64,000 nt of DNA from Escherichia phage vB_EcoM_DalCa: sequence record NC_054908.1. One strand, written 5' to 3'. Positions 1 through 64,000 of this stretch are shown here, in pieces. Every line of letters starts with the position of its first letter. The stretch's first letter is position 1. The translations under genes and the position numbers were made by a program. The notes under the pieces were generated by a model, which worked only from the letters and a program-made list of their open reading frames with translations, had not been told where the DNA came from and did not search any database.

Positions 1-186
1 ACCGTTTTGAATACATACGAACTTATCATCTGTTACAGTAAATGGCTTAGCTGCTTGATATCCCATTCTAAACTCCCTAATCAACAAATTTTTCATATCT
101 TCGGAACAACCATTCCAGTCAACTCTATCAACTGAAATGCCATCATCCCCATCATCTAAATCATACCAGCGAGTTTTTAAAATCAT
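1..186 (-). CDS. hypothetical protein, 5' part only (62 codons; gene runs off window start)
   Basis: ATG at 186-184 overlaps stop of next ORF (ATGA junction); open frame to position 1; no motif recognised. Confidence 0.45.
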   Translation of the reverse strand, partial: MILKTRWYDLDDGDDGISVDRVDWNGCSEDMKNLLIREFRMGYQAAKPFTVTDDKFVCIQNG

Positions 187-545
187 TTAATTTTCCTACA
201 ATCACTCACAAACTCTTCCATTGATTCTTTTTCAATATAAGACATATAGCTATTATATTCCTTTAATTGTATTTTGTAATCCTTTTTTCTTTGCCAATTT
301 ATTTTAAAATTATCATAATGAAAATATAACATGGTACCAAAGAATGAAAATAATGAAATCGCTATAGTAAAACGAAGTTCACTCCAAACCTCTGTTATAA
401 TTACTGTGCCGTCGATATTTAAAATAAAACAGTCAATTAACAATCCAATAAGACTACCCGCAAGAGCTGTAAATACTGATACAGCAAGAATTAATAGTGC
501 CTCAGGAAACGAATATTTGACTTTATTTAGTTTTGGCTTTTGCAT
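183..545 (-). CDS. small membrane protein (120 aa)
   Basis: hydrophobic helices ALLILAVSVFTALAGSLIGLLI and FTIAISLFSFFGTMLYF with basic C-terminal tail. Confidence 0.6.
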   Translation of the reverse strand: MQKPKLNKVKYSFPEALLILAVSVFTALAGSLIGLLIDCFILNIDGTVIITEVWSELRFTIAISLFSFFGTMLYFHYDNFKINWQRKKDYKIQLKEYNSYMSYIEKESMEEFVSDCRKIK

Positions 546-940
546 CGTGATTCCTTAACAAATTTCATAATTTCATCAAATTCATACATATCTAGCTTAA
601 GCTGGTGTTCCTTTTTAATCTTTTTACACTGAGCTTTCCAATCACGTACACGTTTACGATAATGTCTTCCTTGATACCAGTATCCTACCCAATTTACGGG
701 TACTAATAAAAGTGGAACTATTAATGGAAGAATTAGCATTAACACAAGTATTTCGCCAGAATCAATATCAGTCATAACATCTAAAACACCTCCAATAATC
801 AATAGAATTACAAATGATATGAGTATAACAGGACCTATTAACACATCAGTAGAAATTATCTGACGCTTTGGTTCATACTTCACAGGTTTACTTGGAAGGT
901 ATAGTGATGGTTTTGACATATTCTCTACATTCCTTAACAA
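527..940 (-). CDS. small membrane protein (137 aa), possible paralog of 183..545
   Basis: hydrophobic helices VLIGPVILISFVILLIIGGVL and ILVLMLILPLIVPLLLVPV; C-terminal tail resembles 183..545; start codon uncertain. Confidence 0.55.
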   Translation of the reverse strand: MLRNVENMSKPSLYLPSKPVKYEPKRQIISTDVLIGPVILISFVILLIIGGVLDVMTDIDSGEILVLMLILPLIVPLLLVPVNWVGYWYQGRHYRKRVRDWKAQCKKIKKEHQLKLDMYEFDEIMKFVKESRCKSQN

Positions 941-1502
941 ATTTTTCTAGTAATAAATCACTTTCAAAATTGGGATTTTCTACAAATTTATCAAAAAGAT
1001 CATCAACAATAGTTAAGATATTCTTTTTACTAAGAATACGTTTATTTTCATGCTTCGTTTCAGAATCAACTATAAGAGTAAAGAAATATTTCTTGCCCTG
1101 AAATTTTACAGTAGTATCAATATAAAATAAATTTGACTTTTGTAAATTACGTTTAAACCATGCGTCACTTAAACTATAAACACCGAGATAATCAAAATCG
1201 TCGTTTAAATAACAAACCGTCCATTCAGGAGAAATGAAATCAGTAAATTCAACATCAAAATCACACGTCAATGAATGAATTGATTCAATACTGTTAATGA
1301 GTATTCCAGGACGTATTAAAGACTTTTTACCTCTAGAAAATCTTCCGGAAAGGCTTTCATCAGTTTCATATGAAGACCCCCAATAGTAATTACGTCCTTC
1401 TGCCATGCGTTTAAGAGCATTTAGTAATTGGTCTGGAACATCAACCTGTCTTTGGAACTCTTCAAACATTGAATTGAAATCACTTTGCATTTTCATTTTC
1501 AT
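888..1502 (-). CDS. hypothetical protein (204 aa)
   Basis: long ORF preceded by GGAG/AGGA and an intercistronic hairpin; no motif recognised. Confidence 0.6.
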   Translation of the reverse strand: MKMKMQSDFNSMFEEFQRQVDVPDQLLNALKRMAEGRNYYWGSSYETDESLSGRFSRGKKSLIRPGILINSIESIHSLTCDFDVEFTDFISPEWTVCYLNDDFDYLGVYSLSDAWFKRNLQKSNLFYIDTTVKFQGKKYFFTLIVDSETKHENKRILSKKNILTIVDDLFDKFVENPNFESDLLLEKFVKECREYVKTITIPSK

Positions 1503-1543
1503 TCCTATTTACTCCAAGTATAAGGGGCCGAAGCCCCTTATCA

Positions 1544-2137
1544 TTATTTCAGAGAATTAATGTATTCCTGAACATCGGCAGAGGTAGTTTCAACCCCAGA
1601 AATATTACCGTTAAAGGTTTCAACTCGAGCAAGGGTATCTTCAATATCAACCTTAGTCAGTGCTGCAATTTCAACTACATCATCAGCAGTACTAATTCCA
1701 AGGGCATTTGCTGCACGAGTTTCACGGATATATTCCAATTTAACCGCAAGTTCTTGACGAGCATCATCTAACTCAACTACTTTCTTGGCGATTTCAATTC
1801 GCATTTCAGCATAACCGTCAGCCTTAGTAGTCAACTGCTCAGCTGTTCGACGATATAGTAAACCGAGTTTAGCATGCATTGTTACATCTTGGCCTTCGGA
1901 AAGAAGTTTACGAATTTCACGCTCTTTTGATTCGGCCTGTCGATTCTTTTCGATAACAAGTTCACGAATACGTTTTTCTTCGTTAATAGATTTAACAGAA
2001 GCAGTTTTTAGATCTTTAATTTTATCAAGTAGTTTTGCTGCTGCAGCAGTATACTGTTCTTCGACAGATAGATTTTTAGCCATAGCAGAACCAAGTTTAG
2101 TGCGAATAAACTCAACAATTTTCTTCAGTGTGTTCAT
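1544..2137 (-). CDS. coiled-coil protein of unknown function (197 aa)
   Basis: ORF with AAGGAAA RBS; charged heptad-like periodicity; N-terminus [10 protein letters not shown] has a weak I-x-E protease-site-like motif. Confidence 0.6.
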
Positions 2138-2208
2138 AGTATTTCCTTAGGTTAATTGAGATTTAAAATCCGTAGGAGTATAATACTCTATCGTCAAATT
2201 ATAGGCTC

Positions 2209-2238
2209 ATAATATCTCAATCATGAGCCTGCGTAAAC
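2209..2238 (-). promoter_or_regulatory. sigma70-type early promoter (-35 GTTTAC, -10 TATTAT)
   Basis: minus-strand GTTTAC at 2238-2233, 18-nt spacer, TATTAT at 2214-2209; upstream of ORF 1544..2137. Confidence 0.4.
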
Positions 2239-2502
2239 TTATTTCATATTATTGAAATATTCTTCTGCGATTTCGTCGTTATCATGGTAAACTTTAGAAG
2301 ACAGTTTAACATAACCTTCTGCTGTGAACATATTAATCACAACTTTTACAGTATACCACTGACCGTCTTCATTACCCATTACTGCGTAAGTTTCAAACAT
2401 CGGATGATCAGGACCGATAACTTTAATATCATTCACTGTACGACCGAAATCTTCTGAAACGCATTTCATAAAGAAGTTGAACAGTTCGCCGTAATTATCC
2501 AT
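2239..2502 (-). CDS. hypothetical protein (87 aa)
   Basis: ATG at 2502 preceded by GGAG and an early promoter; longer ORF-track start at 2622 would read through the promoter. Confidence 0.55.
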   Translation of the reverse strand: MDNYGELFNFFMKCVSEDFGRTVNDIKVIGPDHPMFETYAVMGNEDGQWYTVKVVINMFTAEGYVKLSSKVYHDNDEIAEEYFNNMK

Positions 2503-2545
2503 TTCATTCTCCAAGTTGTTTTCTGTATCAGTAGTTGATAGTTGT

Positions 2546-2575
2546 ATAGTACCATGGAAGAACAGAGATGTAAAC
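2546..2575 (-). promoter_or_regulatory. early promoter (-35 GTTTAC, -10 TACTAT)
   Basis: minus-strand GTTTAC 2575-2570, 18-nt spacer, TACTAT 2551-2546, then GGAG and ATG. Confidence 0.5.
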
Positions 2576-2731
2576 AGTTTTGTGAAAAAATTTTTAGGGA
2601 ATTCTAGGGCAGGGATGGGCAATTAAAGGATAGGATAATATATTATAAAGGGTATAAACTAAATGATGCCTAGAGAGGTCCAGAAAGGCCTAGATACCAA
2701 AAAGCCCTATCATTTAGATAGGGATTTAAAA

Positions 2732-3295
2732 TTATTTACCTAGTTTACTTATTATAGCTTCTGCAGCAGCTTTTAGCTTAGATGCAGTGTTAATACGATT
2801 TTTAATTTCAGTATACGCATCGCCAAGAACATCAAGGCTATCAGAATAAACACTTACACTATTGCGTTCGCTATTTGAAATAGAACCTTTAGTTTTGCGG
2901 TCAAAATCGGTGTACACGTCTTGAAGATCGCGGGCTGCCTTCTTTGCATCATCCAATGCATCAAGAGCTTTATTCAAAGCATTAACGTATTTTTTAGTGT
3001 CGAACATATTCTTAGAAATTTTAACAGGTGCGCGTTCAGGAGTAGCTAACACAGATTTAGGAACCTGAGCGCCAGATGCCAATTTCTTAGAAATTTTGAA
3101 AAATGCTTTATTGAATTTATTTTCTTGACTCATTGTAAAAGAACTATTATCGATGTTGTACATTTCAATAGCTTTAGCTTTCCACTTAAGAAAATCGCCG
3201 CGGTCTTTTGGGTCCAATTGGAAGAATACTTTAGTAAGATCTGCTTCAGATGGTAATTTTGCTGCTTCGGTTAAAAATTCGGCATAGGTTTTCAT
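2732..3295 (-). CDS. candidate capsid-packaged internal protein (187 aa) with CTS-like N-terminus
   Basis: N-terminus MKTYAEFLTE resembles T4 IPIII capsid-targeting sequence MKTYQEFIAE, with L-x-E at residues 8-10. Confidence 0.65.
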   Translation of the reverse strand: MKTYAEFLTEAAKLPSEADLTKVFFQLDPKDRGDFLKWKAKAIEMYNIDNSSFTMSQENKFNKAFFKISKKLASGAQVPKSVLATPERAPVKISKNMFDTKKYVNALNKALDALDDAKKAARDLQDVYTDFDRKTKGSISNSERNSVSVYSDSLDVLGDAYTEIKNRINTASKLKAAAEAIISKLGK

Positions 3296-3383
3296 TTAAA
3301 ATCCTTGAAATAATTTATCGGTTGGTTATTAATTATTTATTACTTTGTTACTATCCGTAACAGCGTTATCCGAGTGATTCAAA

Positions 3384-3412
3384 CTAAAAAGCCCCAACCT
3401 TTCGGTCGGGGC
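3384..3412 (-). terminator. intrinsic terminator hairpin with U-run
   Basis: minus-strand GCCCCGACC-GAAA-GGTTGGGGC followed by TTTTT; just after stop of ORF 3421..3894. Confidence 0.6.
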
Positions 3413-3420
3413 TAAGAATG

Positions 3421-3894
3421 TCATTTGATTTGTTTAGCAGACCAAATGCGGTCTTTAATAATTTTTTGGATGTCTTCAACATACTCAAGAGAGTGAACAT
3501 GTGGATTATCTTTGAAACTATAAGCACGGGCTAACTTTTGGCCTTCGGTTTTGATTACTAAAAGCTCTTTAAGGATAGCTTCATATTTAGCGATAATTCC
3601 TTTAACGATATTTTTTTCTTGTGCCGCTTTAGGATCTGCTTTAGGAGCAGGTTTACCCGAAGCCTTTGCAAAAGCAGCGCCAGTAGCAACTAAACTTTTC
3701 CAGGCCATACTAACTGCATTTCCCGTAAATCCTTCCGCTTTCATGTCGCGTGCAAACTGGAATCGCGATTCATCAGAAGCATCTTTATAGGAATATTTAC
3801 CCGCGGCAATGGCAGCTTTTGCAACAGCTTGAATTTCGGTGCTAGATGCTTCATTTAACACCGCTTCATTTAAAAATTGAGTATATGATTTCAT
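3421..3894 (-). CDS. candidate capsid-packaged internal protein (157 aa) with CTS-like N-terminus
   Basis: ATG at 3894 gives N-terminus MKSYTQFLNE (L-x-E at 8-10); ORF-track extension to 4071 reads through terminator and tRNA-like sequence. Confidence 0.65.
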   Translation of the reverse strand: MKSYTQFLNEAVLNEASSTEIQAVAKAAIAAGKYSYKDASDESRFQFARDMKAEGFTGNAVSMAWKSLVATGAAFAKASGKPAPKADPKAAQEKNIVKGIIAKYEAILKELLVIKTEGQKLARAYSFKDNPHVHSLEYVEDIQKIIKDRIWSAKQIK

Positions 3895-3932
3895 CTTATT
3901 TCCTGTTTTAATTTGTAGATTTAATATACTAA

Positions 3933-3940
3933 TATTTATA
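3933..3940 (-). promoter_or_regulatory. late promoter -10 element TATAAATA (minus strand)
   Basis: exact TATAAATA about 40 nt upstream of ATG 3894. Confidence 0.4.
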
Positions 3941-3969
3941 CCAAAAAGCCCCAACCTTTCGGTCGGGGC
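3941..3969 (-). terminator. intrinsic terminator hairpin, exact copy of the 3384..3412 hairpin
   Basis: same GCCCCGACC-GAAA-GGTTGGGGC stem-loop plus TTTTT. Confidence 0.6.
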
Positions 3970-4020
3970 TAAGCCTTGCGGCAACCTTGTCGGGGTTCCA
4001 CCTGCTAAGGCAAGTGTTTG

Positions 4021-4179
4021 TACGAAACGCCGGGATTCGAACCCGGTTATTAAGTAGTTGACGCTACTCAATATTTTTAAAAGGCCATATCTCGACCATA
4101 TCCGAACGTTCCGTCAAAAACGCTACTCGGCTTACGGCAAAGATATTTCCTCGAATCGATAATTCGGTGCGCCGTTTCT
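4021..4179 (-). ncRNA. candidate small stable RNA with tRNA-like T-arm and acceptor end
   Basis: minus-strand CCGGG-TTCGAAT-CCCGG T-arm then CGTTTCG; a complementary GAAACG lies about 150 nt upstream; no complete cloverleaf found by hand. Confidence 0.3.
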
Positions 4180-4277
4180 GCTGTGATAGTAAAGAGCCAG
4201 AACACAGTAAAACTGTGGGAGGAAACTATACTCCAGGGAACATCAGTCCGACGACTTACCGGTAGCGACCCGGTTTC

Positions 4278-4628
4278 TTAATATTCTTTTAAAGAATCAA
4301 TATATTCACGGCGTTTACGCCACAAATCAATTGCTTCATACGCGGATTCAGCATTTCGAATTAGCCTGCATTTATGTAAAGACTTATGATTTTGATATTG
4401 TGTAGATAACGGAATTGTATCTAAAAGGTCTTTACGATCAAAATATTCGTAACCATCTAAACCAAATGAACGATTTTTGAGAAATTGCCAATGACCATAT
4501 TCGTTTTCGACATAAACATAATCTGCATGCTGATAAAGCAAATTAATTACACGTTCAGAAATAACAGTATCATTATGATTAAAATAGAATGTTAAATCAT
4601 GAACTACTAAATAAACATTACCTTTCAT
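4278..4628 (-). CDS. hypothetical protein (116 aa)
   Basis: ORF immediately downstream of the tRNA array on the same strand. Confidence 0.6.
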   Translation of the reverse strand: MKGNVYLVVHDLTFYFNHNDTVISERVINLLYQHADYVYVENEYGHWQFLKNRSFGLDGYEYFDRKDLLDTIPLSTQYQNHKSLHKCRLIRNAESAYEAIDLWRKRREYIDSLKEY

Positions 4629-4646
4629 ATTTTCCTCACTTATAAT

Positions 4647-4722
4647 TGGTCGAGGCAGTAGGGATCGAACCTACGACCTAGGACTTAGAAGGTCCTTGCT
4701 CTTCCTTCTGAGCTATGCCCCG
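4647..4722 (-). tRNA. tRNA-Arg (anticodon UCU)
   Basis: manual cloverleaf: acceptor CGGGGCA/TGCCTCG, D-stem GCTC/GAGC, anticodon loop CTTCTAA, T-loop TTCGATC, CCA encoded. Confidence 0.85.
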
Positions 4723-4726
4723 TAAT

Positions 4727-4802
4727 TGGGGTGACCGATGGGAGTCGAACCCATGACTACGAGAATCACAATCTCGAGTTCTACCAACTGAACTACGGCC
4801 AC
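4727..4802 (-). tRNA. tRNA-His (anticodon GUG)
   Basis: acceptor GTGGCCG/CGGTCAC, anticodon loop TTGTGAT, T-loop TTCGACT, discriminator C, CCA encoded; no G at -1. Confidence 0.8.
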
Positions 4803-4916
4803 ATTAATACCTACTCCAACAATCAAGATGTCTTCACACGAAATTAAGAGAAGAGTGATCAGTTCAACCCCTATAATCGCGTCAAGTAGATATTAATGTG
4901 ACAGTTGTCACAAATT

Positions 4917-4991
4917 TGGCGGACGTGATAGGATTCGAACCTATAACCAATCGCTTAACAGGCGATCGCTCTGCCATTGAGCTACACATCC
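4917..4991 (-). tRNA. tRNA-Asn (anticodon GUU)
   Basis: acceptor GGATGTG/CACGTCC, anticodon loop CTGTTAA, T-loop TTCGAAT, CCA encoded. Confidence 0.8.
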
Positions 4992-4995
4992 AAAT

Positions 4996-5082
4996 TGGTG
5001 GGGAGTGGTGGAGTCGAACCACCCGAGTCGCAATGACAATGGATTTACAGTCCACACCGCTACCTCTACGGGATAACTCCCC
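4996..5082 (-). tRNA. tRNA-Tyr (anticodon GUA), long variable arm
   Basis: acceptor GGGGAGT/ACTCCCC, anticodon loop CTGTAAA, T-arm GGTGG-TTCGACT-CCACC, CCA encoded. Confidence 0.8.
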
Positions 5083-5091
5083 AAATTAATT

Positions 5092-5166
5092 TGGTGGCCC
5101 TGGGTGGAATTGAACCACCATCTGGCGATTATGAGTCGCTTGCTTGAACCTTCCAGCTACAGGGCC
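5092..5166 (-). tRNA. tRNA with CAU anticodon (Ile-lysidine type or elongator Met)
   Basis: acceptor GGCCCTG/CAGGGCC, anticodon loop CTCATAA, T-loop TTCAATT; occupies the tRNA-Ile position of the T4 array. Confidence 0.75.
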
Positions 5167-5167
5167 T

Positions 5168-5243
5168 TGGTGCTGATTGACGGAATCGAACCGCCGACCT
5201 TCTCATTACAAGTGAGTTGCTCTACCTACTGAGCTAAATCAGC
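5168..5243 (-). tRNA. tRNA-Thr (anticodon UGU)
   Basis: acceptor GCTGATT/AATCAGC, anticodon loop CTTGTAA, T-loop TTCGATT, CCA encoded. Confidence 0.85.
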
Positions 5244-5248
5244 AAAAC

Positions 5249-5338
5249 TGGCGGAGGCGATAGGATTTGAACCTATGAGTCGCCGGAGCGACTGCCGGTT
5301 TTCAAGACCGGTGCATTAAACCACTCTGCCACGCCTCC
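5249..5338 (-). tRNA. tRNA-Ser (anticodon UGA), long variable arm
   Basis: acceptor GGAGGCG/CGCCTCC, anticodon stem-loop CCGGT-CTTGAAA-ACCGG, T-loop TTCAAAT, CCA encoded. Confidence 0.85.
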
Positions 5339-5340
5339 AG

Positions 5341-5414
5341 TCTCCGTGGCAGGATTTGAACCTACGACATTCTACTCCCAAAGCAGACGCTCTACCAAAC
5401 TGAGCTACACGGAG
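5341..5414 (-). tRNA. tRNA-Pro (anticodon UGG), no encoded CCA
   Basis: acceptor CTCCGTG/CACGGAG, anticodon loop TTTGGGA, T-loop TTCAAAT; 2 nt from tRNA-Ser 5' end. Confidence 0.85.
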
Positions 5415-5424
5415 TAAATTAAAT

Positions 5425-5498
<74 letters not shown>

Positions 5499-5503
5499 AA
5501 ATT

Positions 5504-5590
5504 TGGTGCGAGAAGTGGGACTCGAACCCACAAGGAAATCATTCCGCAGCATTTTAAGTGCTGTGCCTTTACCAATTTGGCCATTCTCGC
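5504..5590 (-). tRNA. tRNA-Leu (anticodon UAA), long variable arm
   Basis: acceptor GCGAGAA/TTCTCGC, anticodon stem-loop CAGCA-CTTAAAA-TGCTG, T-loop TTCGAGT, CCA encoded. Confidence 0.85.
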
Positions 5591-5591
5591 G

Positions 5592-5664
5592 CTGGGAATA
5601 AAGGACTCGAACCTTTGCATCCTGGAATCAAAATCCAGTGCCTTACCAACTTGGCTAATTCCCA
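5592..5664 (-). tRNA. tRNA-Gln (anticodon UUG), no encoded CCA
   Basis: acceptor TGGGAAT/ATTCCCA, anticodon loop TTTTGAT, T-loop TTCGAGT; 1 nt from tRNA-Leu 5' end. Confidence 0.85.
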
Positions 5665-5761
5665 ATTATTAACAAAGGCTCTTAAGCAAGAACCCTTGAT
5701 GATAGAGGGTATTAATCAGTGCGATATGAGTTAATAATAACAAATAATTCTTAAAGCATAT

Positions 5762-6049
5762 TTACCATTTATAATAATACATATTTACGATGCATTCAAG
5801 ACCCAAAGGATTCTTGAAAATATCATATTCAAGAGGACCTTTTTCTGTTTCAATAAAGAAATCAAAATTTACTGTATTAAATTTACGTTCTTCCTTCACT
5901 AATTTAACTTGAGAAGATGAACGGTCAATGTAAACCTTTTCAACTTCAAAACATGTTAAAATGCCATAATCATCAATCAAAGCTTTAGCCGCGTCTTGAT
6001 CATATTTATATCCATTTTCAATGGATGATACTTTCGCATAAAGAATCAT
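5762..6049 (-). CDS. hypothetical protein (95 aa)
   Basis: ORF on early strand between tRNA array and ip cassettes. Confidence 0.55.
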   Translation of the reverse strand: MILYAKVSSIENGYKYDQDAAKALIDDYGILTCFEVEKVYIDRSSSQVKLVKEERKFNTVNFDFFIETEKGPLEYDIFKNPLGLECIVNMYYYKW

Positions 6050-6051
6050 TA

Positions 6052-6450
6052 TCAGCCTTCATCAACAATAGTGTGAGTATTAGCATTTACGATTTGCCAC
6101 CAATCAAAGCGATTAGAATCCATCGGTTTGTTTTCATTTTCTTTGATAATGTCACGGAGTTCATCTTCAGAGAATGCTTTAGCAATTAAATCGGTATACC
6201 CACCACGGGGATAATAATTATCACCTGCAAACAAAAGGAAATTTACCTTCCCGGAAGCAACATATGCTTCCTTAGGATACTTGTTTCCTGCGTGGTCAAC
6301 CACTTCAATATAACGGTAAGGAATATCGGTTCTTTCAACCCATTGCCATGCCGCCGCAGGGGAATCGAAAGCATCTACACCTAAACGATTATCTTCATCT
6401 TTAGACGGATTATTTTCGTAATCCGCATATACATAATATTCAACGTTCAT
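6052..6450 (-). CDS. hypothetical protein (132 aa)
   Basis: ORF tightly packed with neighbours; no motif recognised. Confidence 0.6.
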   Translation of the reverse strand: MNVEYYVYADYENNPSKDEDNRLGVDAFDSPAAAWQWVERTDIPYRYIEVVDHAGNKYPKEAYVASGKVNFLLFAGDNYYPRGGYTDLIAKAFSEDELRDIIKENENKPMDSNRFDWWQIVNANTHTIVDEG

Positions 6451-6635
6451 TATTCACCTTTAGAAATTTTATCCATAACAATAGCAATTAAACCAATTAA
6501 AAATGCTACTACAAGTGAAAAAACATTTTCTGCCGTAGTCAATAATCCGCATATAAATCCAACAAACATTGAAAAACTGAAAGCGGAAGCAGAAATTGCA
6601 ATAGCAACATTTCGAATTAATTCACAACGTTTCAT
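6450..6635 (-). CDS. small hydrophobic membrane protein (61 aa)
   Basis: two hydrophobic helices; ATG preceded by GAGGAG and an early promoter. Confidence 0.5.
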   Translation of the reverse strand: MKRCELIRNVAIAISASAFSFSMFVGFICGLLTTAENVFSLVVAFLIGLIAIVMDKISKGE

Positions 6636-6663
6636 TTTATTCTCCTCAGTAGTAGATAGGGTA

Positions 6664-6693
6664 ATAGTATCACTACCCTATCTAAAAGTAAAC
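6664..6693 (-). promoter_or_regulatory. early promoter (-35 GTTTAC, -10 TACTAT) overlapping an inverted repeat
   Basis: minus-strand GTTTAC 6693-6688, TACTAT 6669-6664; inverted repeat TAGATAGGG/CCCTATCTA spans the core. Confidence 0.55.
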
Positions 6694-6927
6694 TTATTTT
6701 TTACGAAAAATTGATTTATTTTCTGCTGCCCATTTTTCAATAACTGCAGCAGGACCAGTAACAACAATTTTATCACCGTAATCTTCTGCGGCGAGTTGAC
6801 CGAAATTATCTAATGCATCACGAAGAACTCCATGAGGCATTTCACCCATTTTATCTTTCTTGCCAGTGTAAATAAACTCAACTTTTACATCAGCAGTTTC
6901 AGCAATAAATTCTTGGTAAGTTTTCAT
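6694..6927 (-). CDS. internal protein (ip-family) with canonical capsid-targeting sequence
   Basis: N-terminus MKTYQEFIAE from ATG 6927 equals the T4 IPIII-type CTS with gp21 cleavage motif IAE; lies in the ip position upstream of 57B. Confidence 0.7.
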   Translation of the reverse strand: MKTYQEFIAETADVKVEFIYTGKKDKMGEMPHGVLRDALDNFGQLAAEDYGDKIVVTGPAAVIEKWAAENKSIFRKK

Positions 6928-6961
6928 TTTGATTTCCATTTGGTTTTGTTTTGATAGGGTA

Positions 6962-6991
6962 ATAGTATCACAACTAAAACCCTATGTAAAC
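6962..6991 (-). promoter_or_regulatory. early promoter (-35 GTTTAC, -10 TACTAT)
   Basis: GTTTAC 6991-6986 and TACTAT 6967-6962; part of a 30-bp block repeated at 7317-7346. Confidence 0.55.
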
Positions 6992-7003
6992 AACTTTGTG
7001 AAA

Positions 7004-7261
7004 TTATTTTAAATCTTCTAATCGTTTCTTCATCTTAGAACCATTTTTAGCAATTTCTCCTGCATCGGAGCATAATGCTAAAAGTGCTTTAACTTTAGTT
7101 TGGTCTCCTTTAAAAGATGAAGGATCGACCGCAGCAGCAAGTTCTTTAATACGAGAGAAAAGACGCTCAGCTTCAGCTAAAGCCATTCCAAGCTTTACTT
7201 CCATACCGTGGGAAGATTCAGTGATAGTAGTTTTTGTAGCAAACTCTTTGAAAGTTTTCAT
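7004..7261 (-). CDS. hypothetical small protein (85 aa), possible internal protein
   Basis: N-terminus MKTFKEFATKTTITE loosely CTS-like; flanked by the same promoter cassette as the ip gene. Confidence 0.55.
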   Translation of the reverse strand: MKTFKEFATKTTITESSHGMEVKLGMALAEAERLFSRIKELAAAVDPSSFKGDQTKVKALLALCSDAGEIAKNGSKMKKRLEDLK

Positions 7262-7292
7262 TTTTATTTTCCTAATTAATTTTGATGAGGTA

Positions 7293-7322
7293 ATAGTATC
7301 ACTACCTCATCAGTATGTAAAC
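7293..7322 (-). promoter_or_regulatory. early promoter (-35 GTTTAC, -10 TACTAT)
   Basis: GTTTAC 7322-7317 and TACTAT 7298-7293. Confidence 0.55.
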
Positions 7323-7334
7323 AACTTTGTGAAA

Positions 7335-8019
<685 letters not shown>

Positions 8020-8020
<1 letters not shown>

Positions 8021-8745
8021 TATAGTACCTTTAGTGTATTTTTAATTTTAGAAAAAAGTTCTTCAAGAGAACCATCGTTTGTAATTACTAAATCGCCATC
8101 ACGAATTGGCAATCCAGCTTCTGTAATATGTGTATCATTGGATTTTTGACCAGGACGAACTACATGAATTACTGTAGCACCCATCGCCCTAGCCGCATCC
8201 ATTTCATGATCTTGGCGGGTATCAGGAACGATATAATAATCATAACCTGAGTTAAATTTATCAAGATAATCTAAAGCAAATAATTTTACCCAGTACATGC
8301 GGTCGAAGTTATTAACAATCAAATCCGTACCTAGGGCTTGCATCAGACGACGGACTGACCATTGATCTTCAATATTATTTATAACGTCAATAATCTTGTT
8401 AAATGCTACGGAATTAACTGATTCTTGTCCTTCGTCATCAAAAACAAACACACCTTTAATTGGGCTTTTACCATTAAGATAGCAAAATGCTTGTTCCATA
8501 ATCGTGATTACTTCTGATTTAGTCAGATTTAAATTAGTCTCACGATCATAGTCAATTCCTTCAAACTCTTTACGAGTTAAGCAAGGATAGTCAGTGTTTG
8601 CTGCAAATACTCCCCATGCATAAGCCAATGCATCCTTAATAGGACCAGCAAGTTGGTATTTAACTGCAGAATAATTGCTCATGATAAAATCAGCAGTAGT
8701 ATCTTTTCCACTACGCTTTACACCGCTTAAAAAGATTAGTTTCAT
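8020..8745 (-). CDS. 1: gp1 deoxynucleoside monophosphate kinase
   Basis: 241 aa from ATG 8745; N-terminus MKLIFLSGVKRSGKDT (P-loop); synteny 57A-1-3-2-4. Confidence 0.92.
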
Positions 8746-8794
8746 GTGTTTCTCCTCAAATTTAATTAAGATTATAACACACAAAACTGAAGCA

Positions 8795-9325
8795 TTAAAC
8801 TTCCGCTATAATTTTTCCATCTTTTTCTACTTGAAAATACGTATAAGGAATCGTTGCTGTACATACTAAAGCCGGGTCTGAATCTTCTGTGTAGCTAAAT
8901 TCTACTTCAGATAGGTCAGAAACCCAAGGCTTATAAAAATTTATTGACATCACGATTTCAGTTTTGCTATTATCTAAAATGTAAAGCGTAATGTATTCAG
9001 GACCTGTTTTTTGGGCAGTATTTTCACCTGTAAGATAGTTGCTAGTTCCTAGCATCCATTCATACATTCCTATCCATGACTTAAGTTCTTCATCAACTAT
9101 AAATCTCACGATGAGTGGATCGTACTCAAATGTAGCACCTGGACGTTGTGCTCGGCCCAGTCCAAACGGCCCAGTCACGGTATCGGTAACAGGTATCCTA
9201 ATTCCAGGAATAGGAACTGACTGAGCATTTAAAGTAAAAGCAGATGTAGTATTACTATGTGGTATTGATACTACAAAGTTAGTTGTATTTGCTTGGTTAA
9301 AAATTTGTTGCAGTGCTTGCGACAT
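8795..9325 (-). CDS. 3: gp3 tail completion / sheath stabilizer
   Basis: 176 aa from ATG 9325 (MSQALQQIF); T4 length and synteny. Confidence 0.88.
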   Translation of the reverse strand: MSQALQQIFNQANTTNFVVSIPHSNTTSAFTLNAQSVPIPGIRIPVTDTVTGPFGLGRAQRPGATFEYDPLIVRFIVDEELKSWIGMYEWMLGTSNYLTGENTAQKTGPEYITLYILDNSKTEIVMSINFYKPWVSDLSEVEFSYTEDSDPALVCTATIPYTYFQVEKDGKIIAEV

Positions 9326-9431
9326 ATATTCCTCATAATGCTTTATAACTGTTGGTGGTATAATGGGTCTAAGTCCCTTCCATTCAATTCCATTTAGAAC
9401 AAACAACAGAAAAGAATGGAAGATAATAGAA

Positions 9432-10256
9432 TTAGATATTTGACCAGACTTTGTTTGCAGAGAAACGTTTTCCTTTTGAAACGAACTGCTGAAGTGGCAT
9501 TAACACAACGTTCGCCCAGTCTTTCGGGGCGATTTCAACAAGGCTACCCATAATATTACCAGGTATATATGCCTTAATCATTTGGTCTGCACCCCTAAAT
9601 CCTTTCACTTGACTCCAATCAATTTTTAATTTCGTTTTATTAGTAATAGTAGGTGTATTTGCATATTGCTTTAAAAGCTCTTCTAGAAACTGTTGACGAG
9701 CTTTAGGTGGAATATAGTGCAAGTTTAATCCATACATTAAATTATGCTTACCTAAACCAAGGTAAATTATTAAAGGAAATTTATCCCAGTAAGGAAGAGT
9801 TTCCTTGTGTTTAGCATCATAAGCAAAAGCATATATTCGTCCCGGCTGCGGGCGAACAACTTTATGTCCTTTTACTTGCTTAATAGTTTCAGCAAACCAC
9901 TTTCTGGTTTTATTATTAATTGCTGCGCCTTCATTACGAATTTTATCACGCAATGTTTGTCTGAATGAATTTATCATAAGCAGTTGTCTTTCTTGCTTAT
10001 TGAGTTTATTCATTGGTTTTGATTCAAGCTTTTGAATCTTTTCAGCCGTTTTAATTCCTGAAGCATATTTTGACATTGCTGAAGTAAACGTAGAGTATTT
10101 GATTCCTCTTTCTTCAGCAAATTGCTTTCCTGTCATTCCTTTTGCTTTGGCCTTTTTATATTCAAGACCTATTTGAATCCATTTCTTTTCGTTTAATGAT
10201 TGCTTAACCTTTGGAACTTGGGGAGTGCTTTCATTAATTATTTGAAAAATAGCCAT
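9432..10256 (-). CDS. 2: gp2 DNA end protector
   Basis: 274 aa, basic protein; T4 length and synteny. Confidence 0.9.
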
Positions 10257-10708
10257 TATGCCCCCTTAAAGCCAAGAGCTCGTAATCCATCTTCTGTTAA
10301 AATTCTAAATTTTATTCCACGCTTTTCAGCTAAAGATTGTGCTGCTTTCCATTTGTCGGTATTAACAGAATATGTATAAATTTCATTCATAAATCTTTTC
10401 TTCGCTGCTGTTGTTAGATGTGCTGGTTTAACTGGTGGTTGTGTTTCTTTTTTAGGTTTTATTTCAATAAAAAATTCTTGTCCAGAAGAATCTTTCATCC
10501 AAATATCCATGAAGTATCTACGTTTTTTCCCTTCTGCATTACAAAAATAAGGAATTACTGCTGTTTCACTACCCCATGCAATAATTTCTGGATTTTTATC
10601 TAACCATTCAAAAAAGAATTTTTCCCAATTTGATCTATACGTAATTTTTTTAGGGTCACCTCTATACTTTGATATATTTTTAGGAACCCATTTTCCAGAA
10701 TATGCCAT
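10256..10708 (-). CDS. 4: gp4 head completion protein
   Basis: 150 aa; T4 length and synteny. Confidence 0.9.
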
Positions 10709-10719
10709 TGGATTCTCCT

Positions 10720-10727
10720 TATAAATA
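10720..10727 (+). promoter_or_regulatory. late promoter TATAAATA (gene 53)
   Basis: exact TATAAATA about 29 nt upstream of ATG 10756. Confidence 0.6.
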
Positions 10728-10755
10728 GATAATATATTTATAAACAGGAGGGCCC

Positions 10756-11346
10756 ATGCTCTTTACATTTTTTGATCCGATTGAATATGCGGCCAAAACG
10801 GTGAATAAAAACGCGCCGACTATTCCTATGACAGATATTTTTAGAAACTATAAAGACTATTTTAAACGCGCTCTTGCGGGATACCGCTTACGTACTTATT
10901 ATATCAAAGGTTCACCACGCCCGGAAGAATTAGCAAATACTATATATGGAAATCCACAGTTGTATTGGGTTTTATTGATGTGTAATGATAATTATGACCC
11001 GTATTATGGATGGATTACTTCACAAGAAGCAGCTTATCAAGCATCTATACAAAAATACAAAAATGTAGGTGGAGACCAAATAGTATATCATGTGAATGAG
11101 AACGGCGAAAAATTTTATAATTTAATATCATACGATGATAATCCATATGTTTGGTATGACAAAGGCGATAAAGCTAGAAAATATCCTCAATATGAAGGAG
11201 CACTTGCTGCTGTTAATACGTATGAAGATGCTGTTCTTGAAAATGAAAAACTTCGTCAAATAAAAATAATAGCAAAATCAGACATCAATTCATTTATGAA
11301 CGACCTTATACGTATAATGGAGAAATCTTATGGAAATGATAAGTAA
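10756..11346 (+). CDS. 53: gp53 baseplate wedge protein
   Basis: 196 aa; synteny. Confidence 0.9.
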   Translation: MLFTFFDPIEYAAKTVNKNAPTIPMTDIFRNYKDYFKRALAGYRLRTYYIKGSPRPEELANTIYGNPQLYWVLLMCNDNYDPYYGWITSQEAAYQASIQKYKNVGGDQIVYHVNENGEKFYNLISYDDNPYVWYDKGDKARKYPQYEGALAAVNTYEDAVLENEKLRQIKIIAKSDINSFMNDLIRIMEKSYGNDK

Positions 11347-13057
11347 TAACCTTAATTGGTTTGTTGGTGTTGTTGAAGATAGAATGGACCCATTAAAATT
11401 AGGTCGTGTTCGTGTTCGTGTGGTTGGTCTGCATCCACCTCAAAGAGCACAAGGCGATGTAATGGGTATTCCAACTGAAAAATTACCATGGATGTCAGTT
11501 ATTCAACCTATAACTTCTGCAGCAATGTCTGGAATTGGAGGTTCTGTTACTGGACCGGTAGAAGGAACTAGAGTTTATGGTCATTTTTTAGACAAATGGA
11601 AAACTAACGGAATTGTCCTTGGCACGTATGGTGGAATAGTTCGCGAAAAACCGAATAGACTTGAAGGATTTTCTGACCCAACTGGGCAATATCCTAGACG
11701 TTTAGGAAATGATACTAATGTATTAAACCAAGGCGGAGAAGTAGGATATGATTCGTCTTCTAATATTATCCAAGATAGCAATCTAGACACTGCGATAAAT
11801 CCTGATGATAGACCGCTATCAGAGATTCCAACTGATGATAATCCAAATATGTCAATGGCTGAAATGCTTCGCCGTGATGAAGGATTAAGACTAAAAGTCT
11901 ATTGGGATACAGAAGGATATCCGACAATTGGTATTGGTCATCTTATCATAAAGCAGCCAGTTCGTGATATGGCTCAAATTAATAAAGTTTTATCGAAACA
12001 AGTTGGTCGTGAAATTACTGGAAACCCAGGTTCTATTACAATGGAAGAAGCGACGACTTTATTTGAACGTGATTTGGCTGATATGCAAAGGGATATTAAA
12101 TCACATTCTAAAGTAGGACCAGTCTGGCAAGCTGTCAACCGTTCTCGTCAAATGGCATTAGAAAATATGGCGTTTCAGATGGGTGTTGGCGGTGTAGCTA
12201 AATTTAACACAATGTTAACTGCTATGTTAGCAGGAGATTGGGAAAAAGCATATAAAGCCGGTCGTGATTCATTGTGGTATCAACAAACAAAAGGCCGTGC
12301 ATCCCGTGTTACCATGATTATTCTTACAGGTAATTTGGAATCATATGGTGTTGAAGTGAAAACCCCAGCTAGGTCTCTATCAGCAATGGCTGCTACTGTA
12401 GCTAAATCTTCTGACCCGGCTGACCCTCCTATTCCAAATGACTCGAGAATTTTATTCAAAGAACCAGTTTCTTCATATAAAGGCGAATATCCTTATGTGC
12501 ATACAATGGAAACTGAAAGCGGACATATCCAAGAATTTGATGATACCCCTGGGCAAGAACGATACAGATTAGTTCATCCGACTGGAACTTATGAAGAAGT
12601 ATCACCGTCAGGAAGAAGAACAAGAAAAACTGTCGATAATTTGTATGATATAACCAACGCTGATGGTAATTTTTTGGTAGCCGGTGATAAAAAGACTAAC
12701 GTCGGTGGATCAGAAATTTATTACAACATGGATAATCGTCTTCACCAAATAGATGGAAGCAATACAATATTTGTACGTGGCGATGAAACTAAGACGGTTG
12801 AAGGTAATGGAACTATCCTAGTTAAAGGTAATGTTACTATTGTAGTTGAAGGTAATGCTGACATCACAGTTAAAGGAGATGCTACCACTTTAGTTGAAGG
12901 TAATCAAACTAATACAGTAAATGGAAATCTTTCTTGGAAAGTTGCTGGGACAGTTGATTGGGACGTTGGCGGTGATTGGACAGAAAAAATGGCATCTATG
13001 AGTTCTATTTCATCCGGTCAATACACAATTGATGGATCGAGGATTGACATTGGCTAA
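11330..13057 (+). CDS. 5: gp5 baseplate hub subunit and tail lysozyme
   Basis: 575 aa; central lysozyme-like segment (DTEGYPTIGIGH) and C-terminal VxGxxxxx beta-helix repeats. Confidence 0.95.
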   Translation: MEMISNNLNWFVGVVEDRMDPLKLGRVRVRVVGLHPPQRAQGDVMGIPTEKLPWMSVIQPITSAAMSGIGGSVTGPVEGTRVYGHFLDKWKTNGIVLGTYGGIVREKPNRLEGFSDPTGQYPRRLGNDTNVLNQGGEVGYDSSSNIIQDSNLDTAINPDDRPLSEIPTDDNPNMSMAEMLRRDEGLRLKVYWDTEGYPTIGIGHLIIKQPVRDMAQINKVLSKQVGREITGNPGSITMEEATTLFERDLADMQRDIKSHSKVGPVWQAVNRSRQMALENMAFQMGVGGVAKFNTMLTAMLAGDWEKAYKAGRDSLWYQQTKGRASRVTMIILTGNLESYGVEVKTPARSLSAMAATVAKSSDPADPPIPNDSRILFKEPVSSYKGEYPYVHTMETESGHIQEFDDTPGQERYRLVHPTGTYEEVSPSGRRTRKTVDNLYDITNADGNFLVAGDKKTNVGGSEIYYNMDNRLHQIDGSNTIFVRGDETKTVEGNGTILVKGNVTIVVEGNADITVKGDATTLVEGNQTNTVNGNLSWKVAGTVDWDVGGDWTEKMASMSSISSGQYTIDGSRIDIG

Positions 13058-13586
13058 TATACTTCCAATGAGCACTGATTTAGGAGAATCCATGGAAGGT
13101 TCTTCTATCGACGTCACCTTTACCGCTCAATTAGAAACAGGTGAAACGTTAGTATCTATAAATATAACTAGTTACGAAGAAACTCCTGGGGTTTTAGTAG
13201 AAGAAAATCGCTTATATGGAACATATGAATCTGTGTTTGGATTTGGAAATGACGCGTTGAAATATCGTTTAGGCGATGAATTTAAAACTGCTGCTTCATG
13301 GGAAGAACTTCCTACTGATTCTGATACTCAGTTGTATTTGTGGAAAGCTCCTCAAAATCTCCAGAAGACATTCACTTACGAAGTAACATTAATATATGAC
13401 TACCAAGAACAAAGTGAATCTGGAGGTTCTGGCAGTAATTCTAGGTCATCTTCTGATACTACTGAACCGACTGATCCTCCTGCTCCAGTAAGAAAAACTC
13501 TAGTTAAAAATTACACAAAAACTATAGTTGGAAATTGGAGTCGTTGGGCTAATAAATTAAGAAGCTATGTATATGAGAGGTCATAA
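13029..13586 (+). CDS. 5.1: gp5.1-like hypothetical protein
   Basis: ORF between gene 5 and 5.4; Ser/Gly-rich linker; start codon uncertain (overlaps gene 5 end). Confidence 0.55.
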
Positions 13587-13880
13587 ATGTCAGGATTGAG
13601 TTATGATAAGTGTGTTACTGCTGGCCATGAAGCGTGGCCTCCAACAGTTGTGAATGCTACGCAAAGTAAAGTATTCACTGGAGGAATTGCTGTTCTCGTA
13701 GCAGGCGATCCAATTACAGAACATACAGAAATTAAAAAGCCATATGAAACACATGGCGGAGTGACACAACCTAGAACTTCTAAGGTATATGTCACTGGAA
13801 AGAAAGCTGTTCAAATGGCTGATCCAATATCATGCGGTGATACTGTGGCTCAGGCATCATCTAAAGTATTCATTAAATAG
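13587..13880 (+). CDS. 5.4: gp5.4 PAAR-type spike tip protein
   Basis: 97 aa; Cys/His-containing small protein immediately after 5.1. Confidence 0.8.
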
Positions 13881-13888
13881 GATTTAAA

Positions 13889-15871
13889 ATGGCAAATACC
13901 CCTGTAAATTATCAATTAACAAGAACAGCAAATGCTATTCCCGAGATATTCGTCGGTGGTACGTTTGCTGAAATAAAACAAAACCTCATTGAATGGCTTA
14001 ATGGCCAAAATGAATTTTTGGATTATGATTTTGAAGGCTCAAGATTAAACGTTCTGTGTGACCTTTTGGCTTATAATACGCTGTACATTCAGCAGTTTGG
14101 TAATGCTGCTGTATATGAAAGCTTTATGCGTACTGCTAACTTACGAAGCTCAGTTGTTCAAGCTGCACAAGATAACGGATATTTACCTACTTCAAAATCC
14201 GCTGCGCAAACCGAAATTATGTTAACATGCACCGACGCATTGAATAGGAATTACATTACAATTCCTCGCGGAACTCGCTTTTTAGCATATGCAAAAGATA
14301 CTTCTGTTAATCCATATAACTTCGTTTCTACCGAAGACGTTATTGCTATTCGTGATAAAAATAACCAATATTTTCCACGTTTAAAATTGGCCCAGGGACG
14401 TATAGTAAGAACTGAAATCATTTATGATAAATTAACACCTATTATCATTTATGACAAAAATATAGATAGAAACCAGGTTAAATTATACGTTGATGGAGCA
14501 GAATGGATTAACTGGACAAGAAAGTCAATGGTTCATGCTGGTTCTACATCGACAATTTACTACATGCGTGAAACTATTGATGGAAATACTGAATTCTATT
14601 TTGGTGAAGGTGAAATTTCTGTTAATGCTTCTGAAGGAGCTTTGACCGCTAATTATATCGGAGGTCTTAAACCTACTCAGAACTCTACGATTGTTATTGA
14701 GTACATCAGTACTAATGGTGCTGACGCGAACGGAGCAGTCGGATTTTCATACGCAGATACATTAACAAATATAACTGTCATCAATATTAATGAAAATCCA
14801 AACGATGACCCAGATTTTGTTGGGGCAGATGGCGGCGGTGATCCAGAAGATATTGAGCGTATCCGCGAATTGGGTACTATTAAACGCGAAACCCAGCAAC
14901 GCTGCGTAACTGCGACTGACTATGATACATTCGTTTCAGAGAGATTTGGTTCTATTATTCAAGCAGTTCAGACTTTCACTGATTCTACTAAACCTGGTTA
15001 TGCATTTATTGCTGCTAAACCTAAATCAGGTCTGTATTTAACTACTGTACAGCGTGAAGATATTAAAAATTATCTCAAAGACTATAATTTAGCTCCTATT
15101 ACGCCATCAATTATTTCTCCTAATTATCTTTTTATTAAGACTAATTTAAAAGTCACATATGCTTTAAATAAGCTGCAAGAATCCGAACAGTGGCTCGAAG
15201 GTCAAATAATTGATAAAATTGATCGTTATTATACCGAAGACGTAGAAATTTTTAATTCATCTTTCGCTAAATCTAAGATGTTGACATATGTAGATGATGC
15301 AGATCATTCTATCATTGGCTCATCAGCGACAATTCAAATTGTTCGTGAAGTACAAAACTTCTATAAAACGCCTGAAGCAGGTATTAAATACAATAATCAA
15401 ATAAAAGATCGTTCTATGGAATCTAATACGTTTTCATTTAATTCTGGACGAAAGGTTGTAAATCCTGATACTGGTTTAGAAGAAGATGTATTATATGACG
15501 TTCGCATAGTATCAACAGACCGAGATTCTAAAGGAATTGGTAAAGTTATTATTGGTCCATTTGCTTCTGGCGATGTTACAGAAAATGAAAACATTCAGCC
15601 GTATACGGGCAACGATTTTAACAAATTAGCAAATTCTGATGGACGCGACAAATACTATGTTATCGGTGAAATAAATTATCCAGCTGACATGATTTATTGG
15701 AATATCGCTAAAATTAATTTAACATCTGAAAAATTTGAAGTTCAGACTATTGAATTATATTCTGACCCAACCGATGATGTTATCTTTACTCGCGATGGTT
15801 CACTGATTGTATTTGAAAATGACTTACGTCCACAATACTTAACTATCGATTTGGAGCCTATATCACAATGA
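13889..15871 (+). CDS. 6: gp6 baseplate wedge protein
   Basis: 660 aa; synteny. Confidence 0.93.
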   Translation: MANTPVNYQLTRTANAIPEIFVGGTFAEIKQNLIEWLNGQNEFLDYDFEGSRLNVLCDLLAYNTLYIQQFGNAAVYESFMRTANLRSSVVQAAQDNGYLPTSKSAAQTEIMLTCTDALNRNYITIPRGTRFLAYAKDTSVNPYNFVSTEDVIAIRDKNNQYFPRLKLAQGRIVRTEIIYDKLTPIIIYDKNIDRNQVKLYVDGAEWINWTRKSMVHAGSTSTIYYMRETIDGNTEFYFGEGEISVNASEGALTANYIGGLKPTQNSTIVIEYISTNGADANGAVGFSYADTLTNITVININENPNDDPDFVGADGGGDPEDIERIRELGTIKRETQQRCVTATDYDTFVSERFGSIIQAVQTFTDSTKPGYAFIAAKPKSGLYLTTVQREDIKNYLKDYNLAPITPSIISPNYLFIKTNLKVTYALNKLQESEQWLEGQIIDKIDRYYTEDVEIFNSSFAKSKMLTYVDDADHSIIGSSATIQIVREVQNFYKTPEAGIKYNNQIKDRSMESNTFSFNSGRKVVNPDTGLEEDVLYDVRIVSTDRDSKGIGKVIIGPFASGDVTENENIQPYTGNDFNKLANSDGRDKYYVIGEINYPADMIYWNIAKINLTSEKFEVQTIELYSDPTDDVIFTRDGSLIVFENDLRPQYLTIDLEPISQ

Positions 15872-18800
15872 CAGTAAAAGCACCTTCAGTCACTAGTCTC
15901 AGAATTTCCAAGTTATCCGCAAATCAGGTGCAAGTACGCTGGGATGACGTTGGTGCTAATTTCTACTATTTTGTAGAAATCGCTGAGACAAAAACAGACT
16001 CGGGGGAAAATCTCCCGAGCGATCAATATCGTTGGATTAACTTAGGATATACTGCAAATAACAGCTTCTTTTTTGATAATGCTAATCCATTGACATCGTA
16101 TATTATTAGAGTAGCTACAGCTGCGCAGGATTTTGAGCAGTCTGATTGGATTTATACCGAAGAGTTTGAAACTTTTGCTACAAACGCTTATACATTTCAA
16201 AACATGATTGAAATGCAATTAGCCAATAAATTCATTCAGGAAAAATTTACTCTTAATAATTCTGATTATGTTAATTTTAATAATGACACAATAATGGCTG
16301 CGTTGATGAATGAATCATTTCAGTTCAGCCCATCGTATGCTGATGTCTCATCAATTAGTAATTTTATTATTGGTGAAAACGAGTATCATGAAATACAAGG
16401 TTCTATTCAGCAAGTATGTAAGGATATTAACCGAGTTTATTTGATGGAATCAGAAGGGATTCTATATCTTTTTGAGCGTTATCAACCCGTAGTTAAAGTA
16501 TCAAATGATAAAGGACAAACTTGGAAAGCTGTAAAGCTCTTCAATGATCGTGTAGGATATCCTTTATCTAAGACTGTATATTACCAATCTGCGAGCACAA
16601 CATACGTTCTAGGATACGACAAGATTTTCTATGGCCGCAAATCTACTGATGTTAGATGGTCAGCTGATGATGTCAGATTTAGTTCGCAGGATATAACATT
16701 CGCTAAACTTGGTGATCAACTTCATTTAGGATTTGATGTTGAAATCTTTGGTACTTATGCTACATTACCTGCAAATGTGTATCGTATAGCTGAAGCTATT
16801 ACTTGCACCGATGATTACATTTACGTTGTCGCCAGAGACAAAGTTAGATACATAAAAACGAGTAATGCACCTATAGATTCTGATCCATTATCTCCAACAT
16901 ATTCGGAAAGACTTTTTGAACCTGATACAATGACTATAACCGGAAATCCTAAAGCAGTATGCTATAAAATGGATTCTATCGGTGATAAAGTTTTTGCTCT
17001 TATTATTGGTGAAGTTGAAACATTAAATGCTAATCCTAGAACGTCAAAAATAATTGATTCTACTGATAAAGGAATATATGTTTTAAATCATGACACAAAA
17101 ACGTGGAAAAGAGTTTTTGGCAACACTGAAGAAGAAAGAAGACGTATTCAACCTGGGTATGCGAATATGTCAACTGATGGTAAATTAGTTTCTCTATCTT
17201 CGAGTAATTTTAAATTTTTAAATGATAACGTTGTTAATGACCCTGAAACTGTAGCAAAATATCAGTTAATCGGTGCCGTTAAATATGAATTTCCTCGTGA
17301 ATGGTTAGCTGATAAGCATTATCATATGATGGCATTTATAGCAGATGAAAAGTCTGATTGGGAAACTTTTACGCCTCAGCCAATGAAATACTACGCAGAA
17401 CCGTTCTTTAATTGGTCTAAAAAATCTAACACACGCTGTTGGATAAACAACTCTAATAGAGCTGTAGTAGTTTATGCTGATTTAAAATACACTAAAGTTA
17501 TAGAAAATATTCCGGAAACATCACCAGATAGATTAGTTCATGAATACTGGGATGATGGTGATTGTACGATAGTAATGCCAAATGTTAAATTCACGGGATT
17601 TAAAAAATATGCGTCTGGGATGCTTTTTTATAAATCTTCTGGTGAAATAATTTCTTATTATGATTTTAACTATCGTGTGAGAGATACAGTAGAAATTATT
17701 TGGAAGCCGACTGGAGTATTTTTAAAAGCATTTTTACAAAACCAAGAGCATGAGACTCCTTGGTCGCCAGAAGAAGAGCATGGATTAGCTGACCCTGATT
17801 TAAGACCATTAATTGGCACAATGATGCCTGATTCTTATTTGTTGCAGGATTCGAATTTTGAGGCATTTTGTGAAGCATATATTCAATATCTTTCTGACGG
17901 ATACGGAACTCAGTATAATAATTTACGAAATTTAATTCGTAATCAGTATCCACGAGAAGAGCATGCGTGGGAATATTTGTGGTCAGAGATATATAAAAGA
18001 AACATTTATTTAAATGCTGACAAACGTGATGCTGTTGCAAGATTTTTTGAATCACGTAGTTATGATTTTTATTCTACTAAAGGAATTGAAGCATCATACA
18101 AGTTTCTTTTTAAAGTTCTTTATAATGAAGAAGTTGAAATTGAAATTGAATCTGGGGCCGGTACTGAATATGACATAATCGTTCAATCTGATTCTTTGAC
18201 TGAAGATTTAGTAGGACAAACGATTTATACGGCAACAGGAAGATGTAATGTTACTTATATAGAAAGAAGTTATTCTAATGGTAAATTGCAATGGACCGTA
18301 ACTATTCATAATCTTTTGGGAAGATTAATTGCTGGTCAAGAAGTTAAAGCAGAAAGACTCCCTAGTTTTGAAGGCGAAATTATTCGTGGAGTTAAAGGAA
18401 AGGATTTGCTTCAAAACAATATAGACTATATTAATAGAAGTAGATCATACTATGTAATGAAAATTAAATCCAATTTACCTTCTTCCCGCTGGAAATCTGA
18501 CGTTATTCGTTTTGTTCATCCAGTAGGATTTGGATTTATAGCAATTACCCTTTTAACGATGTTTATTAATGTTGGTTTAACTCTTAAACACACAGAGACA
18601 ATAATTAATAAATATAAAAACTATAAATGGGATTCTGGATTGCCTACTGAATATGCTGATAGAGTAGCTAAATTAACTCCAACCGGTGAAATTGAGCATG
18701 ATTCAGTAACAGGCGAAGCAATTTATGAGCCTGGCCCAATGGCTGGTGTAGAATATCCTCTTCCTGATGACTATAATGCTGAAAATAATAATTCAATATT

Positions 18801-18966
18801 TCAAGGTCAATTGCCGTCTGAACGACGTAAATTAATGAGTCCCCTATTTGATGCTTCTGGAACAACATTTGCGCAATTTAGGGATTTAGTTAATAAACGT
18901 CTAAAAGATAATATAGGAAATCCAAGAGACCCTGAAAATCCAACACAGGTTAAAATAGATGAATGA
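15868..18966 (+). CDS. 7: gp7 baseplate wedge protein
   Basis: 1032 aa; synteny. Confidence 0.93.
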   Translation: MTVKAPSVTSLRISKLSANQVQVRWDDVGANFYYFVEIAETKTDSGENLPSDQYRWINLGYTANNSFFFDNANPLTSYIIRVATAAQDFEQSDWIYTEEFETFATNAYTFQNMIEMQLANKFIQEKFTLNNSDYVNFNNDTIMAALMNESFQFSPSYADVSSISNFIIGENEYHEIQGSIQQVCKDINRVYLMESEGILYLFERYQPVVKVSNDKGQTWKAVKLFNDRVGYPLSKTVYYQSASTTYVLGYDKIFYGRKSTDVRWSADDVRFSSQDITFAKLGDQLHLGFDVEIFGTYATLPANVYRIAEAITCTDDYIYVVARDKVRYIKTSNAPIDSDPLSPTYSERLFEPDTMTITGNPKAVCYKMDSIGDKVFALIIGEVETLNANPRTSKIIDSTDKGIYVLNHDTKTWKRVFGNTEEERRRIQPGYANMSTDGKLVSLSSSNFKFLNDNVVNDPETVAKYQLIGAVKYEFPREWLADKHYHMMAFIADEKSDWETFTPQPMKYYAEPFFNWSKKSNTRCWINNSNRAVVVYADLKYTKVIENIPETSPDRLVHEYWDDGDCTIVMPNVKFTGFKKYASGMLFYKSSGEIISYYDFNYRVRDTVEIIWKPTGVFLKAFLQNQEHETPWSPEEEHGLADPDLRPLIGTMMPDSYLLQDSNFEAFCEAYIQYLSDGYGTQYNNLRNLIRNQYPREEHAWEYLWSEIYKRNIYLNADKRDAVARFFESRSYDFYSTKGIEASYKFLFKVLYNEEVEIEIESGAGTEYDIIVQSDSLTEDLVGQTIYTATGRCNVTYIERSYSNGKLQWTVTIHNLLGRLIAGQEVKAERLPSFEGEIIRGVKGKDLLQNNIDYINRSRSYYVMKIKSNLPSSRWKSDVIRFVHPVGFGFIAITLLTMFINVGLTLKHTETIINKYKNYKWDSGLPTEYADRVAKLTPTGEIEHDSVTGEAIYEPGPMAGVEYPLPDDYNAENNNSIFQGQLPSERRKLMSPLFDASGTTFAQFRDLVNKRLKDNIGNPRDPENPTQVKIDE

Positions 18967-19963
18967 TTCAAGTGTTATCTATCGTGCGATAGTTACTTCA
19001 AAATTTAGAACAGAAAAAATGTTGAATTTTTATAATTCAATTGGAAGTGGTCCGGATAAAAACACTATCTTTATCACATTTGGAAGATCAGAACCGTGGT
19101 CATCAAATGAAAATGAGGTGGGCTTTGCCCCACCTTATCCAACCGATTCTGTATTAGGCGTAACTGACATGTGGACGCATATGATGGGAACAGTAAAGGT
19201 TCTTCCATCAATGCTTGACGCAGTTATTCCTCGTCGAGATTGGGGAGATACTAGATATCCGGATCCATACACATTTAGAATTAACGATATTGTAGTGTGT
19301 AACTCAGCTCCTTACAACGCTACTGAATCAGGCGCAGGCTGGTTAGTATATCGTTGTTTAGATGTTCCTGATACTGGAATGTGTTCAATTGCATCTTTAA
19401 CTGATAAGGATGAATGCCTTAAATTAGGCGGAAAATGGACTCCTTCTGTTAGGTCAATGACTCCTCCTGAAGGTCGAGGAGATGCGGAAGGAACAATCGA
19501 ACCTGGAGACGGATATGTTTGGGAATATCTTTTTGAGATTCCGCCCGATGTATCTATAAATAGATGCACAAATGAATATATCGTAGTTCCTTGGCCTGAG
19601 GAATTAAAAGAAGATCCAACTAGATGGGGGTATGAAGATAATCTCACTTGGCAGCAAGATGATTTTGGATTAATTTACCGGGTTAAGGCAAATACTATCC
19701 GTTTTAAAGCATATTTAGATTCAGTTTATTTTCCTGATGCTGCATTGCCAGGAAATAAAGGATTTAGACAAATATCAATAATCACGAATCCTCTTGAAGC
19801 TAAAGCTCATCCAAATGACCCAAACGTTAAAGCTGAAAAGGATTATTATGACCCAGAAGATTTAATGAGGCATTCGGGCGAAATGATTTATATGGAAAAT
19901 AGGCCACCTATTATCATGGCAATGGATCAGACAGAAGAAATCAATATTCTGTTTACATTTTAA
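18959..19963 (+). CDS. 8: gp8 baseplate wedge protein
   Basis: 334 aa; synteny. Confidence 0.93.
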   Translation: MNDSSVIYRAIVTSKFRTEKMLNFYNSIGSGPDKNTIFITFGRSEPWSSNENEVGFAPPYPTDSVLGVTDMWTHMMGTVKVLPSMLDAVIPRRDWGDTRYPDPYTFRINDIVVCNSAPYNATESGAGWLVYRCLDVPDTGMCSIASLTDKDECLKLGGKWTPSVRSMTPPEGRGDAEGTIEPGDGYVWEYLFEIPPDVSINRCTNEYIVVPWPEELKEDPTRWGYEDNLTWQQDDFGLIYRVKANTIRFKAYLDSVYFPDAALPGNKGFRQISIITNPLEAKAHPNDPNVKAEKDYYDPEDLMRHSGEMIYMENRPPIIMAMDQTEEINILFTF

Positions 19964-19968
19964 ATTAA

Positions 19969-19991
19969 GGGAGCCCATGGGCTCCCTTTTT
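19969..19991 (+). terminator. intrinsic terminator (18-nt perfect palindrome plus T-run)
   Basis: GGGAGCCCATGGGCTCCC followed by TTTTTCTTT after gene 8. Confidence 0.6.
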
Positions 19992-19994
19992 CTT

Positions 19995-20002
19995 TATAAA
20001 TA
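19995..20002 (+). promoter_or_regulatory. late promoter TATAAATA (gene 9)
   Basis: exact TATAAATA about 25 nt upstream of ATG 20027. Confidence 0.6.
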
Positions 20003-20026
20003 CTATAAACTCATAAGGAAACCGCT

Positions 20027-20893
20027 ATGTTCATTCAAGAACCAAAGAAATTGATTGATACCGGCGAAATTGGTAACGCTTCTACTGGTGATATCTTATT
20101 CGACGGTGGTAATAAAATTAATAGTGATTTTAACGCAATTTATAATGCGTTTGGCGATCAGCGTAAAATGGCAGTAGCAAATGGCACTGGAGCAGATGGT
20201 CAAATTATCCATGCTACTGGGTATTATCAAAAACACTCTATTACAGAGTACGCAACTCCAGTGAAAGTTGGCACTAGACATGATATTGATACCTCTACTG
20301 TAGGTGTTAAAGTTATTATTGAAAGAGGCGAACTCGGCGATTGTGTTGAATTCATTAACTCTAATGGATCAATATCAGTTACTAATCCTTTAACGATTCA
20401 AGCTATTGATTCAATTAAAGGTGTTTCAGGTAATTTAGTAGTAACTAGCCCATATAGTAAAGTAACTTTACGCTGTATTTCATCTGATAATTCTACATCG
20501 GTTTGGAATTATTCTATTGAAAGTATGTTTGGACAAAAGGAATCACCAGCTGAAGGTACATGGAATATTTCTACATCCGGATCAGTTGATATTCCACTAT
20601 TTCATCGCACTGAATACAATATGGCTAAATTGCTAGTTACGTGCCAATCAGTAGATGGAAGAAAAATTAAAACAGCAGAAATAAATATTCTTGTGGATAC
20701 TGTTAATTCAGAAGTTATTTCTTCTGAGTATGCTGTCATGAGAGTTGGAAATGAAACAGAAGAAGACGAGATTGCTAATATTGCATTTAGTATTAAAACC
20801 AACTATGTAACGGCGACTATAAGTTCTTCTACCGTTGGCATGAGAGCAGCAGTTAAAGTTATCGCTACGCAGAAAATCGGGGTGGCTCAATAA
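20027..20893 (+). CDS. 9: gp9 baseplate wedge / long tail fiber socket
   Basis: 288 aa; synteny. Confidence 0.92.
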   Translation: MFIQEPKKLIDTGEIGNASTGDILFDGGNKINSDFNAIYNAFGDQRKMAVANGTGADGQIIHATGYYQKHSITEYATPVKVGTRHDIDTSTVGVKVIIERGELGDCVEFINSNGSISVTNPLTIQAIDSIKGVSGNLVVTSPYSKVTLRCISSDNSTSVWNYSIESMFGQKESPAEGTWNISTSGSVDIPLFHRTEYNMAKLLVTCQSVDGRKIKTAEINILVDTVNSEVISSEYAVMRVGNETEEDEIANIAFSIKTNYVTATISSSTVGMRAAVKVIATQKIGVAQ

Positions 20894-22698
20894 TGAAACA
20901 AAATATTAATATCGGTAATGTTGTTGATGATGGTACCGGTGACTACCTGCGTAAAGGTGGTATAAAAATAAATGAAAACTTTGATGAACTTTATTATGAA
21001 CTTGGCGATGGAGATGTTCCATATTCAGCCGGTGCCTGGAAAACTTATAATGCTTCATCCGGTCAAACATTAAAAGCTAAGTGGGGAAAATCATACGCTA
21101 TTAATACCTCTTCTGGAAGAGTAACTTTACAACTTCCTAAAGGAACTGTTAATGATTATAATAAAGTAATTAGAGCTAGGGATGTATTTGCAACATGGAA
21201 CATTAATCCAGTTACTTTAGTAGCTGCTTCTGGGGATACAATTAAAGGGTCGTCATCGTCAGTTGAAATTAATATTCAATTTAGTGATTTAGAGCTCGTT
21301 TATTGCGCTCCAGGACGTTGGGAGTATGTCAAAAACAAACAAATTGATAAAATTATTAGTTCAGATATTAGTAATGTAGCTCGCAAAGAATTTTTAGTAG
21401 AAGTTCAAGGACAAACTGACTTTTTAGATGTTTTCCGCGGAACTAGCTATAATGTTAATAACATCCGAGTAAAACACCGTGGTAATGAATTATATTACGG
21501 CGATGTATTTAGTGAAAACAGTGACTTTGGCTCTCCTGGGGAAAATGAAGGAGAATTGATTCCTCTTGATGGATTTAATATTAGATTAAGACAGCCTTGT
21601 AATATTGGTGACACTGTTCAAATTGAAACATTTATGGATGGTATATCACAATGGAGAAGTTCATATACAAGACGCCAAATAAAAGTATTAGATTCAAAAT
21701 TAACGTCAAAAACTTCTTTAGAAGGAAGTATTTACGTTACTGATTTATCAACAATGAAATCAATTCCATTCTCTGCATTTGGATTAATTCCTGGAGAACC
21801 TATTAATCCTAATTCTCTTGAAGTTCGTTTTAATGGAATTTTACAACAACAAGCTGGAACAGCAGGATATCCTCTGTTTTTGTGTGAAGGTGCTAACTCA
21901 GATACGCAAGCAGGATGTATATCTCTTGGTGGTGAATGGAAAGAATCGAACACAGATTATTCTATAGAATATGAAGATGGAAAACCTGTCAGTCTTTTAT
22001 TTGATAGAAAATTTGAATCAGGTGATATAATCGTTATAACATGGTTTAATAATGATTTAGGAACTCTTTTAGAAAAAGATGACATTATTGAATTAACTGA
22101 TGACCGTTATGTTAGTAAAGGATCATCTACTGAAGTTACTGGGGATGTAGCCTTAACAGATTTTGATAAAATCGGTTGGCCAAATGTTGAAAAAGTTGAT
22201 TCTTATACTAGAACGTATAATTCAATATCATCTATTTTCGACAGCATTTATCCTGTTGGTTCAATTTATGAAAATGCTATAAACCCAAATAATCCGGTGA
22301 CTTATATGGGATTTGGTTCATGGAAATTATTTGGTAAAGGACAAGTTTTAGTAGGATGGAATGATGATGTTACGGATCCAAACTTTGCTTTAAACAATAA
22401 TGATTTAGATTCTAGCGGAAATCCTTCACATACTGCCGGTGGAACAGTTGGTACAACATCAGTAACGCTTGAAAACGCAAATCTTCCTGCGACTAAAACT
22501 GATGAAAGAGTTTTAATTGAAGACGAAAATGGATCAGTTATTATTGGAGGATGTCAATATGACCCAGACGAAACTGGTCCTATATATACAAAATATCGTG
22601 AAGACTACGCAACAACAAACTCTTCACATACTCCTCCTACTAATATTAGTAATATTCAACCGTCTATTACTGTATACCGTTGGATAAGGATTGCATAA
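20893..22698 (+). CDS. 10: gp10 baseplate wedge subunit and tail pin
   Basis: 601 aa; synteny. Confidence 0.92.
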
Positions 22699-23357
22699 TG
22701 AGTTTACTTAATAATAAAGCGGGAGTTATTTCCCGCTTAGCAGATTTTCTTGGTTTTAGAACTAAGAAAAATGATATTTCGGTTATGAATAATCAGCCAG
22801 TAGGCGCTGTAACAATTTCACAAATATCAAAAGGTTTTTATGATTCAAATGTAGAATCTGCTATCAATGACGTTAGAAATATGGCAGAGCAACCGGTTGG
22901 AGCTGTATTAGTTAATATAAGCGGCGTATCTCCTACTGGCGTGCAACAGACCGACTATTGGTCATTTGAAGGAACTGTTACTGATACTTCAGTCAAATCA
23001 GGTGACCCAGTTATTGTTAACATGTTTGGTATTCCAGTTAAAGCTACTAATGGAATGACTTCAATTGAATTTACTAGTGCCGTTAGAATAGCTCTACAGG
23101 AAATGGTTGTAAAATTTATTGCAATTGATTCATTTGAAGACCATCCTACCATAGGAAATAAAATACAAGTTAAGTATTTAGATAACCAAGAACATATCTT
23201 AGAACAATACTCTGATAAAGGAATTACTTTCAAACAGGAAATAATTTCTCCTTCTAAACCTGGGTATGGAACTTGGCAATTATTAGGTGCGCAAACTGTT
23301 ACGCTAGATAGTCACACACAACCTACAGTATTTTATTATTTTGAGAGAGTAGCATGA
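22698..23357 (+). CDS. 11: gp11 baseplate wedge subunit and tail pin
   Basis: 219 aa from ATG 22698 (TAATG overlap with gene 10 stop); N-terminus MSLLNNK. Confidence 0.88.
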
Positions 23358-24904
23358 GTAACAATACATATCAGCACGTATCAAATGAATCAAAATATGT
23401 TAAATTCGATCCTACTGGATCGAATTTTCCTGGCACTGTTACGACAGTACAGTCTGCATTATCAAAAATAAGTAATATCGGCGTAAATGGTATTCCTGAT
23501 GCAACTATGGAAGTTAAAGGAATAGCAATGATTGCGTCAGAACAAGAGGTTTTAGATGGAACTAATAATTCTAAAATCGTTACACCAGCTACATTAGCAA
23601 CAAGATTATTGTATCCAAATGCTACTGAAACTAAATATGGTTTAACGCGTTATTCAACAAATGAAGAAACATTAAAAGGCTCAGATAATAATTCATCAAT
23701 AACACCACAAAAACTGAAATACCACACTGACGATGTGTTCAAAAATAGATATTCGTCTGAGTCATCAAACGGGGTTATTAAAATATCATCTACACCTGCA
23801 GCTTTGGCTGGAGTTGATGATACTACTGCGATGACTCCGCTAAAAACCCAAAAACTTGCAATAAAATTAATTTCGCAAATAGCTCCTTCAGAAGACACTG
23901 CAACAGAATCGGTGAGAGGAGTAGTTCAATTATCTACTGTTGCACAAATTCGTCAAGGAACTCTCCGCGAAGGATATGCAATTTCCCCGTATACCTTTAT
24001 GAATTCTGTTGCAACACATGAATATAAGGGTGTTATACGCCTAGGAACGCAGACTGAAATTAATAATAATTTGGGTGGTGTTGCAGTAACAGGTGAAACA
24101 CTAAATGGTCGAGGAGCTACCGGTTCTATGCGTGGAGTAGTTAAATTAACGACGCAAGCCGGTATTGCCCCTGAAGGTGATAGCTCTGGAGCATTAGCAT
24201 GGAACGCAGATGTAATTAATACTCGTGGTGGACAAACTATTAATGGTTCTTTAAATTTAGACCATCTTACAGCAAATGGAATTTGGTCACGCGGTGGAAT
24301 GTGGAAAAATGGCGATCAACCTGTTGCCACTGAAAGATATGCGTCCGAACGAGTTCCGGTTGGAACTATTATGATGTTTGCGGGTGATTCAGCACCTCCA
24401 GGTTGGATTATGTGTCATGGTGGAACCGTGTCAGGTGACCAATTTCCTGATTATAGAAACGTAGTTGGAACAAGATTTGGTGGCGATTGGAATAATCCTG
24501 GCGTTCCTGATATGCGAGGTCTTTTCGTCAGAGGAGCCGGCACAGGCGGTCATATTTTAAATCAACGAGGACAAGATGGTTATGGAAAGGATAGACTTGG
24601 CGTAGGATGTGACGGAATGCATGTTGGTGGTGTTCAAGCACAACAAATGTCATACCATAAACACGCCGGTGGTTGGGGGGAATATAACAGAAGTGAAGGC
24701 CCATTTGGCGCGTCTGTTTATCAAGGATATCTTGGAACTAGAAAATATTCCGACTGGGATAATGCTTCATACTTCACTAATGATGGATTTGAATTAGGCG
24801 GACCGAGAGATGCCCTTGGTACACTTAATCGTGAAGGATTAATTGGTTATGAAACTAGACCATGGAATATATCATTAAACTATATTATTAAAGTTCATTA
24901 CTAA
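23354..24904 (+). CDS. 12: gp12 short tail fiber
   Basis: 516 aa; synteny. Confidence 0.9.
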
Positions 24905-26419
<1,515 letters not shown>

Positions 26420-26450
26420 CATGGGGCCGCAAGGCCCCAAAGGATTTTAA

Positions 26451-28152
<1,702 letters not shown>

Positions 28153-28193
28153 TAAATATTATAAACTAATTAAAGCCCAGATTAGGAGAAATC

Positions 28194-31334
<3,141 letters not shown>

Positions 31335-31362
31335 TATTAAAGCATATTAAAGAGGATTAAAA

Positions 31363-33342
31363 ATGACTTTATTATCTCCGGGCATTGAGCTCAAAGAAAC
31401 TACGGTTCAAAGCACCGTGGTTAATAACTCTACTGGTACAGCAGCTTTGGCCGGTAAATTCCAGTGGGGTCCTGCTTTTCAGATTAAACAGGTTACAAAC
31501 GAAGTAGATTTAGTTAATACTTTTGGTCAACCAACCGCTGAAACTGCTGACTATTTTATGTCTGCGATGAATTTCTTGCAGTACGGAAATGACTTACGAG
31601 TAGTTCGTGCTGTTGATAGAGATACCGCTAAAAACTCATCGCCAATTGCTGGTAATATTGAATACACAATTTCTACCCCAGGTAGTAACTATGCGGTTGG
31701 AGATAAAATCACGGTCAAATATGTTTCAGATGATATTGAAACTGAAGGTAAAATTACTGAAGTAGACGCAGATGGAAAAATTAAGAAAATTAATATTCCT
31801 ACTGCAAAAATTATCGCTAAAGCAAAAGAAGTCGGTGAATACCCGGAATTAGGTTCTAACTGGACTGCGGAAATTTCTTCATCTTCCTCTGGTTTAGCTG
31901 CAGTAATAACTCTTGGAAAAATTATTACTGATTCTGGTATTTTATTAGCTGAAATTGAAAATGCTGAAGCTGCTATGACAGCGGTTGACTTTCAAGCAAA
32001 TCTTAAAAAATACGGAATTCCAGGAGTAGTAGCTCTTTATCCAGGCGAATTAGGCGATAAAATTGAAATTGAAATCGTATCTAAAGCTGACTATGCAAAA
32101 GGAGCTTCTGCATTACTCCCAATTTATCCAGGTGGTGGTACTCGTGCATCTACTGCCAAAGCAGTGTTTGGATATGGACCGCAAACTGATTCACAGTACG
32201 CTATTATAGTTCGTCGCAATGATGCTATTGTTCAAAGCATTGTTCTTTCAACTAAGCGTGGTGAAAAAGATATTTACGATAGTAACATCTATATTGATGA
32301 CTTTTTCGCAAAAGGTGGTTCAGAATATATTTTCGCAACTGCGCAAAACTGGCCAGAAGGCTTCTCTGGAATTTTAACTCTGTCTGGTGGATTATCATCA
32401 AATGCTGAAGTAACAGCAGGAGATTTGATGGAAGCTTGGGACTTCTTTGCTGACCGCGAATCTGTTGACGTTCAGTTGTTTATTGCAGGTTCTTGTGCCG
32501 GTGAATCTCTTGAAACAGCATCTACTGTCCAAAAACATGTTGTTTCAATTGGTGATGCTCGTCAAGATTGCTTAGTATTGTGCTCACCTCCGCGTGAAAC
32601 TGTAGTTGGAATTCCTGTAACTCGTGCAGTAGATAATTTAGTTAACTGGAGAACTGCAGCAGGTTCATACACTGATAATAACTTTAATATCAGTTCAACC
32701 TACGCAGCAATTGATGGTAACTACAAATATCAGTATGACAAATATAATGATGTGAATCGTTGGGTTCCATTAGCAGCTGATATTGCCGGTTTATGCGCAA
32801 GAACTGATAACGTATCTCAGACTTGGATGTCTCCAGCTGGTTATAATCGCGGCCAGATTCTTAACGTTATTAAACTTGCTATTGAAACTCGCCAAGCTCA
32901 GCGCGACCGTTTATACCAAGAAGCTATCAACCCAGTGACTGGTACAGGTGGTGATGGTTACGTATTATATGGTGATAAAACAGCTACTTCTGTTCCTTCT
33001 CCATTTGATCGTATTAACGTTCGTCGTCTGTTTAATATGTTGAAAACGAACATCGGACGTAGTTCAAAATATCGTTTGTTCGAATTAAACAACGCGTTTA
33101 CTCGTTCATCATTCCGCACAGAAACTGCCCAGTACTTACAGGGAATTAAAGCTCTCGGTGGAATTTATGAATATCGTGTAGTTTGCGATACAACAAATAA
33201 CACTCCGTCAGTAATTGATAGAAATGAGTTTGTTGCAACATTCTACATTCAACCGGCTAGAAGCATTAACTACATTACCTTGAACTTCGTAGCAACTGCT
33301 ACTGGTGCAGATTTCGATGAGTTAACTGGTCTTGCTGGTTAA
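31363..33342 (+). CDS. 18: gp18 contractile tail sheath protein
   Basis: 659 aa; synteny. Confidence 0.95.
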   Translation: MTLLSPGIELKETTVQSTVVNNSTGTAALAGKFQWGPAFQIKQVTNEVDLVNTFGQPTAETADYFMSAMNFLQYGNDLRVVRAVDRDTAKNSSPIAGNIEYTISTPGSNYAVGDKITVKYVSDDIETEGKITEVDADGKIKKINIPTAKIIAKAKEVGEYPELGSNWTAEISSSSSGLAAVITLGKIITDSGILLAEIENAEAAMTAVDFQANLKKYGIPGVVALYPGELGDKIEIEIVSKADYAKGASALLPIYPGGGTRASTAKAVFGYGPQTDSQYAIIVRRNDAIVQSIVLSTKRGEKDIYDSNIYIDDFFAKGGSEYIFATAQNWPEGFSGILTLSGGLSSNAEVTAGDLMEAWDFFADRESVDVQLFIAGSCAGESLETASTVQKHVVSIGDARQDCLVLCSPPRETVVGIPVTRAVDNLVNWRTAAGSYTDNNFNISSTYAAIDGNYKYQYDKYNDVNRWVPLAADIAGLCARTDNVSQTWMSPAGYNRGQILNVIKLAIETRQAQRDRLYQEAINPVTGTGGDGYVLYGDKTATSVPSPFDRINVRRLFNMLKTNIGRSSKYRLFELNNAFTRSSFRTETAQYLQGIKALGGIYEYRVVCDTTNNTPSVIDRNEFVATFYIQPARSINYITLNFVATATGADFDELTGLAG

Positions 33343-33358
33343 TACGGTGCATTCTAAA

Positions 33359-33376
33359 GGCCTGTTTCGGCAGGCC
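33359..33376 (+). terminator. stable UUCG-tetraloop hairpin after gene 18 (no U-run)
   Basis: GGCCTGT-TTCG-GCAGGCC; directly followed by late promoter. Confidence 0.35.
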
Positions 33377-33377
33377 A

Positions 33378-33385
33378 TATAAATA
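33378..33385 (+). promoter_or_regulatory. late promoter TATAAATA (distal, gene 19)
   Basis: exact TATAAATA. Confidence 0.5.
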
Positions 33386-33436
33386 CACTATATCCTTAAT
33401 TCTTTAATTCTATATGCCCTAGGTTAAACATAGGGA

Positions 33437-33444
33437 TATAAATA
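33437..33444 (+). promoter_or_regulatory. late promoter TATAAATA (proximal, gene 19)
   Basis: exact TATAAATA 15 nt upstream of ATG 33459. Confidence 0.5.
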
Positions 33445-33458
33445 CTACAGAGGCTAAT

Positions 33459-33950
33459 ATGTTTGTAGATGATGTAACACGAGCGTTTGAATCTGGTGAT
33501 TTTGCTCGACCTAACTTATTCCAAGTAGAAATTTCTTATCTTGGACAAAATTTTACATTCCAATGTAAAGCCACTGCTTTACCAGCTGGTATTGTAGAAA
33601 AAATTCCAGTCGGATTTATGAACCGTAAAATTAACGTAGCAGGCGATCGTACATTCGATGACTGGACTGTTACAGTAATGAACGATGAAGCTCATGATGC
33701 TCGCCAGAAGTTTGTTGATTGGCAAAGCATTGCTGCTGGTCAAGGAAACGAAATTACTGGTGGAAAACCTGCAGAGTATAAAAAGAGCGCTATTGTTCGT
33801 CAATATGCTCGTGATGCTAAAACAGTAACAAAAGAAATTGAAATTAAAGGTCTGTGGCCTACTAACGTGGGTGAACTTCAATTAGATTGGGATTCAAACA
33901 ATGAAATCCAAACCTTTGAAGTAACTCTTGCTCTCGATTATTGGGAATAA
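33459..33950 (+). CDS. 19: gp19 tail tube protein
   Basis: 163 aa; synteny. Confidence 0.95.
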   Translation: MFVDDVTRAFESGDFARPNLFQVEISYLGQNFTFQCKATALPAGIVEKIPVGFMNRKINVAGDRTFDDWTVTVMNDEAHDARQKFVDWQSIAAGQGNEITGGKPAEYKKSAIVRQYARDAKTVTKEIEIKGLWPTNVGELQLDWDSNNEIQTFEVTLALDYWE

Positions 33951-33982
33951 AATGAATGGGGAGAAATCCCCATCCTGCTTAA

Positions 33983-35607
<1,625 letters not shown>

Positions 35608-35608
<1 letters not shown>

Positions 35609-35847
35609 TGGAAGGTTTAATTGAAGCTATTAAATCAAACGACCTCGTAGCCGCTCGTAAATTATTTGCTGAAGCCATGGCTGCAAGAACGACTGATTTA
35701 ATTAAAGAAGAAAAAATCGCTATCGCTCGTAATTTCTTAATCGAAGGTGAAGAACCTGATGACGAGGATGATGACGAAGACGAAGATAGTGATGATAAAG
35801 ACGACAAAAAAGACAAAGACTCTGACGAAGACGAGGATGATGAATAA
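35608..35847 (+). CDS. 67: gp67 prohead core protein
   Basis: 79 aa with poly-acidic C-terminus. Confidence 0.88.
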
Positions 35848-36272
35848 TGCTTCTGATCCCTGAAACTCATGAATTAGTTCTCGAGAATGTCGAAGCACTT
35901 ATTCCTGAAGCACAGGGTCGCTTTGACGAATTGTCTTCTGCTTTAAATAAAGACGATATAAATACAATTGTCGAGAATATGCTTGATGATGAAACTGATT
36001 TAGCGGTTGCATTAGCTTCTATTAATGAAAATATGCCGTTAAATGAATTTATCGTTAAACATGTTTCTGCCCGTGGTGAAATTACTCGCACTAAAGATCG
36101 CAAAACCCGCGAACGTAATGCATTTCAAACTACCGGGTTGTCTAAAGCAAAACGTAGACAAATTGCTCGTAAAGCTACCAAAACGAAGATTGCCAATCCA
36201 GCAGGTCAATCTCGTGCTCAGCGTAAGCGTAAAAAAGCTCTTAAACGCCGTAAAGCATTAGGATTAAGCTAA
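35847..36272 (+). CDS. 68: gp68 prohead core protein
   Basis: 141 aa, basic C-terminus; synteny. Confidence 0.88.
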
Positions 36273-36910
36273 TGAATGAACCCCAATTACTAATTGAAAC
36301 TTGGGGTCAACCTGGCGAAATTATTGATGGCGTACCAATGCTTGAATCTCATGATGGAAAAGACTTAGGTTTAAAACCGGGTTTATACATCGAAGGAATA
36401 TTCATGCAAGCGGAAGTCGTCAATAGAAATAAACGTCTTTATCCAAAACGTATATTAGAAAAAGCGGTAAAAGACTATATTAATGAGCAAGTTTTAACTA
36501 AACAAGCTCTCGGAGAATTAAATCATCCTCCACGCGCTAATGTTGACCCGATGCAAGCCGCTATCATTATAGAAGATATGTGGTGGAAAGGAAATGACGT
36601 ATACGGACGAGCTCGTGTTATTGAAGGTGACCACGGTCCTGGAGATAAATTAGCAGCTAATATTCGTGCCGGATGGATTCCAGGAGTTTCTTCTCGTGGA
36701 TTAGGTTCATTGACTGACACAAATAAAGGTTATCGTATCGTAAACGAAGGATTCAAATTAACTGTAGGTGTTGATGCAGTATGGGGTCCAAGTGCTCCAG
36801 ATGCATGGGTAACTCCTAAGGAAATTACCGAATCACAGACGGCGGAAGCCGATACAAGTGCCGATGACGCCTATATGGCTCTCGCAGAGGCCATGAAAAA
36901 AGCGTTATAA
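36272..36910 (+). CDS. 21: gp21 prohead core protease
   Basis: 212 aa; synteny 68-21-22. Confidence 0.93.
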   Translation: MNEPQLLIETWGQPGEIIDGVPMLESHDGKDLGLKPGLYIEGIFMQAEVVNRNKRLYPKRILEKAVKDYINEQVLTKQALGELNHPPRANVDPMQAAIIIEDMWWKGNDVYGRARVIEGDHGPGDKLAANIRAGWIPGVSSRGLGSLTDTNKGYRIVNEGFKLTVGVDAVWGPSAPDAWVTPKEITESQTAEADTSADDAYMALAEAMKKAL

Positions 36911-36913
36911 ATA
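36906..36913 (+). promoter_or_regulatory. late promoter TATAAATA (gene 22)
   Basis: exact TATAAATA overlapping gene 21 stop, 28 nt upstream of ATG 36941. Confidence 0.6.
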
Positions 36914-36940
36914 TTATTATCTAAACAACAGGACTACAAA

Positions 36941-37750
36941 ATGCTTAAAGAACAACTGATTGCCGAAGCGCAGAAAATTGATGCTTCCGTTGCTCTTGAT
37001 AGTATTTTCGAATCAGTTAATATTTCTCCGGAAGCAAAAGAAACTTTCGGCACTGTATTCGAAGCTACCGTCAAGCAGCACGCCGTTAAATTAGCTGAAT
37101 CTCATATCGCTAAAATTGCTGAAAAAGCAGAAGAAGAAGTAGAAAAAAATAAAGAAGAAGCAGAAGAAAAAGCTGAGAAGAAAATCGCTGAGCAAGCTTC
37201 TAAATTCCTTGACCATCTTGCAAAAGAATGGCTCACTGAAAATAAATTAGCAGTAGATAAAGGTATCAAAGCCGAACTGTTTGAATCCATGCTTGGTGGA
37301 TTGAAAGAGCTCTTCGTTGAACACAACGTTGTTGTTCCAGAAGAATCAGTTGATGTTGTAGCTGAAATGGAAGAAGAACTGCAAGAACATAAAGAAGAAT
37401 CAGCTCGTCTGTTCGAAGAACTCAATAAGCGTGACGCATATATCAATTATGTGCAGCGTGAAGTGGCATTGAGCGAAAGTACTAAAGATCTGACTGAGTC
37501 TCAAAAAGAAAAAGTCTCTGCTCTGGTCGAAGGTATGGATTATTCAGATGCATTCTCAAGTAAATTGAGTGCAATCGTAGAAATGGTGAAGAAATCTAAT
37601 AAAGATGAAAGCACTATTACTGAGAGTATAAATACTCCTGATACTGAAGCAGCCGGACTGAATTTCGTCACTGAAGCTGTAGAAGATAAATCTGCACAAG
37701 GTGCAGAAGATATTGTAAGTGTATATGCGAAAGTCGCATCTCGTTTCTAA
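36941..37750 (+). CDS. 22: gp22 prohead core scaffold protein
   Basis: 269 aa acidic coiled-coil protein. Confidence 0.93.
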   Translation: MLKEQLIAEAQKIDASVALDSIFESVNISPEAKETFGTVFEATVKQHAVKLAESHIAKIAEKAEEEVEKNKEEAEEKAEKKIAEQASKFLDHLAKEWLTENKLAVDKGIKAELFESMLGGLKELFVEHNVVVPEESVDVVAEMEEELQEHKEESARLFEELNKRDAYINYVQREVALSESTKDLTESQKEKVSALVEGMDYSDAFSSKLSAIVEMVKKSNKDESTITESINTPDTEAAGLNFVTEAVEDKSAQGAEDIVSVYAKVASRF

Positions 37751-37768
37751 TTTTAAAGGTTAACACAA

Positions 37769-39319
37769 ATGACTATCAAAACTAAAGCTGAACTTTTGAA
37801 CAAATGGAAGCCATTACTGGAAGGTGAAGGTTTACCGGAAATTGCTAATAGCAAACAAGCGATTATCGCTAAAATCTTTGAAAACCAGGAAAAAGATTTC
37901 CAGACAGCTCCGGAATATAAAGACGAAAAAATTGCTCAGGCATTCGGTTCTTTCTTAACAGAAGCTGAAATCGGTGGTGACCACGGTTACAATGCTACCA
38001 ACATCGCTGCAGGTCAGACTTCTGGAGCAGTAACTCAGATTGGCCCAGCTGTTATGGGTATGGTACGTCGTGCTATTCCTAACCTGATTGCTTTCGATAT
38101 TTGTGGTGTTCAGCCAATGAATAACCCGACTGGCCAGGTATTCGCACTGCGTGCAGTATATGGTAAAGACCCAATCGCTGCTGATGCTAAAGAAGCATTC
38201 CACCCAATGTATGGTCCAGATGCAATGTTCTCTGGTCAGGGTGCTGCTAAGAAATTCCCAGCTCTGGCTGCTAGCACACAAACCAAAGTAGGTGATATCT
38301 ATACTCACTTCTTCCAGGAAACTGGTACTGTATATCTGCAAGCTTCTGCTCAAGTAACAATTAGTTCTACTGCAGATGATGCAGAAATTAAGAAACAAAT
38401 GGAAGCTGGCGCATTGGTAGAAATCGCTGAAGGTATGGCTACTTCTATCGCTGAACTTCAGGAAGGTTTCAACGGTTCTACCGATAACCCATGGAATGAA
38501 ATGGGCTTCCGTATCGATAAACAAGTTATCGAAGCTAAATCTCGTCAGCTGAAAGCTGCTTACTCTATCGAATTAGCACAAGACCTCCGCGCTGTTCACG
38601 GTATGGATGCTGATGCTGAACTGTCTGGTATTCTGGCTACCGAAATTATGCTGGAAATCAACCGCGAAGTTGTTGATTGGATTAACTACTCCGCTCAGGT
38701 TGGTAAATCTGGTATGACCCTGACTCCGGGTTCTAAAGCTGGTGTATTTGACTTCCAGGACCCAATCGATATTCGTGGTGCTCGCTGGGCAGGTGAATCC
38801 TTTAAAGCTCTGTTGTTCCAGATTGACAAAGAAGCAGTTGAAATTGCTCGTCAGACTGGTCGCGGCGAAGGTAACTTCATTATCGCTTCCCGTAACGTAG
38901 TTAACGTTCTGGCTTCAGTTGATACCGGCATTTCTTATGCTGCACAAGGTCTGGCTACTGGCTTTAACACTGATACTACCAAGTCAGTATTTGCTGGTGT
39001 TCTGGGTGGTAAATACCGTGTATATATCGACCAGTATGCTAAACAGGATTATTTCACCGTAGGTTATAAAGGTCCGAACGAAATGGATGCTGGTATTTAC
39101 TATGCTCCATATGTAGCTCTGACTCCGCTGCGTGGTTCTGATCCGAAGAACTTCCAACCGGTAATGGGATTCAAAACTCGTTACGGTATCGGTATCAACC
39201 CATTTGCAGAATCCGCTGCTCAGGCTCCGGCTTCTCGCATCCAGAGCGGTATGCCTTCTATTCTGAATAGCCTTGGTAAAAACGCTTACTTCCGCCGTGT
39301 ATATGTTAAAGGTATCTAA
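37769..39319 (+). CDS. 23: gp23 major capsid protein
   Basis: 516 aa; N-terminus MTIKTKAELLNKWKPLLEGEG; differs from T4 by a short internal indel. Confidence 0.97.
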   Translation: MTIKTKAELLNKWKPLLEGEGLPEIANSKQAIIAKIFENQEKDFQTAPEYKDEKIAQAFGSFLTEAEIGGDHGYNATNIAAGQTSGAVTQIGPAVMGMVRRAIPNLIAFDICGVQPMNNPTGQVFALRAVYGKDPIAADAKEAFHPMYGPDAMFSGQGAAKKFPALAASTQTKVGDIYTHFFQETGTVYLQASAQVTISSTADDAEIKKQMEAGALVEIAEGMATSIAELQEGFNGSTDNPWNEMGFRIDKQVIEAKSRQLKAAYSIELAQDLRAVHGMDADAELSGILATEIMLEINREVVDWINYSAQVGKSGMTLTPGSKAGVFDFQDPIDIRGARWAGESFKALLFQIDKEAVEIARQTGRGEGNFIIASRNVVNVLASVDTGISYAAQGLATGFNTDTTKSVFAGVLGGKYRVYIDQYAKQDYFTVGYKGPNEMDAGIYYAPYVALTPLRGSDPKNFQPVMGFKTRYGIGINPFAESAAQAPASRIQSGMPSILNSLGKNAYFRRVYVKGI

Positions 39320-39334
39320 TCTTTGACGATTTAA

Positions 39335-39362
39335 GGGACCTTCGGGTCCCTTTAGTTGTTTT
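39335..39362 (+). terminator. terminator-like hairpin after gene 23
   Basis: GGGACC-TTCG-GGTCCC followed by TTTAGTTGTTTTT. Confidence 0.55.
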
Positions 39363-39367
39363 TATGG

Positions 39368-39375
39368 TATAAATA
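39368..39375 (+). promoter_or_regulatory. late promoter TATAAATA (gene 24)
   Basis: exact TATAAATA 28 nt upstream of ATG 39403. Confidence 0.6.
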
Positions 39376-39402
39376 AATCATATAAACTGAAAGGAAAGCG
39401 CA

Positions 39403-40686
39403 ATGGCTAAAATCAACGAACTTCTGCGCGAATCAACCACAACGAATAGCAACTCAATCGGTCGCCCAAATCTCGTTGCTTTGACTCGCGCTACCACTAA
39501 ATTAATATATTCTGACATTGTAGCAACGCAAAGAACTAATCAACCTGTTGCTGCTTTTTATGGTATCAAATACCTTAACCCAGACAATGAATTTACATTT
39601 AAAACTGGTGCTACTTATGCTGGCGAAGCTGGATATGTAGACCGAGAACAAATCACAGAATTAACAGAAGAGTCTAAATTAACTCTCAATAAGGGCGATT
39701 TATTCAAATATAATAATATCGTTTATAAAGTATTAGAAGATACACCATTTGCTGATATTGAAGAAAGCGATTTAGAATTAGCTCTTCAGATTGCAATTGT
39801 TCTTTTAAAGGTTCGTCTATTTTCTGACGCAGCGTCAACAAGCAAATTTGAAAGCTCTGATAGTGAAATTGCGGATGCTAGATTCCAGATTAATAAATGG
39901 CAAACCGCAGTTAAATCTCGTAAACTTAAAACTGGTATCACAGTTGAATTAGCACAAGATTTAGAAGCAAATGGATTCGATGCTCCTAATTTCTTGGAAG
40001 ATTTGCTTGCAACTGAAATGGCAGATGAAATCAATAAAGATATTCTGCAGTCTTTGATTACAGTGTCAAAACGCTATAAAGTTACAGGAATTACTGATAC
40101 TGGATTCATCGATTTGAGTTATGCATCTGCACCTGAAGCTGGTCGTTCATTATACCGAATGGTATGTGAAATGGTTTCGCATATCCAAAAAGAATCAACT
40201 TATACAGCAACGTTCTGTGTTGCTTCAGCTCGTGCTGCTGCGATTCTTGCTGCATCAGGTTGGTTAAAACATAAACCAGAAGATGACAAATATCTTTCAC
40301 AAAATGCCTACGGGTTCTTAGCTAATGGTTTACCGCTTTATTGCGATACTAACAGCCCATTAGATTATGTAATCGTTGGCGTAGTAGAAAATATCGGTGA
40401 AAAAGAAATTGTTGGATCAATTTTCTATGCTCCGTATACAGAAGGTCTTGACTTAGATGACCCTGAACATGTAGGTGCATTTAAAGTTGTAGTTGATCCA
40501 GAAAGTTTGCAGCCATCTATCGGTTTATTAGTTAGATATGCTTTATCTGCAAATCCTTACACCGTAGCAAAAGATGAAAAAGAAGCAAGAGTAATTGATG
40601 GTGGAGACATGGATAAAATGGCGGGTCGTTCAGATTTGTCTGTTTTATTAGGTGTTAAACTACCAAAAATTATCATTGATGAATAA
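39403..40686 (+). CDS. 24: gp24 capsid vertex protein
   Basis: 427 aa, gp23 paralog; synteny. Confidence 0.95.
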   Translation: MAKINELLRESTTTNSNSIGRPNLVALTRATTKLIYSDIVATQRTNQPVAAFYGIKYLNPDNEFTFKTGATYAGEAGYVDREQITELTEESKLTLNKGDLFKYNNIVYKVLEDTPFADIEESDLELALQIAIVLLKVRLFSDAASTSKFESSDSEIADARFQINKWQTAVKSRKLKTGITVELAQDLEANGFDAPNFLEDLLATEMADEINKDILQSLITVSKRYKVTGITDTGFIDLSYASAPEAGRSLYRMVCEMVSHIQKESTYTATFCVASARAAAILAASGWLKHKPEDDKYLSQNAYGFLANGLPLYCDTNSPLDYVIVGVVENIGEKEIVGSIFYAPYTEGLDLDDPEHVGAFKVVVDPESLQPSIGLLVRYALSANPYTVAKDEKEARVIDGGDMDKMAGRSDLSVLLGVKLPKIIIDE

Positions 40687-40692
40687 AACAAA

Positions 40693-40716
40693 GGGACCTT
40701 TCGGTCCCTTTTTATT
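40693..40716 (+). terminator. bidirectional intrinsic terminator between convergent genes 24 and rnlB
   Basis: GGGACC-TTTC-GGTCCC with T-run on plus strand and A/T-rich run on minus. Confidence 0.65.
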
Positions 40717-40871
40717 TAACTTACCAATTCAATCCAAGCCGGACGAAGTACATCTTGTACCATTTTAACTAATTCCTTTTTAATCAAAGAAGGATTATCT
40801 GCTTGAGTTAGAGTAATACCTTCACGAGAAGTTTCTTCCAAAATATCTTGAACAGTTAGTCCCATCACCTT
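40716..40871 (-). pseudogene. rnlB: rnlB C-terminal domain remnant (51 codons in frame downstream of internal TGA)
   Basis: frame continues KVMGLTVQDILEETSREGITLTQADNPSLIKKELVKMVQDVLRPAWIELVS to TAA at 40718-40716. Confidence 0.6.
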
Positions 40872-41720
40872 TCAAAAATCCTTCGGACCAATTTCACCAA
40901 TTTTAGAAATAACGTTATTTACTCGGTTCAGTGTAACGTAGCAAGCTAAAATTCCCACCAATTTGTTATCAGCTTCTGATAGTTCAACTTTAGCTTTAAT
41001 AGGCTTATCAGACTTTTTCTTTTCACTAAATTTGGAATTCTTGCATTTGATGGCTACACGATTTCCATTATGAAGCCAAGAAGGACAACAAGGTTTCAAT
41101 ACATATCCTTCAGCGGTAAATACTTCGCCTTTGGCTTCAGCTTTCCAAACACATTTGTTAGCGTCAACTAATCCTGCATGGTCTACTGTAAAATTATAAT
41201 CTTGGACGACAGAATCTAAATCATTTGGCAATTTAATAAGCTCTTCAAATTTACCGCGACCTAAAAGTGGAGCCATTTTAAATTTAAATGTATTACAAAA
41301 TGATTCCATCATATAATCATCGACATAAGTCACATCACCACTTTCTGTAGTGACAATAATGTCAAATACATAAAAATCTTTATCGCCATAATCGACATTC
41401 TTCTGAATGCCAGGTCCAGCGAATTCGCCAAAGACTTGATAAGATACAACCGCTGAGGTTTCCATAATATCTTGTACTGCTTTAATAGAATCTTCGTAAT
41501 TCTTTAGAATAATTTCATACCCAAAGAAATCTTCAGCAGGAAGAATTGGTCCAGTACGTTTAGCGCAAGTTACTTTATCACGCTCAATAATCAATGAGAA
41601 ATTTGTGCCGTGAATCTTTTCACGAGCTACCCACTCCCCACCAGTCAATCCCAAGCTATAAAGTTTTTCAATAAATTTAGAGTTGTAATGATTTTCAAGA
41701 CTGCTATACTTTTTAAACAT
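40872..41720 (-). CDS. rnlB: RNA ligase 2 (Rnl2) nucleotidyltransferase portion, truncated at codon 283 by in-frame TGA
   Basis: N-terminus [12 protein letters not shown] and KIHGTN adenylyltransferase motif; 282 codons + TGA + 51 codons = 334, the T4 Rnl2 length. Confidence 0.8.
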
Positions 41721-41729
41721 AATTAATCC

Positions 41730-42008
41730 TCAAAATGTAATTTCTAACCAATCACCATCACGCTGATCACTATTGACTTTAAAGCTGAATCCTTCTTTTC
41801 TCAGCCAATCACCAATTTCTTCAGTAATCAATTTATCACGAGCAATACAATAATAACTAAAATGTGTTTTACCTTGTTCAGCTGCTTTATTAGCAAGTTC
41901 CGAAAAATCTTTAATAAAACATTCTAGTTTAAACTGTTTACTTTTAAGTGCTTTTTCTCGCAATTGATTAGCAAAAGATTCATTTTCATAAAGATCATAC
42001 TGTTCCAT
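41730..42008 (-). CDS. 24.2: hypothetical protein (gene 24.2 position)
   Basis: 92-aa ORF; synteny between rnlB and hoc. Confidence 0.6.
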   Translation of the reverse strand: MEQYDLYENESFANQLREKALKSKQFKLECFIKDFSELANKAAEQGKTHFSYYCIARDKLITEEIGDWLRKEGFSFKVNSDQRDGDWLEITF

Positions 42009-42210
42009 TTTTCACCTTTTTATTGATATGTCTTTTTCTATAGACGACTTTTTCTCGAGTTTCAAATTTATTCTTAGCAGTCATAGCTCGAGCCCATAAT
42101 ACAGCCACTTCTTTTGCCTGTAAGTTTAATTCACGAGCAATTTCAATGAATGACTTTCCAGACTCATGAAGCGTAAACACCACAACCTCAGTTCTCATAA
42201 TTAATCTCAT
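41995..42210 (-). CDS. 24.3: small basic protein with helix-turn-helix-like segment (gene 24.3 position)
   Basis: 71-aa ORF; segment SGKSFIEIARELNLQAKEV; synteny. Confidence 0.55.
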   Translation of the reverse strand: MRLIMRTEVVVFTLHESGKSFIEIARELNLQAKEVAVLWARAMTAKNKFETREKVVYRKRHINKKVKNGTV

Positions 42211-42299
42211 GTTATCGAGTTGGTGCCATTATATACATCATTTTCTGATTGTGTTTTGCGTGCTTTCAAAATGAAGAAAGGGGCCGAAGCCCCTTATGA

Positions 42300-43715
42300 T
42301 TATGGATAGGTATAGATGATACCAGTTTCTAAAGCAGTTTTATGAATGATGTATCCATTACGCGATTCTTGGACATCAACTTCTGGATAGTCTTTAATCA
42401 TCTTCTGAAGAGTGTAACGATGCAGGTAGTATTTACTATCTGGGTCGTCAGTTTTCCAATCTTTACCTTCTTCGGTCATTTTTTGGATTTCATCCATAAC
42501 CCACCAACCGCACCAGATATAAGCTGAAGTACGATGTGGAAGAGGATGAACATAAGGTAGTTCACCTTCTGGTTCAATTGGAGTCCGTTCAGCAATAACA
42601 ACTTCAGCTGTTGAACTAATTGTCTTTGAAGTGTAATTATCTTTAGTTAATACTGCTTCAACTTTAATTGTATGAGTACCCGCTGAGGAGGTATCAATAC
42701 TATAAGTATTAGTAGAATTACTTTCTGCTACGTTGTCTTTCTTCCAAGAGTACACAATATTAGTATCACCAGGAGCACCAGTAACAGATGCTGTTAAAGT
42801 TGCAGTTCCACCAACAGTAGTATTAACTGATGGCGGAGATAAAGAAATGGTGGCACTATTAAATGTCGCATTATTAGTTACTACTGTTGCTTCTGCTGAA
42901 ATTTCTTTTGTAACATAATTTGTTGCAGAAACAGATGCGGTGCATTTAAGAGTTTTACTTCCGACTTCGGTCGGAGTGAATTTATACGTAGCAGAAGTTG
43001 CATCCGGAATATTACTGTCATCCATTGACCATTGGAATGTTATAGTAGCACCTGAAGGTGCACTAGAGACATTTGCAGTTAAAGTAATAGGAACACCAAA
43101 GACTGTAGTCGGAGACTCGGGTGTAATTTTTAGCGTCGAAGAATTAGCCTTTTTATTTACAGTCAAAGAAACCGCTGATGATTCTACTGTTTTATCAACG
43201 TAATCAGTTGCAGTCACTGTGACAGAGCAAGTTATAGACTTAGTTCCTTCAGTTGTTGGTGTATATTCAAAGGTTGATTGCTTTTGACCGTCAACATCGA
43301 CCCCGTCAACTTTCCATGTATAATCAATAGCAGCACCAATAGGTTGATTGCTTACATTAGCAGTGAATGTTGTTGCTGTTCCAATTTCTACTGCCGCAGG
43401 AGAAGCCGGAGTAACAGTGATAGTGGAATTATTTTCTTTCTTATTAACAGTGATAGTTGTTGATGCTTCAGCTATTTCCGGATCTCCTGCGGAAAGTGTA
43501 TTAGTTGCAACCACTTTAATTTTTTTTGTTCCTGCTGGAGAAGCAAGAGTATAATCCATTGTAGCAGCCGTAGAGCCCTGTGTTATATCATCTACAGTCC
43601 AGACGTATGTAATAGTACCGTCTGGGGTTTCACCTGCAGGTGTAGCAGTGAATGTTTGTGAACCTCCAATAACCCCTGTAGGAGTTAGAGGAGATAACGT
43701 GACAGTGAATGCCAT
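42300..43715 (-). CDS. hoc: Hoc highly immunogenic outer capsid protein, four Ig-like repeats plus capsid-binding domain
   Basis: 471 aa; four ~90-aa Thr/Ser/Val-rich beta-sandwich-like repeats then conserved C-terminal domain (ELPYVHPLPHR, WCGWWVMDEIQK). Confidence 0.8.
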   Translation of the reverse strand: MAFTVTLSPLTPTGVIGGSQTFTATPAGETPDGTITYVWTVDDITQGSTAATMDYTLASPAGTKKIKVVATNTLSAGDPEIAEASTTITVNKKENNSTITVTPASPAAVEIGTATTFTANVSNQPIGAAIDYTWKVDGVDVDGQKQSTFEYTPTTEGTKSITCSVTVTATDYVDKTVESSAVSLTVNKKANSSTLKITPESPTTVFGVPITLTANVSSAPSGATITFQWSMDDSNIPDATSATYKFTPTEVGSKTLKCTASVSATNYVTKEISAEATVVTNNATFNSATISLSPPSVNTTVGGTATLTASVTGAPGDTNIVYSWKKDNVAESNSTNTYSIDTSSAGTHTIKVEAVLTKDNYTSKTISSTAEVVIAERTPIEPEGELPYVHPLPHRTSAYIWCGWWVMDEIQKMTEEGKDWKTDDPDSKYYLHRYTLQKMIKDYPEVDVQESRNGYIIHKTALETGIIYTYP

Positions 43716-43724
43716 AAGTTATCC

Positions 43725-44405
43725 TTATTTTAATGTTATGAAAGAAGAATTACGAGTTTCGCGAATTAGAACTGATCCATCGCGATTAATATAATAAATT
43801 AAGCTAAATAATGTTTGGTGTGCTGACGCATGTTCAAAACTAGTTGGGTGAGATTTCCAATCCGGAGTTTCAGCAATCCATTGATAAATCCACCAAGGAA
43901 CAGTGCAGAATCCTGGATTTTTTCCAATCAGTTGAAGATTCGGACTAAAGTTTTCCGGAAGAGTAAATACAGACGGCTTTTCAGATTCAATAATCTCAGC
44001 TACAGCTTGTTCAAACTTTTCTTCAACAAACGGAGTGTCTTCAATCAAAACTGAGGTATTTTCAGGAATTTTATCCGTTTCTACTACTTCAATTTTAATG
44101 TCAGATTTAACCGGAGAATCAATCAAAAGTGCTGCTTCTGGATTGACTTCTTCATCGTCATATTTTAATCCCTCTGCGGCATCAGCAGCATCAATTAAGT
44201 CTTTAATAGATAACCCATCAGTCTCCGGCATAGGTTCACTAGCGAGCTTCTGGAGGGCTTCTTCAATATCAACAACGATATTATCAAAAGATTTATTCTT
44301 TTTGACCTTTATACCAAACTGTTCAGCATATTCAGCTAATTTAGCTTTAGCTTCTTTGTTATCATCAAGAGCCTTCAGCTCTGCAATATAATCTTTATCT
44401 ATCAT
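43725..44405 (-). CDS. inh: Inh-like protein (inhibitor of prohead protease)
   Basis: 226-aa acidic protein in the T4 inh position. Confidence 0.65.
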   Translation of the reverse strand: MIDKDYIAELKALDDNKEAKAKLAEYAEQFGIKVKKNKSFDNIVVDIEEALQKLASEPMPETDGLSIKDLIDAADAAEGLKYDDEEVNPEAALLIDSPVKSDIKIEVVETDKIPENTSVLIEDTPFVEEKFEQAVAEIIESEKPSVFTLPENFSPNLQLIGKNPGFCTVPWWIYQWIAETPDWKSHPTSFEHASAHQTLFSLIYYINRDGSVLIRETRNSSFITLK

Positions 44406-44418
44406 AATATTTCCTCAG

Positions 44419-44426
44419 TATAAATA
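44419..44426 (+). promoter_or_regulatory. late promoter TATAAATA (uvsW)
   Basis: exact TATAAATA 30 nt upstream of ATG 44456. Confidence 0.55.
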
Positions 44427-44455
44427 TAGATATATTTATTACATGGTATTTAGAC

Positions 44456-45967
44456 ATGACTGACATTAAAGTACATTTTTATGATTTTAGTCACGTGAGA
44501 ATTGATTGTGAAGAAAGTACATTTCATGAACTCCGTGATTTCTTTAGCTTTGAAGCTGATGGGTATCGTTTTAATCCGAAGTACAGATATGGCCACTGGG
44601 ATGGACGAATCCGTCTGTTAGATTATAATCGTCTTCTTCCATTCGGCTTAGTCGGGCAAATTAAAAAGTTCTGCGATAACTTTGGCTATAAAGCCTGGAT
44701 TGACCCACAGATTAACGAAAAAGAAGAATTATCAAGAAAAGATTTTGATGAATGGCTTTCTAAATTAGAAATCTATTCAGGAAATAAAAGAATTGAACCA
44801 CATTGGTATCAAAAAGATGCAGTGTTCGAAGGATTAGTTAATCGTCGTAGAATTCTTAATCTTCCAACATCCGCAGGTAAATCTTTAATTCAAGCTCTGC
44901 TTGCTCGGTATTATTTGGAAAATTATGAAGGCAAAATTCTTATTATTGTTCCAACAACTGCTCTGACAACTCAGATGGCTGATGACTTTGTTGACTATCG
45001 TTTATTCAGTCATGCAATGATAAAGAAAATCGGTGGTGGAGCATCAAAAGATGATAAATATAAAAATGATGCACCAGTCGTTGTTGGTACATGGCAAACT
45101 GTAGTAAAACAACCGAAAGAATGGTTCTCACAGTTTGGAATGATGATGAATGATGAATGCCATCTTGCTACAGGAAAAAGTATTTCATCTATCATATCAG
45201 GTTTAAATAACTGCATGTTCAAATTTGGTCTATCTGGTTCATTACGTGATGGCAAAGCCAATATCATGCAGTATGTTGGAATGTTTGGTGAAATATTTAA
45301 GCCAGTAACGACTTCTAAGTTAATGGAAGATGGACAAGTAACTGAGCTAAAAATTAATAGTATTTTTCTTCGCTATCCCGATGAGTTCACTACTAAATTA
45401 AAGGGAAAAACTTATCAAGAAGAAATAAAAATTATTACGGGGCTTAGTAAAAGAAATAAATGGATCGCTAAATTGGCTATTAAGCTTGCACAAAAAGATG
45501 AAAACGCTTTTGTCATGTTTAAACATGTATCACATGGTAAAGCTATTTTCGATTTAATTAAAAATGAATACGATAAAGTTTATTACGTATCAGGGGAAGT
45601 TGATACCGAAACCCGCAACGTAATGAAAACCTTAGCTGAAAATGGTAAAGGAATAATTATAGTAGCTAGTTATGGTGTATTTTCTACTGGTATTTCAGTT
45701 AAAAATCTGCATCACGTTGTTTTAGCGCACGGTGTTAAATCAAAAATCATTGTATTACAAACAATCGGTCGTGTATTACGTAAGCATGGTTCTAAAACAA
45801 TCGCAACAGTCTGGGACCTCATAGATGACTGTGGTGTCAAGCCAAAATCTGCTAATACTAAAAAGAAATATGTTCACTTGAACTATCTTTTAAAACACGG
45901 CATTGATCGTATTCAGCGCTACGCAGATGAAAAATTTAATTACGTAATGAAAACAGTTAATTTATAA
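44456..45967 (+). CDS. uvsW: UvsW ATP-dependent DNA helicase
   Basis: 503 aa; SF2 helicase motifs (Walker A PTSAGKS, DExH-like MMNDECH). Confidence 0.9.
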   Translation: MTDIKVHFYDFSHVRIDCEESTFHELRDFFSFEADGYRFNPKYRYGHWDGRIRLLDYNRLLPFGLVGQIKKFCDNFGYKAWIDPQINEKEELSRKDFDEWLSKLEIYSGNKRIEPHWYQKDAVFEGLVNRRRILNLPTSAGKSLIQALLARYYLENYEGKILIIVPTTALTTQMADDFVDYRLFSHAMIKKIGGGASKDDKYKNDAPVVVGTWQTVVKQPKEWFSQFGMMMNDECHLATGKSISSIISGLNNCMFKFGLSGSLRDGKANIMQYVGMFGEIFKPVTTSKLMEDGQVTELKINSIFLRYPDEFTTKLKGKTYQEEIKIITGLSKRNKWIAKLAIKLAQKDENAFVMFKHVSHGKAIFDLIKNEYDKVYYVSGEVDTETRNVMKTLAENGKGIIIVASYGVFSTGISVKNLHHVVLAHGVKSKIIVLQTIGRVLRKHGSKTIATVWDLIDDCGVKPKSANTKKKYVHLNYLLKHGIDRIQRYADEKFNYVMKTVNL

Positions 45968-45980
45968 GGGCTTCGGCCCT

Positions 45981-46223
45981 TTGGAGAAAAAGATGTTACT
46001 AGAATTTAAACAATTTCTTTATGAAGCTTCTATTGATGAATTTATGGGTAAAATTGCCTCTTGTCAAACATTAGAAGGTTTAGAAGAGCTTGAAGCTTAT
46101 TATAAGAAAAGAGTTAAAGAAACTGAATTAAAAGATACTGATGACATCTCAGTCAGAGATGCTTTGGCAGGAAAAAGAGCTGAATTAGAAGATTCAGACG
46201 ATGAAGTAGAAGAAAGCTTTTAA
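45981..46223 (+). CDS. uvsW.1: UvsW.1 small acidic protein
   Basis: 80-aa ORF directly after uvsW following a GGGC-TTCG-GCCC hairpin. Confidence 0.7.
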   Translation: MEKKMLLEFKQFLYEASIDEFMGKIASCQTLEGLEELEAYYKKRVKETELKDTDDISVRDALAGKRAELEDSDDEVEESF

Positions 46224-46278
46224 ATTAAAAAAGGCCCAACCAAAAAGGAAGGGCCAAAACTATAGACTAAAGGTCACA

Positions 46279-46448
46279 CTATAGCAAAAGTTGTGTTTCA
46301 TTTAATTGTTCTTCCGAACTTTCTGAAACTGGTAGTTCTTTAATGTAATTATAGCAAGGCCCAGGATGTACAGGACCTTTGTCTGTTTCAACAACCAATG
46401 CAGAATCGATTGGAGTTTTACAGACAACACAAATCTTATCTGACATGA
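46279..46448 (-). CDS. uvsY.-2: small Cys-containing protein (uvsY.-2 position)
   Basis: 55-aa ORF MSDKICVVCKTPIDS...CYNYIKELP, too short for the ORF track; CxxC...C pattern. Confidence 0.5.
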
Positions 46449-46474
46449 TTGTCTCCTCTGAATTATATATCTAT

Positions 46475-46699
46475 TTATACAACTCTCATATGCATATCAA
46501 TGCCCATATCTTTAGAATAAAAATATTCATCAAGATATCCGGCAAATTTTCCTTTAATATAAAGAACATCTTCACCGCACGGGTGGTCGGCCAGGATACG
46601 AATATCCTGACGCTTAAGATTATGCTTTTTCATTAAGAATTGAATTTCCGTTTCAAATTCTTCTTCATAATTAAAAGCATCATCAATGCTATATCTCAT
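46475..46699 (-). CDS. uvsY.-1: hypothetical protein (uvsY.-1 position)
   Basis: 74-aa ORF abutting uvsY stop. Confidence 0.6.
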   Translation of the reverse strand: MRYSIDDAFNYEEEFETEIQFLMKKHNLKRQDIRILADHPCGEDVLYIKGKFAGYLDEYFYSKDMGIDMHMRVV

Positions 46700-47112
46700 T
46701 ATTTTCCAGCCTCAAATGCTCGCATGTCTTGAATATGCTTAATAGCAAATCCACGTGATTTAATAGCATCAAGAGCTCCGCTACAGAAATCTAATAAAAT
46801 CCCCCAATACTGTAACGAGGTATCAACCTTTAAAACATCCTTATCAGCTGATAGAACTGTCTTCATTTCTGATTTCTCGTAACGATCCATACTAAATTCA
46901 TCACCATCTCCTCGTCCCGAGTAGTAGTCTAATTTAGCTTTAAGAGCAACTTTTTTCTGTGCATCAATTCTAAGCATTTCCTTTTTAATACTTGAATGCT
47001 TATTAAGCCATTTACTATATAACATCACATTATTAGCTGCTTCATACTGTAATTTAGTCGAATCTATAAATACATCTTTCTTCAATTCTTCTTGAAGATC
47101 TTCTAATCTCAT
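46699..47112 (-). CDS. uvsY: UvsY recombination mediator protein
   Basis: 137 aa; N-terminus MRLEDLQEELKKDVF; synteny. Confidence 0.93.
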   Translation of the reverse strand: MRLEDLQEELKKDVFIDSTKLQYEAANNVMLYSKWLNKHSSIKKEMLRIDAQKKVALKAKLDYYSGRGDGDEFSMDRYEKSEMKTVLSADKDVLKVDTSLQYWGILLDFCSGALDAIKSRGFAIKHIQDMRAFEAGK

Positions 47113-47152
47113 ATTGTTCTCTATTCAATTGTTATTGGATGGACTTAGATTC

Positions 47153-47180
47153 ATTATACCACGTTTTAACGTGAAGCATT
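47153..47180 (-). promoter_or_regulatory. MotA-dependent middle promoter for uvsY
   Basis: minus-strand MotA box AATGCTTCA, 13-nt spacer, TATAAT; about 45 nt upstream of uvsY ATG. Confidence 0.6.
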
Positions 47181-47577
47181 ATACTCTATTACTGGAAGCC
47201 AATTGCAGTTTTATCTGCTCAATATCATCAGGGTTATCGATGACCGAACAGCGTATTTCTACTATCAGAGTATAATCATCATAAACTGGTATCACATTAA
47301 CTGCTAATTTATCAATACGTGGCTCATAGTTTCTTACTGCGCTTTCGATATTGCGCTCAACTGTGTCAGCAGTAAGAGGAGTCATATTTTCAAAAAGCTG
47401 GTCTGATAAATCACATCCAAATTCAGGGTCAAACGGTCTTGAACCTTTTCTTGTTGTAATAATTCCCAAAAGACTGTTTTTAATTGACCTTAATCCAAGC
47501 GATCTGGAAACATCTTTGTTCCAATCCATTTTCATTTCTGGGTCAATGTCAGAATAAAGCTTATTAATATTTGCCAT
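47179..47577 (-). CDS. 25: gp25 baseplate wedge protein
   Basis: 132 aa; synteny. Confidence 0.93.
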   Translation of the reverse strand: MANINKLYSDIDPEMKMDWNKDVSRSLGLRSIKNSLLGIITTRKGSRPFDPEFGCDLSDQLFENMTPLTADTVERNIESAVRNYEPRIDKLAVNVIPVYDDYTLIVEIRCSVIDNPDDIEQIKLQLASSNRV

Positions 47578-48203
47578 TATAGTAACTCAAAGAACTCTTT
47601 GAGGCCTCTTATTACATGAGCATGGGTTTTTCCACACTCTGGACACTTAATTGGAACAGCCAAATAAACGGTAGGTTTTAAAAGCATATCTTTTATAGCT
47701 ACAATATCTGACTCTGTGATGATAGAATATAAATCTTCTAGTTCCTTTTCATTTAAGTCTTCAACTGGAATGCTTTCCCCGTTAGCATGAATCGTTTCTA
47801 TGCATGATACTATCATGTGGGCTATATTTTTATCATCAAAAATTTTAGGGTATTGGAATTTAATTTTAATGTCACCCAGTGTATACCAGAGGTCTTCTGG
47901 TGCATCTATTTGTGTATGTAATAGATTTATATGGGTTGGTATTTCAGTTCCACAGGTGCACTTCCAAGAGTTTTCGTGATTAACTTCACCAAGAGAATGC
48001 GCCCATAAATGAATCAGTAATAGTTCTGATTCTTGGCGGTTTAAATCTTTTGCATTTGTACAGTCTTTGATTAGCTTTTTAACAATCTCTTCTACTGAAC
48101 CATTCTTTTTAGCAGTAATAAGTTCTAGATATTCTTTAAGCGTGAATGCGCGACAATTGATTATTTTAGAACCAACTCTCACATCAAATTTGTATTCATA
48201 CAT
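47577..48203 (-). CDS. 26: gp26 baseplate hub protein
   Basis: 208 aa; synteny, divergent from gene 51. Confidence 0.9.
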
Positions 48204-48225
48204 ATTTTAGCTCCTTTATTTATCA

Positions 48226-48237
48226 TATTTATAAATA
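48226..48237. promoter_or_regulatory. overlapping divergent late promoters (TATAAATA on both strands)
   Basis: plus TATAAATA 48230-48237 (gene 51) and minus TATAAATA 48233-48226 (gene 26) in TATTTATAAATA. Confidence 0.6.
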
Positions 48238-48254
48238 GAATAAAAGGAGCATCT

Positions 48255-49004
48255 ATGGCAAACATTATTCGTTGTAAATTACCAGATGGTGTTCATCGTT
48301 TTAAACCATTTACGGTAGAAGATTATCGAGATTTTTTGTTAGTTCGAAACGATATAGAGCATCGGTCACCACAAGAACAAAAAGAAATAATTACTGATTT
48401 AATTGATGATTATTTTGGAGACTATCCGAAGACTTGGCAACCATTTATATTTTTGCAGGTATTTGTAGGGTCAATAGGTAAAACTAAAGTACCGGTCACA
48501 TTTGTATGTCCAAAATGTAAAAAAGAAAAGACAGTTCCATTTGAAATATACCAAAAAGAATTAAAGGAACCTGTTTTTGATGTAGCTAATGTTAAAATTA
48601 AATTAAAGTTTCCTTCTGAGTTTTATGAAAATAAAGCAAAGATGATTACTGAAAATATTCATTCTGTCCAAGTAGATGAAATATGGTATGATTGGAAGGA
48701 AATTAGCGAGTCCAGTCAAATAGAACTTGTTGACGCCATCGAGATAGAAACATTAGAAAAAATTCTCGATGCAATGAATCCTATTAATTTAACTCTACAT
48801 ATGTCATGCTGTAATAAGTATGTAAAAAAATACACTGATATAGTAGATGTGTTTAAGCTATTAGTTAATCCAGATGAGATATTTACTTTTTATCAAATTA
48901 ATCACACGCTTGTAAAAAGTAATTATAGCTTAAATTCAATAATGAAAATGATTCCTGCTGAGCGCGGATTCGTATTAAAACTGATTGAGAAGGATAAACA
49001 ATAA
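48255..49004 (+). CDS. 51: gp51 baseplate hub assembly catalyst
   Basis: 249 aa; synteny. Confidence 0.9.
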
Positions 49005-50176
49005 TGAGTATGTTGCAACGCCCCGGATATCCAAATCTCAGCGTTAAATTATTTGAGAGTTATGACGCTTGGAGTAATAATAGATTTGTTGAATTAGCTG
49101 CTACTATTACCACATTAACTATGCGGGATTCTCTTTATGGTCGAAATGAAGGAATGCTACAATTTTATGATTCTAAAAATATCCATACAAAAATGGATGG
49201 AAATGAAATAATTCAGATTTCTGTAGCTAATGCAAACGATATTAATAATGTTAAAACAAGAATTTATGGATGTAAGCATTTTTCTGTATCTGTAGATTCA
49301 AAAGGTGATAACATCATTGCTATTGAATTGGGAACTATTCATTCTATAGAAAATCTTAAATTTGGTAGACCATTTTTCCCTGATGCCGGTGAATCTATAA
49401 AGGAAATGCTTGGCGTAATTTATCAAGATCGTACATTATTAACTCCAGCGATAAATGCTATTAATGCTTATGTTCCTGATATTCCATGGACTAGCACATT
49501 TGAAAACTATTTGTCATATGTAAGAGAAGTTGCTCTAGCGGTAGGAAGCGATAAGTTCGTATTTGTATGGCAAGACATCATGGGAGTTAACATGATGGAC
49601 TATGATATGATGATAAATCAAGAACCATATCCAATGATTGTAGGTGAGCCAACTTTAATAGGTCAATTCGTCCAAGAATTGAAATATCCATTAGCATATG
49701 ATTTTGTTTGGTTGACTAAATCAAACCCGCATAAACGTGATCCAATGAAAAATGCTACTATCTATGCTCATTCATTTTTAGATTCTTCATTACCAATGAT
49801 TACTACAGGAAAGGGTGAAAACTCTATTGTAGTGTCAAGGTCAGGTGCTTATTCTGAAATGACTTATAGAAATGGATATGAAGAAGCTATTCGTCTTCAG
49901 ACTATGGCGCAATATGACGGCTATGCTAAATGTTCTACTGTCGGTAATTTTAACTTGACTCCTGGCGTTAAAATTATTTTTAATGATAGTAAAAACCAAT
50001 TTAAAACAGAATTTTACGTTGATGAAGTTATTCACGAATTATCAAATAATAATTCCGTAACTCATCTATATATGTTCACTAATGCAACGAAACTGGAAAC
50101 AATCGACCCAGTTAAGGTTAAAAATGAATTTAAAACTGATACTACCACTGAAGAAAGTAGTTCTTCCGATAAGTAA
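49004..50176 (+). CDS. 27: gp27 baseplate hub protein
   Basis: 390 aa; synteny. Confidence 0.93.
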
Positions 50177-50657
50177 TAAAGAAGTTTCTATTCCTAAGAT
50201 GGGTCTTAAACATTATAACATTTTAAAAGATGTTAAAGGTCCTGATGAAAATTTAAAGCTTCTTATTGATTCTATTTGTCCAAATTTATCACCGGCAGAA
50301 GTTGATTTCGTTTCTATTCATTTATTGGAATTTAATGGAAAGATTAAATCTCGTAAAGAAATAGATGGCTATACTTATGACATTAATGATGTTTATGTAT
50401 GCCAAAGATTAGAATTTCAATACCAAGGAAATACATTTTATTTTAGACCTCCTGGAAAATTTGAACAATTTTTAACGGTGAGCGATATGTTATCTAAATG
50501 CTTGCTTAAGGTCAACGATGAAGTTAAAGAAATTAATTTTCTTGAGATGCCAGCATTCGTTTTAAAATGGGCAAATGATATTTTTACAACTTTAGCAATT
50601 CCTGGCCCTAATGGTCCAATAACTGGAATTGGCAATATTATTGGATTATTTGAATGA
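50124..50657 (+). CDS. 28: gp28 baseplate hub distal subunit
   Basis: 177 aa from ATG 50124 (AAGG RBS); overlaps gene 27 end in another frame. Confidence 0.75.
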
Positions 50658-52426
50658 AAAAGCCACAAGAAATGCAAACGATGCGTAGAAAAGTTATTTC
50701 AGATAATAAACCAACACAGGAAGCGGCTAAATCCGCTTCCAATACTTTATCTGGACTTAATGACATTTCTACAAAATTGGATGATGCTCAAGCTGCTTCT
50801 GAATTAATAGCTCAAACCGTTGAAGAAAAATCGAATGAAATAATTGGAGCAATTGACAATGTAGAAAGCGCAGTGAGTGATACTACTGCTGGTTCTGAGT
50901 TAATTGCTGAAACTGTAGAAATTGGCAACAATATTAATAAAGAAATCGGTGAATCACTCGGAAGTAAATTAGATAAATTAACGAGTTTACTAGAACAAAA
51001 AATTCAAACAGCTGGAATTCAACAGACAGGAACCAGCTTAGCTGTAGTCGAAAGTGCTATTCCCGTTAAAGTTGTTGAGGATGATACAGCTGAATTTGTT
51101 GGTCCATTATTACCAGCTCCTGAAGCAGTTAATAATGATCCTGACGCTGATTTTTTCCCTGCCCCTCAACCAGTTGAACCTAAGCGAGAGTCACCGGAAG
51201 AAAAACAGAAAAAAGAAGCATTTAATTTAAAATTATCTCAAGCTTTAGATAAATTAACAAAGACTGTTGATTTTGGATTTAAAAAATCCATTTCAATTAC
51301 TGATAAAATATCAAGCATGCTATTTAAGTATACTGTCAGTGCTGCTATTGAAGCTGCTAAAATGGTTGCATTAATAATGGCTGTTGTTATTGGAATAGAC
51401 CTACTGATGGTTCATTTTAAATATTGGTCAGATAAATTTTCAAAAGCCTGGGATTTGTTTAGCACTGATTTTAAAACTTTTTCAAGCGAAACCGGAACTT
51501 GGGGTCCTTTATTACAGAGCATCTTTGAATCTATTGATGAAATTAAAAAGTTCTGGGAAGCGGGAGATTGGGGCGGTTTGACGGTAGCTATTGTAGAAGG
51601 GCTTGGAAAGGTTCTTTATAATTTAGGAGAACTTATTCAGCTTGGAATGGCTAAATTATCAGCAGCAATTCTTCGAGTTATTCCTGGTATGAAAGATACT
51701 GCTGACGAAGTAGAAGGAAGAGCGCTGGAAAATTTCCAAAATTCTACTGGAGCATCTCTCAATAAAGAAGACCAGGAAAAAGTTGCGAATTATCAAGATA
51801 AACGAATGAATGGAGACCTTGGTCCGATAGCAGAAGGACTAGACAAAATTGCGAACTGGAAAACTCGTGCATCTAACTGGATTCGTGGTGTTGATAATAA
51901 AGAAGCATTGACAACTGATGAAGAACGCGCAGCAGAAGAAGAAAAATTAAAGCAGCTTTCACCAGAAGAAAGAAAAAATGCTTTAATGAAGGCTAATGAA
52001 GCCCGTGCCGCGATGATTCGTTTTGAAAAATATGCTGATTCAGCTGATATGAGTAAAGACTCAACAGTTAAATCAATTGAAGCCGCTCATGAAGACCTTA
52101 AAAAACGGATGAATGACCCGGATTTAAATAATTCACCTGCAGTTAAAAAGGAGCTTGCTTCTAGATTTGCTAAAATTGATGCTACTTATCAAGAGCTTAA
52201 GAAAAATCAACCTGAGGCCAAACCTGAAACTTCTGCTAAATCGCCAGAAGCAAAACAAGTCCAGGTAATAGAAAAGAACAAAGCACAGCAAGCTCCTGTT
52301 CAACAAGCATCTCCTTCAATCAATAATACTAATAATGTTATTAAGAAAAATACTGTCGTTCATAATATGACACCCGTAACGAGCACAACTGCTCCTGGTG
52401 TATTTGGCGCGACTGGAGTTAATTAA
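50654..52426 (+). CDS. 29: gp29 baseplate hub / tail length determinant
   Basis: 590 aa; synteny. Confidence 0.93.
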   Translation: MKKPQEMQTMRRKVISDNKPTQEAAKSASNTLSGLNDISTKLDDAQAASELIAQTVEEKSNEIIGAIDNVESAVSDTTAGSELIAETVEIGNNINKEIGESLGSKLDKLTSLLEQKIQTAGIQQTGTSLAVVESAIPVKVVEDDTAEFVGPLLPAPEAVNNDPDADFFPAPQPVEPKRESPEEKQKKEAFNLKLSQALDKLTKTVDFGFKKSISITDKISSMLFKYTVSAAIEAAKMVALIMAVVIGIDLLMVHFKYWSDKFSKAWDLFSTDFKTFSSETGTWGPLLQSIFESIDEIKKFWEAGDWGGLTVAIVEGLGKVLYNLGELIQLGMAKLSAAILRVIPGMKDTADEVEGRALENFQNSTGASLNKEDQEKVANYQDKRMNGDLGPIAEGLDKIANWKTRASNWIRGVDNKEALTTDEERAAEEEKLKQLSPEERKNALMKANEARAAMIRFEKYADSADMSKDSTVKSIEAAHEDLKKRMNDPDLNNSPAVKKELASRFAKIDATYQELKKNQPEAKPETSAKSPEAKQVQVIEKNKAQQAPVQQASPSINNTNNVIKKNTVVHNMTPVTSTTAPGVFGATGVN

Positions 52427-52434
52427 GGAATAAT

Positions 52435-53529
52435 ATGGCAATTGTTAAAGAAATAACTGCTGATTTAATTAAAAAGTCCGGTGAGAAAATTTCAGCCGGA
52501 CAGAGTACTAAATCAGAAGTAGGAACTAAAACATACACAGCCCAGTTTCCAACTGGGCGTGCTAGTGGGAATGACACTACAGGGGACTTCCAGGTAACAG
52601 ATCTATATAAGAATGGATTATTATTTACTGCATACAATATGTCATCTAGGGATTCTGGAAGTCTCAGAACGATGAGATCTAACTACTCTTCTTCATCTTC
52701 TAGTATTTTACGTACAGCCAGAAACACTATTAGTAGTACAGTATCAAAACTATCAAATGGATTAATATCAGATAATAATTCAGGAACAATAAGTAAAGTT
52801 CCTGTTGCAAATATTCTTTTACCGAGATCTAAATCCGATGTTGATACATCATCACATAGATTTAACGATGTTCAAGATAGTCTTATTACAAAAGGTGGAG
52901 GTACTGCTACTGGCGTGTTAAGCAATATGGCTTCAACTGCAGTATTTGGAGCACTGGAAAGTATAACACAAGGTATAATGGCTGATAATAATGAACAGAT
53001 TTATACGACAGCCAGAAGTATGTATGGTGGTGCTGAGAATAGAACTAAAGTGTTCACTTGGGATTTGACTCCGCGTTCCACAGAAGATTTAATGGCTATT
53101 ATTAATATCTATCAATATTTTAACTATTTTTCTTATGGTGAAACGGGTAAATCTCAATATGCTGCTGAAATAAAAGGATATCTAGATGAGTGGTATCGCT
53201 CTACTTTTATTGAGCCATTAACTCCAGAAGATGCAGTTAAAAATAAGACGTTATTTGAGAAAATGACATCGAGTTTAACTAACGTTCTTGTAGTTTCAAA
53301 CCCGACAATTTGGATGGTTAAAAACTTTGGCGCAACTTCTAAATTTGACGGAAAAACAGAAGTGTTTGGACCGTGTCAAATTCAAAGTATTAGATTTGAT
53401 AAAACTCCGAATGGTAATTTTAACGGATTAGCTATTGCTCCTAACCTTCCAAGTTCTTTTACACTCGAGATTACTATGAGAGAGATTATCACGTTAAACC
53501 GTGCTTCTTTATATACGGGGACTTTCTAA
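52435..53529 (+). CDS. 48: gp48 baseplate tail tube junction protein
   Basis: 364 aa; synteny. Confidence 0.92.
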   Translation: MAIVKEITADLIKKSGEKISAGQSTKSEVGTKTYTAQFPTGRASGNDTTGDFQVTDLYKNGLLFTAYNMSSRDSGSLRTMRSNYSSSSSSILRTARNTISSTVSKLSNGLISDNNSGTISKVPVANILLPRSKSDVDTSSHRFNDVQDSLITKGGGTATGVLSNMASTAVFGALESITQGIMADNNEQIYTTARSMYGGAENRTKVFTWDLTPRSTEDLMAIINIYQYFNYFSYGETGKSQYAAEIKGYLDEWYRSTFIEPLTPEDAVKNKTLFEKMTSSLTNVLVVSNPTIWMVKNFGATSKFDGKTEVFGPCQIQSIRFDKTPNGNFNGLAIAPNLPSSFTLEITMREIITLNRASLYTGTF

Positions 53530-54494
53530 TGTATTCTTTAGAGGAATTTAATAATCAAGCAATAAACGCAGATTTTCAACGTAATAATATGTTTAGCTGC
53601 GTTTTTGCGACAACTCCATCAACTAAAAGCTCTTCGTTGATAAGTTCAATTAGCAACTTTTCTTATAATAACTTGGGTCTAAATTCAGACTGGTTAGGAT
53701 TGTCTCAAGGTGATATTAATCAGGGAATTACCACGCTAATTACTGCTGGCACACAAAAACTGATAAGAAAATCAGGGGTTAGTAAATATCTTATTGGTGC
53801 CATGAGTCAACGTACAGTTCAAAGTTTATTGGGTTCATTTACAGTTGGTACATATTTAATTGACTTCTTTAATATGGCGTATAATTCATCTGGATTGATG
53901 ATATACTCTGTAAAAATGCCAGAGAATAGATTATCCTATGAAACTGACTGGAACTATAATTCTCCTAATATTCGTATAACTGGGAGAGAATTAGACCCTT
54001 TGGTTATTTCATTTAGAATGGATTCAGAAGCTTGTAACTATCGTGCAATGCAAGACTGGGTTAACGCTGTTCAAGACCCAGTAACTGGATTACGTGCTTT
54101 GCCACAAGATGTCGAGGCAGATATTCAGGTTAATCTTCATGCTCGTAATGGATTACCTCATACTGCGGTGATGTTCACCGGATGCATTCCAGTGTCAGTG
54201 AGCGCTCCTGAGTTATCATATGATGGAGATAACCAAATAACTACATTTGATGTTACTTTTGCATATAGAGTCATGCAGGCTGGAGCAGTTGATAGGCAAG
54301 CTGCGCTTGAATGGCTTGAATCTGCTGCTATAAATGGTATTCAAAGCGTTCTCGGAAATAGTGGAGGTGTTACTGGACTATCTAATTCGCTTTCACGACT
54401 CAGTAGATTAGGGGGAACTGCAGGAAGCATTTCAAACATTAATACTATGACAGGAATTGTCAATTCGCAGAGTAAAATATTAGGAGCAATATAA
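53529..54494 (+). CDS. 54: gp54 baseplate tail tube initiator
   Basis: 321 aa; synteny. Confidence 0.92.
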   Translation: MYSLEEFNNQAINADFQRNNMFSCVFATTPSTKSSSLISSISNFSYNNLGLNSDWLGLSQGDINQGITTLITAGTQKLIRKSGVSKYLIGAMSQRTVQSLLGSFTVGTYLIDFFNMAYNSSGLMIYSVKMPENRLSYETDWNYNSPNIRITGRELDPLVISFRMDSEACNYRAMQDWVNAVQDPVTGLRALPQDVEADIQVNLHARNGLPHTAVMFTGCIPVSVSAPELSYDGDNQITTFDVTFAYRVMQAGAVDRQAALEWLESAAINGIQSVLGNSGGVTGLSNSLSRLSRLGGTAGSISNINTMTGIVNSQSKILGAI

Positions 54495-54498
54495 CAAT

Positions 54499-54528
54499 GG
54501 GGACCTTTCGGTCCCCATATTTTTATTT
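54499..54528 (+). terminator. bidirectional intrinsic terminator after gene 54
   Basis: GGGGACC-TTTC-GGTCCCC followed by ATATTTTTATTT. Confidence 0.65.
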
Positions 54529-54813
54529 ACGGAATGAAATAAAAGCAGAAACTGAAGCAACTAAACTATCTTCAATATAAACTTCAATTTTTACCGGAGC
54601 TTCTGACTCAAATTTACCTGTTACTACACCCTGAAAAATACTTTCAGTCTGTTCTGGCTTTGAAAAATTTTCAGAAGGAAAAATTCCAAACTTTTTATCG
54701 GTTCCAAAAATTTTAATAAATTCATCATAAACTGCTTCATTGAAAGCGTTATCAGCGGGAATAACGCCCTCAACTACAAGTTCTTGACCTAAAAAGCGCA
54801 AAGAAGATTTCAT
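54523..54813 (-). CDS. hypothetical protein (96 aa) downstream of the alt genes
   Basis: ORF ending in the bidirectional terminator. Confidence 0.6.
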   Translation of the reverse strand: MKSSLRFLGQELVVEGVIPADNAFNEAVYDEFIKIFGTDKKFGIFPSENFSKPEQTESIFQGVVTGKFESEAPVKIEVYIEDSLVASVSAFISFRK

Positions 54814-54873
54814 TTTGTGTTCCTCATGTTATGTAAGTAAGACTACTATAACACAACATGATGGACTTGTAAA

Positions 54874-56931
54874 CTACATTTTGAACTTTTTAGACATTCC
54901 GTTAATGTTAACCAAAGAAGCTAAGATTTGAGAAACTTCATTTTCCTCTTCTTTTGATTCTTCTACAAGGAATTGATTAAATCCAGCCATTGGACGAACT
55001 TCACCAGTTTCCATTAGATGGTCTCCATCATATACTGATTCTTCTAATTGTTCAGAAGGAGGAACGATTGTACCTTCGATTAGATACTTGTTATAAGCAG
55101 TTTCTTTCATAAAGTACGTACTTACTTTATTAATCTTCAGTAAAATTCCACGTGGTAGAATAACTTCAGCTTCTGATGGAAATCCTGATAAATGACCCGG
55201 AACGATAACTTTGATTCGCTCAGCTCCTTTAATTACCATACCCACGCTAGTTTCAGCATCTTCATTAGCATATGTAGAATGACTACCCATATGCATCAAA
55301 TCTTCTGCATCAACAGAACCTTCTCCTTCGCCAGAAAATACTGCACCGGAATCATCTAGAGCCATATAGTTTTTACCATGCTCACCGAAGATATTTGGTT
55401 TAAGTGATGTCGATACGAAGTTCTTGAAATAGAACATTTTATTTTCAATATTGTGACGCAAAGTTTTAAAGGTAACTTCTTGTCCACGGTAAAGTGTAGT
55501 TCCTGGAGGAAGAACTGAACCTTTAGCGAATGCAGAATCCAGCGTCTCAATATGTTTAATAGCTCGTTCCATATATTCTTCACGGGTAGAATCTGGTTTA
55601 CCCAAAAGGAACGAGTTCATTTCAACATATGAATCTGCACAATAATCTTCAATTACGTCAGATTCAGCCTGAGTTAATCCTTTTGGAGTTACTTCAGTAC
55701 TTGCATATTCATATGCCTGAGCGGCAGATTCATTAATCAATTTATAAATGCCATTCATGACAAATTGAATAATAGCTGTCTTTTCATCTGGCGTAGCTTT
55801 AGAACCTTTAACTAAATCATTGACAATTTTCTTAATAACATCAAAACTATTAGAAATATTAATATCAGCAAGATCGCTTAAAATTTTATCAGTTTTATAA
55901 TCAAAGAATTCTTTATTCTTTAAATATTCTTGAGAACCTTGATATGTTATATCGCTCTGCAGCTTGATAGATGGATCGCGTAAACGTGCATGGGCCAATG
56001 CAATATGATTTCGGAAGTTTTCTAGTTCATAATCGTTAGATTTAAAACGAGAAGCACTTCTCATACCACCGATAGCTCCTTTGCTAAAGTTTGAACCAAT
56101 CTGAATAACGCCAGAGTTCATCGGACCTTCTGCTTTATATACCGGAACTTTAGATTCAAACTCTTGATATTTCTTGGCAGCAAAGCTATCACCCTGAAGT
56201 GAAGCATCAACAGTAGAATATTGAGCTTGTGCTGCTAATCGACGACTTATTTTAGTTTTCTGAATAACAGCTTGGTCCGTGCGCTTATCATTTTCTAAAG
56301 CAATAGAAGCAGCAACAGCGACAGCTTTAGGAACAGCATTTCCTGTTTTAACGTCTACATAAACATCACCGACCTTTGATTCAACTTTTGTGAATAACTC
56401 AGTTGAAATAGGAGGTACACCTGGAATGTCTTCTAAATTGGCATTTTTACGGTAAACCATAATATATGCATATTTCTTATCATAGTCCCAGATTTCCTTT
56501 AAAAGAACATATCGACCTGCTCCTTTAGTACGTACTAAACGGTCAGCAATAACTTGCATTTGACGAGCTGCGCCATTTGTTTTACTTTTTAGTACGCGGA
56601 ATAGGCATGCGTCGATTTTATACTGTTTCATTGTTTGAAGAGCAGTATCAAAAACGGCATTAATGACACCAATTGGATTTCCACCCAAGTTTCTAAGTTT
56701 AACCAGTGATAGTTTCTCATTAACACCTATCATTACGATATGCATCATTTTATCGCCTGGCTTAACGTTTTTATTCGTATCACCACCAGAGGTGTATGTA
56801 CAAAATCTAAATCCAGGAAGCACGCTTTCTTCGCCGGCTTGAATAGCAAAAATTTGTGGTATTTTATGCTTAGGATTTAAGTTAACAACCGGCGCCGAAG
56901 CGCCGTCAAATAATTCTGTAATAAGTTCCAT
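54874..56931 (-). CDS. Alt-like ADP-ribosyltransferase paralog (capsid-packaged)
   Basis: 685 aa; N-terminal MELITELF targeting/cleavage sequence; C-terminal R-S-E motifs (LYRGQ, FVSTS, EAEVILPRG); N-terminal ~215 aa and C-terminal domain close to the adjacent alt ORF. Confidence 0.8.
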   Translation of the reverse strand: MELITELFDGASAPVVNLNPKHKIPQIFAIQAGEESVLPGFRFCTYTSGGDTNKNVKPGDKMMHIVMIGVNEKLSLVKLRNLGGNPIGVINAVFDTALQTMKQYKIDACLFRVLKSKTNGAARQMQVIADRLVRTKGAGRYVLLKEIWDYDKKYAYIMVYRKNANLEDIPGVPPISTELFTKVESKVGDVYVDVKTGNAVPKAVAVAASIALENDKRTDQAVIQKTKISRRLAAQAQYSTVDASLQGDSFAAKKYQEFESKVPVYKAEGPMNSGVIQIGSNFSKGAIGGMRSASRFKSNDYELENFRNHIALAHARLRDPSIKLQSDITYQGSQEYLKNKEFFDYKTDKILSDLADINISNSFDVIKKIVNDLVKGSKATPDEKTAIIQFVMNGIYKLINESAAQAYEYASTEVTPKGLTQAESDVIEDYCADSYVEMNSFLLGKPDSTREEYMERAIKHIETLDSAFAKGSVLPPGTTLYRGQEVTFKTLRHNIENKMFYFKNFVSTSLKPNIFGEHGKNYMALDDSGAVFSGEGEGSVDAEDLMHMGSHSTYANEDAETSVGMVIKGAERIKVIVPGHLSGFPSEAEVILPRGILLKINKVSTYFMKETAYNKYLIEGTIVPPSEQLEESVYDGDHLMETGEVRPMAGFNQFLVEESKEEENEVSQILASLVNINGMSKKFKM

Positions 56932-56934
56932 GAT

Positions 56935-58989
56935 TTATCCTTGAACGAACTTGTAAGGCATGTTTGCAATATCTATACAAGACGCAATAATTCCAAGAGA
57001 TGATTCTACTTTCTGTTTAACATTTGATGAAACAAATGATGCAAAGTCAACTCTGTCTTCTACTTCAATATCACCTGTCATTGCAACCAATTCACCAGTT
57101 TCCATTAAATGGTCTCCGTCATAGATTACCGATTCGGTGAGCTCTTCCGTGGTCATAACTTCAGCTTGAATAAGCTTGTTGTTAGTTTTAACTGTTCCAT
57201 CATTGTAAGATGCATCAGTTATTTTATTAACTTTGACCATTAATCCACGTGGCAAAATAACTTCCATTTCATTTGAAGGCGCTAAACTTCCACCGGGTAA
57301 AACAACATTGACTTTATCAGCCCCAGTAATAACCCATCCAATTCCGACTAAATTATCGCTAGAATTAACAAGCCCTTCATCATTTTTATCGATAGAAATG
57401 TTTAGACGCTTTTCATCTGGTAAAACACCAACAGCTGAATCAGTCATCCAAGTACCAAAAATGTTTGGATATAATGATGTTGATACAAAATTTCTAAAAT
57501 AAAAAACTCGATTTTTTACCAATGCTTCATATATTGAAGGTAACATTCGCTGTGAACGATATAAAGTAATACCTTTTGGCAATCGATCACCATTTTTAAA
57601 GGCTGAATCTAAATTATCAATAGCTTTTTCTATGTCAGATGCTGTCAAAATACTTGTACGCTCATCTGGATTATATAATCCCAAAAGAGCATTATTTATG
57701 TCTACATATCCTGAACCTACGTATTCACGAATTCCGCGTTTTTGTGCTGGTGTGTATTTAGATGAATCTTTATTTTCGACTATAGGATGTAATGACCATC
57801 CAGCTGTAAGAGCATATCCACGTAATTCTCTTCGAATAATCTTTGTTTTTATTGCATTCCAAGAATTTTGTACTAACTCATTTGCAGCATCTTGGTTTAA
57901 ATGCGAATGTTTGTTAATATTTCTTTCAAACCAAGCACCTTTATATTTTTCTAAAGTATCATCGACGATAGAAGCAATAGTTTCTAAAGTTTTTATTGAA
58001 GTAATAGATTCTTTTCGTAATTTTTCTAAAGCTTTATTTTTTATTTCTGCATTAATAATGGATTCTTTATCTTCAGGAATTATAGAAGCTTCTCTGAATG
58101 CCATCCCAGCTGTAACACTGCTAAGAGCATTCTCTAGTGCAAATCCTGAAGTAGAAATTACCGTTAATTCATTAGAATCAGAAATTAAAGGCGCGTCCGC
58201 TGGTTTATTTAATTCTGCCGCTGAAGCCTCAAATTTTTGAAACATCGGTGTTTCAAATCTAGAAGATTCCAATGACTGACTTTGTGCAATTGCTCTACGG
58301 GAAATTTTAACTTTAACGATTACAGCTTGGTCAGAACGTTTATCATTTTCTTGTGCAATAGATGCTGCAATTGCCTCATTTTTGGTTACTTGAGCTCCGG
58401 TATCTTTATTGATATAAACATCACCGACCTTCGATTCAACTTTAGTAAAGAGCTCGGTACTAATTTCCGGAACTCCTGGAATGTCTTCTAGTGATACATT
58501 TTTGCGATGTATAAGAATATATGCATACTTTTTATCATAATCCCAGAGTTCCTTAAGAAGGACGTATCTGCCACCTGAACGACTACGGATAAGTCTATCA
58601 GCAATAACTTGAATTTGTCGAGCTTGACCAGCGGTTTTAGACTTAAGAATACGAAGCATACAAGCATCAATTTTATACTGACGCATTGTTTGCATTGCAA
58701 CAGTAAAAACTGAATTGATATAATTAATTGGGCTTGGACCAAGACCTTTTAATTTAGCAATTGAACCTTTAGCAGTTAATGTAAAAGGAACAATATGCAT
58801 CATTTTATCGCCCATTTTTAAATCGCGATTAGTATCACCTCCAGATGTATAGGTACATAAACGAAAGCCTGGTTGTTCAATTGCATCATCAACATGAACT
58901 GAAAAAATTTGCGGTATTTTCTTCTTTGGATTTAAGTTTGTAATCGGAAGAGTAGTATCTTCGTCAAATAATTCTGTAATAAGTTCCAT
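56935..58989 (-). CDS. alt: Alt ADP-ribosyltransferase (capsid-packaged, injected)
   Basis: 684 aa from second ATG; N-terminus MELITELFDEDTT; ART motifs LYRSQ, FVSTS, EMEVILPRG; minus-strand TATAAATA upstream. Confidence 0.85.
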   Translation of the reverse strand: MELITELFDEDTTLPITNLNPKKKIPQIFSVHVDDAIEQPGFRLCTYTSGGDTNRDLKMGDKMMHIVPFTLTAKGSIAKLKGLGPSPINYINSVFTVAMQTMRQYKIDACMLRILKSKTAGQARQIQVIADRLIRSRSGGRYVLLKELWDYDKKYAYILIHRKNVSLEDIPGVPEISTELFTKVESKVGDVYINKDTGAQVTKNEAIAASIAQENDKRSDQAVIVKVKISRRAIAQSQSLESSRFETPMFQKFEASAAELNKPADAPLISDSNELTVISTSGFALENALSSVTAGMAFREASIIPEDKESIINAEIKNKALEKLRKESITSIKTLETIASIVDDTLEKYKGAWFERNINKHSHLNQDAANELVQNSWNAIKTKIIRRELRGYALTAGWSLHPIVENKDSSKYTPAQKRGIREYVGSGYVDINNALLGLYNPDERTSILTASDIEKAIDNLDSAFKNGDRLPKGITLYRSQRMLPSIYEALVKNRVFYFRNFVSTSLYPNIFGTWMTDSAVGVLPDEKRLNISIDKNDEGLVNSSDNLVGIGWVITGADKVNVVLPGGSLAPSNEMEVILPRGLMVKVNKITDASYNDGTVKTNNKLIQAEVMTTEELTESVIYDGDHLMETGELVAMTGDIEVEDRVDFASFVSSNVKQKVESSLGIIASCIDIANMPYKFVQG

Positions 58990-59012
58990 CATAGCCTCTC
59001 TAGTGTTTATTC

Positions 59013-59020
59013 TATTTATA
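59013..59020 (-). promoter_or_regulatory. late promoter TATAAATA for alt
   Basis: minus-strand TATAAATA about 25 nt upstream of alt ATG, just after an AAAGGCC-TTCG-GGCCTTT hairpin. Confidence 0.5.
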
Positions 59021-59041
59021 AAATTAAAGGCCCGAAGGCCT

Positions 59042-59230
59042 TTAGTAATCTAGTGGTAAGAGAGTACGATATATTTCAAACTTTGGTCCTTTTTCATAGG
59101 CATCAAATGTTTCTGTAAATTTATTATAAGCGTATGCATCTACAAATTCGAGAATGACTTGTGATACAGAAGTAGAAACATCTCCACCTTCTTTTTGAGC
59201 AATGACAATTGTTTCTAAGTAAGCTTTCAT
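59042..59230 (-). CDS. hypothetical small protein (62 aa)
   Basis: ORF between ligase and alt; start overlaps ligase stop. Confidence 0.5.
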   Translation of the reverse strand: MKAYLETIVIAQKEGGDVSTSVSQVILEFVDAYAYNKFTETFDAYEKGPKFEIYRTLLPLDY

Positions 59231-60690
59231 AAACCAGTTACCTCATGAAAATCACCAAATACATCCTCGAATGTATTAGCTTTAGTTTTATCTTCACGTA
59301 AACGAATCGCAATCGGAAGAAATAATTTAACGTAATCAGTGCGGCCATCAGATTTTAACCAACCGTTGCATTCGCACTCTAGAATTTTTCCAATATAATA
59401 ATTTTGGTTTTCCATAATGCGAGTACGGTCAAGTTCATGTGATTTTACGCCGGCTTTGTCTTTTAAGCCTGAACCAGCATTTACCTTAATTTTTCCACAC
59501 TCTGACTCAAGAATAAATCCACCTGCTTTAGTAGGGTCTTTACGGTGAGGATAAATTCCTACAATTTTTAAATCAACATCAATTACTTCTTTAAATTTAT
59601 AGAGATTTTTTGAACGAGCATTTTCCCATAACCCATCAACGTTTTTGAGAATAATACCTTCAAGACCTTGATCAATATACTTTTTATAAATTACCTTAGC
59701 TTCATCTAGGTTATTTACTACCTGGTTTTCAATTAAAATTACTTTATCATAACCTGATGTCATTTGTTCTAGTTTAGAAAAACGTACATCATATTTCAAA
59801 CGAAATGCAGGAAGACCGTATATTTCTACCAACGGGACATAATCCCAGACCTGAAACTTCATGCATTGAGCTTCTTTTTCAGAAATGGTTCCCTTTAAAG
59901 ATTTATTGGCGATGCCATTAGATGCAGTACGTGATTCAGCTACTTCGGCGAATTCTTTAGCTTTACTAATTTCAGGATAAGCATCAAAAAGAAAATCTAG
60001 GCCTTCTGGCTCCTTTTCAACTTGCTCATGGTATACCAATTCGCCATCAATTAACACACCTTCTGGATGAATCTGGCGAGCTTCTGCAGTCATTTTGATT
60101 AACTCTTCCTTAAGAAGATCTAATCCTAGATATTCATTACCAGCTCGTGATAAAAGACGAACATCATCTAATTCATCACCTCTAACTTCAGCAAAACACC
60201 GAGCTCCATCAGCTTTTAACTGGGCAAAGGCTGGAAATTTGATATTCTTATTAATGCCTTTTTCATCATAAGAACTTGCAAGCATTTGAGGTTGTTCAGG
60301 AATTAAACCTGGCCAAACTTTGTTCGCAATAGATACTGAAGCACCACATTCAAGGTCTCGCATCATCACCCGACGCAAAACTTCAACATCATCTTTTTTA
60401 CCGTCAGTAATATATCCAGTTAATTCCTCAATTGCCGCATTTCCAGTCAATTTCCGAGTAGCTAACGTGAATTCAATGAAGTCAAGCATATCGGTAAGAG
60501 TCAACATTCCAAAACTCTGGGTAGCAATACCCGGTTTAGGCCATTTCTTGATATAATACTGTAACCCACGAGAATAAGTCAGACGATATACTCGTTTAAG
60601 CAATTCATTATCTTTATTCTTTTCAAGAATTGCTTGCTTCTGCTTAGTTGAACCAATAGATGCTATTTCGTTCAGAATTTTAAGAATCAT
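59227..60690 (-). CDS. 30: gp30 ATP-dependent DNA ligase
   Basis: 487 aa; N-terminus MILKILNEIAS; adenylation motif KADGAR. Confidence 0.95.
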   Translation of the reverse strand: MILKILNEIASIGSTKQKQAILEKNKDNELLKRVYRLTYSRGLQYYIKKWPKPGIATQSFGMLTLTDMLDFIEFTLATRKLTGNAAIEELTGYITDGKKDDVEVLRRVMMRDLECGASVSIANKVWPGLIPEQPQMLASSYDEKGINKNIKFPAFAQLKADGARCFAEVRGDELDDVRLLSRAGNEYLGLDLLKEELIKMTAEARQIHPEGVLIDGELVYHEQVEKEPEGLDFLFDAYPEISKAKEFAEVAESRTASNGIANKSLKGTISEKEAQCMKFQVWDYVPLVEIYGLPAFRLKYDVRFSKLEQMTSGYDKVILIENQVVNNLDEAKVIYKKYIDQGLEGIILKNVDGLWENARSKNLYKFKEVIDVDLKIVGIYPHRKDPTKAGGFILESECGKIKVNAGSGLKDKAGVKSHELDRTRIMENQNYYIGKILECECNGWLKSDGRTDYVKLFLPIAIRLREDKTKANTFEDVFGDFHEVTGL

Positions 60691-60956
60691 TGTTCATCCT
60701 TTAGAGTTTGGTTTACAGCTCTATTATAAATCAATTCATCATTAAGCTCAGTCAAAGACCTGTGGTACGTGGTTCTAACTTTATTTCCTTGCATCCAGTG
60801 CTTGACGTAAATGAAACCTTGCTCTACACATTTTTTAAAAATTCGTTCGTCTTTTTGAGCTCGGAATTCTGGATTGCATCTAAAAAATTGATTTACGTGA
60901 CCGTAATCACGTGTAGTATTACCTTCATTTTCATAAATAGTGTGAACAACAAACAT
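60687..60956 (-). CDS. hypothetical protein (89 aa)
   Basis: ORF with translationally coupled junctions in the block upstream of ligase. Confidence 0.6.
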   Translation of the reverse strand: MFVVHTIYENEGNTTRDYGHVNQFFRCNPEFRAQKDERIFKKCVEQGFIYVKHWMQGNKVRTTYHRSLTELNDELIYNRAVNQTLKDEQ

Positions 60957-61810
60957 TAGAATGCTCCTTGGAAAATATTATCACCACTACCACTAGTAAG
61001 TCTATTAAAATACCCTGCGTCGCCAGGCTTAATATAACTCCACGTATGGAATGGATGCATCTGATGTGAGTGTGTATAATATGGATGATATGGATTATAA
61101 GGATTAAATCCAGGAGTTCTCCAAGTAGTGTTCCAACGAAAAGAATCGTTTTTAATCATCTTCTCAATTACATCTTTTATAACTTTTTCACTATCAAAAC
61201 TTTCTTTATTTTCCTTCGATGGAAAAAGCTTATTCTCTACATCATTCCATGTATAAACTCGCTGTGCAGTTTTTGGAATACTGTCACGTTCCCCTCGAGC
61301 CATCCAATAAACAGGAACATTTAATATTTCACTCGCGTGATCGCAGTGGTGAGCGAGATCGTCAATATAACAAATTACGTTATATTTTTCTTTTGCCTTT
61401 TTGAACAACTCTTCTTTTGAAGAATCATGACCACACATCAGTACTTCTGAGAAGGCACCAGGAAAAAGAGCATTCAAATTAAATTGACGATTCAGCAGAG
61501 CGTCAATAGAATCACCCAATGCTGTAACAGCTACAAAATTATAATCTTCTTTTAATTTGTTAATTACACACAGAGCATCTTTATATGGAGACAAGTAACG
61601 AATAAAATCTGAACGATTGTATTTTTCAATTAGCTTGACGCCAAGTTCTTCGTCACAATTAAAGAGTTTACCTGGAGAAATAAATTTCTCATCCTGGATC
61701 ATTTTTAAAATATGTTCTAACGGAAGATTATATTTCTGAGCAAAATAAGGAAGACCTGATTGCCAGCTTAAACATACTCCATCAATATCAGTTAAAATAG
61801 TAGGCTTCAT
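60956..61810 (-). CDS. HAD-superfamily hydrolase-like protein
   Basis: 284 aa; motif I LTDIDGV near N-terminus; His/Tyr/Pro-rich C-terminal tail. Confidence 0.65.
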   Translation of the reverse strand: MKPTILTDIDGVCLSWQSGLPYFAQKYNLPLEHILKMIQDEKFISPGKLFNCDEELGVKLIEKYNRSDFIRYLSPYKDALCVINKLKEDYNFVAVTALGDSIDALLNRQFNLNALFPGAFSEVLMCGHDSSKEELFKKAKEKYNVICYIDDLAHHCDHASEILNVPVYWMARGERDSIPKTAQRVYTWNDVENKLFPSKENKESFDSEKVIKDVIEKMIKNDSFRWNTTWRTPGFNPYNPYHPYYTHSHQMHPFHTWSYIKPGDAGYFNRLTSGSGDNIFQGAF

Positions 61811-62271
61811 AGAGAGTCTCTTAATAGGTTTAACACATCAATAAATTCAGCTTCGGTTAGTATTGTATCATCTTTTGTTAGACCACTAGCCATGCTGTGC
61901 TTCAAAACTTTTCCTTTCGAGGCTTGTAATGCATCACGGAAGCCCTTGTTTTGGATCACTGCTTCAAAATATGCATTTGTGTATAATTCTTTCCACGCCG
62001 GGGAGTATCTTGAAAATGGAACTCCAAGCCAGAAGAGGGTCCCACGGTCCTGAGCTCTAGCATAAGACCTTCCAGCTTGTTGAGCGGCAAGCCCGGATAA
62101 CCCAAATATACGACGTTGTTGTTCAACGTTTTTTACCTTGCATCCTTGGAGGAATCCTTCAAGACCTCCAAATTGAATACCATCCATAACGAAAGGCCAT
62201 TGGGCGAAATTGCTTAATGCACATGATGGCCATCTAAAATTGCTTCTTATCTCTAGCTCAGACATTTTCAA
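61807..62271 (-). CDS. NADAR (YbiA/DUF1768-like) domain protein
   Basis: 154 aa; SNFAQWPF...DG...EGFLQGCK pattern matches YbiA core FSNFAAWP...DG...EHYFQAQK. Confidence 0.65.
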   Translation of the reverse strand: MKMSELEIRSNFRWPSCALSNFAQWPFVMDGIQFGGLEGFLQGCKVKNVEQQRRIFGLSGLAAQQAGRSYARAQDRGTLFWLGVPFSRYSPAWKELYTNAYFEAVIQNKGFRDALQASKGKVLKHSMASGLTKDDTILTEAEFIDVLNLLRDSL

Positions 62272-62464
62272 TACTTATAATTTCAACATCAGCCCAATGA
62301 CCATAGCAAGGAAGACGAAATTCAACTGGCCAGTTAGGGTCCTTTTCTAATATAATAGACTTAACTTGTGGTTCTTCATGTTCATCGGTATACGGACCTT
62401 TATACGTTACTTTATATGTGACCTTAATGTACTGAATTCCAAAAATCTTATTAATTATATTCAT
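62258..62464 (-). CDS. hypothetical protein (68 aa)
   Basis: ORF with overlapping junctions. Confidence 0.5.
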   Translation of the reverse strand: MNIINKIFGIQYIKVTYKVTYKGPYTDEHEEPQVKSIILEKDPNWPVEFRLPCYGHWADVEIISIENV

Positions 62465-62658
62465 ACTAATTCCTTTAATCCATAGATAGGAGATAATTCA
62501 TCACCCATACGAAGGTCTTCATTTCCATCTACCCAGGAAACAATATAAGCCTCTTTTATTTGAACGTCTCTCCATTTAAATGCAGGCAAAACCTTAGAAA
62601 TTAATCCAGGTATACCGACTCCCTTTAATTCAACAGTTTGACCCAAAAAGAATTTCAT
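62461..62658 (-). CDS. hypothetical protein (65 aa)
   Basis: ORF with overlapping junctions. Confidence 0.5.
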   Translation of the reverse strand: MKFFLGQTVELKGVGIPGLISKVLPAFKWRDVQIKEAYIVSWVDGNEDLRMGDELSPIYGLKELV

Positions 62659-62945
62659 TAGAACCTCATCTGAAATCCGTGCGATTTAACATTACCACCA
62701 CCAATGTCAGAAATATTAATTTCACTCGCAATTGAAGGGTCAATGTCAATTTCACGATTGAGTTTAATGATTGCTAGAGTATCACGTCCATTTACAGTAC
62801 GGAACTCTAAAGGACATACTACATTAACGTAGTTTTTAATCGATTCACTGGTAGGCTGCAAATGAGCAGGAAGGTCTTTAGGCGCCTTAGAGAAAACCAC
62901 TTCACAGAAATTTTTGCGGGTATCAAAATAAGTAGTCATAAACAT
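62658..62945 (-). CDS. hypothetical protein (95 aa)
   Basis: ATG at 62945 follows GAGGAAAAT RBS and the intercistronic hairpin; ORF-track start 62996 would translate through the hairpin. Confidence 0.55.
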   Translation of the reverse strand: MFMTTYFDTRKNFCEVVFSKAPKDLPAHLQPTSESIKNYVNVVCPLEFRTVNGRDTLAIIKLNREIDIDPSIASEINISDIGGGNVKSHGFQMRF

Positions 62946-62985
62946 AGTATTTTCCTCAGTAAGGGGCCGAAGCCCCTGTTTTATT

Positions 62986-63363
62986 TTAAATATCAAATTC
63001 GTTAAGAACTACATCAAAGATTGCTTCAAGATGCTCAGGTTTAGCTCTGTTACTCAGAATATGACGAATCCAAGTTTTAACCAGAAGCTTACGATTGACG
63101 CCATTCCAACAAGGATGAGTCCCTAAATCACGTTGACGAAAATCATCATCCAGAGCGATTTTAAAAGAAGAACCTTCTTTCGTGATTGAAACCGTAATGC
63201 CATTTTCAAATCGCATATAAACGTAGTTAGGAGTCATATACTGTTCAATTTCGCATACTGATCCATTTTGATGTTTCCAAAGGCAAATAGTATCAATAGA
63301 ACCTGCAATACCGTTAGAAACATATTTACGTTCAAAGTTAATGTAGTTCATTTTATTCTCCAA
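62986..63363 (-). CDS. hypothetical protein (125 aa)
   Basis: ORF on early strand. Confidence 0.6.
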   Translation of the reverse strand: MENKMNYINFERKYVSNGIAGSIDTICLWKHQNGSVCEIEQYMTPNYVYMRFENGITVSITKEGSSFKIALDDDFRQRDLGTHPCWNGVNRKLLVKTWIRHILSNRAKPEHLEAIFDVVLNEFDI

Positions 63364-63418
63364 GATGTTTAATTGCGGTACAGGTATATAATATCATATC
63401 CTGTACCAAAGTAAACAA

Positions 63419-63751
63419 TTATTTTACTAATTTCCAATGCTTCATGTCAAGTTTGCCAACTTTTTTCATCTTCTCAATTAAGCGTTCGGCACGCTGGCGA
63501 GCTGTAACATAATACCATTCACCCAATTCATTTTGTTCAATTTTTCCAACGATTACTGTATTCAATTCATAAATCCAACCAGTAAAGAAATTATGAACTT
63601 GAATTGTAAAGGTGAAATCTGTTCCCATACCTTCTGTTGTTTCTACTTCAACAATATCACCTTCAACTGCCATTAAGAACCACATAGTTTCATCATATTT
63701 ACCATTGAAGCATTTAGTTTTAACTGCAGCGTTCAGATTAATCGTTTTCAT
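63419..63751 (-). CDS. hypothetical protein (110 aa)
   Basis: ORF preceded by GGAG RBS and early promoter. Confidence 0.6.
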   Translation of the reverse strand: MKTINLNAAVKTKCFNGKYDETMWFLMAVEGDIVEVETTEGMGTDFTFTIQVHNFFTGWIYELNTVIVGKIEQNELGEWYYVTARQRAERLIEKMKKVGKLDMKHWKLVK

Positions 63752-63778
63752 TTTATTCTCCTTTGTTTGTGTAAGATA

Positions 63779-63808
63779 ATACTATCACAAAGGAACCATA
63801 CTGTAAAC
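63779..63808 (-). promoter_or_regulatory. early promoter (-35 GTTTAC, -10 TAGTAT)
   Basis: GTTTAC 63808-63803, 18-nt spacer, TAGTAT 63784-63779; shares GTAAACAACTTTGTG block with the ip-region promoters. Confidence 0.55.
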
Positions 63809-63825
63809 AACTTTGTGCAATCTTT

Positions 63826-63856
63826 GGAAAATAAAAAAGGACTCCCGAAGGAGTCC
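63826..63856 (-). terminator. intrinsic terminator (UUCG hairpin plus U-run)
   Basis: minus-strand GGACTCC-TTCG-GGAGTCC followed by TTTTTTATTTTCC, just after stop at 63864-63862. Confidence 0.7.
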
Positions 63857-63861
63857 TCAAC

Positions 63862-64000
63862 TTATGCTTTCTGCTTACCAAAACGAGAAGCATCATCTCG
63901 AAGAACCGCACGTGCTCGGCGCATGATCTTCTCAACAGTTTGATTGATACGAGAGTTCGACCCACGCTTGTAACCAGCGCGTTTAGAATCACCAACTTTC
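63862..64000 (-). CDS. 3' end of a basic small protein (partial; possibly rIII by position)
   Basis: frame ...KRGSNSRINQTVEKIMRRARAVLRDDASRFGKQKA-stop, ending before the terminator; the ORF-track frame 63753..63995 is a different frame. Confidence 0.45.
   Translation of the reverse strand, partial: KVGDSKRAGYKRGSNSRINQTVEKIMRRARAVLRDDASRFGKQKA

Follow-up and report, generated by a model that had tools for sequence, protein, structure and literature searches.

Genes 30.3 (adfN) and 30.2 of a T4-like Escherichia phage: a NADAR-fold protein and a probable HAD phosphatase in the gene run leading to DNA ligase

Gene order and coupling at the locus

We analysed a window of 64,000 nucleotides from Escherichia phage vB_EcoM_DalCa (NC_054908.1), a T4-like phage (Tequatrovirus) whose DNA in this region is 97-99% identical to that of hundreds of Tequatrovirus genomes. 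The gene order follows the T4 annotation, 30.7-30.6-30.5-30.4-30.3-30.2-30.1-30 (ligase)-alt.1 (Table 1). It is very probable that the two open reading frames (ORFs) singled out by a first-pass annotation are T4 genes 30.3 (adfN) and 30.2 within a translationally coupled run of early genes, a grading that extends to the whole explanation including the role of gp30.2 given below. Both ORFs are real, lie on the minus strand and carry the motifs quoted for them, SNFAQWPF...DG...EGFLQGCK at amino acids 18-43 of gp30.3 and LTDIDGV at amino acids 6-12 of gp30.2. The first of them had been drawn as 61807..62271, from a TTG at 62271; we place the start two codons in, at the ATG at 62265, as this yields the 152-amino-acid protein annotated in T4 and agrees with the published residue numbering.

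Successive genes overlap or abut, with ATGTCTGA at the 30.4/30.3 junction, ATGA at 30.3/30.2, where stop and start share 4 nt (61807-61810), TAATG at 30.2/30.1 and again ATGA at 30.1/30. A promoter-like site and a terminator-like hairpin are the candidate start and end of the unit, and on the coding strand between them (63450 to 59044) the consensus scan found a single weak terminator-like site. The proposal that both ORFs share a transcription unit with ligase stands, in that the coupled run ends in ligase, although ligase does not directly adjoin them and gene 30.1 intervenes.

Table 1 Features of the 30.4-30 region and its flanks, in window coordinates
Feature	Position	Strand	Remarks
Promoter-like site, sigma-70-like match TTGACA-18-TAAAAT (11/12)	63421..63450	-	upstream of 30.7; consensus scan only
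Gene 30.4	62258..62464	-	stop overlaps adfN start by 8 nt (ATGTCTGA); T4 annotation
Gene 30.3 (adfN)	61807..62265	-	ATG 62265-62263, TGA 61809-61807; 152 aa
Catalytic motif E36-G-F-L-Q-G-C-K43	62137..62160	-	E36 codon 62160-62158, K43 codon 62139-62137
H123 codon, last-strand histidine	61897..61899	-	invariant in alignment
Gene 30.2	60956..61810	-	284 aa; putative HAD phosphatase, C1 cap, helix, disordered tail
HAD motif I, D8-I-D10 (nucleophile, general acid/base Asp)	61781..61789	-	conserved without exception in 28 close and 43 distant members
HAD motifs II-IV	61358..61525	-	T96 61525-61523; K132 61417-61415; D150-D151 61363-61358
Aromatic/Pro/His-rich, low-charge disordered tail, aa 225-284	60959..61138	-	composition; pLDDT
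Gene 30.1 (DUF3045)	60687..60956	-	Pfam PF11243, 2.9e-64; between 30.2 and ligase
Gene 30, ATP-dependent DNA ligase	59227..60690	-	Pfam PF01068, 1.5e-32; T4 annotation
Terminator-like hairpin	59025..59044	-	after alt.1; consensus scan only

AdfN and its place in the NADAR family

The gp30.3 protein of the window is identical to its T4 counterpart at 150 of 152 positions (99%) and is encoded in the same gene order with the same overlaps; the two substitutions, A103V and I125M, are conservative and are not expected to make it functionally different from T4 AdfN. E36, K43, H123 and an intact C-terminal helix are shared with the T4 protein, whereas in RB69 the helix has been lost.

Placement in the NADAR family by profile search, as the first-pass annotation had proposed, gave a mixed outcome. 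Pfam PF08010 was matched far above chance level (E = 4.9e-70; 234 bits, the cut-off being 36), but the NADAR profile PF08719 was not matched even at E <= 10. NCBIfam yielded no match, plain sequence searches of gp30.3 and gp30.2 against PDB chains returned noise only, a word-indexed homologue search for gp30.3 reached close relatives only, and a profile search of gp30.3 against PDB chains put YbiA first but weakly (E = 0.058), aligned over SNFA...E..Q..K. The structural comparison was clearer: with the AF2 model (pLDDT 81.5, pTM 0.80) the top three Foldseek matches in the PDB, and the only significant ones, were YbiA (2b3w) and the NADAR proteins of G. lovleyi (8bat) and P. nicotianae (8bau), with probabilities of 1.00, 0.99 and 0.92. 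A bridging homologue, the fusion protein of viral contig L107 described below, matches both PF08010 (1.5e-39) and PF08719 (1e-3, below threshold). On the strength of the structure and of this homologue the NADAR assignment stands despite the failure of PF08719.

The loss of catalytic residues for which the first-pass annotation had allowed is not seen: E36, K43 and H123 (E38, K45 and H125 if counted from the TTG) are invariant in an alignment of 9 homologues, and together with the fold matches they identify the ORF as a NADAR-fold protein. With DarG1, bacterial and eukaryotic NADARs and YbiA (8bat, 8bau, 2b3w) it has in common the fold, the Glu/Lys catalytic pair and, as published for its T4 orthologue, hydrolysis of ADP-ribose from guanine N2. 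The phage type differs from the DarG1 and YbiA types in being a bare core domain with histidine on the last strand, a phage-NADAR signature at a position that is Glu in the YbiA type and Asp in the DarG1 type (PMC11125620; PMC11543638); it also shows no antitoxin action in uninfected cells and lies beyond detection by PF08719.

T4 AdfN has been published as a DNA ADP-ribosylglycohydrolase of the NADAR family and an anti-DarT factor (Johannesman et al. 2025, PMC11825919; Toxins 2024, PMC11125620). Deletions in T4 and T2 established that it is needed for growth on DarTG1 hosts, and it is sufficient to rescue RB69; the purified protein alone strips ADP-ribose from DNA and is impaired by E36A and K43A mutations (PMC11825919). 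Guanine-ADPr is cleaved and cytidine-ADPr, as published for AdfN and characteristic of the phage type, is not. In an independent published T4 transposon screen under DarTG1, insertions in 30.3 were lost (log2FC -7.25), and those in 30.4 were mildly depleted (log2FC -1.79, q = 0.014), which is consistent with polarity on adfN.

The first-pass suggestion that a phage NADAR could counter DarT toxins is thus borne out by in vitro and in vivo work on the T4 orthologue, which is 99% identical (PMC11825919; PMC11125620), and from this identity we infer that the window AdfN would remove guanine-linked ADP-ribose from DNA. In the mechanism that we propose, host DarT1 would ADP-ribosylate guanine N2 of the phage DNA and so block replication, and AdfN, as a minimal NADAR-fold glycohydrolase, would cut the ribose C1''-N2 bond by means of E36, K43 and the phage-type H123, freeing ADP-ribose and restoring the template. 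That phage NADARs counter DarT is already known, having been shown experimentally between 2023 and 2025, and the window adds nothing new there. AdfN does not, however, protect E. coli against DarT1, its rescue of phages other than the T-evens is slight, and a T-even factor may be needed besides it (PMC11825919), so that the simple picture of a single enzyme is incomplete.

The HAD domain and tail of gp30.2

The neighbouring protein, gp30.2, is 94% identical to T4 gp30.2 and matches PHROG 420, likewise far above chance level (E = 2.5e-90). In Pfam it gave nothing above threshold for NT5C (PF06941) or HAD, and for NT5C the window protein gave no match; among 28 family members sub-threshold matches were found to HAD in 8 and to NT5C in 4 (best 1.2e-4). 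Its AF2 model is confident over amino acids 1-195 (pLDDT >90) and includes a four-helix cap at amino acids 16-65. Foldseek returned 118 PDB matches at E <= 1e-3, the best 50 of which are all HAD-fold; 5'(3')-deoxyribonucleotidases of the cdN/mdN type (2jao, 3bwv, 2i7d) rank highest among these HAD hydrolases, and the BFVD matches include phage proteins annotated as 5' nucleotidases. Beyond the motif I aspartates, K132, D150 and D151 are invariant and T96 nearly so in the 28 close members, and K132 and D151 remain at least 90% conserved across 43 distant representatives reaching down to 23% identity. Catalytic motifs, fold matches and a confident model together make gp30.2 a genuine HAD-superfamily protein, as had been proposed from its motif.

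A profile search against the PDB likewise put cdN (2jao) on top, weakly (E = 0.012), and in this alignment W16, F43, Y64 and F69 of gp30.2 fall on aromatic residues of cdN. The aromatic residues of cdN clamp the base. With the NT5C nucleotidases (PF06941; 2jao, 2i7d, 1mh9, 3bwv) gp30.2 shares the HAD core, a predicted C1 helical cap and the motif DxDGV..(F/W).SGL; it differs in its longer cap, its sub-threshold standing in Pfam, its family-specific invariants W16, R108 and N111 and, in enterobacterial phages, an additional stretch of about 90 amino acids made up of a helix and the disordered tail. Judged by its conserved residues and its model, gp30.2 is probably an active, Mg2+-dependent HAD phosphomonoesterase, and since 5'(3')-deoxyribonucleotidases have a similar helical cap and similar aromatic residues in the pocket to those predicted here, it most likely acts on a small molecule resembling a nucleotide and not on DNA ends.

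The tail, described as unusually rich in His, Tyr and Pro, is indeed so: H, Y, P, W, F and N make up 50% of amino acids 225-284 against 24.5% of the HAD domain, while charged residues make up 10% against 26%. It is predicted to be disordered (pLDDT 36-53, AF2), and comparison with T4 shows indels of 15, 3 and 6 nt, all in frame. Among homologues the tail is clade-specific or absent, a G-I-E-Y-x3-Q-P-T motif recurring in 16 of 57 long ones. The tail probably docks the protein to a partner. A sliding-clamp-binding motif at the C-terminus (...DNIFQGAF) was considered and dropped, as the C-terminal residues are not conserved in homologues, and long proteins from an exhaustive search, which might have been informative as fusions, carried no further Pfam domains.

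Transposon data show that T4 30.2 is non-essential, with insertions at 72 of 72 TA sites, and that these insertions are neutral under DarTG1 (log2FC -0.12, p = 0.61); this makes gp30.2 an unlikely candidate for the additional T-even protein. We propose that gp30.2 would act separately from AdfN, being dispensable in the laboratory and not required for the anti-DarTG1 activity of AdfN. Members of the family come almost exclusively from phages. A scan of 185,579 species genomes with a narrower alignment found 4 loci of the gp30.2 type, all in MAGs and none with ligase. One MAG, from Rickettsiales, carries three tandem gp30.2 paralogues in a housekeeping context uninformative on function. No papers were retrieved when the literature was searched for 'gp30.2'.

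Relation of gp30.2 to AdfN and to ligase

Counted over 6 kb on each side of the locus, 30.2 tracks DNA ligase more tightly than it does 30.3. In 67 of 77 gp30.2 loci, across distant T4-like lineages, ligase follows downstream within 700 nt and on the same strand, whereas gp30.3 is missing within 6 kb from 41 of the 77, and about 10 of 30 gp30.3 loci have no gp30.2 nearby. In the loci without gp30.3 no Macro, ARH or NADAR substitute was found upstream of gp30.2, the genes there being small unknowns or gp32-like.

The two kinds of domain do occur in one polypeptide elsewhere. On viral contig L107 a single protein joins a gp30.3-type NADAR to an NT5C HAD (PF08010 1.5e-39, PF06941 7.6e-15), in the N-to-C order NADAR then HAD that is also the order of the T4 genes, and such fusions are present in at least 120 protein clusters, KptA/Tpt1 being carried as well by 22 of the 120 listed. 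Across the fusions neither domain varies at its catalytic residues. By hhalign their NADAR is a member of the gp30.3 family (probability 100%) and their HAD is distant from gp30.2 (probability 48%, E = 1.9e-4); their neighbours are genes for RNA ligase, kinase/phosphatase and ADP-ribosylglycohydrolase, forming RNA-ligase repair cassettes. The fusions, which stem from Bacteroidales MAGs or viral contigs of gut metagenomes, resemble T4 in NADAR family, domain order and a neighbouring nucleic-acid ligase, and differ from it in being one polypeptide rather than two genes, in having a canonical NT5C HAD and in lying beside an RNA ligase in an RNA-repair context. A further gp30.3 homologue, L106, is overlapped instead by a gene for an HD phosphohydrolase.

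These fusions are a new lead. Because they keep the T4 gene order inside RNA-ligase repair cassettes, a pathway shared by NADAR and HAD remains plausible, and our separation of gp30.2 from AdfN may be wrong. In such a pathway gp30.2 would be the working partner of AdfN in a two-enzyme module that removes nucleotides bearing ADP-ribose, or by-products of ADP-ribose that carry phosphate; N2-ADP-ribosyl-dGMP, phosphoribosyl adducts and ADP-ribose-1''/2''-phosphate are examples. Replication of the DNA, and its sealing by the ligase encoded nearby, could then proceed. The translational coupling of 30.3 and 30.2 through ATGA agrees with this, as do the number, conservation and ligase-adjoining context of the fusions, the HD phosphohydrolase overlapping the L106 homologue, the documented ADP-ribosylation of guanine in mononucleotides (published) and the coupling of HAD 5'-nucleotidases to ADP-ribose-releasing enzymes (Iyer et al. 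2022). Against it, 30.2 insertions are neutral under DarTG1, AdfN works alone in vitro, the two genes are often found apart with no upstream substitute for the hydrolase, and the fusion HAD is only distantly related to gp30.2. We therefore regard the partnership as possible but doubtful; of the first-pass idea that the two proteins act together, the natural NADAR-HAD fusions speak for it, and the neutrality of 30.2, the self-sufficiency of AdfN and the 41 loci lacking 30.3 speak against it. Its more general form, in which NADAR and an NT5C-like HAD constitute a conserved two-step clean-up module, as overlapping genes in T4-like phages and as fusions, some of them including KptA/Tpt1, in elements associated with gut Bacteroidales, with a nucleic-acid ligase adjacent in both, seems to us rather unlikely. 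If it were true, there would be a second class of ADP-ribose damage for gp30.2 to act on, outside the reach of DarTG1 plaque and transposon assays.

The tight synteny with ligase also invites a role in end healing, gp30.2 being a polynucleotide 3'-phosphatase of the PNKP HAD-like type that prepares nicks for the adjacent enzyme, and some phage polynucleotide kinase/phosphatases do appear among the BFVD fold matches. PNKP-type phosphatases are generally capless. The gp30.2 model has instead a four-helix C1 cap typical of small-molecule HAD enzymes, and nucleotidases rather than PNKP head its fold matches; its Pfam match to HAD_PNKP (PF25109) is weak and below the cut-off (E = 0.17, 12.5 bits against 27.6), so that it does not fit the PNKP type. 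T4 moreover already encodes PseT, and 30.2 is non-essential whereas ligase is essential, all of which renders end healing improbable. That gp30.2 is a catalytically inert scaffold whose tail is the functional part, a notion favoured by the tail staying in frame despite indels and by the recurrence of short clade-specific motifs, is very improbable given that all catalytic HAD residues are retained, motif I without exception, across 43 sequences down to 23% identity and that many family members have no tail.

We favour gp30.2, a member of a widespread, almost phage-only HAD family, as a probable small-molecule phosphatase separate from AdfN. The pairing of gp30.3-type NADARs with a phosphohydrolase beside a ligase recurs, and explaining it together with the role of the gp30.2 family could reveal a second step in the repair of ADP-ribosylation damage; it might also help with a puzzle noted in the literature, namely that AdfN is fully effective only in T-even infection.

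Gene order and transcription around 30.2 and 30.3

The region shares 97-99% DNA identity with hundreds of T4-like (Tequatrovirus) genomes and its gene order follows the T4 map (alt - alt.1 - 30 (ligase) - 30.1 - 30.2 - 30.3 - 30.4 …), all genes lying on the minus strand. The two ORFs singled out by the first-pass annotation correspond to T4 genes 30.3 (upstream) and 30.2. The 30.3 ORF exists as claimed, although its start moves from the mechanical TTG at 62271 to ATG 62265 (152 aa), on which T4 annotation, homologues and published residue numbering all agree. Its stop does overlap the start of 30.2 (Table), and both genes lie upstream of ligase; the small gene 30.1 (DUF3045) intervenes, however, so ligase is not directly adjacent to 30.2. 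Consensus scanning placed only one weak terminator-like site, with a poor T tail, between a strong sigma-70-like site and a terminator-like hairpin, an arrangement consistent with, without proving, the suggested single transcription unit with ligase (63450 to 59025). The T4-annotated out-of-frame internal gene 30.3′ has ACG in place of ATG and contains an internal stop, and is probably no real gene in vB_EcoM_DalCa.

Neighbourhoods vary elsewhere. Two T4-like genomes have a gp30.3 homologue directly overlapping the ligase gene, gp30.2 not lying between, with an HNH/NUMOD4 homing-endonuclease-like gene upstream. Immediately upstream of the gp30.2 homologue in three KVP40-like, distant T4-like genomes of ~230 kb (L041, L048, L056) lies a putative gp32 gene, whose product looks like the ssDNA-binding protein from its acidic C-terminus and size.

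Table. Coordinates of features in the window and in compared loci (L-numbers; own coordinates)
Feature	Position	Strand	Sequence	Basis
Gene 30.4	62258-62464	minus
Gene 30.3′	61902-62129	minus
Gene 30.2	60956-61810	minus
gp30.2 tail, aa 225-284	60959-61138	minus
Junction 30.4/30.3		minus	ATGTCTGA
Junction 30.3/30.2		minus	ATGA
Junction 30.2/30.1		minus	TAATG
Junction 30.1/30		minus	ATGA
Sigma-70-like site, strong	63450-63421	minus (coding)		consensus scan
Weak terminator-like site	62129-62113			consensus scan
Terminator-like hairpin	59044-59025	minus (coding)		consensus scan
NADAR (gp30.3-type)-NT5C fusion	L107:3478-4440	plus
NADAR (gp30.3-type)-NT5C fusions	L113/L114:6001-7512; L115:6001-6987
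HD-domain gene and gp30.3 homologue	L106:6001-7177	plus
gp30.3 homologue overlapping ligase	L102 and L103:5995-7957	plus
Three tandem gp30.2-type paralogues	L109:4947-6982	plus

Gene 30.3 and the NADAR fold of AdfN

The product of 30.3 is identical to T4 gp30.3 (AdfN) at 150 of 152 residues and matches Pfam PF08010 (E=4.9e-70). The first-pass annotation had called it a NADAR protein, naming failure of a profile search beforehand as grounds for rejection. The Pfam NADAR model PF08719 indeed gave no match even at E<=10, nor did a PDB sequence search, so that membership is formally not established at the sequence level. A profile of nine gp30.3 homologues nevertheless put YbiA at the top, aligned along the SNFA…E..Q..K segment, and one homologue matches PF08010 as well as, below threshold, PF08719. 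An AlphaFold2 model (pLDDT 81.5, pTM 0.80) had exactly three meaningful PDB fold matches, all NADAR proteins: E. coli YbiA (2b3w), the Geobacter lovleyi protein (8bat) and the Phytophthora protein with ADP-ribose (8bau). The predicted structure thus settles the question of the fold. The feared loss of catalytic residues was not seen: E36 and K43, together with the phage-type H123 of the last strand, are invariant in the gp30.3 alignment (residue roles from PMC11825919, PMC11125620, PMC11543638).

The proposed anti-DarT role is already published for T4. Deletions of adfN in T4 or T2 abolish plaques on hosts carrying DarTG1, whose DarT1 toxin ADP-ribosylates guanine in phage DNA; RB69 is rescued when adfN(T4) is supplied in trans; function is impaired in the E36A and K43A mutants and after C-terminal truncation; and purified AdfN takes ADP-ribose off DarT1-modified DNA (PMC11825919). 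The T4 enzyme cleaves guanine-ADPr and not cytidine-ADPr. Loss of the C-terminal helix inactivates the RB69 allele (PMC11825919); the DalCa protein retains this helix. In an independent T4 transposon screen under DarTG1, the log2 fold change of 30.3 was -7.25. Insertions in 30.4 were also significantly depleted (-1.79, q=0.014); since the end of 30.4 and the start of adfN share 8 nt, this probably reflects polarity or translational coupling, a contribution of 30.4 itself being the less favoured reading. This part of the first-pass annotation is correct and already known, and the initial interpretation was largely right.

Gene 30.2 as a predicted HAD-type phosphatase

The HAD assignment of gp30.2 (PHROG 420, of unknown function) holds by motif and fold, although no Pfam family scored above threshold. 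Motifs I (D8xD10GV), III (K132) and IV (D150D151) are invariant among 28 homologues and II (T96) nearly so; in a wider set of 43 representatives, with identities as low as 23%, D8, D10 and R108 are invariant and W16, N111, K132 and D151 at least 90% conserved. The AlphaFold2 model (pLDDT above 90 over aa 1-195) has a four-helix cap after motif I; beyond the HAD domain come one more helix (aa 207-220) and a tail predicted to be disordered. PDB fold searches returned HAD-fold hydrolases, with the 5′(3′)-deoxyribonucleotidases 2jao, 3bwv and 2i7d ranking first or close to it and best by target-normalised TM-score; the hits in a viral structure library were orthologues and phage proteins that carry a 5′ nucleotidase annotation. 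Sub-threshold matches within the family were to PF00702 (8/28) and NT5C PF06941 (4/28), and HMM alignment to cytosolic deoxyribonucleotidase puts W16, F43, Y64 and F69 on aromatic positions of that enzyme; in the cytosolic and mitochondrial nucleotidases (cdN/mdN) these positions make up the base-binding clamp. Together, modelled fold and family evidence point to a capped, nucleotidase-like HAD phosphatase. Capped HAD architectures generally go with small-molecule substrates, and the predicted cap argues for such a substrate rather than a DNA end; the sole hint of a PNKP-type phosphatase was a 12.5-bit match.

The unusual tail pointed out in the first-pass annotation is real, with 50% H/Y/P/W/F/N and 10% charged residues. 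Compared with T4, only indels of 15, 3 and 6 nt, all in frame, and point changes set it apart, so that the reading frame is maintained. Tails are clade-specific or absent among homologues; a G-I-E-Y-x3-Q-P-T motif occurs in 16 of 57 long ones and has diverged from G-I-E-Y…Q/R-P-T to D-A-G-Y…R-L-T in vB_EcoM_DalCa. We infer that the tail might be a docking element.

The family comprises 1524 representatives (E<=1e-3), with only four bacterial loci, all MAGs, among 185,579 species scanned. One of these very few non-phage occurrences is on a contig of a Rickettsiales MAG, where three paralogues stand in tandem with housekeeping genes around them (pseudouridine synthase, CrcB, DegP-like protease, ferritin, L17). 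T4 30.2 is non-essential, with insertions tolerated at 72/72 TA sites.

Possible joint action of AdfN and gp30.2

That the two proteins act together, as the first-pass annotation proposed, is contradicted for DarTG1 specifically: T4 AdfN is active alone in vitro (PMC11825919), and 30.2 insertions were neutral under DarTG1 (log2FC -0.12, p=0.61) while 30.3 insertions were lost. Gene neighbourhoods also speak against an obligatory partnership. Only 36 of 77 viral gp30.2 loci have gp30.3 within 6 kb (immediately adjacent in 22), whereas in 67 a co-oriented ligase gene follows within 700 nt; loci without gp30.3 have no Macro, ARH or NADAR gene in its place. Conversely, gp30.2 is missing from the vicinity of gp30.3 in about 10 of 30 loci, and in two of these gp30.3 directly abuts ligase.

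A shared pathway draws support from fusion proteins. One 320-aa protein on a viral contig has PF08010 (1.5e-39) and, C-terminal to it, NT5C PF06941 (7.6e-15), an architecture found in at least 120 clusters; among the 120 best listed, 22 have an extra N-terminal KptA/Tpt1 domain. Catalytic residues are invariant in both domains of the fusions, the NADAR domain falls within the gp30.3 family (hhalign probability 100%, E=6e-41), and the NADAR-HAD order is that of the T4 genes. The RNA-repair-like cassettes in which the fusion genes lie (RNA ligase, HD+AAA_33 (P-loop) kinase/phosphatase, methyltransferase, ADP-ribosylglycohydrolase) repeat the NADAR-phosphatase-ligase neighbourhood of T4. In another locus an HD-domain phosphohydrolase gene (PF01966 6.4e-12) overlaps the 3′ end of a gp30.3 homologue, a different phosphohydrolase in the position held by gp30.2 in T4. 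Kinship between the fused HAD and gp30.2 is only remote, however (hhalign probability 48%); the pairing is analogous and no simple gene fission.

Weighing both sides, we consider co-action in a common pathway possible though rather unlikely. If true, it would imply a shared substrate other than DarT1-modified phage DNA; speculatively, ADP-ribosylated or phosphoribosylated mononucleotides or phosphorylated ADP-ribose. Searches of the literature, as far as it is searchable, turned up no account of the NADAR-phosphohydrolase-ligase association for T4 30.2. With the central point on AdfN already published, the remaining interest lies in the gp30.2 family and in the recurrence of this association.
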